Source: Zygnema circumcarinatum SAG 698-1b (Eukaryota > Plantae > Zygnematophyceae). Taken from it: a stretch of 64,000 bases of DNA. The stretch lies in NCBI GenBank assembly GCA_037447605.1, contig CM074805.1, forward strand, positions 1,211,361 through 1,275,360. The letters run 5' to 3'. The notes under the pieces were generated by a model. The model ran no database searches and was not told the DNA's origin. It worked only from the letters and a program-made list of their open reading frames with translations. Both the position numbers and the translations under genes were made by a program. Shown here in pieces: positions 1 to 64,000 of this stretch (positions are counted from its first letter, which is position 1; each line of letters begins with the position of its first letter).

Positions 1-703
1 AGACTCTCGCCCTATTTATATAACCATTGGAAACCAGTTAAACAATTCCTTCTGAGGCTGTCAACAATTGACGCGTCTGTATTAGTAGTGAATTTGTGTA
101 TCCGCCCCTTCGTTGGCCTATCACGGTTTATGAACTTTGTCTAAAGGGAGTGGGCTATCATCGATGCCCACTTGCATTCGGTCTCTCCGGAATTTTCGAA
201 GTGAATTTACAGCACTTCCTATCCTACCTTAACCTTCAAGACAGTATACACCTCTTGCCAAATGCGCAAAGTCATCGAGTTACTTGTAATGGGTTACTTA
301 GACCGCCTAGAATGTTTGTCGAGCTATATAGAATACCAGACACATTCTCGACTTGAAAGAGGGGTCACATCTCTTTGATCACTCACCATCAATCCAAATC
401 CACTCAAATATACACGATGCAAGAATTCAATTAGAGTATAATCAAAGTCTGAGCGACCCTCAGAAGGCCACAAAACTCAGTAACAACAGCACATGGCTGA
501 AAGATCCTCCATCTCACAAATAATCTAGAGCAAAATAAGCCATTATTGGTTGGAATGTAAGAACCGAAAAAATCGGAGTCCCCAGGCATGCAGGACACAA
601 GAATAATTAAGAGCTGAAACTAGAATCGAGTTACTGAATGGCGTAAACCCGCTATATACCATAGACAAGAATATTCTCTGCCACGACAATAATAAAAGGC
701 CAA

Positions 704-3098
<2,395 letters not shown>

Positions 3099-4057
3099 CT
3101 TGAAACTTACCTCCAACCAGAGAAAACACTAATGCAGTCTTAAAAAACCAAGCCTAGGTAGTCTTCAGGAAGCTCCGAAAGGAGCGCACCAAGGACGCTC
3201 CTGCCGGAAGCTTGTCGAAAAAAATGGCAGTCTCAGCCTCAGCCTGCAACCAAACCAAAGGCCAAGAGGAGGAGGACACTGCCAGCTGCCAGCTGCCCTG
3301 CTGGCCTGCCTGCTGGCTGGAGAAATCGACCGCGCATGGCGTCCTGGACTCAGATCGAACGGCCCAGAACGACCAGGGAAACGCCAAAGCGATCAGACAG
3401 GATCTGCGGGCCTTCAGCCGCGTCCAGTGTGGCGGGGAGGCTGCTTCTATCGTACCGTACCTTACCGTACCCTACAGTATCGCAATATATCCAACTGTGC
3501 CAAGTAACTATATCCGATATGTGAGATATTGAATCGGGAGGGATACGACGATACAATATCTTTTAGTGAGAAACATCGTATCGGGATACCATTAGGCGTA
3601 TCGCGCACCTGCTGAGTGTCTGGCTGGCTGCGCTCACCAGTAACGGCCACCGGCTGACCCTCTAACCCGGCTAATCATATCTCATTTTTAAACAGTGCGC
3701 CTCATTATATTCGTATTATAGCCATGAGAGAGGGAGGGCACAGGGCATGGGTAACGATGGGCGCTGGCACTGTACTCTGCGGCAATGCAGTTTGATTACT
3801 GGAGGAGGAGGCAGGGATGAGGCAGGAGGATGCTACAGTGCTGCCCTAGCAGGCTCTTGAGATTATTTCTTCTCGCTTTAGCAAGGCCTCATTTTGGACA
3901 CTACGCCGTTCAAATTCTGCATTGAACGCTCAGCGCAACTCTCAACACTTACTATGCCAGTATTTAAGGTTCCTCAAAAACAATTCTGTCTGTCAATTAA
4001 ATCACATTCTATTGCCACGCAGCTACTTTTACCATAAATCTCTTTATCACGGCCAAA

Positions 4058-7000
4058 ATGAAAGGGCTCGTCTTCCTATGCATTATTTTCGCGGAGCATA
4101 TCCTTCTCCGTAGCATGGCCCTCAAAATCCTCCCTGAGGATGAGGCAGACCTGGCAGAAGCCATGAAAGACCGCAGCAAACCTCCCCCTCGGCACCTTCA
4201 GGAACAAATGCAATCCTCTTGTTCTTGCTACCAAATAAAGAATGAATATTGCTGCTTCCAACCCCTCTGCGTTTGCAACAATCTCTGTTGGAATGGAAGG
4301 CAACTGGTTGGACTTGGTGGCGTCAAGTGTGCGAAGCCGGTCGCGTCTGTTCCTGGAGGCCCCTTACGGCCAATTCCGTGTGAACAAGAGTTGACATTTA
4401 GAAACATTTTGCAAAAAATATCTGATGAGAACAAGATCCCTCCTATCAACGAGGTTTCAACCGCATGGTTGACTTCACGGCAAAACATAGATTGGCGGAT
4501 GGACACGTCCTTTCTCCTATTTTTGGACCAAAGCACGACTAACTTGGCACATTTTGTCGGTAAACTCAAATTCTGGAATGTAGGCGAGTTGAATGCTAGT
4601 ATTCCTTTTATTCGTCGAAAGTTCAGTTACACTTTTTATATTGCGTGGCATGCCACTTTTTCCATTTTCTCTTTACCCAGTTTCTCTTTCGTCAGTTTAC
4701 ATTTACAACACAAATCTCGTGCATTTTTTACATGTCCTTAGGCTCCTAGGCTGAAATGCAGCTTATCTATACTGAGAGTTCGCCATTGCAAGAAGTCGCT
4801 TCTAGCCCGCCCAGTAAAGTCCAACAACCAGTTGAGGTTCAAATTTACTCCCCCGATCTACGAAGTAGAACCCATATGTATTTAACAGGACGTTTATTTT
4901 TGTTTCTATCTTCTCCGTAAGCCGCACAGTTGAACGTGTTGTCGCTGAATCTATGGAGGACAATGTCCACAGAGCTGGCACTGCTTCCCTTGAAAATTCC
5001 TGATGCATGTTTGTGATGGAGGGTTTTGTGGATGCCAGCAAAAGCACACCAGCTCCTCCTTGTAAATAATGCAACTGTTTCCGCTTTGAAGGGGAGCGCT
5101 GAGCACATTGTCATTCATCGTGCGGAGGCAACTCGGCAAAGGTAATCCACGTTCTCTGCTGCCAAAGTCTCAAACCGGTAATGCGGCTCAAGTACAGATA
5201 CATGCTGCCGTTCTTACGTTTGTCACTATACGATGAGCTGGTCAAGTACTTCTATTAGAGAACTACATTCTTGGAGAACTTGGAATTTTATTTCCGGTAT
5301 TTGTACTGTCGTGCCGAGCCCTTATCACTGTCAAAGTTGGTGCTTATTGATGTAGAGGGGAGATGCTTACAGGATGGCCAACTTATTGTCAACATGTTTG
5401 ATGATATGTGTTTAGCAAACTGCTACTGCAACTTAAGTGCGGGGTTGCCAGTTGTCCCTTCTCCTTGCCCGAAGCGGGAAGTGGTTATATCTTGATTGAG
5501 CTGCATGCACTCCCTTCAAATTGGGCCAGTAGCTTACAGGCAGGCAGTTGATCGGTTGGATCTGCTCACAAACTTCCATCAGCTCTTTCCACTTTAGTAG
5601 CCCCAACCCATGCCATTGCTTTTGGCAACGGAGGTCAGGATGAGGAAATATGGAACCGAGGGTTTCCACGCAACCCTCCTCCGGACAGCGCTGGTGATGG
5701 CGCTGCAGCCATTGTACGGTCCGTTGGTGCATAGATCGAAAGAGTTTGAGCAAGACCTGCTATTGGGAGACTTGCCCATGGCCCATGGCAGAGTGGAGTT
5801 CGAAGTCGCCTTCAACCAAGCGTCGGAAGAGAATCCCATCTGCTTGGAAAACGTGGTTGTTACCGGACATCTGAAGGTCTGCACAGTCTGTTGATCAAAC
5901 CCAGCTATTGTTTGAGTTCACTAATTCGTTATCTTGGGAATGATTTTGACGGATCACTTGGAAAGCAGGGATATCTGTACGGCGATTGGATCTATGCTAT
6001 GGGACGGGTGAAAGGTGGGATTGGAGGGGTCGTTTGACGAGGAAAGTGGAAAGGAAAGGAAGGGAAAGGGAAAGAAAGAAAACAAACGAGAGCGTAATGT
6101 AGACCGGGAACTGATGGGATGGGAGGAGTTGTCCAAACTTTTTCATATCAAGTTCACAGTGTAAAGCAAAATTCGATTTTGGGGTGGGCCCGGGATTCAG
6201 CATTCTCATTACTTGCTTCCCCCCTCACCCCCCGTCGACCCCACACAGAGTTTCCAAGTTTGCATCCTGCATATCCCTCCGTTCTCCTTCCTCCCTATCT
6301 TCTCAGCGAACAACGACACACCTCTGGCAAGCCACGCGTGTGCAATTGAGCGTTGCAAACTTATGGAAAGTTGACCAAATTCTGCCTCTCCTCTCCCTTC
6401 TCTCCGACTGACGTCCTCCCACAACCTTGTCCGAGTTTCAGGGTATCACATACGTGGGAGGGACTTCTGCGGCGAAATCCTTTATTCAGACTCTGAAGAA
6501 GTCGCTGAATCTTAACATGGCCCCTGAGACTCCACAGAAGTTGCAGCTCTTGTGGATTCAGCGAACTCCGGCAAAGAGCCGAGGCCGGCGGGCATTGGCG
6601 GCAGAGAGCATTGAAGGCCTACGGGACCTACTCAACCGGATGGATGTAGAGGTGAGCTTTCAAGGGGCAGAGCTGGTTGCTGTACGGGCAGGAAATGTCT
6701 TATGGACGCTTTACCCTTTTCTCTTATGTGCTTTCTTTGCGTTGCATACACACAGTGTTTTGGAAAGAAAAGGGACCTGTCCGTTTTTTTCTTATTACTC
6801 TGGACTCGGGGTTATGGTGATGGGAAGTGTGGAAGTGTTTCAAAGTTGTCAAGAAGCCACATTCCTTAGTGTTTTTGTAGCCTTCCCCTCCAAGGCATTG
6901 TCCGTCTGATTAGGTTCGTAGAAGAAAGAACTAATCGTTTTGAAAAGGATGAGGCACTCGCTAGAAAAGGCTGTCTGTGAGTTCCTACCAGTTCTGAACT

Positions 7001-7708
7001 GCGTTTGTGAACCTTGTGAGACATTGTGTGGTAAGGCTTTCACAGCTTGCATGGAATTGTAAAATCTCGCACCTGCTACGATGCTCTATTCAATTGTGTG
7101 TAAGAGAGGATACAAACGGAAGCTCGAACAAATCGTTTTCCTGCATGCAGGTGAATGAAATGGATTTTGACGGAATGACTTTCAAGGACCAGATCAAAGC
7201 AGTACAGGCCGCTGACATCGTCATCAGTCTACATGGAGCCGGGCTCACAAACGCAGCATCATTTGGGAAGAGCGGGGCGGTAGTGATCGAAATCATGCCC
7301 TATAAAGTCTACCTCGACATGTTCGGCATCATGGCGGTGAACGCCGGGCTTTCCTACATGATGCATCAATGCAAGAAGGGACCCCAGCAGCCCAAAGATG
7401 AGCTGTTTGACCACATATCCACTGCAGAATGCAACAAGCTCAATATGAAGTGCCTGCAATATTATTTGCAGTACAGGAATGTGGAGTTGACTGCGACGGA
7501 TTTCTACGAGTTGGAGGAGCTCTTAAAACTGGCTAAACGCATGGCTGAAGATACGAGGCGAGGACTGACTGCAAGCAGCCACTTGAGGGGTCTGTTTGGC
7601 AGCCTTTGTCTGGCGAGCAAGAAGGAAATTGGATGCAGAGAGAATATTTTGAGATCGCCCGCCTTCAACGCCTCCACTGTGTGTGTGCTCTACTCCGACT
7701 GCTCATAA
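4058..7708 (+). CDS. Glycosyltransferase family 61 (DUF563) protein, multi-exon, with N-terminal signal/anchor
   Basis: Hydrophobic N-terminus MKGLVFLCIIFAEHILL, then a Cys-rich segment. Last exon (from ~7151) has MTFKDQIKAVQAADIVISLHGAGLTNAASF..GAVVIEIMPY, typical of GT61. Exons ~5601-5874 and ~6441-6651 join in phase 0. Small exons between 4560 and 5600 are unresolved. Confidence 0.85.
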
Positions 7709-8416
7709 GAGGACCTGAAAATCCTACAAGCGCGCTATTGGCTGTATTGCAAAGAGCTCCATTGTAGGGACGGGACTTTTTTTTGTTCATCGGAAGCCAA
7801 TTCGCTTTGGTTACAGCGCTTGGTTTTCAGTTCCTTACGTTTGTGAAGTCACTCTAAACTGCACCTCGATAGGTGTTTCACAGATCAGCTGTTTTTTAAG
7901 ATTAGTTAGGGGCCATGAAGAGAGAAATTTGTACGAAGAATTTGAGTCCCTTGTATAGAATGTAGATTCTGTAACGGATACTTTAGTGGTTCACGTGAAG
8001 GCTAGAAATGATTCCAAGTCTGATCACAATGGTCGTCTTATGTAAATTAGTGCTAACGAGAGGTACAAGGCAAGTTGTTGCTTGACCTCGCCCTCTCTTT
8101 GCACCTCCGCACAGAACATCCTCCGCTCCAACATGTGTGCAAGTGTGACAAAAAGTTGAATAAAATTATATATGGACTGTGAACCACTCGCCCAACTGAC
8201 ATTTGAGTGGTTGCTCATAACAAGAGGCGACATTGCTTTCCTCACCGAGGCTTTTCTATCCTACGGGGGCACTAATCAGTACCAGTACGAACCGTCGAGA
8301 TTGCAATAGCAAATTTCCAATCTCGAGCATTGAAGTAAAACAAGAATGAATTGAATTCCCGCCCTAGCCCCTCTACACACTGCCTTTAACCTCAGAAAGA
8401 AAATACATCTCTTACC

Positions 8417-11400
8417 TTACAACGAAGCATACCAGCCCAGGGCCGAGCCTTGCTTCACCTGTATGGGACTCAGAAAAGCAACGAATGCCCCTGAAAGTGC
8501 GGAGACAATGAAAAAGATGATGACTAGTTTGGGTCGGTAAGAGGAAAAGGCAACCCGTTTCCTCTTCTTAGGTTCTGCCTCCCACATTTGTGTCTGCTCG
8601 GCAGGCAACTGAGCCCTGTTTCCCATTGCCATGCACTTGCAAAGTCCTCCACAACAAGGCCGAACTTGTTTCGGCTTCGAGCAGAGAGACAAGCAAGAGA
8701 TGAAGCTCCCCACGAGAAGTGAGGTGATGATAGCAAGCAGCAGCATCTGCTCTCGTTTCTCCACCGCATCCAATTGCAGCCTGGAATAGAAGAAAGCAAC
8801 CAGTCAGCCTTCTGAAGAAGCAAGCTAGCAGTTCAAAAACCAGAAATAACACTCCTTTTCGCAAGTCTTCCATAAGGCAGAGCGCACCTCATCAGCGCCA
8901 CCTCAGCCATAGAAACCTCATGGCGTGACATCACCTCCTCTCGCAGTGCTGCCATCTGCCGACTTCTTTCCTCCTCCTGATTGTACAAAAAAAAATGAAT
9001 GTACAGAGATGTCCACGTATGAATACACTGAACTGTTGCATAAGCATACTTAAGTTCCACCAACGCGACAAGTGTTGGCTCAGGTAAATGCAGTTATCAG
9101 AGATTACATCGAGACATATCGAAGACGAGGAAACTCACCAGATTGAGCAGGCGAAATGCCACATCTGCAACAGTTAATGAAACATTTCGGACCTTTTCCC
9201 GCAATGCTGCTAAGTCTGTATCCATATCACTTAACGCCTCCTGCTGCGTTCGGACTGTGTGATCCACGTATCTGTCAAGAAGTGACTGGTTCAATTCAAG
9301 GCCGCGAACCTTATTCATCAACGCCTTGAAAACGAAGTCACCGCCTGATCGACCTGTGGAGCCTCCATTGTGTGCAGAGTGACCAGATTGACTCTGACTC
9401 CCTTGCAATGGTTGTGGCGGATTCGGTCTGTGAGCCTGGTTACCATTTGAAGTAGCCGAAGGAGAACTGGCAGCATGTTTCTCTCCCACATGAATTGGTA
9501 CCCCGGGGATGGGCTGCTGCTGAGAGGCAGCATCCTGCTGACCCAGTGTTTCCAGCGGAGTCTCAGTGTCTCTTCTATTTATTTCCACCCCAGATGCCCC
9601 ACCACCTCCAGCAGGAGGTAGTTCATCTTCTGCTGTAGAACCTGTTTGGACTGGATGCTGCGCATTGGGATTATTACCTTCATTGACCAAAGCAGAATGT
9701 GTGACCCTTTCTGATAGATTGTCTGATCCTGCCACAGTTCCTTCCACTGGAGTTTCTGCACTAACTGCACCAGAGGAGCTTCCTGCGCCTCCGGACACAT
9801 GAATATCAAGTGTCCCTGAACTCTTCCCAAGATTGTTGCCGTCCCCTTCAGGAAGTGAATGTTCTGCTGCCGCCACAGGCCTATCTTGGTCTCCTTCTGC
9901 AGATAGCCTTGGTGCAGCCTCAGCTATATCTAAATCTGAGAGCACATTTCCTGCTGCCGTTACAGGAACTGGCGTAGGTCGCCGTGCAAAATCTGACTCT
10001 TCAACTTCTTGCCTCATAGCTTCCATCTCCTCTTTGATGGACTCCAGTTCGTCCACTCCATGAACTCTCACCACACTTAATGTACAGAAGAATTCAGACC
10101 CATGGTGAGTCAAGAGGTTCAACCTTACATAACGAATCAACGATCTGCTTTCCACATCACCAACTTCAAAGGTCTGGGGAGTCCGCACATTCTGTGCAGT
10201 AAAGTTTCCAAGATAAATCCACTCATCACTGGGATAATGAAATGCACCATAAAGCTCAAAGCTTCGCATTGTTGAAGAGTAAAATTCGTAGTTTCCAAGG
10301 ACGATCGACTCTACTCTAGTAAGTGTTTCAGAAAGTTGGATCACGATGAACTTCTTCTCCACGCTGCAGGGACTTCTCATGTATTTGTCCTTGTCCTCGT
10401 CCAACACAGCTCCTGCTCGCATCGCCTCCTTGTTCGCTGCGACCACTTTGGCTCCATATATTGCCGCTGCATAATTGTACAACGAACCATCAGCAGAGTT
10501 CCTCCTCGCATTTGAGGCTGGAACGGCATAGGTGCTTTCATTTGGCGTGGACACCCAAACCTGCTCGCTCAGAGATTTCTTGTACTCATCAAGGCCGGGA
10601 GGCCGAGCTCGCACAGGCCGAGCCTCACGCTCCGTGTCTGCATTGATAGCTACCTTAGCACGTGGCTCTGTTTCACTATCCGAAAGAGGCACAGAAACCG
10701 AGCCTTCAGAACTTTGTGTGGTCTGTAGGTGAGCTGGCTCGGATTTTACTTGCCCAAAAACAGTGGGGGGGGTTAAACCTACAGGGTCAGCCGGTTCTGT
10801 CTCAGTCGCCTCTTCATAACTTCGGCTTCCTACAATACTGGAGCTCAGAACTCCCAGCCCAACATCGCTGCAAAATGTATCCTCACCGTGCACCCCATGC
10901 AGCAGCCATTCCAGGAGCTGCACGCCGTGTAACGGAGTTATCTTGCAACTACCTTGGAAGTCCAAAACACGTCTTTGCTCATAACCCGCCCTTCCATCAG
11001 GTGATTTTGCTTCAATTCCTGCATGGGCGTCCAATGTATGCTCATTTTGCTCTTTGCCCTTCGCAACAACATCCAGAGCTGGGCTAAGCTCGATATCATC
11101 GTCACTTCCTCCTTCCCCTTCAGTCAGATCACTTGATGTATGCCCTGCCTTGATGTCTATTCCACGAATGACTCCATTCCCTACAACATCTGCATTCTTC
11201 TCATTCTCCAGCTGTTCACCATGACAAAGCAAGCTGATGGATCCCTCTTCTGATGCATCCTTTAAGTCTGACCCGAGACAATGTCCTGTATTCTGACTTC
11301 CAGTCTCGTCCTTGCAATCGGATTTGTCACCTTCCTTCGTTCCTTGCTCTTTCCCTCCACTCTGCTGCTCAGAATGAGCTGCAACAGAGGATTCAACACT

Positions 11401-12059
11401 CTGTAATATTGATTCCTCCCCAACAGAGCCCCCAGATCTGTCGCGTGCTCCATCTTGCGAACTGCCAAGGGGTCCACTTGAACCTCTCTGTACCTCCGAT
11501 CCGTCTCGTCCTATTTGCTGATCATCTGCAGAAAGAATCAACAAATGAAATTACAAAAACGAACCAATGAAAGCACGGCTAATGCATACAAATGGATCAA
11601 TCCTCTCAGGATTTTTATTTCAGAGTCACTCTAATTGGCAATTCGAGAGTACGTCCGTTCTCGATAGCATGTCTTCATGATTTTCGGACAGTCAGAGCCT
11701 CATCTCTATGTTATGCACAAAAAACCAACCGTCACTGGAGGCAACACTACGAAAATTAAGCATTAGGGAAAGAAATTTTCGAATAATGGGACTGAAATCA
11801 AGACTTTGATAAGAAGTTACTGACCGTGAACACTAGCTGTATGATATGCGCACAGGAGCAGGAGAACGGGCACAAGGAATCCGCTCCATCCGAGAAAGGC
11901 GCGAAAAGAACGACTATTCCGAGCGTGCAACTTATGTGAAGCTCTTCCGTCCAGGCTAAAAGTTGATGAACTTGTCAGCATCTCCTCAAGGCCATGCCTA
12001 TGCTGGAGACGTGTATCTGCTTCAAGGTCATCCGCGCACTTCTCAGTTCCTGCAAGCAT
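8417..12059 (-). CDS. Mid-SUN (Sad1/UNC-84) domain protein, SUN3/4/5-SLP1-SUCO type
   Basis: Large exon 11525-9139 has YNYAAAIYGAKVVAANKEA..AVLDEDKDKYMRSPCS..KKFIVIQLSETLTRVESIVLGNYEFYSS..CTLSVVRVHG, followed by coiled coil MNKVRGLELNQSLLDRYV. N-terminal TM in exon 12059-11825; C-terminal hydrophobic segments in last exon. Confidence 0.93.
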
Positions 12060-12699
12060 CGCAAAACGATTGTGAATTAAACAGGCAATATTGCTCCAAA
12101 TAAGTGCAAAGACGGTATGCTCCAAGTGCTCATAGGCGCTTCTGCGAATCGTTCGAAGTCACAAAATCTGACAATCGTTCTCAAGCGAACCAAGTGAAGA
12201 ATTCCGTAATTTATGGTAAGTAAATGCAAGCTCTGATGACACTTAGAGCGGCAAAAAACCAACAGTATGCTTCTTTCTCACGATCTATCCATTGCGATTT
12301 CACCAACGTGCAGCATGACTCCTCATTCGCATACAACGTCGCCAATTTCAATGCCTCAATCAAGAACCGCCGAAACGCACCTAGATCACCTAGTCAGCCT
12401 CAATTCTCAACCTCCAAGTTCAACAGACCCCTGCACCACCAGACCGTTAGCGACCCTCAACCACATGCAGCAGCCACCACCCTCCAGGAGCACCCAATTC
12501 CCAGATAGCAGGAGAGAAACCCCCTCCCCTCCCCTCCCCTCTCCTCCCCTCTCCTCCCCCACCTCTCTCAGACCCACCGCCTCCAAGCCGCCTACACTCC
12601 CCCCCCCACCCTCTCGCCCTCCCTCCCGGGCGGCCGGGCCTCGCTCGGCGGCGACACGTGGCGCTGCTCCGAACCTTCTGGACTAAGGATGTACAGTAG

Positions 12700-12962
12700 G
12701 ACGCAATGTCGTGTTTTCGAATTTCAATCAAAAATTCTAGAAGTCAGACCGTTTTATAAAACACTTTTAGAATGGATGGAAAGTCATACGGGGCGTATGA
12801 TCATACGGACTAACTGTACGGTCAGCTCAGCGCCATTCAAGTTGGCGGATATTCAATTTTAGCGGGAGTACGAAAATTCTAAAAGTGCTTTAAAACTCGG
12901 AAACTTAAAACATTAGAACGTTCTAATTCTGAAATCTAAAACTCTAAGATTCACTTGTACGA
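12700..12962 (+). repeat. ~270 bp dispersed repeat (MITE-like), copy 1, abutting the SUN gene 5' region
   Basis: Aligns by eye over its full length to the reverse complement of 30133-30406. Both copies keep GTTTTATAAAAC and an internal CACTTTTAGAAT/ATTCTAAAAGTG inverted pair. Confidence 0.8.
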
Positions 12963-13075
12963 ATAAATGTACACAGTAGACCCCCTTAATATTTTCCATC
13001 CTGTACAGTGCGTCCCCAAGAAATTCGCCCCGATTTTGCCGAAACCACCTTTTTGTACGGTAACTTCGTGTTAGC

Positions 13076-13312
13076 CGTACTACTCGTACTACCCGTACTA
13101 TCCATATTATCCGTACTATATGTACTATCCGTACTATTCGTACTAGCCGTTACTCACCGAATCTCCCCGCACGTGCCGCCGTAAGAGGCGCTCGCTCTTC
13201 TCCCCCTTCTTCCTGGCCTCGATACAATACGATATGATACGACACGACCCGATACGACACAATCCGTACTCACCGTACGAGATGTATTATACGATACGAT
13301 ACGATACGTACG
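13076..13312. repeat. Short-period GTAC/GATAC arrays (~9-bp CCGTACTAT units, then 5-bp GATAC units)
   Basis: Directly visible; similar arrays at 3451-3600 and 33412-33470. Confidence 0.85.
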
Positions 13313-13356
13313 AACAAACATGAACTCTAACATAATACCGCTCGCCAGTGCGCCCA

Positions 13357-13712
13357 TCGCTCCTTTGAGATGCACGGCCCCGGAAGCCCTCCCCCAGCGA
13401 TCCTCGCGGCTTTTTATCGACAGCGCATTTCTATCGCTTTGCAGCGTTGCCTTACTTCCACGAATCCACCATCCTCCGGCGTGCAGCGGTTGTTGGTGCT
13501 CGTCCCGGTGGTCTCCCGCCCCTTCCTACGCGTGCTGCGCCACATCTTGGCGACCTTCGCGGCTGCTTCTAGTGACGTGTTGTTGAGCCTAGGAGTAGAC
13601 ATCCGTTCAGAAGCTTTTTCTTTGACCTTTAGTCCATTGTGACCGCTCCCTTTGGTTCCCGATGTTGATTTCCTTCATGTACGTTTGATGGCTTTGCCAT
13701 CGTGAGTTCAAT
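13357..13712 (+). mobile_element. 5'-truncated 3' end of a CRE-like (RLE-type) non-LTR retrotransposon, copy A (frameshifted)
   Basis: Translates RSFEMHGPGS..FYRQRISIALQRCL, resembling the QRLSxALQRG motif that ends RLE domains. Homologous to 29450-29800 and 57898-57997. Confidence 0.6.
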
Positions 13713-14909
13713 ATATCATCTTTCTTTCCTATTGGTAACACGGACCTTATATTTGCAAATTCCAATATGTTCGCCCAGTTTTTGCCGAAACCATGGCGAA
13801 AATATATTATTAAGGGGGGGTACTGCACCCCGATTCTGGACACCGCCTCTTCCGTATCGTACGGTAAACGGCTTGTACGGAACATTTTTGTTTGACTTGT
13901 GGCGAGGCCGTACGGAAAGACCGTATGGTCCGCTCTAGTTAAGTCATGTCCGCGGCATGCTGCACGGAACACGCTGAACGGCGAGCATGGAGACGGCCGA
14001 GGGCAGCTGGCACTTGCGGCTCAACCACGTTGGCAGTACACGTGGCGAATCCCCGATGGCTGAAGGTGGAATGTATGGGAAAAAACTTGCAAGGGCCCTT
14101 CGTTCCTTTCTGAGGGCTGGACGAGTACATGTAGGAGAAGGAGAAGGGGGAGGGGAAGGAGAAGGGGAAGGGGAAGGGGAAGGGGAAGGAAGGGGGGGGG
14201 TGGGGTGGGCTCTGCTTGAAGCAGGCTGCAGGCTGCAGGTTGCTGTGATCCAATGCGCATGCGGGAGCTGAGAGCAGGGGAGGAGATATGTGGCCTCCTG
14301 CAGCGCGGAGCAGCGGGAGGTTTCTAATGCAGCGTGGGAAAGGAGATCTTTGGATGCTGGAAAGGGCCGGTTTGAGCACAGGGCTGCTGTATCTGGAGAC
14401 TGGTTCGACTCGGCCCTGCTTATGAAGTAATATTTTCTTGTGTGCGGGTCCGAATCCCGAAGATTTTGGATGGAATTAAAATCTTGACTGCATACTTGAT
14501 TGCAGCAGATGCAGGCCACGAGGAGATAGTCAGATGTTGTGAAAAATGTATGGCCTGAGATACTTAACATGCAAGAATGAACAGGAACCTTTGACGTAAA
14601 CGGAAATGACGGAAACGGTTACTGTATACTACGTAGTGGAATACATTCAAAAATATGAAAAGACTGTCGTGGCCTGGCAGGCTACGATCTCAACAGGAAA
14701 GAGAATAATCATGCTCTATTCTGCGGGAGAGCCGTTTCGTATAAACGGTTGTAATAGTAACTGCAGAATTGCAAAAAAAAATTTCTCACTTTTTTTTTTA
14801 AATTGCGGTCACATGCGGTGTTTGTTTTCTGACAGTTGTCCTCCACGTTCTTGGCCAGAATACGTTCCTCTGTCGACCCTTGTGTTCCTTACATCAAAGC
14901 GTGCGAGTT

Positions 14910-17900
14910 ATGGATGCACTTTCGAGGGAGTCTGAGGAGTGGACTTTGGCATCCGATAAGAAGGTGAGCAAGTGTGCTTTCCCATTGCCGGGACATTTGT
15001 GACCGGACAACCTTCATTAAGACCGTTCTGGACATTAAGCTCTCCAGTAAACCTTTGTTCAAGATCCAATTTATCTTGATATTGCTTCAGATGTCGCCTC
15101 CCCGCTGCCATCCCTGTGCTTAGGCGCCCGAGACACCCACTTCCCCCGGCCCTCCTTTCGCTCTCTTTTTAGGATGCATACACACACACCAAACGCACAC
15201 GCTCTCGCACATCACTTTTGCACCCGCATAAACATACACAAGTACATAACGCAGGAGGTGTAGGTTTCCTTTAGTACCGGTTTTTTAAAGGGATACCTTT
15301 GTGCCACGAAGTTCAGAATGCTGACTGCTTCATTTTTCTGGTTCTTCTCCCTTGGGGTGTTCCCTAACTCCCTTTACGGCCCCGAACGCTGCAATAGCAA
15401 CTGCCACATATATGGAACTCTTTCGCTAATCTCTCCCGCTTTTAAACGAATAGGCCATTGCCAAACACCTTGTTAAAAGGTCATCTGGCAGTACGGTTGT
15501 GTGTCCCTAAACTGCGACTATCTTGTAGGGCAGACTTGCATTGAATGAGATAGACGGATCCTAAAAATCGTAACTTGCCGACTTGTAGTCCAGATTCGAC
15601 TCCACGTTTTGTCCTTTTTCCTTTGGTCGAGTAATCTGTTCATCCAGCAGATTGACCTTCAGATATTTGCTTACTTGAATTATCTCGGCTTGGGAGGCCG
15701 CATTCAAAAAATGTCGACCGTTTTGTTCTATTACTGTATTTGGTTTTGTCACAAGAAAATAATTGTTCACCTAGGGAGCCTTATGCGTTTTATGCTTGCA
15801 CCAATATATCATTGTGGGTATAATTAAAAGGTTTTGTAACAGACTACGTTCTATTCGGGGATTTTTTTCTCAATAGTTGAAAGGGCTGTCGTGATTTCCT
15901 AGACAGACCTATGGTACGTTTCTTGGTTTCCACTTATGTGTTGGAGTCATACAATCTTCTTAATTCAATAAGAAAGAATTCAAAGTAGGAGTTGGCATGA
16001 ATATACATAGTACATCTGCATGGCGCATCTTGAAAGAAAATTGACAAGGCTATGAATTGTATGGCTTGAAATTCAATGAACGTATGATGAAGATGGCATT
16101 GTGCTTGTTTGGTGGTAATGTGCGGTCCACAGGTAGAGAGTCACTCGTCGCTCATAGCCTTTTATGTGGGGTAAACAATCAAAGACAAAGTCAAGAAGAG
16201 GTTCTATGCAATGGAGTTTGAACCAAACTGTTATAGTCGTTTAGGTGTAATTTTCTTAAACTTCTACTTATGGTAGGGCCGATACGAGTTAGAATCCTGC
16301 TTTAAGGTGGTCAATGCACTCAGGTTATGCCATTGTATCAATGGTGAGCTGGGAGCCTCTTGAACCATGCAGATTGTATTACTTTTCTGATCAGCTGAAG
16401 TTGGAGGCGTGAAAGCATATTTTTTACGATCTGTAAACTGAGCTATTGCAACAGCTGTTGTCTGCCGGTGGAATTTTAAAATAACTGTGGCGATCTTATG
16501 TTGTTTTCCAGTTATTGGATTGGATGCAAGCCTTCACGACCAGAGTGGAGAGACGGTGCCATGGCGTGGGCTCGCGCATCGACCTTTTGTTGGCGCAAGT
16601 GAAGGCGTTGGATGCCAGCTTGCAGAATACGTGCAACCATTTTTCGTCCCTCTCAAGCAGCCAGTACCTTGAAAATGTATAAGGAATTTTCATGATTATT
16701 CAAGTCTGATAATGCAGAAATGTCTTTTCTAATTTTTATACGACTTTACTTGGAGAGCAAAGAAAGCAAAGCAAAGGAAGTCATGTTTGTGAAAAGACAT
16801 GTTCATTGGGTTGGAGTTAAATGGAAGTAGATTTATGTGTGAACTATGCAATCATGAGTATTGACCTATGACAATGTCCTGGTTATGCAAGGAATAAGAC
16901 TGACCAATTAGAGATCTGTTGCAAATCTCTAGTTAGGCGTTGTATCTTTTCTCCTGGTTATGCTTGTCTCCCCTTTCAAAGCGAGAGTTCATCTGGTCTA
17001 TTTTCCTTCTGTCTTTCTCATCCTGGCAGGGCACTCTAGTGCAGTTGAACTTTATCAGCATGTTCGAAAGCACTTTTTCACAGCTTTACTGACTTATGTC
17101 TTCAATCCTCTCTCTCTTCATTTTGACTTCTCTCACAAACATCACAGCTGACTGTGTGGCTGTGCGTGCCCTCTTTCAGCGCATAGCGGAGGAAGATGAG
17201 GTGGTGGTACGAGCAAATCCGGCCGATGCAGCTCAGCAGCCATTGCCCTCTGTTGGTGTAACGGAAGCGGATATCCATTCTCGTTACAGACGAGCGACAC
17301 ATGTGGCCTTGCAGGCAGTTCAGTCAGCCGTAGAACAGACGCAAGAAGTGATGCGGTCAGGAGCTCAGCGTTTGCCACTGATGCATGCCAAAGGGGCTGT
17401 GTCGTTTGTAAGTATATTGTCTCACCTCTTTTTCTAGGCATGGGTACGGTTGACTGAGGATACAGGCGTAGCTGATGCAACCACTTTTACCTTCTGGTTG
17501 ACTCAACTGAAGTTAGCTATGAGCACGTCGTGAAGGAACAGGTGATCGCTCTGTATGGCTTCGGTATTTGCTTGAACCCAAGATTCGTGTCCGTTCAGTA
17601 CAAGCCTTCACGTGTGGGTTCAGGAATTTCCGGGGAGAATCTATCAAGTTCTTGCTGTTTCTGATGCATGACCGGTGTTTGAGTTTTTAATCGTTTCATC
17701 AAAATGAGCTTCGTTGAGTTGTAGAGTTCTGCACATGAACATTGTTAAGCACTCGGTAGGACGGCCTTTCCGGGAAGTTTTAATTGCCATCACACCAGCT
17801 ATCAGGAATACCCTCCTTTTCTTAATATATGTCCCCCTGTGGTGTTTTCCAGCTTTTGAGATGGTGCTTTGTATGAATTAGGATGCCTTCTCTGCACAAA

Positions 17901-20900
17901 CTTCCCAAAGACGTGAAATCCTGCAAAGGGAACCGACCCTGAGGAGATCACTTTTGAACTGAATTTTGGTGTGGATGCAGGAAGGCCCCCTCCGACCTCT
18001 GCCGTACATCATTGGCAGCGCTGCATATGCAAACGACTCAGCATGTGGTCTGGCGGAGGCAGGTGAGTGTAGGACTCGAACTAAACCCCCATTCATCAAG
18101 TGAAACAACACATCTGATTAATGACCAGACATCCAGATAGGCAGCATTGTATGCAGCGCACATAAACTCCCTTGCCCACGTTTGATGCTTTTAGCTCGCA
18201 CAGAAGGCTGTGTGATCTTCAGTAGTGCAGGTGAGAGTGAGAGAAGTTGAAGAATTCGATGGGGAGGGAAGGGTTGCTGAGTTTGACGCTGAGCACTATC
18301 TGTGGGATGCAGCCGGCAATCGCGGAGGTGGCTTCAGGGGAGCACCTGCTCCCAGCAGGCAGTTGCGAGAAGAGAATAATACATGGAATTATTCAGAAAA
18401 CCTATCGCAGAGCTTGGAGGAAGGAAGAAGTGGGGCAGGTTCAGCAGATATGGCTTTCAATGCGAAGGTATTTGGCATTGCAATCACACCTTTCTCCTGC
18501 CTTGGTGCAGTTTGCAGGTGCATTGGAAAGCACTTTCACTTTGACCAGTCAGTGGGAATTTTAAGACATTAACGCTTTAGGGATTCTGTTCGTTCTGACA
18601 TTGTCAGGTAGCCCGGCAATTTGGCGATGACACAAGACAGGCAGACGGACAGTCTGTGAGTGGTAACAGAAGTAGGAACGGACACGTGGCATCTCCAGGA
18701 GCCACATCAAGCGGAACTGCGGGTGCAGAGATTAGGGTTGTGGAACCGGCAGTTTCTACTGTGGACGGGTTCAGAGCTATGTTGGAGGCAGCGTTGAGAG
18801 GACCTGCTGACTTATGTGAGATTCTATGGCGACTTTGCATAGGGGAACGGAACGTTCTTATTCGTGAATACTGGAAGGAAACATGGGGACAGGGAGAATG
18901 CTCTTCAGTTCTTCAGATGGAAATGTAATTTTGCGTAGCTGCTGAATAGCTGATGTTCATCAATTCAAGCAAGATGCAGTTTGTGTGGGATAAATCGGTT
19001 TCTCTTTTTGTTTTCCTTTTTGTTCCCTTGCCCATGGCAGATGATGATACCATTCCAGATGGCATGGGTTTGCTCTCCGAGCCAGCAATATTCCAAGATG
19101 ACTACTATGATCCTATCGCGGGAGGGCCCAACGTTAGGGAAGGTTTCAATAGTACCTCTTTCCGCTCTTCTCTTTTTCCCGAGGGTGCAAATGTCGAAGG
19201 CGGTCATCTTCAAAATGAAGTTCTCTCTTCTCAAAGAGAGGCAAACGGGGACATGGCAGTGGATATTGACAGGCAGCTGACTAGTCGAGAAGAGGAGAAT
19301 AAGAAGGTAGACCCAAAAAAAGTGGAATCGTCTGCTACCTTGGATAAGCAGAGAGGGAGGGCATTGGACTTTAAGGCAGTTTTGGGCTTGGATGTAGAAG
19401 AGGACGATGAGGATCTTTTTGGACCCAACACTGTTTCAAAGGTAAAGGGCTAAACCTGTCGGTATCCATGCCGGTAAGTTTGAGGCATGCCTGTTGAAAT
19501 GTACTCTTTTTGCAATACACCGGGACAGTTATTCCTTACTGCCCATTCAGACACCTTCAGTTCGGTTGTTTACGGTCTCTTACTGTGCTGCATATGGGTT
19601 TTGGTGTTTTTAGTTGCTGTCTGGACAGAGAATCGTTGGTCATGATGGTTTGTGCTGACGTCTGATGGGCTATGGGAGCTGCTACAGACTTCCCAGACCC
19701 GCAACATCTCAGAAGGAGCATTGTTTGACAAAAACAAGAAAATTGCGCAAGAGGAAGGTGAGCGCGTAGCTCCCAACACTATGCATGCAAGGATGGGGCA
19801 TGTTGGCAATCTGTTGTCGAAGAGTATGCACTGCAAGGGCTAAAGGTGTCACAGTATGGCTTGAAATTAGCCTCTTACTGTTTGAAGACACTGCTTGCAA
19901 AAAGAAAGGGTAGCATTTACCTTTGAGAGTCCCTGCTAGAAGTGTCATGGAAATCGCCAAGCTTAAAGTACGGTGTTAAATATGGAAAAAGGTTTGTGAC
20001 CTCGAATCGTCACCTGGTTTTCCTCCATTTCTGACCTCGCTCACGTCGTATGCGTGTCTGCGACGTTTGTTATTGTGTAAAGGGGCAGCAGTTTTCAGTG
20101 TAAAGGGCGAAGAGAGCAGGAAACCGAAAGCAGCATATAGCCCTCCGCCGCCTCCTCCTCCTGTCAGTGCTTTTGTAAGGAAATTAGCTCCAGCAAATCG
20201 CGGGCTGCCAAGTGGCGGCCTATTTGATGAGGAGGAGGATGAAGGCTTTGAGGATGCGAGTGCTCCTCGTCCTGACCGAACTTCCCGAGGAGAATTCAGA
20301 AGCTCTGAGGAAGGGAGGAAACTTGGAAAGAATGGAACAAGTACAGAGACAAGAGGTTCTACAAGCTACAATGGAGGTAGACATCGCTTACTAATGAGAA
20401 GAGAAACAGTGGGAGCTTAGCCGAATGGGAGGCCGACAGTGTGAATGGTTGCATGCATGTTTATTATGGTTTAGAGGCAAGACTGAAGCTGCATTGGAGA
20501 AGGACTTTCTAAGGTATGGGGGAGGAAGTGTAATAGCCAAAACAATGACAGAAAAAAATCGTACAGAAGGACTACTTGATGGACGTTCAAAGGAAACCGA
20601 TTAGTTCACAAAATGGGCCGGTGAAACTGCATGGTTGTAATGTAAAATCGGTGGGCACAGCTGGGAGCTCAGGAATTTTTTATGATGACAGTGAGCTGGA
20701 GGATGAAGGCTTTGTAGCGGGTAGCACTATGCACGAAAAGTTAGGGCATGTTGCCAAATTTTTGTTAAAGAGTATGCACTACGCAAGTGTTGAAGGTGTT
20801 ACGCTATGCATTGAAATCAGCCTTTACTGTTGAAACACTCTGCTTGCAATAATTAAAAAGTGGCATTTATCTTTAAGAGTCCCTGCTAAAAGCGTTGTGG

Positions 20901-22934
20901 AAATCACTTAGCCGGAAGTACTTAGTCTGGAAAGGGATTTGTGACCTTAAATTCCTCCCGGTTGTTCTCAATTTCTGACCTTGCCCACTATATGCGTGCC
21001 TGTGATGTTCGTTATTGGGAAAAGGGGCAGCAGATCTCAGTTTGAAGGGCGAAGTGAGCAGGAAACCAGAATCAGCATATAGCTCTCCACGACAGATGCC
21101 TCCTCCTATTAGCGCTTTTGTAATGAAAATACCACCAGCGAATAGCAGGCTGCCAAGTGGCGGCCTGTTCGATGATGATGAAGAGGAAGACTTTGAGCAT
21201 GCGAGTGGTCCTGGTGATGGCCGAAGCAGAGCATTCAGCAGTTCTGAGGAAGGGAGAAAGCTTGGAAAGCAGGGAGCAAGTACAGGGACAAGCAACTCTT
21301 CAAGCTACAATGGAGGTAGGTCATTGTTTACTGCGGAGGAGAGAGGAGGTGGGAGCTCAGCTGAAGGGGAGGCCGACAGTGTGAGTGGTGGTAGCAATGC
21401 TACTGTCAATGATGGTTATAAAGGCAAGATTGAAGCTGCATTGGAGAAGGGTTTTCTAAAACTTGGGGGAGGGAGTGTAATCACCAAAACTGTGGCAGAA
21501 AAAAATTGTATAGAGGGACTATTTGACGTTGGACAACAAGGAAAACTGATTAGTTCACAAAATGAGCCGGCGAAAATGGATGGGTGGAAGGAACCTAGCG
21601 TAAAAGCTGTGGGCAGAGCTGGGAGCTTAGGACTTTTTGACGATGACGATGAGCTGGAAGATGAATTTCATGTAGGGCCTGGAGAGAGGGCCGCCTCAAG
21701 AGGAAGTAGTAATGGAACTAGCAATAGGGCTGTCCCGAAAGAAGAACCCATTTCATTAAGTGGACTGTTCGGGATTCCATCAAAGAGATCAAGTGAAAAT
21801 GCGGTACAAGGAATACTGAAGTTAGAATCAGCAACATTCCCTAGGAAAGGGGGATTGTTTGATGAGTCAGAAGATGATGAGGAAGGAAGCACCGCGGCGA
21901 TCGAAGAGACAGTAAGTGAAGCAGACAAGTATTTGTCAGGGATCGGTTCGGGAGCTGTAGAAGGTAGACAAGTACTGGCGGGTGCAGTACGAGTGCTTGA
22001 AGAGGCATCATCTGCACCAAGTGTCAACGCATCCACGAGGTCCAAGCTCTTGGCATCTGCAGTTGCTGCTTTGAGGAGGCCCAGGAGTGACGAATCAGAA
22101 GATGAATTTGAGGTATCTCAATCGGACGAAGAAGAAGAAAATAAAGTGCCACAAAGTACTGAACGAAGGATTTTTGAACCTAAACCTGCAGATGAGGGCT
22201 GGGTAATTGGGTCGGATCAAGAAACGCGTGTGGCCGAGTTCGACTCTGGAAGGGCCGTGGAGGGGAGGAGAGTCGAAAGAATGGAGAAGGATGGAGCAGA
22301 AGGAGCAGAGAGAGAGGGAGATAGGAAGGTCGCAGTACGGAACGACATGAATCAGATGAATTTTGCCGTTGGACTGGAGGCCGCTCTCAAGAGGAGGGCA
22401 GGTGGCGGAGGTTTGTTTGGAGGTGATAATGATGAAGCTTCAGGAGACGAGGAGTCCCCGAGAGAGAGATTCCTAGGGATGAAGGAAGGTGAGGAAAGCC
22501 GGTCAAGTGTGAATGGGCAAGGTGCAGGAAATAGTCCAGTTGATCCTGTCCGAGAAATTTTGGGAGAGAGAAATATATTTAGTGCCGCTTCATCCATCAA
22601 TCGGGCATCAAATGTTGACATGAATAGCGAAGTGATCTCAAGAGCTGATGGTAATGGAATTAGTCACATCGGTGGGTTGCCTCAAGGCCTGGTAGTGGCT
22701 CCTGAAAAAAGATTGCTGGGTGATGGAGCGAGAGCAGAGGACCACGGTGGGAGCACCTCTTTCAGTTGGAAGCCGGTGATAGGGAAGAGAGAGGTAGAGA
22801 AGTTGGGAGGGGAGAAAAAAACATTTGATTCATTATTTGGAAATGATGATGATGAAGAAGAAGATGCTCTGTTTGGGCCGCTGAATGGAAAAGGATCAAA
22901 GTTTACCTCTAGTGATCTCTTTAGTCGAGGGTGA
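14910..22934 (+). CDS. WASHC2: WASH complex subunit 2 (FAM21) homologue; exons 14910-14963, 16512-16676, 17180-17407, 17981-18062, 18223-18467, 18608-~18817, 19041-19441, 19697-19757, (20089-20376 possible), 21031-22934
   Basis: Manual splicing gives EEWTLASDKK|LLDWMQAFTTRVERRCHGVGSRIDLLLAQVKALDASLQNTCNHFSSLSSSQYLEN|RIAEEDE..EADIHSRYRRATHVALQAVQSA..|EGPLRPLPYIIGSAAYANDSACGL. This is collinear with the FAM21 head as I recall it (WSLAADAGLLQFLQEF..LSNTQFIENRVYDEE..RPLPYLIGS). A long acidic disordered tail with repeated LF+acidic motifs follows. All junctions are GT-AG and phase-compatible. Confidence 0.9.
19755..21680 (+). repeat. Intragenic tandem duplication (~960 bp period, intron plus exon start) within WASHC2
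   Basis: 19755-20715 is collinear with 20716-21680 (e.g. CACTATGCA..GGGCATGTTG, GAGAGTCCCTGCTA, AAAGGGGCAGCAG acceptor, GCTGCCAAGTGGCGGCC). Confidence 0.92.
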
Positions 22935-23621
22935 GGAATTGTAGAGAGCAGAATCATGCGGTTGTGACTGACTCACTTACCCTTAAACCTGGTCACTGTT
23001 ATCAATTTGAATCTTTTTGGTTCTTTAGTTGTTTCGTTACACCGTTAGCCCTCGCGTTGTTGAGCAGAATTTGTTTTTAAAGGAGATGTTTTTGACGGCA
23101 TTGTTGTAGAAGGCGACTTTTTCTATACATGGTAGCCATAAATAGGTTGTATCAAGGCCATTTATGTTGTACAGATCTGTGACAACTAAAAAGAATAAAC
23201 GAGAGTTCAATAATTTTGTTTCAGTGTCTATGCGTTTCAATACGTTAATGATCTACTTGTCGTACGTGCTAATGTTTTCAGTGGGGGCTTATGAGGGTGA
23301 GCTCTGCTGCTCATGAGGGTGGCAAACTTTGTCCTTTAAACGAGTCTTTCAGGTTGAATGGGTTTTAGGGTGAGCAGTTTTACAAAACAGCAGAAGCAGA
23401 ACTGCTTGTTTGCTGGAAGCCGACCGACTGACCGACCAACCAACAAACCAACCATCTGACCAGTGTCCAACTTTCGCAAGCGGCACTTCTGCTGTCGAGA
23501 GGAAAGCCTTGAATCAATTGGAAAAATCAGAGCCACATGAGAGAATGGCATATGCCAGAATAGCGTCCTATACTGAGGAAAGTTTATCTGCGTCTGATAT
23601 TTACAACAGTGAAGCCGTCGA

Positions 23622-26600
23622 TCACTTGGCCAGCTCATCCTGTATCTCCTCCAGACTGAGGCCCTTAGTTTCCGGAACTTGGAAGAAAACAAACGAGAGG
23701 GCCATCATGCCAATGATTCCAAAAGTGAAGAACGTGCCCGCTTGCCCCAAAGTCTCCTGCAAGAGAAGTTACAGACATGGATGGGGAAGCAACACAACCG
23801 CCACATGGTTACTTTTTCACCTCACATTCATCTTACATAATAAACAACACAATCAAGTTTATATGCTTTTTTTTATACACTTTCAACGCAAGTCAGACAA
23901 CCGCAGGTTAGACATTCCAGGTCTGCAGAGTGCAGCTTAAAGATATGTGCAAACCCTCGTTTGCAATAGACACTAATGCTGGTCGGGCCCTCACTACCAG
24001 GAAAGGGGTTTTTACTTGAATAGGACGGAAAGAGAAGGCGACGAGAGCGTTAGAGCCGAAGTTGACAAGAGTGGCGATGCTCTGAGCGCGGCCCCGCACT
24101 CGGAGGGCAAACACTTCCGAAACCATCAGCCAGGAGATTGGGCCAAAGGAGACCTGCAGTGAACCAACTCATTTCATCTTTTTAGGAGGAGTAGGAATAG
24201 CCCAAAAACAAGGGAATGAAACGACCTAAAACTTGCTTCATCCCTAGAGTATTGACTTGAAGTCCACCATACCAGTTACCATAATGCACGAGCAAAATGT
24301 GCACAAAAGAACATCTCATTCCCTTCCCCGCACCACCCAAGTTTTGACACTGCCAACAGCTTAAAATCAAGATAGCATGTGGTTGAAGGGATCCGTGAAG
24401 TTCTGAGCAACTGAAGGGCAAAGTATGAATATAGCCCAAAACTCAAACTGGTTCGCGAAGGTAGGCCAGACACAAGCCCCGGCTTAGAGAAGGTGTGAAG
24501 ATGCTCAGAGAACAACAAACTGTTGTGAAATTACCTGATATGCTCCCACGTATAGCAAGAGAGAGGCAACACTGAGCAACGGATAGCCTCCTCCGGCGGC
24601 ATACACGGATGCGAGGGAAAAGAGGCTGAGGACCTGTAGACACGTTGAGCAGTTCACAGCTTGGTACTGAATTGCGGAGGCTTACATGTCCCAGTAAACC
24701 AATCTACTCTAAAAACTCACAATTTTCAAAGCTTAAAACAACAGTTAAAACCAGGCAGCAATCGCTCCTTCCTTGTGGTGGACATCTAGATGCCGCCTTC
24801 GCATCATTCTTTATGTGTGAGGCAGGTAACCTTGCATGGCGGCAAGAAGATGCCCCTTAGAAAAGGATAAATCTGGGGAGTGAAGTGCTCTTACTAAGCC
24901 TGAGACTCCAACGAGCAGAAGGGGCCGACGCCCCACTTTATCCACAGTAAAGATGGCAATTCCTGTCATCAAGAGCTGCATAATACCAAGGAACAGTCAT
25001 ATGAGTTTGACATCTGGAGATATGATTCATCAGGAGCCTGCTTTACCTCCCTTATCAAACCATAGGCCATCAGATAGTCATTCACTCTAACACTGCGAGG
25101 TATGTCTTTTTCCATTTTTATCCCATTTTGGTCTCCTGATGACTTTTCTTGCCCCCACTTTCTCCCCTCCATTCCCACCTTGAAAAAACCGAGCACCACT
25201 GATACTCTTGTCGCATCCGCAGCATCAGCAAAGCCCGCATCCTGTCAGCCACACGAGGTCCAACCCTTCAACTCTCAGCTCTGAGAAGGGTGATGGGAAA
25301 GTCAATCCAAGCAGCTGCTACTCCGAGGGAAGAGGCAAACTGGCCATAATCTGGAATTTCAAAAGTATGACAAGCACTCATGTGTGCGTTTCCATACAAT
25401 GTCATGTCATATTATGGGATCGTATGGATGTCGAAGTTCACATGGATACACGGAAATGGCCATAGCGATATGAAGTTGCATGTATTTTATGATGCAGACA
25501 AAGAGCGTACCTGCAGAATGGAGGCTGCATAGTAAAGGACGCTCGGCTGCCCGGTCACCTGACTTCCCAAAACAAAGGGCTCGGAGGACAGTTAGAAGCT
25601 CCATATAGTGATTGTGAAACAGCGAAGGAAACAACAGTTGCAAAGAAACTCTAGCATTGTTCATCACAGAGGTCGACGAGGAAGAACATAGAACGACTCA
25701 CGATAAAATAAACCATCTGCTAACAACTCTTATTGCACACAGAAGCTAAGCCCTTACTAGTAACCTTTCCAGAAAGTGGACCCTTCCTTCAGTTTTCCCC
25801 TCCATGCTCACTTAGCTCACCTGCTGGAAAAATACCAGACCAGCCCCCACAATAAGAGCTTGCAGGTTTGTTCCCTGCACGAGCTCTTTGAATCCGTTTT
25901 CTTCCGCTCTTTCACCCTCCGATTGGACGGCGATCATTTCCTCCACCTCCGCCTCCACCGCCAATTCGTTCGAACTATTCCCTCTCAGCCTTGAAAGAGA
26001 TGCCTTTGCTCGAGCCACATAGGCCTCCCTCTCGCTCCCCTCCCCGCACTTTCCTGCTTGCAAAACCAACCAACGAGGAGAGGGAGGGAGGACGAACATG
26101 CCGATCCCCATAATGGCTGCGAGAGGCAGCCCCACGCCATACATATCTCTCCAGCCCCCCTCTGTACCGATGAAAAGGTTGCCTGTGAAGTAACCCAGCT
26201 GCAGAGCAGGCAGGAGGAGGGTCACGTCAGTTGGAAGGAGAAGAATGTTGGAATTGCTGTTTGACAGGGTTAGGAAAGAGCAGCTTAGAGACAGTCAGGG
26301 GGGTATATACCAGGATGCCGCCCACAATGAAGCCTTCCTTTAGAGAGATGAGAGTGCCCCGGACACTTGAGGGCGAGCATTCCGCAATGTACATAGGGGC
26401 GGCATGCATCGCCTGGAACACTCCAACAATTAATGTAAACGTTTAACATATAGATCATGAGCTAGCCATATGCGTCGAGAATTGCAGTCAAGAACTTGAG
26501 TACAGGAGGCAGTCATAGAAAGATGAGTTGCAGAAGGGAAGGAGGGGAAAGGGACGGCTATACATACGAGACCGATGCCAAGCCCATAGAGAAAGCGACC

Positions 26601-28324
26601 GAGAATGAGAACTTCCAAGGTGGGGGCTCCGGCCATGGCCGCGGCCCCGCAAAGGTACAGAGAGGCGGCCACCATCAGCTCTCTCCGCCTTCCTGCCAAC
26701 CGTTGGACACGCCGTATTGGTTTAGCCAGCCAAGGATGTGACTAAATGTTTTAAAAACACCCCACTACTTGCTCCATATTGCTGTATTTCCGAGAATGTC
26801 GAAGCTCAAGAATAGCAATACTTTTCGGAACACTACTTCTATAGCTCTACCTCCCTCTCCACTCAACCGGTTGAAGACCCAAGCATTCCTGTTCTGATAC
26901 TTATACCAGGAAAAGGAAGATTCGAGTACCTAAAAAATCTGCAATGCCGAAGGCCAGTGCGGACCCCACTAGAGCCCCCCCTAGAGAGCCGCTGACCTGT
27001 TCACACCCGCCATTCAAACGCACCCCAGCTTGTCATTCATTGACTTTCTAAAACCGAACATTCTGAACAAGTTATATGCTGAAGCGTACTTTGTTGCATC
27101 GCCGCATGAATTAGATAAGTGATAAAAAAGTTGGTCGACCAAAAGCAACCGAAATCATTTAGTGTCAGTATCTTCATATCTCGTCATTGTAGAACAGCAT
27201 ATGCCTTTCTGGCCACAAAGCACATCCGAATTTGAACTCACATTGCACAAGAGAGGATTCGATTAGACTTCTTAATCCGCAAACGTGGCAACTGACTTGT
27301 GAGCATATTCTTGATTAAAGTTTTCATGGAAGCGGAGGAGGGGGGGGGTGAGAATGCTGCTCACCACAAGCCCTTCTGCCGCCGGCGAGAGATTGTACCA
27401 GTCAGTTCCGGAGAGAGCGGCATCCTGCAAACAGTCAGCAAAAACGCAAAAAATCAAAGTAGAATTCGACCTGTAGAATACTGCAGGTAGTCTGCTTGTA
27501 ATTTGTTTTGGACCCTCTTACTAGTTATTACATGGATGACGGAATTCCAAACTGGACCCCTAACCCCTGTCAAAAATTCACTGCAGCTGCTTGAACAGGT
27601 TGCGCTTGCAAGGAACTCAACAGAGCTGCCGTTATTGCTCTATATGCAGCCAGCTTCAATGACTTACTCCTGTTTCGTTGTTTCAAAGGTAGTAAACCGT
27701 TTTTGCATGGGCAAATGCACGAAGAAGTGTAGCAATGGAGTGCACATATAAAGATTACCTTGAGAGACACTAACGCTCCAGAAGTTGCTCCGATGTCGTA
27801 ACCAAACAATGCGCCGCCCACAGCGGGAAAGAGAAACCTGCACATGCAATAAGCGGAATGTGAGCAGAAAGTAGAGAGAATGGGGACGACAGACGAAGGG
27901 GGAAGATAGAGGAGAAACATGGGGAGTAGAACCATTGGACGAAGTCGAGACAGATGGCGACGGAAGAAGGGGAAATTGGGCTAGAAGGGTGCCGATTTTT
28001 ACAAGAACGTAACAGGAGGAGAATAGAGCAGTGGTTGCCATGCAAATTCAAAATGCGGCTTCTCAAAAACCTGACAATGCCTTAAATTATGGACGGGTAA
28101 AGGCATGGAAACTTGAGAAAGATCGCATTAAAACGTTGTAAGGCTCAAACAGCGGAAAAGCGCCGGTTAAACATAGAAAATAATGCTTGATTTGAAGCAG
28201 GATTAAACCCCCGGGGAGAAGGCACTGACGGCAATGCGACGGCTTTCCAGTCGATACGCCCACTCTCTTGTTTATCTCCTTCACCATTACCAGAAGCTAG
28301 CAGGGGATCTTCTTCCGGCGCCAT
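23622..28324 (-). CDS. MFS sugar porter, vacuolar glucose transporter / D-xylose-proton symporter-like (VGT) type, 11 coding exons
   Basis: Motifs DWKAVALP|FLFPAVGGALFGYDIGATSGA, GRRREL, APMYIAECSPSSVRGTLISLKE, PPSPRWL, VTGQPSVLYYA, DKVGRRPLLL, SFGPISWLMVSEVF, VPETKGLSLEEI. No plastid transit peptide evident before the ATG. Confidence 0.95.
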
Positions 28325-29341
28325 TGTGGAGACTTCTGAGTCTCCCTGAAGAGGCGGACGACGAGGATAGAATGTTAGTATCCTGCTTCTGGATTTGCTG
28401 AAGGGAGGACATGGCTTGCAGCCCTTTTCTTAGCCGTTTTTGCTCTCCACTTTATAAACAACATCCGAGGTATTTTACCACTCTACCATGCAGATCTTTC
28501 GGTAGGAAAAATCACACTTGTCATCTCCCACAAGAGTTATTCTACCACGATTCATGCTCGTCCTTAACAACTGGCAATGAAACATTCAGCGACGCCAATG
28601 AGCCATTCATTCCAAAATCATCGACACAATTTTCAAAATGTTGCAAAAAAACTCCAAACCGAACAACGAGCTTCGAATTTCCCACCACTCAGAGCCCTCC
28701 ACTTGCTCTCTACAAAAGAAATGCACTCGCATCCTCACCTTCTTCGCTCCAGTCACTCTGCAGACTGATTTCTTGTGTGAACCTACACCTCTTTCTCTAT
28801 CCACACTCCTCCTCAGCTCCAACCCTATCAACTGACTCCTCCCCTGCCGAATGTGCAGAGCAGAACGCAACCCTAACCCTAACCCCAACCCTTCCCTTCC
28901 TCCCTGCCCTCTCAGTGAACCACACCAAGAGGCGCCCAAAGAGCGAGAGGAGGGCGAGAGAGGCCCCTCCTTCCCGCCAGCAGAGAGAAATAGGGCCGAG
29001 GGTCTGCGGCAGGCCCAGGCCATGGCCATGGCCGTCCCTTTCAGGCCCGGAGGGGGGGCAGCTGGCCGCGGCCGGGGGAATGGTCGCCTGCGTTTCCACG
29101 AAACTTCCCAAATCCAGGGACACGTGTCGCTCGCAGGGCCTCGGACGGCTTTGGAGGTTGGCCCGGACGACCAATGAGAGTGCAGGATTCCGGACGAACT
29201 GTACGGATTGGGATGAAGACCAATGGGAGATCACCACGTCATCGTTATGTAATACGTGGCAGGGAAGCAAGCAGAAAATAGTACAGTACTGCTGAAACTG
29301 CAGGAAATAATCGCAGAAGTACACACGAGTTGGATAGCAGT

Positions 29342-29447
29342 CAACATCAGCACAAGTTGAACCACGTCAGCACAAGTTGAACCATATCAGCACAAGTTGC
29401 ACCACGTCAGCAATTTGAACCACATCAGCACAAGTTGAACCACATCA
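29342..29447 (+). repeat. 20-bp minisatellite, left arm (~5.5 units, CAGCACAAGTTGAACCACRT)
   Basis: Directly visible tandem units. Confidence 0.95.
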
Positions 29448-29449
29448 TC

Positions 29450-29800
29450 TCGCTCCTTCGAGATGCACGGCCCCGGAAGCCCTCCTCCGGCGATCTTGGC
29501 TACCTTTTATCGACAGCGTATTTCCGTCGCCCTTCAGCGTTGCCTCGCTTCTACGCTTCTTCGGCGTGCTGCGGTTGTTGGTGATCGTGTTGGTGGACTT
29601 CCGCCGCTCCCTCCTCGCGACGTGCCTCACATCGGTGACCTTCGCGGCTGCTTCTAGGGGCTGCGTTGTTGTGCCTAGGCGTAGTTTTCCGCTCCTAGCT
29701 TCGTGTTATTGTGTTTCGGTCCTTTGTGACCAGTCCTTCGTGGTTCCACATTTTGCTTTTGTCCATGTATATTTGATGGCCTCGCCATCGCGAGGTCAAT
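29450..29800 (+). mobile_element. CRE-like retrotransposon 3' end, copy B (ORF tail intact to stop, plus 3' UTR)
   Basis: FYRQRISVALQRCLASTLLRRAAVVGD..DLRGCF*; ends in the shared GCCATCGYGAGNTCAAT. Confidence 0.6.
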
Positions 29801-29844
29801 GAAAGTTTCCTCCCTATAGCAGTCGAGTACAGGAAGGCCGAGAT

Positions 29845-30087
29845 GCTGATGTTGTTCAAATTTTGCTGATGGTGTTCAAAATGTGCTGATGTGGTTCAAC
29901 TTTTGCTGATGTAGTTCAACTTGTGCTGATGTGGTCCAACTAGTGCTGATGTGGCTCAACTTGTGCTGATGTGGTTCAAATTGCTGACGTGGTGCAACTT
30001 GTGCTGATATGGTTCAATTTGTGCTGACGTGGTTCAACTTGTGCTGATGTTGTCCAGCTTTGCTGACGTCGTTCAACGTTGCTGACG
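29845..30087 (-). repeat. Same 20-bp minisatellite in inverted orientation, right arm (~12 units, TGCTGATGTGGTTCAACTTG)
   Basis: Directly visible tandem units; reverse complement of the left arm. Confidence 0.95.
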
Positions 30088-30132
30088 CAATCTTGTCTGG
30101 ACCTGTGACTAGGTACTACTGTATGGCAAAAA

Positions 30133-30406
30133 GTCCGTACAAGGGACTTGTAGAGTTTTAGATTTCCGGATTAGAACGACCTAATATCTAAACGTTTCAG
30201 AGTTTTAGCACACTTTTAGAATGACCCTACAACCGTTGAAATTGAACAGCGTGTACGGTCTTACGGTCGGCGAACTGGCGCTGGCCGTCATTGAGTTAAC
30301 CGTACAACCAAACAACCGTACGACTGTCCAGCCGTTCTAAAAGTGTTTTATAAAACAGCCTGACTCAGAATTTCCGATTGGAATTCTAATAAACGACACT
30401 GCGTTC
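30133..30406 (-). repeat. ~270 bp dispersed repeat, copy 2, abutting the COAD gene 5' region
   Basis: Reverse complement matches 12700-12962. Confidence 0.8.
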
Positions 30407-31055
30407 GAATGAATCCATCCCTACCCGAGACCCTCCCCTCTCGACCTGCTGCTGCTGCTGCTGCTGCTGCTGCTCGCCCTCAAGCTTGCTGCTCCTGCTT
30501 CTGGGAATGCATGGTATGCTGGCCGGGGTGGAAGGGCCCCCGCCCGCCCTGCGCATTTCTCCCTCGTGCTGATGAAGTCTGCACCGGGCGGCGTGGAGCA
30601 GTGTGCGAGAATTTGGATTTGCTGATAGAGTGAGGCGCCTGCATCTGGCTGGATACCTGGTATGCCTCTGCGCTATACCTTCACCGCCTTTGCCCGCCTT
30701 ACCCTGAGAAAAGGCATAAAATAGATCAGGAGAATCAAAACTTGTAGACGAATTGATTGCACAGGGATGAGCATTAGCCTCCTGCCATCTCTCTCGCAGC
30801 CTTTTCTTTTCTCCCGCTTTTTTTTTTTTTTCTTTCTACTGGCGCCTCGTCCGTCCTGGAAAGGGAAACTCGAATCTCTAGCAGGGTTGATAAAAATATA
30901 TAGAGGACCTTTATCGTGCATTTCTGGGAGAATCTGCAGGAGGCGCTTCTGTGCAGGGATACATTGCAGCAGTGCAAATTGGATGTCGGCAAAAGAATAG
31001 ATAGTTGCGATTGAGCGTGCTCGACGGCATTGCCCTCCTTCACTGGGTGGACGAA

Positions 31056-32597
31056 ATGCAGAAGCAGTATCCAGCAGTGGTGCTGGGAGGCACGTTTGAC
31101 CGCCTTCACGATGGCCACCGGGCGCTTCTTGCGGTCAGAAAAGTTTTGAATTTTTTTTTACTTCAGCTTTTGGAAGCTTTTATTGGTCCCTTCCTATTTT
31201 TTACCTCCCAGTTTTGCTAGTCCCGTCCTGCCCATGTATGTTTCAATTGTTGTACTGCTGCACTCCGTAGGAACTTTCTTTGGGTGTTAAAATATTCAAA
31301 AGATGCACAGTGTTCGCCTGCAGGCAGCTGCAAATGTGGCAACTGAACGTGTGGTGGTGGGGGTCAGCACGGGGCCCATGTTGGCTAATAAGGAGGTATG
31401 CTCTTTGGCTGAAACTTTGGAGTTGGAAACTCACTGCAAGTATGAATAGTATGAGTTAAAACTGAAAGTAAAGCTGAACGTTTTCCCTCTGCCTCATTTA
31501 ATTCGTGCTAGTTTGCTGTTGGAGCTCCTGATAGAAAAAATTCACTGGAATTAGCGAGGAATTGGACCTGATGAATTTGGATAAAGGATTTCGAACCTTG
31601 ATATGTTGACGACCTATAGTTGTCGAGGTTTCAGCCAGCCCATTGCAATGTATAAAAGAACATGTTAAAAATAATTGGTACTTTTTTGCAGTACAAGGAG
31701 ATGATACAGCCACTTGATGTGCGACGGAGAGCTGTCCAGAATTTCATCAAGGTGAGTTTCACTTCGTTTGACCTGCCGGCCTCGAGCAATAGCGAGGAAA
31801 AAGTTGGAGCCGAAGCATAAAGCAGAACCTAAGTTCTTCAGATGATGTTGTTGTTGTTTCGACGACGACTGGAAGCAAATGAAAGACCACTTTTTTATCC
31901 TCATCTATATAGCAGGGTATTGTGGAACAATGGCGTGTTCGGATGCTGTCACTGCTTTTCAATCAGCTCGAATATCTTTTTTTAATCAATGTTATTATGC
32001 TAAGTGAAGGTTCCATGCTGTGCAGTCAGTTAAGCCCCAGCTGATGGTGCAAACAGAACCCATTGAAGACCCGTACGGACCATCAATTGTTGACGAGGGT
32101 CTCACTGCCATAGTAGTGAGGCATGTCCCACACTAAAGCAGCTTGTTGCTTTTTATAAAGTTCATCCCTCCCCCTCTCAATAAAAGCGAGCGGGGATAAA
32201 TTCTTCTCCTTTTCTGCATTTCTCCGATTCTTATCCTCTCCATATTGTTTTGATTTCCAGCCTGTTTGCTTGTTGTCTGGCAGCACAGAAACTGAGAAGG
32301 GTGGAGAAGCGGTCAATAAGAAACGAGCTGAGAGAGGCTTGCCCCAACTTGAGGTCAGATATCTTTCTGTCCCTTGAAGCAGCTGTCCTCTGTTCATGTG
32401 TGTGGCCCTGCTTAAGCACTCTCACATGGTGCACAAAACACTGTAATCTTTGATGGTTTCCATGTTTGAATGGACATGTGTGAATGCAGGTGGTTGTCAT
32501 TGACCTTGTTGAGGCAGTTGGAGGGGCCGAAAAGATAAGCTCCACGTTCTTGCGGCGTCAAGAAGCGGAGGCGAAACTTCCACACTCCCGAGCATGA
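31056..32597 (+). CDS. COAD: Phosphopantetheine adenylyltransferase (plant COAD type), 6 coding exons
   Basis: [15 protein letters not shown] (HxGH motif), [45 protein letters not shown]. One intron has a GC donor (32121). Confidence 0.93.
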
Positions 32598-33869
32598 GGG
32601 TGAAGGCGCCCAAGGATTGGACGTTGCTATGAGGGTTGGAGGACAGCAGCCCATGTACACTGCATGCAACCATGCCCTTGCCGGTCGACCTTGGAAGAAG
32701 CGCATAGCTTGCCTCTTCTTGGAAAAAGGAAACAGCTGTACCTGGCCTACCCATTGGAGCCCATCAAGAAGCCCTTTTCGAATGCTTCTATGCATGCGTG
32801 TTGCAAGCGGCTGCACAGGTCTACATGTCATCATTGTCTTGTGACCAAGATGGGCAGTGCTAATATTGTCAAAGAGCGCGACAGTGTAAGGAAAGAGAAG
32901 TCGGTACCGCCTTTCAAGTGGTTGCCGCCCACACAAGTCCTATCGCGGGAGGGAGAACGAGCAGTTGCCGAGGAGCCTCCAGCGTTGAAATACATCAAGG
33001 TCACTTCACCGTGACAGCGTGCAAACTGTAACTGGCGCTGGAACTGGCAGCGATCGTGTGGCGCATCTTTCGTGGCGACAGAACTGTATGTACATGTGAA
33101 AGGTCCCTTCCACGCATGCCAGCGTGGCATTCGTACGGTACTTTTGTAGGAATCTAACTGCCACGTGTGTGCCCATTTCCGGCAGCTGCGATTGGCTGTT
33201 TCTCCTCGCTAAGCGACAGCAGGTGCCGTCACGTGGCAAGCGCTCTGTCGCCGCCGACATACACGTGTGGATTAGATTGTAACAAATCTAGCGGTAGGTG
33301 CTATCCGGGGGAAGTGTGATCCAGGTCATCCTATGACACGTGACAGGCTCTGATTTGTAGAAAACTTTCCAATCTTTTCAGTTCCCGTTCTTTTTGGAGG
33401 GATTATACTGTTCGTACTACGTTCGTACACGTCCGTGCACGTTCGTACATGAGGTCGTCCCAGGGTACGCCCTGTCCTAGTTCAAATGCCAATTTTTGCC
33501 ACGCGTCGACGTTTAGTTCGCTGCAAGTCTGCCCTGAAAAAAAATTATCCTTTCTAACAAGAATTGTAAATCTTTTCTAAAATATTTTACACGTGCAAGT
33601 TGTCGCAGGCAGTGGCTGAAATCCTGCCGACATCCCTCTTGTGTGCCCGAAAAACATTTCTCCTGCCCGCTTCCCGGTCCTCGCGCTGCCCGCAGGACCT
33701 TGCATTCTTTGTTTACCTTTTTTTTGTTTAGCTCAAAAAGAGGCGGCGGCCGCCAGGCCCGCGCCGGAGCCCTCGAGGGAGGGAGGAAGAGAGGGAGAGA
33801 GGACGAAAGAGAGAGAGAGAGAGAGAGGGAAAGCGAGAGAGGGGGGAAGGGAGAGAGAGAGAGGACGCC

Positions 33870-36800
33870 ATGGCGGCTCCGCGCGCGCTTCCCGTGCTGC
33901 TTTTAGGGTTTCTAGTTGCAATCTGCCACGTGTCGCCCGCGGAGGGAACCACGATGGTCCCTGCAGACAGTGAGTGAGCGTCTGTCTCCTCGCGCCATAG
34001 ACGCCTACAGCCACGCGTTCCTGCTGGACCTCCCAATCTCCTCCCCCATTTTCCCATATCCACTGGCCGGCAGCCATGCCTCTGACCCTCCTTGCTCGCG
34101 TGCAGGGGCCGCCCTCCTGGCGGTGCGGGCGCAGTGGGGCGGGGGGGTCGCCCTCAGGGGGTGGGGGGGGGAGGGCGCGGACCGCTGCGAGGATTGGGAG
34201 GGCGTCGCCTGCACCGACCAGGGCCACGTCACACGCCTGTAAGCGCAAGGATATGAAGCCGCACATTCTGCATAAAAGAGAGAGAGAGAGAGAGTCAACA
34301 TGAGCTCAAAGGTTTTTTAAATTTGTTTTGTTTTTCTTTCCTTACTTGGACCGAAAGTCCTGTTCTGCGTTTGCCTGTTCATTGCTCTAAGTGAAAGAAC
34401 AATAGATTAACCTTTTTTTTGTTTTTGTTTTTCCTTAATGTCTGGCAGGGACTTAGCAAGGACTCCTCTGACCGGAACCATCTCGGAAGCCATCGGCAAT
34501 CTCACATCGCTAACCTTTGTGTGAGCCCTCATCATTGCTTCGCTTCAAACATTTGAACAAAAAATGAGCAAAAGCACTTATCAAATTAGAAGCATCCTGG
34601 ATCGTATCAGCAGTCCTCCTCCCAGCAGCCCAGTAATATACAGCGACACTCGTGTCGAAACTAGGCTCATTCAGCATATATTATATTTTGATTATTATTA
34701 TATTATTATTATATTGCGTTTCTGTGCCGCCCTACAGGGACTTCCAGCAAGCTTTTCTGCATGGAGCCATTCCGGAGAGCATCGGCAAACTCGTCAATTT
34801 GTCGCATTTGTGAGCATTTGTGACTCTTTTCTTTCCAATGCTTTGGACTACGCCCTTCAAAAAAAGACGCCGTACGGTTTCACAACGAACTCGTGACTTG
34901 AAGCTTTACGAGAAGAGGTTGGTTGCCTTTCGTTCTCAGTTTCAAAGGTTGGACGCGGACAGTATATGCCATCCCTTTGTCCTTTGAGCATATTTTTTGA
35001 TGGGTTTTTTCCCCTTTGTTTATGAGCCTTGACCGCATGCAATGCCCCCCCCCCTTTGTGTTTCCGTTCAGGGACTTGCACTACAACGCGCTCACCAACA
35101 TTCCGCGAGCGATCGGAAACCTTCGCAAACTGACTTACCTGTACACGCTCTTCCCTTCTGAACTCCTGAAAAAACCGCACACACATGCAATTTTTATTTC
35201 CTTTTTCTGCTTTCTTTTCAAAGTGGGGTCGTCGTTTACCATTCCCTCAGGCAAAAGATAGCAGGGTCGTCTTGCAACGCGTGACAACTGTCACGCATCA
35301 GATGTCAATACAGAATCAGAGTTGTCTGATGATGCCTAATCCTTTTCGATAAAGTTAAAGTCTCATGCAAACCCTAAAATTCACCACTTTCATGCTGGAT
35401 TGGAGTTGGGAAAATCCTGGAATTCTAGCGTACAATATTTGCAGCATTTTTTTTCACCTGCTTATTGTCGAATGTTCATACTCTTAAAAAAAAAAATCCT
35501 TTTTCTTTCAGGGACTTATCCAACAACGTGCTGAACGGAAGCATTCCGAATGCGATCGGAAATTTGATCCACCTCACGCACTTGTAAGTTCTTCTTTTCA
35601 AACTCAAAATTCAGTCATCGTAAAGGGGTCAATTTACTCGATTTTCTCGATTTTTTTTTATTGCGGCGACCCGAAAAATGAGTTTATGATTGTTCAATTT
35701 CCTTTCTAATTCATGTTTCGTTTTGTCTTCTTTCTTTTCCCCCTTTTTTTTTTTTTTGCAGAAAATTGTACTCTAATAGACTGAACGGAAGCATTCCGAA
35801 CTCAATCGGCAAAATGGTCAGCCTTAACATCTTGTACGTTTTTTTTTTTACTTTTTTTTTCTTCCTTGTCATTCTGACATCTTTGCTATGTTCGAGTTCA
35901 AACATTCCATACATACCCCTTTTGGTACGATTAGAAACCGGCAAATTCTAAAGAAAGAAAGTAAAAAAAAACTCTGTTTTGGGGGCAGGTGGTTATTCGA
36001 AAACCAGCTGAGCGGAAGCGTTCCGGAATCGATTTGCAGCCTCACAAATCTGACAAGTCTGTGAGTTTCTCAAGTTTAAAAACCCTAAAATTTCAATATC
36101 CTAAGCTCTTTTTTTATGATTTTAATAGTAATTATCTCAGTTTCTCTTTCGAAGAAACCCGTCTTACTCACCCTCCCCTCTCCCCTACTTCTTCTTTTCT
36201 ATTTTTCTCCCTCTCACTTTTCCTCTCTCTCTCTCTCCCTCTCTTTCTCCCTCTTTCTCCCTCTCTCTCTCTCCCTCACCTTCTCGCTTCCTCCCTCTCC
36301 TTCCCTCTCACTCTCTCTGAGACAGGTCTGTAAACACAAATCGGCTCACCGGAAAAATTCCAAAAGCTATCGGCAATTTAAACAAACTCGAAGGACTGTG
36401 AGCTTCTTTTCTCCCTCCTCAGCCAACGCTTCCTTCTTCTTGAATCAAATCTCACCATTCATTCTGGAGAGTTTTTTTTTTTTTGGAGGAATGCGGCTTT
36501 TTGGATTCGTTAATGACGAGACAGTATCATATATATTATATTATATTATATTCATTCATTTATTCATTCAGACAAACCATCATTTTTGCAGATGGTTTCA
36601 TGAAAATGAGATGAGCGGGGACATCCCAAAAAGTATCGACCTCCTCAAGGGCTTGTACACCTTGTACGTGTCCTCCTTACTTTTTCCTCCCAAACTTTCT
36701 TCTCATAAACGACGGAGAAGGAAAGAAAAAAAGAAACTCCCCTGCCTTTCATCTGCATAGAAACTCGTAGAGGTTCGCTTCATTAATTTTCAAATTCCCC

Positions 36801-37581
36801 ATTAGCCCTACGTTCACTTTCTATCCCTTCAACCATTCCATCAATCGCTCCCCTCATGCTGACTCCTCAACCCTCCTCGCTTTCTTTTACTTGACTCTTA
36901 TATCTTCAGGAATCTGCGCAACAACTACTTCACGGGCTCCATGTCTCTTGCAAGCACCGTCCTAGCTTACGTTGATGCAGAGATGAATTTCTTGTCCGGA
37001 CCCATCAACATGACCCGAAATGGCCGGCCTCTCTGCTCGTATGTCGCCAACAACTGCATATTCGCATACAACACGACCGCCGGATGCTCAAAGAACCAGA
37101 CTCAGAGGAGCCCCGAGGCGTGCGCCGCCTTCTGCAACAGCGGGGGAGGAGGAGGAGGAGGAGAGGGAGAGGGAGAGGGAGAGGGAGCATGCGGGGAAGG
37201 GGGCGCGTGCGACCCCAAAACGAGCACTTGTGTCTGCGACGCGGGATATGTGAGGAAAGGCAACACTTGTCGTTCTGCAGGTGAAGCACCCAACAGCCTA
37301 TAATGTTTCAATGGTTTTTTTTTTGCGGTGGAGTTACTTGAGATATGCGGTTGAATAGTGTTGACTCGTGCAATGTGAAGGGCTGAATCTCTGTACCGCT
37401 TTGAAGGAGGCTCCTTGAGACCCAATCAGTGCTGTATTTGGGTGTAATTTACCGTTCACTTTTCCATGGCTTAGGCCCACCCGTACGTCCTCCGCCGCGA
37501 CGACTTGCCCCCCCGCCCTCTTATCACCGTTCTCGAGCGCTGCCGAGTCGCCCAATGCGCCCTCCGCCACCTTCAATATGA
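33870..37581 (+). CDS. Secreted LRR protein: signal peptide, LRR N-cap, eight single-LRR exons, Cys-rich/EGF-like module, Pro/Arg-rich tail; no TM or kinase seen
   Basis: MAAPRALPVLLLGFLVAICHVSPAEG; cap CEDWEGVAC. LRR exons at 34449-34520, 34738-34809, 35072-35140, 35512-35583, 35762-35833, 35989-36060, 36326-36397, 36592-36663 match LxxNxLxGxIPxxIGxLxxL. Exon 36911-37281 has QRSPEACAAFC..CGEGGAC..CVCDAGY..C. Putative last exon 37475-37581 reads GPPVRPPPRRLAPPPS..RPPPPSI*; if unspliced, the gene ends at 37303. Confidence 0.85.
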
Positions 37582-38390
37582 ACCCGCCTGCATTGACTGC
37601 TGCAATACTTTTGGAACTCCTCGAGCACAGTCACGACCACCTCCTGCAGGTTTTCGTTTTGAGTGTGGGTTGAAGATAAGGTGAAGCACGAGCTTTTGGC
37701 CGCCGTTCCATGTGCTGGATGGAGACCCCAAATGGTGCAAGCTCATGTTGGGGATGTACAATACAGACTGTGTCATGCGGGTGGCCGACCTCCGTGAAGA
37801 TATGCTATTGGCGAGAGGGGACCGAGGACCAGACCAATGCGTTCATGTGCATTGCTTTGCTTACAAAGCGTTAAGAGTTTGTGTGCATGCTCTTTGTCTT
37901 CTGTGACAAAGCAAATTTTGAAGTGACTAGAACAAACGGCTATGTAAATGTTTGAGTGTATAACGAATTAGGTTAAGGGGAAAATTGTACTTGTTTGTTT
38001 ACGGAAAGTTCAAGTCCGACGTGTTGAATTGTTGTATTTGAAAAAATCCTTTTCTTTTAACATCTTTGTTCTTTTATTCCGAGTGCGAAATTTGCGTATG
38101 CGGCCTCAAAGCAGCGAGTGAATTGACTCCAAGGTCAGGGCTAGCCCTCATTCATTCATCCATGCTATATTCGCTTCCACTCGTGGTTTCTTTCCTCGCG
38201 AAAGTCGCTTTAAGGCGTGCAGCATCCCTCCAATCACAGGCGGCCGCGCGGCGTGCTGCAGAGGCCCGCGCGGAGACCGCGTCTCCATGTTCATGAATCC
38301 CCGTTCTGTTCCAAATCCAGTTACGTCCCATTTTCGCCAATCCCAGGACGGTCTCACCCGTGCGGTACCGACCGATACAGGATCTTCTCA

Positions 38391-38440
38391 GTGCCACGTG
38401 GCGCCCGGTCGTGGGGGGCTCCACGTGCCACGTGGCGCCC
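38391..38440 (+). promoter_or_regulatory. Duplicated G-box module (GTGCCACGTGGCGCCC x2 plus an overlapping CACGTG) ~75 bp upstream of the SOQ1 ATG
   Basis: Exact 16-bp direct repeat at 38391 and 38425. CACGTG is the established bZIP/bHLH G-box; function here is inferred. Confidence 0.55.
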
Positions 38441-38514
38441 CTGGAGGCTCACGTTTTTCTGGAGCCCCTTGTTGCCTGCTCCGGCCATCGCCTCTTGCAA
38501 GGGCGGGAGCAGCC

Positions 38515-41500
38515 ATGGCGGCAGCGGGGCAGCTTCTGGCTGTGCAGGCCCTGCAGCGGGTAGGGGGGCAGGTTTGCTGGAGGACTTCTTCTGACGCCGG
38601 AGGGCCATGGCGGCTCTCGAGAAAGGGGGTTGTAGAGGAGAGGATAGGCTGCAAGCAGGGAGGCGGTCAGCTGGCAGCAGGATGGTGTCTCGTTGGGAGG
38701 GCGAAAAGGGCTGGAGAGGGAGCTCGCCGGCATGGCAGGGTGACGGTCATGACTGCGGTGAACACGGCCACGTCCACAGGTGAGTGCAGAGAGAGAGGCA
38801 GAAGGGAGAGAGGGAGAGGAGAGAGAGGGAGGAGACGGGGGAGAGAGAAATAAAGGGAGAAAGAGAGTGGGAGAGAGAGAGAGAGAGAGAGAGACTATAC
38901 GAGGTGTAAGTCCGAGAGCAATGCAGGTGAAGGCTGAACCGCAGGTAGATTTTTCTGTCAAGTGAAGCATGGCTAGCTATAATCAACTGAGCAACATTTT
39001 CTCCCTATCGTTATTCTTGAACACATTACAAACGCAGGCAAACACAACATGCAGACGTGGTATCAGGAAGTCTTATTCATTTAAAGTCATATGCATGCAT
39101 ATAGATACACAACTAAGTTATCAGCCGTTTCTTGTTTGTGTTTGAAAGATTAGAGAAGGAGATTGTGGAGGAGAGACATTGAGTTTTCATTGCCGAGTTT
39201 GCTTGTGAACCTATAGTTGCCTGCATTTTCCGGCAATGCCCTCGTTGCTCTCAACGATGAGGTTGACAATGCTGGGTTCCACGAAGGTCAGAATGGTGCA
39301 TCCTGGTTTTTGAAGTCGATTAGTTAAAAGTATTGGCAAATGGAGTTGGCTAAAACAGTTGTAATTCGGAGCTTAACTGAACTTAGTGATGCATACCTAG
39401 ATATCTTTAGAGATGGCAAGCAATTTCTGGCCCCGTCGTAAACTTTAATAAATCTATACCGCAAGAGTTGAAGCTTAAAAGAAAGGTATCCACCCGAGAG
39501 AGTCCCGTAAAATGATCTGACCGAGCCTCTCGTGCTACATTTGAGAAATTCGATCGCTTTAATAAAGCCATCGACGCTTTGGAACGAAATATAGTTTGCG
39601 AAGCTAGGAATGGTCGTGCTCCTTTAAGAAATTAGCTTTGTCAACAGCACTTTCTAATGATAGTTGCTTCAGAACAAGTGAAAGCTTGATTAGTGGTGAA
39701 TGAGACGGGTCGAAGTTGTCCTTTAGATTAAACGCTTGCAGTTTTTTTTTTTAAACTCTCTCTTTTCGCTCTAATTGCCAACCACCTCTAGCAATTCCGA
39801 AGTCCTTTTTTTCTTTTTTATTACATATACTTCCTCCAGCCTTTTGCCAATGCGCAATTTGTACCCCAAACTCCTGTTTTTTTGTCTATTACTGCGACCA
39901 CACACACCAATTTGGCCTGAATCTTGCCATTTGCACAGTATTTTATCAATCTTTTAGCATGTTCTGCCTCGAGAATGGGCTCCAGCATCCGTATAACTTG
40001 AAAAAGGACTCTGTACGCTCTGCGTTCAGATGCGGCCATGCAGAGCAACGGTACAACGGAGGAAGTTCGCGCCGTACTCTTCGACATGGACGGCGTTCTA
40101 TGCAACAGCGAAGACCGTTCCCGAGACGCCGCAGTGGCGCTGTTTGCGGAGATGGGCGTGACAGTCACTGCCAGTGACTTCATCCCATTCATGGGGACGG
40201 GTATGTTCCTTTTGGGAGATGGTGAAGTTTGGAAGGCAGAAATAGTTCATGTGTGACAGTAAGCGCATGTAATAAGTGACTAATCAACGACTAGAATTGG
40301 CTCAGCCTATCTCATCTGCCACTCATCTGGTTGGCCTGGCAGGGGAGGCCAATTTTTTGGGAGGAGTTGCACGGTTATATGATGTGAAGGATTTCGATCC
40401 GGCACAGGCAAAAAAACGGTTCTTTGAAATCTACATTGAGGAGGTCAGTCGGATGTTTTGCGCTCGTTGATTTGAGCTGCATGCCAAAGTAGCATCATCT
40501 TGTGGATTTTTAAACGCACCTCGTCTCTATTTATCGTTATTGGAAAATGAGCCATATAAATTGTGTGGGGTGTGCACAGTATGCGAAACCTAATTCGGGA
40601 CTCGGCTATGAGGGCGCTTTGAAGCTCGTTCTACAAGTAAACTCATTCCTTCGTCCTCTTTGCATTCTGTACTTCCAAACAATCAGCCCTGCGTTCAAAC
40701 TGCGTTTCAATGCCGAGGCCCTCAGAAAAGCTACCCTCTCTAGCATCCCCAACCGAGCCCTTATCTTATCTCTTATCCCGAGAGATGTGCAGGAGAAGTC
40801 TATCTGCAGCACAAACTCTGCTCTCAAACTCTGTTCTGTTCTCACTCTGACCCGTGTTCTATATTTGCATGTTGTGGTTGAGAGCTCAGTGCAGAAGGGC
40901 CGGCCTAAAACTGGCAGTGGCCTCAAGTGCAGACCGTGTGAAGGTGGATGCAAATCTCGCCGCAGCGGGTCTTCCCCCCTCCAAGTAAGCATATATCTTG
41001 TGGAGATATGGCTCAGCATAAAGCCGGTTCTGCATTGCTTTGCCGGCTGCTGTTTGCACAGGGAACTAAAAAGAGGTGTCACGGATAGGGTTATTCCTAA
41101 TGCAAGTTGGCAAAGAGACGGGCAGAGTTTTAATCGGATCGTGTTTGGCGTATTCTTGCACAGTTTTGACACTATTGTATCAGCGGATAAGTTCGAAAGG
41201 CTGAAGCCTGCACCGGACATCTTCCTTGCTGCCGCTGCGGCTCTGGGAGTGACCCCAACTCAGGCAACTTCGCAATGCCTTTTTCCCCACGCATGCACAA
41301 AATCTAGGGTATCCTGCGGAGGATATGTGGTGAAAAGAAATTCAGAGCAAGGGCTCGCTTCCTATTCTGCAAATCCTATGCATGCAGTTTCATTTCTCTA
41401 TCGCAAGGAGTAGTTCTCATGCGTTGCAAGCGGGTGAGTGGGTGCAGTGTGTAGTGATTGAGGATGCGTTGGCAGGTGTTCAAGCGGCGACTGCAGCAGG

Positions 41501-43979
41501 AATGCGGTAATGGAATTTTAGGATATAGAAGGCGAGCTTGACTTGCATGCATGCTACCTCGTTGATCGGTTCAAACAAAAACATAAGAAGTTGAGCCCGT
41601 TCTCATCTTTGCGACTCGTTGCTGTGCGTGTGCTCAGATGCATTGCAGTGACTACCACTTTGGGCGAGCAGGCGTTGTCAGCGGGCGGGCCAAGCTTAGT
41701 GAAACGGGATATATCGGATATTGCTCTCAGCGATATCACCTCCCTGCGATATCCTCACTCCAACGACAACGGTCAGTCCCTCCGGCTGCAGGGCTGCCAT
41801 GAAGGCATTTATAAAAATGTGGACATTTAGAGAAAAAAAGAAAAAAAAAAAAAAAGTTAGTAACTAGTTCCTCCTATCAACCTCCATATTGCTACAATTT
41901 ACCCCTCCTGCTGGTCTCGTTCTCCTTCCTTCATGTATAACTTTAGCCTTATCCGCATCGTTCATTCTCGTTACCAGAGTGAACCGGAGAGGGTGTCTTT
42001 CACAGCAGTAGCTCATGCTTCCCGTCGGGTTTTTTTTTTTTTTTTCCTCTCAGGACAGAGCTCTACTGGCAGCACTTCTCAGGAAGCACTCTCAGAAAGC
42101 AGCACTGAGGCAGTGGGAGAAGATTCACAAAGCGCAAATGCAGAGCTCTCAGAGATGGGTTACTTGGACTCTCCCATAGTCCTGCCGGGCGGGTACATTC
42201 ACTATTTCCTCTTCAATAGCATCAAGAAACCTCTTAAATGTGTTGGGTATCTTTTGGCTGCCAATGCCGAGGAAGTCAGTTCTCAGAACATGCCTCATCA
42301 TGCCCCTCTGCCATTGTTTACACATAGGAGTGAAGTCCATACAATCCTCGTATTGACCAATTTTAGGATCGGTTAGTGAGTCGAACAAACTCAAGTGATT
42401 GATCAATCGACGGAAGGAATTCGACCAGTCCAATCGTTGACCATGTCTATGTCCTGAAAAGGCTCGTAGGTGGTCCTAAAACCCTCGAATTCCATGTGAA
42501 CTGTTCTGAAGCAAAAGTGTGGAGTGTTGGGAGGCAGCTTGGCGACAACGCGGCGAAATGTTCTGCGCACTGCAAGTCTCGCGGGAGGAGTGGGAACTCT
42601 CCTATTCACTCTCACGCACCTCAAGGTGTGCCTCTCTCCTCTATATGCTGTTGATCTATCCGGATTTATATGTGGATCTATCTCGACATGGTCCCATTTT
42701 GGTTTTCCAAAGCCCCGGCAAATTGTCTAATGGTTTAGTTTGCATGGGAAGCTCTTCAGTTAGTTCATCTGCATGGGACAGAAAGCTAAAGCTTACTCGA
42801 GATCAACAAGATTACGATGATAAGAGTGGACGGTCAATCGATTGGGCAGTTTCCGGACTTTGGTTCGATGGCCTCAAAAGATTTCGGCATACATTATGGC
42901 ATGTCATAGGGCTTCTAGGAAGCTAATGAAAGAGGCAATGAGAAGTCCGGAGAGCAACAGAGAGACAGAGGGAGAGGAGGGGACGGGTGGGGGAAGGGAG
43001 AGAAAGTGGGGGAGAGTGAGAGAGGTAGAGAGAGAGAGAGAGAGCGACTGAGAAGGGCCCAGGGAGGGGGGGTAGCAGGGGCTGGCAGAGCACCTCCGGC
43101 AGTGGGGGGTCCCTTGGATGATTCAGATCGCAGTGACTGCCTTTTTTGCGCAGCGTTGGGCCTACCTCTCCAAGGTGCCTCGGGGGTGGAGGAAGGAGAG
43201 AGAGAGGGAGAGAGAGAGAGGGAGAGAGAGATAGAGAGAGAGAGAGAGAGGAGATAACGATAGCACGTCATCCACAAGCTCTCCTGACAGGCAGGCAAGA
43301 TGGTTCTGGACCGGTGCATGCGTGCAGGCTTTGTCGTATGTGTCTCCAAAGGCCCTTCTCAACTCGTTGGTAGGAGTTGTAACGCCGCCATTCAAGAAAA
43401 TTGAAGGTATGCTTCACTCATGAGATTGAGCTCACATGTGCTTGCCCTTTCGTTCTTCTCCTTCCCTTAAAAAACGACAGTTCATAAATTTTTGCCCATT
43501 TTGAGAAATGTCTCCTCTGTGGATGGAGGTATGGGCATGAAGCAGGAGACTCCCGAGTAAAGGAACTAAAGCAGTACATCGCCGACCTGGAGAGAAGGTA
43601 GGGGAGAACTCTGAGAAGTTGTGAGGGTATGACTCCACCACTAGTGTCTTTTTGAGTGTTTTTGTCCAAACCACTGCCTTAGAGCAAGGGCCCTTTAAGC
43701 AGTCAAGCAGCTTATACACTTTCTCTCTTTGATAGAAGGGAGCGTTGCGGATGGCAGAGGCGGTGGCGTGCAAGTTCCGGAGTTCGAGTCTCAGCTTGAG
43801 TGGCTAAACAGCCCTCCTCTAAAGCTGCAAAAGGTGAATTCCTCACTAAAGAAAGGAACATCATTTGTTCAGAAGGAGTTTGAAACAGTCTGGCTGATGG
43901 GTGTGCATGCAAAAATTGCTCACATCGTGAGGTAATGAATGCATATGTGCAGGAATTGAAGGGCAAGTTGGTGTTGTTG

Positions 43980-44023
<44 letters not shown>

Positions 44024-47000
44024 CGACCTCGCCTTTCTAGAGGCTAAATACAGCAATCAGCCTGTAAGCTTCTCTGCATATACAAGCCTGAATCTGCTTC
44101 GATAAGGCGCAGTCTTCCATCCGAATACACCTCTAAGGAAGGCTATAGTAGGCTGACTGCCTGCCTGGCTAGTTATAAGGTTGGCCAAGGAGGTTTTACT
44201 TAGCAATCTCATAAACCTCATTGAACTGCTCGGTGTTGTCTCTGATCAAGCATGAAATCTCTAGAACTCTGTAAACTCTCCAGGCTGTTTTGGGTCTTTG
44301 TCACCCAGTCCTGCTTCCACTTCTATCAGGGCGAAGGTTAGCAGTGAGCCTGAATCCACTTTGGAAGGGAAGCAGGTGGTAGTGGTGGGAGTGCATTCCG
44401 CGAAGTTCGACAATGAGAAGGATCTGCAGGCGATCCGCCAAGCCGTGCTCCGGTACGACGTGAAGCATCCGGTGAGAGTTCCAGCTATGCCTTACAACAT
44501 ACTACACCCAATACATATATCCATATATATATATCCACATATATATAGAAAGAGTGAGGGCACGGTTGATGCTAAGAGATCCCCTAGAAGAAGAGCAGCC
44601 CGTCTGCATGCCAGCATGCTCCTGCATCACCATTTTCTCGTGCAAGTTTCGCATGCAGGTAGTGAACGACGGGGAGATGACGATGTGGCGTGCTTTAGGG
44701 GTCAGCTCATGGCCCACTCTCGCTCTCGTCAGCCCCTCGGGCCGCCTCCTCGCCATGCTGGCAGGGGAAGGGCATAGGGAGGTAGGCTCTCCCTCCTTTT
44801 CACCTGAATGGCATGCATCATTCGATTCCAGAACTAAGTAAATAAATGCTGCCCTAGGGTCAGAAAGTAAACTCCAAAGTTAAGTTTTGCTTTCCCGTTA
44901 TCTATCTTCATCTCGAGTTTCCACGAGGCTGGTCGTTGATGATGCATGGGCGGTGCAGGACTTGGATGACCTCTTTAGCGCTGCTTTGGAGTACTATGGG
45001 GAGGAGGGAGTGCTGAATGAGACCCCCGTGCCTATGGCCTTAGAGAGGGAGAAGGATAGCCGCCTCTTGAACTCCCCTCTACGCTTTCCGGGGAAGCTCA
45101 CAACCGACCTTGCCAATGGCCGCCTCTTCATCTCCGACTCCAACAATCACCGCATTGTGAGTGCATGTATCCAGAGCAGAGACAGCCCCAAAAGACTGGA
45201 AAAATCCCATCTCCCTTTCCTGTGAAAATGGACTCCTTCTTTCCTTACAGATCGCATCGATGAAACTGAGCAACAGAAAAATGACGTGCCATCAGATGGT
45301 TTTCTGTAAGGTCGGAGAAATTCGAGTTTGTGAATGCGGGGAGGTGGGTATGGGTTCAGGTAGTGACCGACCTCGAGGGGCGATTCCTCCTCCAAGTGGG
45401 AGGGGTTGGAGGGGAAGGGTTCAGAGATGGGCCCTTTGACATGGCTGCCTTCAACCGACCACAGGTGGGAAGCCTTGCGAGCCGTACGGTTTTACGTTGA
45501 CTTTTGAAAAGCTTGTGTAAAAGAATTCAGATCATCAAACCAAAGGAAAGCAACCAGAGTCGTTTTATTGGGCTTTTGTAAATGAACTCCGGAATTTGAA
45601 ACTTTAGTGTGTGGCTAAAGTGGTGGACGGTGAGCTGACTGGTTGACTTCTTCCTATTGCAGGGAGTAGCTTACGACTCCACCCGAAACGTGTTGTATGT
45701 GGCAGACACCGAGAATCATGCTCTAAGGTACGGACCAAAGTAGACTGAGAGACCACTGCTCCCGCTGCTACTCCTTCACCTTTCTAAGGGAAAGGCCCGA
45801 GTTGAGAAGATGCTGAGAGGCCCTGAACCCTCTACAGGGAGGTGGATCTGGTGAAGGAGACGGTCTCCACCTTGGCAGGCAATGGCGTCAAAGGGAAAGA
45901 CTATCAGGGCGGCGGAACTGGCCGTAACCAGGTGCAGCATCCTCCCCCCTCCTCTCTCTTTCCCCTCTCTCTCCCTCTCCCCCTCTCCACCCCTCCCCTC
46001 CCCTTCCCGCCCCATCTTTCTCCCTTTCCCTCTCCCTCTCTCTCTCCCTCTCCCACTACCCCTCTCCCTTCCCCACTCCCTTCCCCTCTCCCTCTCTCTC
46101 TCCCTCTCCCGCTACCCCTCTCCCTCCCCCACTCCCTTCCCCTCTCCCTCTCTCTCTCCCTCTCCCGCTACCCCTCTCCCTCCCCCACTCCCTTCCCCTC
46201 TCCCTCTCTCTCTCCCTCTCCCGCTACCCCTCTCCCTCCCCCACTCCCTTCCCTACCTCCCCCGCTCCTTTTCGCCCTTTCCTAGGATGAAACACAACGA
46301 GTGCTTCTTCCTGTGGGAGCAGACATTGAACTCTCCTTGGGACGTGGCTGTGGAGAAATCCGGTGGGGCTGTGTACATAGCCCTCGCCGGCCAACACCAA
46401 ATCTGGAAGTACGAACCGACCTCAGGAGTGACCGCCGTCTTTAGCGGTAGTGGGTACGAACGAAATCAGAATGGACGGAGGTGAGAGGGGAAGTGGTCAA
46501 ATATCGATCTTGTTCTGCCAGCTATTGGCGGAGGAATTTTGGCAGAAGTGAATGAACGGCTGCGTGAATAGACTACTTTGGGTCTAAGAAATGGAAACGG
46601 ATGATTTTAAAATGGGTGTGGGTTTTTTTTGTCTCTGCAGAGGTACGGACACTGCGTATGCTCAGCCGTCTGGGCTATCATTTGGCCCGGGTCAGTCTCT
46701 CTCCCTTTCTGCAGTCCTAAGGACCGTAGGGACCGTTGCAGAGTGAAAAAGGAAAACGAAATGCACCCGGGATTGAGGAGTGGGTCTTAGTTGACAGTGG
46801 CAGGTCTTTGTTTGCCGAGTCGCTGATGAATTATAAACGGTTTCTATTTTCTGCTTTCCTCACTTCTTTTCTGTCTCCCGTCCTCTCTCTCTGCTGCAGG
46901 CGAGCGTGAGCTGTTTGTCGCCGACAGTGAGAGCAGTTCCGTGCGAGCTGTCAACTTGGCAACGGGAGGGTCCCGTCTCTGCGTGGGAGGAGACCCCAAC

Positions 47001-48924
47001 TTTGCAGACAACCTCTTTCAGGTGTCCTCCCTTTTTCAACTTCCTGGGCATGGATGCACTTTCTGTAGGTTTTCCGCAGATTTGTAACTCTATTGTGTAT
47101 TGTCTATTACCTAGTCACTGCACGAAGTCCCAAACAGACTCTTGATCTGCAGGGCCAATTGCCGGAGTTGTAACCAATCACTGATGGGCTAAATCTGGGC
47201 AGGTTTAGAAACGTGAATGTTTGTGACAAGAACGTCATATGCTCAGAAAAGTAAATGGTCTTTCGGCTGCTGTCTGCTGCAGTTTGGCGATCGAGACGGA
47301 GTCGGCTCGAGGGTCCTGTTACAGCACCCCCTTGGAGTGTTGTATGGGGAGGACGGAAAAATCTATATCGCTGATTCGTATAATCACAAGGTGCGGGACT
47401 TTACGGTACTACGAAATTGACAGCTGCTTGTCTACTCAAAATGAGTACATAATATTGTCTTATGACTTGTTAATTTAGCCAGGGAGATGGTTGTTGAGGG
47501 GGAAGTCCAGGTGAAGGTGCTTGACCCGGAGAGGCAGGAGGTAGTGACTTTGGCGGGCAGTGGAGCAGCCGGTTTCAGAGATGGCACAGGCAACCAAGTG
47601 CAGGTGAAGGGTGTTGCAATGAAAGGATGAGTCTGAAATGTCTTGATTCATATTGTAAAGCCGTGTCAAGAGACGTTTCTGTTTTGCTTGCTTATTTTCG
47701 ACCTTTGGTTTCGTGGAGTGCTCTTTTGTTGTGGTGGTGCAGTTATCGGAGCCGGCAGGACTCGCACAGGGTTTGAATGGTGAGGAGAAGCTTAACTAGG
47801 TTGAAATAGAATATATAGGACTCACTTTCTCATTTTGCGCAGAGCAGTATGCAAAGAGTTTTGAAGCAGTGCCGCTTTCTTTGAGCTGTAAAAAGCCTTT
47901 TGTTTCTGTGTCCTAGGAAGCACCCTAACCCAGCCCTTTTTCTTGGCACTTCGCAGGGCAGATTTATGTGGCAGACACAAACAACAGTGTGATACGAGTC
48001 CTTGACACGCGTGCTGGAAACTATGTTTCTACTTTGGACCTGTCCTCTGTGCCTCTCCCTTTGCCTGCTCCTCCCTCCACCAGACGGCGACTGCGGAGAA
48101 AGCAGGCCGTTGAGGCAGAGGTAGTGGAAGTGGAGCCTGTAAAAGCACAGCGTGGAGAACTGCAGCTTCTCATCACCATTCCTGAAGGCTATCATTACAC
48201 CAAGGTGAGAGTCTTTAGTCTTTTAGTATGAAAGGTGGGAGTGAACAGACAGGTTCGTTTTCAATGTCTGTGTCATCCCTTTGGCAAATAGGCGAGCACC
48301 ACTCTTGGTGGGTTCCTTTAGGCTTGCTGATTTGTTGCGAGGTTTGTGGTCTTTAGTTGACCTTTAGGGTTTGGCGGGTTACAGGGGGCAGTGAGCCGTT
48401 TTGAAGTGGAGGCAGAACCCGAGGGAGTGGTGTTGGTAGAGCCCGCGAGCGGAGAGTTACAGGAAGCGGGCCTTACTTCCAGCGCTTCCTTGAGCTTCTC
48501 CCGCATGGCAGAAAGAGAAGAGCCGGCAGTGGTACAAGTAAATTGCAAGGTCAGTGAACTTTCTGTACAACTCTCTTCGCTAAGCGTGCAGAACAAGGCA
48601 ATAGCGGCAGCTTGGCACGAAAGGAAGGATCTTATGGGGCTCCTCCCCTTTTTTAGGGTTGAAGTTGACCGAGGCATGTAAGGTGGTTTCACGGCGATAG
48701 AACCTATCCTTGTGGCTCTTCGTTCTGTCGATTAAAAACCGTGAGGATGTTTCCAACATGTGCAGGTGTTCTACTGCCAGCAGGATGAGGTGTGCCTTTA
48801 CAAGGCAGTCACCTTCAAGGTGCCCCTAGTCAGCTCCCAGGACGGAGGTGTCCAAAACAGTGTCCCTCTTCCTTTCGCTGTTGTGCCCGGACCAGTCAAC
48901 CTGTCGCCCGTCCTCTCGCAATAA
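38515..48924 (+). CDS. SOQ1: SUPPRESSOR OF QUENCHING 1 (HAD + TM + thioredoxin-like + NHL beta-propeller), chloroplast-targeted, >20 exons
   Basis: Transit-peptide-like exon 38515-38779. HAD motifs [31 protein letters not shown]; Trx-like [12 protein letters not shown]; NHL repeats [30 protein letters not shown]; ends [17 protein letters not shown]. Confidence 0.95.
46025..46248 (+). repeat. 56-bp pyrimidine-rich tandem repeat (3 identical copies 46081-46248 plus 1 degenerate) in a SOQ1 intron
   Basis: Unit TTCCCCTCTCCCTCTCTCTCTCCCTCTCCCGCTACCCCTCTCCCTCCCCCACTCCC counted at period 56. Confidence 0.9.
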
Positions 48925-49298
48925 TCTGCCTTTCCATCCGCATCACTGTGGCGATAATTGATGGAGTCACGGACGGTCACCTTTGACTTTTTCAGTTAAA
49001 AAAATGAAGTGGATGAGGAACGAAGGGGTGATTTTGGGAATCCAACAGAGGGGAGAGAGGGAGAAAGGAGGGAGAGAGGGAGGGAGAAAATGCTGGTACT
49101 CGCGGTACTCCCTGGTGACGTGTGAGAGTAGGCAATTCGTGACAGTTTCTTTGAACTGTTTTGTTAGATCGGTCATCTTGTCCATTTGTTACGTGTGTGT
49201 GTTTATTGATCTAATGTCTGGCAGTGGGAGAGCCCACTTACTGGAGTAGCTCACTTACTGATCCACTAGGGTCGTGCGTTTTGTCATTTAATTGTACC

Positions 49299-49324
49299 CT
49301 ACCTACAAAATATTTTGTAGGTAG
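49299..49324. repeat. Perfect 26-bp palindrome CTACCTACAAAATATTTTGTAGGTAG between convergent SOQ1 and MEE59-like 3' ends
   Basis: Self-complementary over all 26 nt. Confidence 0.9.
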
Positions 49325-50526
49325 CAGTGCGGAGGTTTTGAATTGAGAAAAGGACCCGAGCCCGGTGAGACTCGCATAGTGAAAGGCTTCTCGTTTGACT
49401 CTTCAGGGGAGGGTAAAAAGATTGCTCATTTTCGCGTGGTCCAATGCGTTACGCCATTTCTCGTCACAGCCCTTCTGCTTCCCGAGCATCCGCAGAGTCG
49501 AAGAGGCTTGTGGTGAATGCCTTTGACCGACGTTCTGCTACCTTGGCCCAAAGTTACTTTCCGACGCAAACGTGGGGAGTAATTCCAAGCAGAACATTTC
49601 TTAAGTTATTTTTTCTTTAGATCCGGCCTGCAAGACCTAGAAGTTAAAAGTCCATTTGGGCAAACAAGACCACAGTTCAGTTCACTACCGTAATTGTGTA
49701 GCAAGACATTGTCAAACATGCTGCCATTCAAAACAGAAAATTGCTCTTTCTTGACTTGTTATTTCTCGCCGCGGGTTTGCGTACTTTGAAGCAAAACAGA
49801 AATTGCGCACTTGGGCTAGAAGTCCAGCATTAGACAGGAAGGTGATACCGAGGGAGAGCGAGTGCGAGTGCGACTCCTACGAGTGCGATAGGAGGGAGAG
49901 CACGCAAGCGGGGAAACAGAGAAATGGAGAACTCAGAACTGCGCAACATGTACAAAAGTCGCAAGCTTCTATACACACGACGAGAATCCAATAGTACAAT
50001 TTATTGCTACGTAACGTGAAAGCAGACAACTTTGCTTGAACGCCACTTAAATCTTAAAGCAATAAATGCTATTTATACTGGAAGGTATAGCTTTTTCACG
50101 CAGTCACGAGCAGAGATTATTTCTTCTACTCTCGTTGTACTCGTTTTGTTTGGCCAGTTTCTGGCGGTATCAATGAGGCTATGCACTGCAGATAAAACAC
50201 ACACCCAACTCACGAAGTTACAAATGGCGCACCAATTTCCCTACCCACAGAGGTTTTCCTCCTGGAGGACAGATCCACCTCATGCATAATCCTCGAAATG
50301 GTCTGATTGTAATTCATGCAGATGAACTACATTTCCCGCCCTTGCACGGCTTGCACATTATATACACAGTATAACAAATTCCCGCTCCTTGTAAGGTTTA
50401 AAGACCATACACGAACAATCAAAGCTAGGTTAAACTTGCTCAATCCTTAATTCAGTGTGAACACGGTAACTAAATGGCAGGGACGCAACGCTTTGTAACG
50501 TTACAGTGAGGCTCACCTTGAAAGCT

Positions 50527-52125
50527 TCAAGACCAGTCGTTTGTTGCAGGATTGCCCGGAGCATGTTCATGAAAGACCTTATTGAAAGCTGAATTGAGCT
50601 CGGTCTTCAGAGGCAGCTCCTGCCTTACTCCAAGAGGAATGAAGCCCGTGCCAAGCTGTGAACCATTGCAACAAAACCTGTTAAGGAAACTGGCAAGTAC
50701 TATTATCAAAGCAAGTGCAATACGCTTCCAAGCTCACTAGTGCGACGCCCTTTCCCTTTTTATTTCCCTTCTGAGTGTACTGTAGACTGGACATGGAGCG
50801 TGTAGGTTGAGCAGGCCTACAATGGAGTGTTCAGAAACAGCCTCTATACTTCTGTAGTACCCCGTCTCAGGGTGCTCATCAGCCTCTGCAACTACAGCGT
50901 GGCCTGTAAGGACGACCTGTAAAAGGCACCCAACAAACAAAGAAGGTGTTCAGTAAGCTAAGTCTAACTGAGGATCACTGATATGTCCACCAGTAGTCCA
51001 CCTGTAATAACCTTTAATTGGATGTTCTACTGAATACCAGCCCAGCTGAAGGAGGCATGATTGATAAGTTGCGCGAATAGAAAAGACAAGGGATGACAAA
51101 TTCAAGAGTAATATGGATACAGACTGTATACTGGATACACAGTCATGCACAGCCATACCTCGCCTGTACGCCTCAGCTGTGCGAGGACCTTCAACTCGGG
51201 AATCTCAGTCGGCACTGCCACCATATCTTGAATTTCATCATCGTCACTTTCACTGCGGCGTGGCTTCCTTACACGCTTTGGTGCGTAGTTGTCGAAATAC
51301 TCCCGTGCCTGCAATAACATCACCTAATTGCCTAAGTTGCAGCACAAACTGTCTGGGCAACAAACCACAGGCGATGAGCCATAACTTCCTTTCTTCCTTC
51401 ATATCTCCAGCAGGACGGCAAACTTAATGGTTCCCACGATCAGAAAGAAAAGTCGAAAGAACAAAGAATGACAACAAATGCATTTACAAGAAGCAGCCGC
51501 GGAAGTGTGCGGCCTTTTTTTAAATTAGGCGATTAGTACTGCCGATGAGAACCAAGGCAAGCAGTACTTACAACGTCGCTTGAACTTAAATGATTGGCGA
51601 TACCAGTGTCCTTGCTATTTGCAACCAGACTTAAAAACGAGTTTAATTTTCAATAGAAGAATCCCAGTGCGCACGTATTCGTGTCAAACATGCGAAGTGC
51701 TTTACACTTGATTACTGGCTAACGCGAATTCAAATTCATCCTAAAAACGACAGACTGCGCTGTATGACTGGATGAAACCGCCACAGTTCGAGTCAAGGCG
51801 AATGCAACACGGAAACTTGCAGTAATTGACGTCAATGAGAAGTTGAAAAAAAAAAGGGGGCTAACCAAGCTGTCAAGCCAGTTACTGCAACAATATCCAG
51901 TCATGCAGCATAACAGAAGACGACTGCATTTCCCTTTCCATGGAAAGGCTTAGCTAAATCAATTACAAAAAAATTCATTATGTCTAGCCGAACAAGCCAC
52001 ACTCTTCACATAAAAGAGCAACATCCACCCCCGCTCACCTTCTTCAGATACGCCTCTTGTTGCTCTTGCGAAAGCGTGTCTTCGCTACGTGCAGGCTTCA
52101 ACACAATCTGGCCCTTCTTCTGCAT
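50527..52125 (-). CDS. MATERNAL EFFECT EMBRYO ARREST 59-like small protein, 4 coding exons
   Basis: KPARSEDTLSQEQQ..AREYFDNYAPKRVRKPRRSE..IPEL..ETGYY..LGTGFIP..GNPATNDW resembles the plant MEE59 family as recalled (KPNRSD..TREYF..APKRH.KP.RSE..TGTGFI..NPATNDW). Confidence 0.75.
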
Positions 52126-53570
52126 GATGTCTCCACCAGCTGCTCCTAACTCCGCTGCTTTCGCCGCTCCAAGAGCCTGCAAGTCGAGCGCCTTCCTTTC
52201 CACTCCCCCCTTTTTCTCCTACGTTTCCAAGTCCTGAGCTTTGATAGCCTTCCTTCCGTCCGGGCGGCCCCGTCCCTTCAAATATCCGGGAGGCCTGCCA
52301 GCGTGGCGCCCGGAGGACCTTCTGGATAAGCCCAAAAGCGCCACCTTTTTCGAAAAAGCCAATCTGACCAATGGCGTATTGCCAGGTGGGACGAGGCACG
52401 TGTAAAATGCCATGGTGGAAAGGTTTGTCAAATGCCTTTTTGTAGCTGGCGGCCTTGGTATGACGTGGTGCGTTGAAAGCCGTTGATTCCGTCCAATGGA
52501 CTCAGAAGAACCGTCCGATTATGGACGGACGAGTTTTGGCAAATATCTGGTCGCCGTTGAACAGTACTTTCGCACGTGCAGAGTCGTTGCCCCCGGGAAG
52601 GCACGGGAACAGTTTGGGCGTGTCTCGATCTGTGTGATCCAGTTATAGTTCCAGTAACGGCGGCAGTAGAGCGTCAAAATTAACGCTTCATTTCGCATGG
52701 AAACGCACTGAAGTTCAAGCAGGATGCCACGTCGGCTGGGAGCCCTTTGAGCAGGAGCAGGAGCAGGAGGATCGCAATTCGCAAAAAGGGGCCGCGGCGT
52801 GTTGCGCGTCACGTCATGACACGTCACGTCACGGCCCGGGCGGAGGCGAAGCTGCGCCGCGTCGCGACAAACTGAAAGTGAGGGCCGCCCTCTGGTCGTG
52901 GTGCGGTTAACTTTAATTTGAACATTTGCCAACCAACCACGGCTCACCGTGTGATGACGCGATTTTCGCCATTGCACGCCCTACTACTTGCCGGCGCCTC
53001 GTTTGGGTGCGAACAAAATCGGGCGAAGAAGTGCCGTACTGTATTCAGAAACCGCGCGGGTCAATCTTCGCAACATTTAAGACCCGTTGACGTAGCACAG
53101 TTGACTTCGGGTCGGTTTGGTTTTAGGTTCGGGAACGCGATGAATTTTAGTACTTCACCTCGGTTTCAGTATTACTAAAAACTCGATATTCGTAACATTC
53201 TGTGATGTCTGACACGCTCTAGTAACAAAAATTTCATGCACTCCAAACCATGAAGAGAAAGTTCATGGTGGCATTTATTTAGTCAGAATTTTCTTTACAA
53301 AAAAAAGGAGTGCATCGTCCTGAAACCTATGAAATCCCACTGCTGTAGTCCCTGGCTACGATAGCCTCGTTAAGATAGATATACAATATATATCAGCTGA
53401 AAAACGAAATCGCCAATATAAAATAACTAGTCAAACTGTAGAAAGAGTAACGATTTAAGTACTGAACTTTGAAGCTTAAATTGCTTCAGTAAAAGAATAT
53501 GTAAAGACACCCCATCAACACCTTTGCCAAAACGAGCCGAGAGCTTTTGGGACAAACTTCAGTATGGTGG

Positions 53571-56500
53571 TCAGGACCCGCAGAACTGCAAGCACAGGGC
53601 CGACAGATCGCTCGCATTTGAAGCGATGGGGTGCGATGTCCCGTTGGCGCAAATCATGTCTCGGCTCCCGTCGGCGTTAGTCAGCAGCTGCGTGGAAACG
53701 GCACAGATGGTCAGTCATTCTGAACTAAGAGGGTGCAGGAGAGAGGCCAGCGGCTGCTAACCACACTCATAACGTAGAGAATCTCCCGCGGTCATCTCAT
53801 TATGACCAAGCGTGGGACAAGCACGTTATGCAGATGAGCCAAAGCAGGCTCATTCACTAGATGCGCGAATGGCCCAAGAGCTGCTGGTAGTGTTCACGAC
53901 AAAGTACAGCTTGCCATCTGGAGGCTAGTCTTTTTGTGTCAGAGGCAGGTTCAAGGAGAGGGAAAGATGACAATAACCTTACGAGCCGGCGGCACCGGAA
54001 AGAACATTTGTAACATGGAAAAATGAGAAGAGGGAGAGGGCCTCACCCGGCACTGAATGCTGTCTCCAGGACTGCTGCTTGAGCATTCCCATAGCGACGT
54101 GGGGACGCAGCTGAGGTAGTGGCACCAGCTGCAGCCCTCGTTTGCATCCACACCTGAAAACAGCGCCGCGATGGCAGCCACATACCTGCAGCAACCCACT
54201 CACACTCCCAGCCCACTCTTTTCAGCCCCTCCGGAACAAAAGCTTTCTGCTGTATCAGAGGAGCCTGGCAACCTCGCATTTCTATGTAAACAGAGTTTCC
54301 CGCCAGTCAGTGAGTAGAAGAATTTGATCGTGAGGAAAGTTGACTGAGGGAGGCGATGGGACGAGACATAGACGTATGAGTAGCTGGAAAAGGAACAGGA
54401 AGCAAAGTTGGCAGCTTCTTATTGACTCCCATGCAAACACGCCAACTGCACTGAAAGTCTAATTCGCGGTATCTGAGCACAAGCCACACCACCAGGTTAA
54501 CAATCGTGTGCCCTTACCCCGCGAGAAACAGTAAGAGTGCCACTATCCGAGTAATGTTCTGGCAGGGGCTGTATTTCCTCCTCTGCTCTGACAACGAATA
54601 CATGACCGGATTGTCTCGCAGCTGCTCCCAGTCCTGCTGCGGCTGCACGAGCAGGACCAGCCCGAGCAGCACGCCTGCCGCGAAACCGCCGAGATGGGCA
54701 AAATTGTCCACATAGGGCATGAGGCCGAGCATGAGGTTGACTGCGATGATGAGCAGGAGGGAGAACAAGGCTGCGACCTACACGCAGCGGTACACAAAGC
54801 AACAAACAACGATTGGAAAGGATGCTGGGGGAAAGGACAAGGGTAGTAGAAGCTGACAGGGAACATATAAGTTTAAAACACTACGGGTACTACAGGAAAA
54901 AGGAGAGTAAATCGTGTAGAGGAAGGGTGGAATAAGAAAGGAGGAGTAAGGCCTGACATGCATGTCTTCAAGGACACATGCAAGCTAAGACAAGCAGAGT
55001 CTTGTCGCGGGAAGTTTTCTTCACGGCATGGAGCTGAATGATATGACAATTGTGGCTTATTGTTGGCGTGCAGGTCTTAATGGTATGTAATTACTGCATG
55101 TGTTATGCCTATGTCCCCATTCCTAGTGTTGAGAAAACCTGCTTCAAAATAGCAGGAAAATTAATAGGTCTTGGACACTTACCCTATTCGTATATCGGTT
55201 CCAGTTGATGATGAGTTCAGACAACGTCGCACCCAAAAGACCAAAAAGAGCGCCTGAAGCTCCAACTGAAATTTGGTTCAGAAGAAACAAGGCTGACAAG
55301 AGGCTGCCAGCAAAACCTGAAAGTAGATATATAGCTCCAATTTTCCCTGCAGGGCATCACAGACAGCATTCGTGAGGGTGTCAGCCTAGAATACAAACAA
55401 TAGTCAAAGCTGGTTGGCGACAAACAAAGATTAAAATGCCTCTCCCAATATCTCTCAGCAGTCTCAAGTTTCGGCCATGTAAAGATCGTTGAGCCAAAAA
55501 GCTCAGGAGGTTCATATTCACGTGAGCTACTTTTTCCAACCATGGCAGTGTCAGTACTGTCCAAAAAAATCCTAGTCAACAACTTGGAGATCAATGCCTT
55601 CTTCCCTACCACTATTCTGCTCTAAAACATCATGTGTGGTTATACTGTGGAGAAACATAGCAAGTAGACAGTCTCTGAATTGCAGCTATTGGTGACAAAT
55701 GCGGAGAGACTACAACAAGGAGGAAGAATAACTGCTATCCTTGAGAGGAAGCAAAGACAGTTTCGGGTGGTATTACTTCTATGCCAGTCTTTAGAAAGCC
55801 ACTGCAGGATGCTAGATTGAGTTCTTGCAAAATTCTGTCACAGCCGGAGAGTACTGTAACAAAATGCAGACAAGACCGACAGAATAGAATTATCCTTAAA
55901 AAGTAAAAATAAAATGAATTCCTTTTCAATTTATCTCATTAGTGGTTCTTTCCAGCAAATTGAAGGTAGCGGCCTCTCCCTCTTCTCTTGAACACATCTT
56001 CAGGCATGAAGTTCACAACTGGCCGGTTGAAGCCACTTACAAGGACCAAATTCTCGTTCGAGTGGGACCCCAATCCACCAAAGGCCAAGCAGATTCGCAA
56101 GCAAGTGAATGACTCCAGCGTGAAGCCACATGCATGTGACCAGCCTCCACCCCTGTCCACCATGGACAACTCGGTCTGATTCTAAAGCGCCGGTATGAAG
56201 CAACCTGCATGCCAGTAAACACGTCCATGCCACTAACGAAGATTGTGAAGAATTCCAAAGCAAGCTTGCATTTGCATCTTGGTTGTCACAGGTGGGGAAA
56301 AATGGTTATGACAAGAAAAGATGCTCTCTTATTCCTTCATTCCAAAACAACAGAGACATGATACTGTATTTGTTTACATCAAGCATACACACTGTAAACT
56401 GAGGTAACTGAATGTAATAGGCCACGCAAATGCACAAGAATGCACATGACATAGCAGCAGTTTGACTGCAGCAAATAATCAAAACAAGTGAACATGTTTG

Positions 56501-57144
56501 CTAGCGTGAAGCGACAATCGAACTGAAAAAAACAGGACTTACGCTGTAGTTGAAGGTCCAAACAAAGGATTCTCCCTCAAGGGCTGAAAGGAAAGGCGCC
56601 CTAAGAAGCGAAGCACGCATTGTTCGTTTTCTGTCTTCAAGTTCTCTGGGCAGTTATTGACGATCATCTCCACAATGAACATAATCACGCAACCGGACAC
56701 TACCAAGATAGGCAGAACCCAGGCATGTTGGCGAGGTTGAGCTGGGTGCACGAATACATCCGGCATGGGCTCTCGTGGAGGGGACAGTGGCTGTGGGGTA
56801 GAGTACGCCTGACTAGGGTTCGGATACACCTGATTGCGATTGTACAAATGATCATGGTGGCCAAATCCCTGACTGGCTATCACTTGAAAGGCGGGCGGCT
56901 GCGAAGCAGCAGGTGCAGGCTTGTGAGGGCCCGAGTAATCTCCTTGCCAGAACGGATTGTTATCTTGATAGCTTTGCGAGGGCATGTGATGGGCGTGATC
57001 AGCAGAGGACCCGGATGCCCAGCCGTTCGCCGACTGCTCCATCCCTCCATGACTGGAAGCATCTACAGACGAGTCCCTGTAAAGGTCACCCCCATTGTGC
57101 GTGTGCTGCTCCCGTTGAGAAGCATATCCAGAGCTTCTATCCAT
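53571..57144 (-). CDS. Rhomboid-like serine protease, plant RBL1-type secretase
   Basis: [44 protein letters not shown], catalytic [10 protein letters not shown] and [10 protein letters not shown]-terminal Cys cluster [21 protein letters not shown]. Long Gln/Pro-rich N-terminus. Confidence 0.95.
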
Positions 57145-57897
57145 TTTCAAAGTGCTCAGAACCGCGTTATACCTAACGCTTCAGCGAGAGCAGCTCAGAC
57201 GTTTTCGACGCAATGCAAGGCGAAATAACAGGCTGCACTAAGTTCGACCAACCGCTTCCGAACTCAAGCTATGAAAAAACCGAGGCGCCTGCAACAAGCT
57301 CACAGTCCTTTCTAGTCCACGTCCATTTCTGGCTGCGACTCTCGTCTGGCATCGAATTCCGCAGCAGTCAACGAGGCGCCATGGCACGACTTCCCTTGAG
57401 CTTCTTTAGCAGACTCGCCAGTTGCCGACTTCTAGATACGCAATCTTCCGACAGCGGCCGTTTACCAGGCCCAGGGGCGTCCGCCCGCGCAGTTTACTGC
57501 TCTGATTTTCCCCATGTGTGGGTGTCCGCAAAGGGTTACCTTTACGTCCGCTTTAGTATAGAGCGTCCGTGGGGCCGCCCGCACCAACCGCTGCGACCAG
57601 CCGGACATACGCAGTGGCTGAAACGTCCGTCCGTACGCAACTTATGTACGGAACGAACCGAAAGGGCTTTCAATGACCGTGAGATTCACGCGTGCAAGGG
57701 ACGGTCCAGATGTGTTCGGCGGTTTGGATGGGCGGATTTGGACCGTCGATGCTCCGCCGATCCGCGTCGGAATACAAGCAGACAAAAGCGATGTACGGCA
57801 GTAAAACCGACACGAGCGCGCACCGCGCGTGGGATATTTTTATTATTTGTTACATTTTCACTGAGTTCTATTGAAAAAGAGCTTGTAGGAACCTCCA

Positions 57898-57997
57898 GGC
57901 GGCCACCTTCGCGGCTGCTTGAGGGAGGGCTGCGGTGTTGGGTTCGTTTCCGCTCCTAACTCTTTTCTTTAGTCGGCATCGCCATCGTGAGATCAAT
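57898..57997 (+). mobile_element. Short 3' remnant of the same CRE-like family, copy C
   Basis: Shares ACCTTCGCGGCTGCTT, TTTCCGCTCCTA and terminal GCCATCGTGAGATCAAT with copies A/B. Confidence 0.55.
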
Positions 57998-59957
57998 GCC
58001 ACTTCCTCTTTCTTTCATAAAAAGATAAATTCGGTAGGCGATTCCATGGCGGGTAGGCATGCATGCATGCTGCGTGCCCGCATGCGACAAACTTGCGAGG
58101 TTGACCAACGGCTTGCTTTTCTCACTGTACTGTGCTTGCTTGCTCTCACGAGTCCGGCGGTACCGTACGGACGGCAGGCGGGCCTCCGCCTCGCCCGCCC
58201 GCCCGCCCACCCCTGTCGGTGAGCTATTGACCGTAAGGATGTCGGTCGGCGGTCGCGGGCCCGTCAAGAATCTGTCGGCGGGCGGGGCGGGTCCACGGGT
58301 CCAGGATCTCCAGCAGCCCGCCGTACGGTACGGCCTGCCGGCGGGCCTCAAGTCCCCCTTTTGCAGCCGTCGCTCGCACGCGCGCCGCGTGGCGGGCCTG
58401 CCTTCGGCCGCCCGCCGCGGCCGTACGGTTTGATGCGAGCGTCGTACTGACTGATGCCCCTCGCGATAGCGGTCGGATCTGCTTCCATGTTCTTCCGTTC
58501 CGTTCCATTTCATCGCCGTACTTTCAGTGTACGGTTTCGTACGGCAACGGGATGTAGAACAGCGAGAAACGACGTTCCATGCTGCGGCCGCCGTTCCGTC
58601 CCGTCCCGTCCGGTCGCCCGCGGCCCGCGCGAGGGTTCGAGCCGCCCTTCGACTCCGAGTCGGCGCGCGTCACGTCACGCCACCACTCGCGACAAAACGC
58701 CACGTGGCAGGCACGGGTGCGAAAGCAGCGAAAGTGACGGTCGTATCTCGCTCCATATCGCGACCTGTACGGTGGCCACGAGCCAGCGCCACGTGGCGGT
58801 GTCCGCTTGCTCACCGCGGGCGGGCGATCGGGCGGGATTCTGGGGAGATCGGGGAGGGGCGTTGCAGATTCTGTACGGACGGCGGGAGGCAAGCGGAGGC
58901 AGGGCAGGAGATCGAGCGCAGCGCTGTCGGCGCAGAGAATCAGTACTTCCCTGCCAAAGCATCACTCCATGCTCCGGCCCATCTCCACTTTGCCAGGTAC
59001 TTCCTCTTGTCCTGCCCGTGTGGCGTGTGCGCCTGTGAGCTCGCTCGCGTTTTGCGGGTGATTCGCGGTGGAGCCGTAGATCAAAATTCCCATGTGACGT
59101 CACCCATTTTTGGCTGACCGTTGACCCAATTCCACCGATTCCGCGCGATGTTGAAACCAAAATCCCATCCTTAACCATCCATCAGTTCCACCCACAAGGT
59201 GGAACCAAACCTTTTCCTTGTGCAGCCCCCCCCCCTCCCCCCCCCCAACAAAGCCCTCCCTCCCCTCCCCTCCCCTCCCCTCCCTCAAGAGGAGAGGCGA
59301 GGCAGCCACACCTGGTCGCTATGGTACACCCTGAATTTCAATAATCGAGTTTGTCCCAAGAAACATTTATCGTGGCCAATGGCCCTAAAAATGAACACAC
59401 ATTTACTTTTGGCAGGGAATGGACTCTTAACTTATCACCTGGCTCGGCTCTGACACTGAAACCACTAGCACCTGCTTACCCTAGCAAACCCTAATTCGAA
59501 GGCACAAATTTGCCCTAATTTCGACCTCCCGCCGAGCCGTCAATGAATGCGTCGCGCGGCCCCGCCCTCTCTCCTGCAAGGGCGCATGCGACCCCCCCCC
59601 CCCCCCCCTTCTGCCTCGCTCGCCCTCCACAGGTGGTCGGTCACCTTCACGGCCGCATCGGAATGTCTCGACTCCTCTCAACACACGCCTCCCCTCCCTC
59701 CCTCTCTCCCTCCCTCTCTCTCCCTCCCTCCCTCTCTCCATTCCTCCCTCCTCCCTCCCTGCCTGTCATCACTCTCTACACGAGGAGCCATAATCAGACT
59801 ACGGCATCAAACCGGAAAAAAAAGGCCACAAAATGTGCAGTGAGGAGCCAAGAATTCTTTGGAAACGAGTAAAGAAACAGGGCTCCAGCTTCAGCTTCGC
59901 ACAGAACAAAACCTCCTTTGTCCGCATCATTTGTAGCCCCCCAAAAGCAGTGCGAGC

Positions 59958-62900
59958 TTATGCCAGACTTTTTTCTGGCCGTTTTAGATACTTCAATCTA
60001 GGGCCCGCTTCTGTGAGAATATCAGTCAGCTCTTGTATCCTAACCGAAGTGGTCGACTTATCGCGGGCGCATGTGATGCAGTCCGCCTGCTTCAAGCATG
60101 CATGCTTGGTCAGCTTGGCAAACCCTTTCTCTGTCATGCAGTTATCGGTATACTCCGTCCTCTTCAAGTGCAGGTTTTCCCACTCCAAGTACTCAAGGCC
60201 CGAGTGCAGGGCGATGTGGCGGTAAGCATCGTTGTAGAACTTGTAGGGAAAGAGAACCAGTACAGCGCTGCCACGTGGCATGAAGACGATGTTGCTCAGA
60301 GTGGGACTATAGAAGGCGATAAACAAAGCTGTCCGCTGCACACAACAAACGGAGGATTCTCATGAGTCGCTGGTTGACGAGTTTGAAGAGAGCATGAAGA
60401 TAGACATGTCTAAAGACATGTCGATCACTTCACGATGAGGTTAGTTAAACAAGAAAGAAAACCATTGTTTCCAATAACTTCATCCTGACAAAAAAAACTC
60501 GTCCTGATGCAGGTAGAGCATCATCGATGACGCATCATCGCATGCCGATGTATAGCATGGGAATTTGCCCCCCTGTTTCTGCCCTGCTTTGGACCCCAGG
60601 CATCGTATTCTTTCTCACCTGCATCACGCTGATCTGCTCAGCAAGAGTCATTTTCGCCAAATGAGCGAGAACAACTTTCATATCCGGAAACAATCTCTCG
60701 ATGCTTCTCACAACTTCCTTCGTGTTCGACATTCCCTGATTTCCTTCATACACTGTGATCTGACTCGCAGTCCCCCCCATCCCCTTATCTAAAGAGACTC
60801 CCTCCCCCAACTCATCAAAGTCCGCCCCCTGCAAATCGAACCCTTTCGATCCCCCTCCACTTTTTTTCGCCGCCGACTTTCTCGCCATCGCCTTCAGAGC
60901 CGCCCTCTGCCCTCGCAGTCGGAGAAGGTCCGCACTTTGACTCGTAAATCTCGCATTCAAAAAGAATGCTGCATTTTGGAAGCAGATGGGTTTCCCTGTG
61001 AACTGCCCCCCCTTAGCAGAAGTGCTTGAGCCCAAAAGGAGACGGCCCATGGATTTCACCCACTCCGACTGCACCGTTCGATCTCTTGGAAAGAAAAGGG
61101 TGAAGTTGTGATCCTTGCTTGCTACTGAAGGGGAGTTTCTTTCTGGGGTCAAATGTCTTGCTGTCTCAGTAAATCCTACAACATTGATTCCAAACCGAAC
61201 ATCGGAACTTTCTGCTCCTCTCGGTATGACTCCCATTGGCAACGAATCGGGACTGCGAAGGTGCTGAGTTTTTCCAATCCCAGTGCTGTTATCTATGTAT
61301 TTCGCTAAATCTGACCTTCCGATAAACCTCCCATACACTGCAGCTCCTCTATGACTTAAAAAGCTAAGGTCTCCAGAATCAGAACTTGGCGGTTCTACAA
61401 GTTTTGCAGCAGGATAAAAATTGCAGACATCTTTGGAGAGGTCAACTTTTGATAAATCTCGATTCAGACCCGGTGATCTTGCCATTTGAGATGGACTCGA
61501 TTTCTGCTCAGCAAACGCTTTCAAGTCTTTAGACTCGTTTCCTCCCGGGAAATCACGAGCAAACCATACACCTGTGTTCAGACTGTGAAGGTTCGATTTT
61601 CCCTTCAAGTAAAGGTAGCAAACGTCCTGCAACAAGAGCATGCAGCCAAAGTCCGATCGCTGTTGCAGAAGGTACACCCCCGGCTCTGATGAATACTTTT
61701 GAACCACCCAAGTGGAGTTTAATTCCTGAAGAAACTCAGCATTGGACGAGGTCCACTCATGGATGGGTGTAGATGAGCCGCTTCTTAGAGCAGCATCATG
61801 TGCAGAAGTCGAGTTCAAAAACAGCCCTTTTGCCGAACTGTTAAAATTAGAATTTCCAAGAATGCTTGCCGAGGAAACGGATTTGACTTTATTGGAGTGA
61901 CTCCACAGAACGGATTTTTTGGTCAAAGGCTTGACCAAGGAGTCTTTCAGACTAGCAGATCGGGACGAATTCTTTAAACCCCATTTGCTGCCCTTTGCAG
62001 ATACCATCACGTTGGGCAGTCCCCATTTCGAATCCGCCGTTGTAGCCAATAGCTTCGCAAACTTCGCCTGCGCTTTCTTTACAGGAGCAAAAAATCTCGC
62101 CAATGCCCATTCTTCCCTTGTGTCCGACGGGTTAAAACGGGGCAGACTTCGCTCTGTCTGAGAGTGGGAGCCCCATCGTTTAATTTGTGAAGCCCCTCTG
62201 CATTCAATCCATGTTCCAACCCCCACATGTTTTCTACACAAAGTCAGTTGGCTTATAGCATCTATGAGGCAAATGACGATACATGCGAAAGTGTAAGGAT
62301 TTAAACAAGCACAAGAACTAGAATAGTCGAAAAGACTTGATTTTGTGTCGACTCAAAAGTCGAAAGTTTTCCGATTGATAAGAAGGAATGCCTCACAGAA
62401 GGAGTTGTCGACTGCCCAAGTCATGATTCCCCATCGTTGGTGTCCCTATCCCAGAGCCAAAAACGGCCTCCAAAAAGAGAACTGTGCATACTCCATTGAG
62501 TGTCGCAATAGCTGTTGTTGTGTACATGCAAACCCACCAAAGCAGGTAGCCAAGGGATCGTAAGCTCACACAACACAGCTTAGTTAGTCTTCTATTAACT
62601 CATTTTTTATGATAGACTATAAAGGAGGAGGAGAGTGCGCAAACTCTGAAAGGAAAATCAAATAGGGACATTGCAGGCAGAAATCAGCCCCATCGAGCAG
62701 TCGCAATTTTCACGAGCATCAGAGGAGGATCAGCATTTCAAAAACAAAATGAAAACGAGGAGGAGGCAGAGAGAGATGGTCTCACCCGCAACAAATGCGA
62801 GACAGGCCCCATATCGAGACAAGCGAAGTCGGTAGAGCATGTGTCGGACAAGCGGATTCTTCCATATTCTGTGATGGAAAATTTCCTTTAGAGGCTCAGG

Positions 62901-63062
62901 CCCATTTATGTCATCGGAGGGAGGGCCGGGAGTGGCTCCCTTTGCTCCAAACTGCCACCTCACTCCCACCTGTGGACTGACAGGTGCCTTCTTCCTCGAC
63001 CCCTTTAGGGAGGTTGTACGGGAGTCAGAAAGGAAGGGGCGGGGGTCGGAGGCTTGGGACAT
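59958..63062 (-). CDS. Second GT61/DUF563-like glycosyltransferase, type II membrane, divergent active-site motif
   Basis: N-terminal TM assembled across two exons (CLAFVA|AIATLNGVCTVLFLEAVF); long Ser/Lys-rich stem; MSNTKEVVRSI..LAKMTLAEQISVMQ|RTALFIAFYSPTLSNIVFMPRGSAVLVLFPY. Confidence 0.8.
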
Positions 63063-64000
63063 TATGACCGCAGGTTTTAGCAAGAGAGTACGTTATTTTC
63101 GCTGGAAGAAGATGGGCATAGGAGCAAACATGGCTCACATTCCTGAAGGAGCTGAAAACTGCTTTGAAGGCTTTTGGTTAATAGTTACTGGTGAGTGTCA
63201 CGTGCCCTGCTTCTCATTGTGTGAAGTTTCACGATCACCGTTTTAACTCGTGTAGTTCGCTGCAGATTATGTTCTCCGTAGGAAGTGATTGGACACGAGG
63301 GAAAGAGACTTCATACAGCGCCTCACTGGGTACAGGCACGTGCCAATAAGCCAGCTCCGCTTTGTGAGGAATTTGAACGAGAAGCAGTAGAATAAAGGAG
63401 ACCGAGATGCTCTCTGCATGCACCATCAACCACCGGATATCAAAAAGTAGAGGCAAGTTAGTTTACAGCAGATTCACCAGCAGTGCATGTACTCCAGAGT
63501 GTACCCAAAGGTTGCTTCGCAGACAAATGAATTCTAGCTTCCCAGATCAATGCTTCAATTGCTTGCCACCAAGCCAATCATCACTAAAGCCTTTGTTCCA
63601 GAGAAGGCGAAAGATTGTTGATGGCATGAAGCGTGAAACACCCCTCTATAGCCAACTTGTAGGCTGCAATGGACACTCCTCTCGAACAATGTGCGATCAA
63701 GTCTTGCTAAACTGATCACCTATTCCTATATTCCATTCCTAAGTTGACGCTTTTCCACCAGCAATGACTTGGTGAAAAGTAAATCTTTACATCGGGCCGC
63801 TATGCATTCGTCTTGAAAGTAGCTAGTGATCATCAAAACAACTCTAACTAGAACTTGAAATGGCCTCACTTGCTGTCCAAAGAGAGATGAAAGCTTGTGT
63901 AGCCTTCTACAGTACATCCAAAACCCTACAAAATGTATGGGGTAATCAACCCTCTCCCCCTCTCCCCCTTCATGATTAACCAATCATGCTGATTCACAGT

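What the first reader, a model, noticed from the sequence alone, without database searches (positions are those of the whole stretch)
14910..22934. A full FAM21/WASHC2 gene in a plant-lineage genome, implying a WASH-retromer endosomal actin system
Seen: four short exons (14910-14963, 16512-16676, 17180-17407, 17981-18062) splice in phase into a peptide collinear with the FAM21 head (WTLASD..LLDWMQAF..LQNTCNHFSSLSSSQYLENRI..RPLPYIIGS). Three of these exons are absent from the ORF track in this frame. An FRAMLEAALRG motif follows (cf. FADELAARIKG), then an acidic tail with roughly ten LF motifs (e.g. GGLFDDDEEEDF, GLFDDDDELED, GGLFDESEDDEE, SLFGNDDDEEEDALF). Established: in animals and Dictyostelium FAM21 scaffolds the pentameric WASH complex (WASH1, FAM21, CCDC53, SWIP, strumpellin) and its LFa repeats bind retromer VPS35 to drive Arp2/3 actin on endosomes. 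To my recollection WASH1/FAM21 are not described in model land plants such as Arabidopsis; this needs checking. Inference: this alga retains an ancestral WASH-dependent endosomal recycling machine, uncharacterised in streptophytes.
Basis: partly seen in the sequence, partly recalled or inferred. Interest (0 to 1): 0.9.

Follow-up and report, generated by a model that had tools for sequence, protein, structure and literature searches.

The report
FAM21/WASHC2 gene in a green alga

Summary
All four proposed head exons have AG/GT borders, and their three junctions appear in spliced contigs from four public RNA runs. The same contigs show six more junctions. The result is a 10-exon gene (14910-22934, + strand) encoding 1182 aa.

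The head is a true FAM21/WASHC2 head:
- A profile of streptophyte orthologues hit, outside plants, only proteins named "WASH complex subunit 2" (E 2e-29 to 2.5e-14).
- A head-only profile-profile comparison gave 99.75% probability, E 3.4e-27.
- The spliced head scored 66 bits against lamprey WASHC2.

The acidic tail has 6 strong and about 10 permissive LF-acidic motifs. It ends in one canonical LF-acidic-LF repeat followed by G-P-L-N. This resembles the human last repeat FDDPLNA, which binds retromer VPS29. No capping-protein (CPI/PF15255) motif was found.

The wider inference of an intact WASH-retromer machine is plausible but could not be tested here. Only unverified scan notes mention CCDC53 and a VCA tail elsewhere in this genome.

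Novelty is modest. WASH1 was reported in Ostreococcus, Physcomitrella, Selaginella and Picea by 2012. The moss FAM21 orthologues, however, are still labelled uncharacterized or hypothetical.

Verdict: a new member of a known kind.

The parts
14910..14963 (+). Exon 1: start codon and the W-T-L-A-S-D start of the FAM21 head
   Evidence: Translation. Joint 14963|16512 seen in all 4 runs. The contig runs on upstream of 14880, so there is a 5' UTR. The N-terminus matches the start of orthologue P0001.
16512..16676 (+). Exon 2: core of the head (long helix; signature N..N.F..LS..Q(F/Y).EN)
   Evidence: phmmer against 1.84 billion proteins found P0001 at 62% identity, at the same residues 19-73.
17180..17407 (+). 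Exon 3: second head helix (I..RY..A block)
   Evidence: 66% identical to P0001.
17981..18062 (+). Exon 4: the RPLPYIIGS...CGL motif, the end of the region alignable to animal FAM21
   Evidence: The motif aligns to animal RPLP(H/Y)(I/L)IGS.
18313..18467 (+). Exon 5: linker
   Evidence: Joints 18062|18313 and 18467|18608 in all 4 runs.
18608..18815 (+). Exon 6: holds the invariant F-R-A-M-L-E-A-A-L-R-G helix at 18770-18802
   Evidence: The motif is invariant in 8 streptophyte sequences. AlphaFold2 predicts a helix at residues 260-276 of P0001.
19041..19441 (+). Exon 7: start of the disordered acidic tail, ending in EEDDEDLFGP
   Evidence: Joints in all 4 runs; collinear with P0001.
19688..19757 (+). 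Exon 8
   Evidence: Joints 19441|19688 and 19757|20092 (alternative acceptor 20083).
20092..20376 (+). Exon 9: exon from duplication copy 1, with the motif PSGGLFDEEEDEGF at 20220; alternative acceptor at 20083
   Evidence: joints, and loose ends at 20376/20377. The loose ends map uniquely to 21034 and 21026.
21034..22934 (+). Exon 10 (alternative acceptor 21025) up to the stop codon: LF-acidic motifs at about 21165, 21633, 21855, 22413 and 22833
   Evidence: The acceptor comes from the loose ends. The frame is open throughout and collinear with P0001. The word share of run X1 only roughly suggests full coverage.
22833..22886 (+). C-terminal module: LF-GNDDDEEEDA-LF followed by G-P-L-N. This is a canonical LFa repeat plus the only Pro-Leu in the tail.
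   Evidence: Compare the human R21 motif FDDPLNA bound in the VPS29 pocket (PMC11010949, PMC11331091) and IF(D/T)DPLNALGG at the C-termini of lamprey and fish WASHC2.
19766..20707 (+). Tandem duplication, copy 1 (intron 8, exon 9 and decayed former exon sequence that is now intron 9)
   Evidence: the repeat finder: nine blocks at 76-85% identity, spacing 939-958 bp. Stops in all three frames over 20377-21024, within intron 9.
20714..21665 (+). Tandem duplication, copy 2 (end of intron 9 and first ~630 nt of exon 10)

Best explanation
The locus is an intact, transcribed, 10-exon orthologue of FAM21/WASHC2 in a green-lineage genome (very probably a streptophyte alga). Shown here: the gene structure, its expression, the homology of its first ~175 residues to the FAM21 head, and a long acidic, Gly/Ser-rich tail with LF-acidic motifs. 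Inferred from work on the human protein: the helical head inserts the protein into the pentameric WASH regulatory complex. The tail would tether that complex to endosomal retromer. [quoted passage not shown] WASH would then activate Arp2/3 and build actin patches at recycling domains. This protein appears to lack the capping-protein-interaction (CPI) motif, so direct regulation of CapZ is probably not part of its job in this lineage.
For: Transcripts: nine GT..AG junctions in spliced contigs of four runs from four studies. The ORF is intact at 1182 aa. Homology: exon 2 alone finds the 1153-aa orthologue P0001. The model is collinear with it from the first residue to the C-terminal LF...LFGPL (E 2e-93). 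The streptophyte profile A3 hits, outside plants, only proteins named WASH complex subunit 2 that carry PF15255. Head-only hhalign gives 99.6% against lamprey and 99.75%, E 3.4e-27, against an animal head profile. The spliced head against lamprey WASHC2 gives 66 bits by phmmer. Atlas neighbours of the P0001 head are WASHC2/FAM21 clusters. The tree puts the window protein inside a 100/100 green clade, sister to P0001, so it is native and not contamination. Motifs: LF-acidic counts and the C-terminal LFa plus PL. The definitions and binding modes come from PMC3374753, PMC11010949 and PMC11331091.
Against: No Pfam family matches any piece, and no solved structure matches. There are far fewer LFa motifs than in animals (about 6-10 against 21-26), and only one has both LF dipeptides. 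The F-to-PL spacing is one residue shorter than in animals. P0008/P0009 have LFGAL instead of LFGPL. No CPI motif or PF15255 match was found. The other WASH subunits, Arp2/3 and retromer were not examined in this genome. The interior of the last exon was not checked with reads.
Confidence: 0.85

Rival explanations
1. A FAM21 orthologue that has outlived the WASH complex. The gene is real, but WASH1, SWIP or strumpellin are lost or decaying, as reported for most plants. The protein would then serve another role, for example as a retromer or CCC-complex adaptor using only its LF-acidic tail.
For: PMC3689024 states that, apart from Ostreococcus, no plant was reported to have the full subunit set, and that WASH genes are often absent or fragmented. 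The CPI motif is lost here. No scan note mentions WASH1, SWIP or strumpellin.
Against: The head, whose only known role is incorporation into the complex (PMC3374753), is the best conserved part across streptophytes, with about 45 invariant positions. In animal systems, as far as I recall, FAM21 depends on the other subunits for stability. Unverified notes report CCDC53 (s1-343996) and a VCA tail (s1-387194) in the same genome. A lack of notes is not evidence of absence.
Confidence: 0.12
2. Not FAM21 at all: a generic coiled-coil head with an acidic low-complexity tail that resembles FAM21 only by composition.
For: There are no Pfam or PDB hits. The tail is compositionally biased. AlphaFold2 gives only isolated helices.
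Against: The head-only comparison excludes the tail and still gives E 3.4e-27 over 164 columns. It shares specific motifs: WSL.SD, N..N.F..LS.TQF.ENR, IPR, RPLP(H/Y)(I/L)IGS and GL. All non-plant hits of the profile are WASHC2.
Confidence: 0.02
3. Contaminant or horizontally acquired gene from a non-plant eukaryote in the assembly.
For: In pairwise score the head is about as close to lamprey (66 bits) as to mosses (58 bits).
Against: In the tree it sits inside a 100/100 green clade. It has plant-like neighbours: GT61, a sugar transporter and a SUN-domain gene. It is found at 99-100% identity in runs from several independent studies of the same organism label.
Confidence: 0.01

Closest known systems
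Human/vertebrate FAM21 (WASHC2A/C), subunit of the WASH regulatory complex
   Same: N-terminal helical head of about 175 alignable residues with the same motif order. A long disordered acidic tail with [L/I]F-acidic repeats. The last repeat at the extreme C-terminus is followed by a Pro-Leu-Asn. Similar overall length (1182 against about 1340-1460 aa).
   Different: Only about 6-10 LF-acidic motifs against 21 or more, and only one with both LF dipeptides. F-G-P-L-N instead of F-D-D-P-L-N. No CPI/CapZ-binding motif and no PF15255 match. Head identity is only about 30-35%.
Unannotated streptophyte orthologues (P0001 transcript; Physcomitrium patens and Ceratodon purpureus 'uncharacterized/hypothetical' proteins; P0008-P0010)
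   Same: The same head, the invariant F(R/K)AMLEAALR(G/S)P helix, GGLFDD-acidic motifs, and the C-terminal LF-acidic-LFG(P/A)L.
   Different: The window gene has a species-specific ~945-bp tandem duplication that adds one LF-acidic motif. P0010 keeps a CPI-like motif (LHHATMSRPRGPPKRRAPT) and has an N-terminal VHS domain. The moss gene models stop early (671-685 aa).
CapZIP/RCSD1 (the other PF15255 family member)
   Same: An acidic, disordered protein that shares the central CAP-ZIP region with animal FAM21.
   Different: CapZIP lacks the FAM21 head. The window protein has the head and lacks the CAP-ZIP region, so it is FAM21 and not CapZIP.
Abi subunit of the WAVE/SCAR complex (the plant Arp2/3 activator complex)
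   Same: By established knowledge (Jia et al. 2010, cited in PMC3689024), each WASH subunit is structurally analogous to a WAVE-complex subunit.
   Different: There is no detectable sequence similarity, and this was not tested here. The window protein matches FAM21 specifically.

Membership tests
FAM21/WASHC2 | N-terminal ~200-aa head domain homologous to the FAM21 head (the part that incorporates into the WASH complex) | tested here: met
   hhalign head-only: 99.75%, E 3.4e-27, 164 columns. phmmer of the spliced head against lamprey WASHC2: 66 bits. The profile's only non-plant hits are named WASHC2.
FAM21/WASHC2 | Long disordered acidic tail with multiple [L/I]F-[D/E]3-10-[L/I]F (LFa) repeats | tested here: met
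   The tail from residue 251 on (~930 aa) is rich in G, S, E, A and D. It has 6 strong and 10 permissive LF-acidic motifs. Only one is fully canonical (residues 1150-1163), and the number is lower than in animals.
FAM21/WASHC2 | C-terminal last repeat with a Pro-Leu motif (the VPS29-pocket binder in human FAM21) | tested here: inconclusive
   ALFGPLNG is the only PL in the tail, 17 residues from the C-terminus. It is conserved in P0001 and P0010 but is LFGAL in P0008/9. The resemblance is at motif level only, and binding was not tested.
FAM21/WASHC2 | Capping-protein interaction (CPI) motif / Pfam PF15255 CAP-ZIP_m | tested here: not met
   No Pfam hit on any exon. No CPI-like pattern in the protein or in any frame of 14-24 kb. 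P0010 has one, so its absence here looks like a lineage loss. This feature is not needed for head-based membership.
FAM21/WASHC2 | Co-occurrence with WASH1, CCDC53, SWIP and strumpellin in the same genome | not testable with these tools
   Only this 64-kb window can be read. The unverified notes s1-343996 (CCDC53) and s1-387194 (VCA tail) are leads.
FAM21/WASHC2 | Expressed, intact gene (not a decaying fragment such as the WASH1 remnants in grasses) | tested here: met
   Nine spliced junctions in four runs. An uninterrupted 1182-codon frame.

The most novel reading that the evidence does not exclude
Streptophyte algae and bryophytes keep a complete, working WASH complex. It would be recruited to retromer by a compact, conserved C-terminal module (LF-acidic-LF-G-PL) that engages VPS35 and the VPS29 pocket just as in humans, but without the capping-protein (CPI) arm in this lineage. 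WASH-retromer coupling would then predate the split of plants and animals and was lost only later within seed plants. That would contradict the common textbook line that plants have no WASH complex.
Probability: 0.45. Interest if true: 0.55.

Novelty: new member of a known kind. Interest (0 to 1): 0.4.

Why it matters
Plant cell-biology reviews still say that the WASH complex is absent from plants (PMC8905187). Flowering plants rely on SCAR/WAVE alone to activate Arp2/3. An intact, expressed FAM21 is shown here in a green alga, and sequence relatives, still unnamed, exist in mosses. This gives a concrete handle on how endosomal actin and retromer recycling worked in the ancestors of land plants, and on when the system was lost. 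The conserved C-terminal LFa-plus-PL module suggests a simple binding experiment with VPS29/VPS35. Physcomitrium offers a tractable knock-out system. The basic point, that WASH is ancestral and survives in some early-branching plants, was already published in 2010-2012, so this is an extension and not a surprise.

Tried and rejected
- Pfam on seven exon or ORF pieces gave nothing relevant. Pfam has no model of the FAM21 head, and PF15255 is absent here.
- PDB sequence searches with exon 2, with P0001 and with the head profile gave only chance hits. No FAM21 head sequence was matched among solved chains.
- The search for homologous proteins with the 639-aa last ORF found nothing. In hindsight the 1182-aa full-length protein lies outside that tool's length window.
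- My own first guess for the exon-5 acceptor (18223) was wrong. The transcripts show 18313.
- AlphaFold2 of the P0001 head with an 11-sequence alignment gave a mean pLDDT of 56.7. Only isolated helices were confident: 13-67 and 97-122, and weakly 260-276. I ran no fold search, because isolated long helices give meaningless matches.
- The proposed equivalence of FRAMLEAALRG with animal FADELAARIKG could not be shown. The two motifs sit at the same relative place, but hhalign stops at the GL motif.
- I looked for the organism behind P0001 through its run accessions in the papers library and found nothing.
- The Derivery and Gautreau 2010 paper on WASH-complex conservation is not held, so I could not check whether it already lists plant FAM21.
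- Word searches of the scan's notes for WASH, strumpellin, SWIP and retromer were blank. That says nothing about absence.
Full report
**Observation**

Each is bounded by AG and GT, and together they read in phase. I found public runs that hold this stretch and laid the contigs of four of them, from four studies, on 14880-20879. All four runs contain spliced contigs, so they are RNA.

They show these joints:
- Six more: 18062|18313, 18467|18608, 18815|19041, 19441|19688, 19757|20092 (alternative acceptor 20083), and a donor at 20376.

The partner of the 20376 donor lies outside the laid stretch. The loose ends behind it map uniquely to 21034 and 21026. This gives acceptors at 21034 and 21025, nine bases apart and both in frame. 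Every intron is GT..AG.

The gene therefore has 10 exons. Its coding sequence is 3549 nt and encodes 1182 aa, or 1185/1188 aa with the alternative acceptors. Its frame is open and it is collinear with an orthologue. The word share of run X1 (0.53 of 8035 bases) is roughly what full coverage would give, but that is only an estimate.

**What it is**

Pfam and PDB sequence searches on the pieces gave nothing.

An exhaustive phmmer of exon 2 (55 aa) found a 1153-aa protein, P0001, at 62% identity over residues 19-73. That is the same position as in my model. P0001 comes from 3.9-kb transcript contigs. My spliced model is collinear with it from the first Met to the C-terminal LF...LFGPL (E 2e-93).

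A search with the P0001 head found proteins from the mosses Physcomitrium and Ceratodon, labelled 'uncharacterized' and 'hypothetical', plus unnamed transcripts.

A profile of six streptophyte sequences (A3) then hit, outside plants, only proteins that their sources name WASH complex subunit 2. These came from lamprey, three fishes and a midge, with E-values from 2e-29 to 2.5e-14 against 5.8 billion sequences. Four of the five carry PF15255.

To exclude an effect of the acidic tail, I compared heads only:
- hhalign of the streptophyte head alignment against the lamprey head gave 99.6%.
- Against a profile of five animal heads it gave 99.75%, E 3.4e-27, over 164 columns.
- phmmer of the spliced window head against lamprey WASHC2 gave 66 bits.

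The alignment shares these motifs in the same order: WSL.SD, N..N.F..LS.TQF(I/V)ENR, IPR, RPLP(H/Y)(I/L)IGS and GL. Language-model neighbours of the P0001 head are WASHC2/FAM21 clusters.

A maximum-likelihood tree puts the window protein with P0001 (95/98) inside a green clade (100/100), opposite the animals. The gene is therefore native and not a contaminant. Other agents' notes call this genome a streptophyte alga. I did not verify that beyond this tree.

**Anatomy and likely mechanism**

AlphaFold2 on the P0001 head gives these features:
- A confident long helix at residues 13-67 and a second at 97-122.
- A weak helix over the invariant F(R/K)AMLEAALRG block.
- Disorder everywhere else.

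This is what one expects of a subunit that folds only together with its partners.

In human FAM21 the first ~220 residues incorporate the protein into the WASH regulatory complex. The ~1100-residue tail carries 21 LFa motifs that bind VPS35 (PMC3374753). Crystal structures show two binding modes. [L/I]F-acidic-[L/I]F repeats bind basic grooves on VPS35. [quoted passage not shown]

The window protein's tail from residue 251 on (~930 aa) is rich in G, S, E, A and D. It has 6 LF motifs followed by at least four acidic residues, and 10 by a looser count. It ends in SLF-GNDDDEEEDA-LF-G-P-L-N-G, 17 residues from the C-terminus. That Pro-Leu is the only one in the tail.

LFGPL is shared by P0001 and P0010. 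The lamprey and fish WASHC2 proteins end in IF(D/T)DPLNALGG.

I therefore infer that the head joins the WASH complex, and that the tail, above all its C-terminal module, docks on retromer VPS35/VPS29. Only the sequence features are shown here. The binding and the existence of the complex in this organism are inferred.

**Differences from the animal protein**

There is no CPI (CapZ-binding) motif and no PF15255 match in the protein or in any frame of 14-24 kb. Another streptophyte transcript, P0010, keeps a clear one: LHHATMSRPRGPPKRRAPT. Compare the conger sequence TLQSTNKGRAKGAGRRRPQTRAAR. The motif thus looks lost in this lineage.

The LFa number is lower than in animals, and most motifs have a single LF.

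**A feature inside the gene**

A ~945-bp tandem duplication lies within the gene: copy 1 at about 19766-20707 and copy 2 at about 20714-21665, at 76-85% identity. It duplicated the end of an intron and the start of the large last exon.

Both copies are used, each with the same pair of acceptors nine bases apart. Copy 1 contributes only 285 nt (exon 9). The rest of copy 1 has decayed into intron, with stops in all frames. The result is one extra PSGGLFD-acidic motif compared with P0001. This is a small, concrete example of how LFa repeats multiply.

**What is known, and novelty**

Kollmar et al. 2012 reported WASH1 in Ostreococcus, Physcomitrella, Selaginella and Picea, with decaying fragments in grasses and loss in eudicots (PMC3298513). 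Yanagisawa et al. 2013 state that only Ostreococcus was reported to have all five subunits, and that elsewhere in plants the genes are absent or fragmented (PMC3689024). [quoted passage not shown]

An intact FAM21 in a green alga therefore fits the published picture of an ancestral WASH complex that survives in early-branching green lineages. New here are:
- The explicit identification of the FAM21 subunit in streptophytes, where database entries are unnamed.
- The transcript-supported gene model.
- The conserved C-terminal LFa-plus-PL module.
- The apparent loss of the CPI motif.

I could not read Derivery and Gautreau 2010, which may already list plant FAM21.

**What could not be done**

The intact-complex inference needs a search of the whole genome for WASH1, CCDC53, SWIP, strumpellin, Arp2/3 and retromer. 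None of the tools reads this genome beyond the window. Two unverified first-reader notes in the same genome mention CCDC53 next to COMMD2 (s1-343996) and a WASP-like VCA tail (s1-387194). They are leads, not evidence.

**Verdict**

- The gene identity is supported with high confidence.
- The system-level inference is plausible but untested.
- The novelty is modest: a new member of a known kind.

Noticed in passing
window 19766-20707 and 20714-21665: A ~945-bp tandem duplication inside the FAM21 gene (76-85% identity). Both copies supply an exon start with the same pair of acceptors 9 nt apart. Most of copy 1's former exon sequence has become intron 9, with stops in all frames over 20377-21024. 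The net gain is one LF-acidic motif.
   Followed up: partly
window ~21314-21322: Copy 2 keeps the donor-like site GGAG|GTAGGT at the position homologous to the exon-9 donor that is actually used (20376|20377).
   Followed up: no
window 14963 -> 15091: A minor alternative joint (skips 127 nt, GT..AG) seen in one run only (X7, depth 10 against 38). It suggests an alternative exon inside intron 1.
   Followed up: no
window 20348-20879: An unspliced contig covering intron 9 at about one sixth to one third of the exon depth in all four runs. This indicates intron retention or pre-mRNA.
   Followed up: no
P0010 (streptophyte transcript from Logan), residues 1-190 and ~994-1013: This FAM21 orthologue carries an N-terminal VHS domain (PF00790) ahead of the head. 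It also keeps a CPI-like capping-protein motif, LHHATMSRPRGPPKRRAPT, which the window protein lacks. The VHS part could be a real fusion or a chimeric contig.
   Followed up: partly
window 9097-11544 (-), 7007-7708 (+), 23622-23762 (-): Neighbouring genes: a long single ORF with a Sad1/UNC (SUN) domain (E 2.4e-27), a glycosyltransferase-61 fragment, and the last exon of a sugar transporter convergent with the 3' end of FAM21.
   Followed up: partly
P0005 / P0007 (Physcomitrium, Ceratodon): The moss FAM21 gene models (685 and 671 aa) end right after an LFGDSD motif and lack the conserved C-terminal module. They are probably truncated annotations.
   Followed up: no
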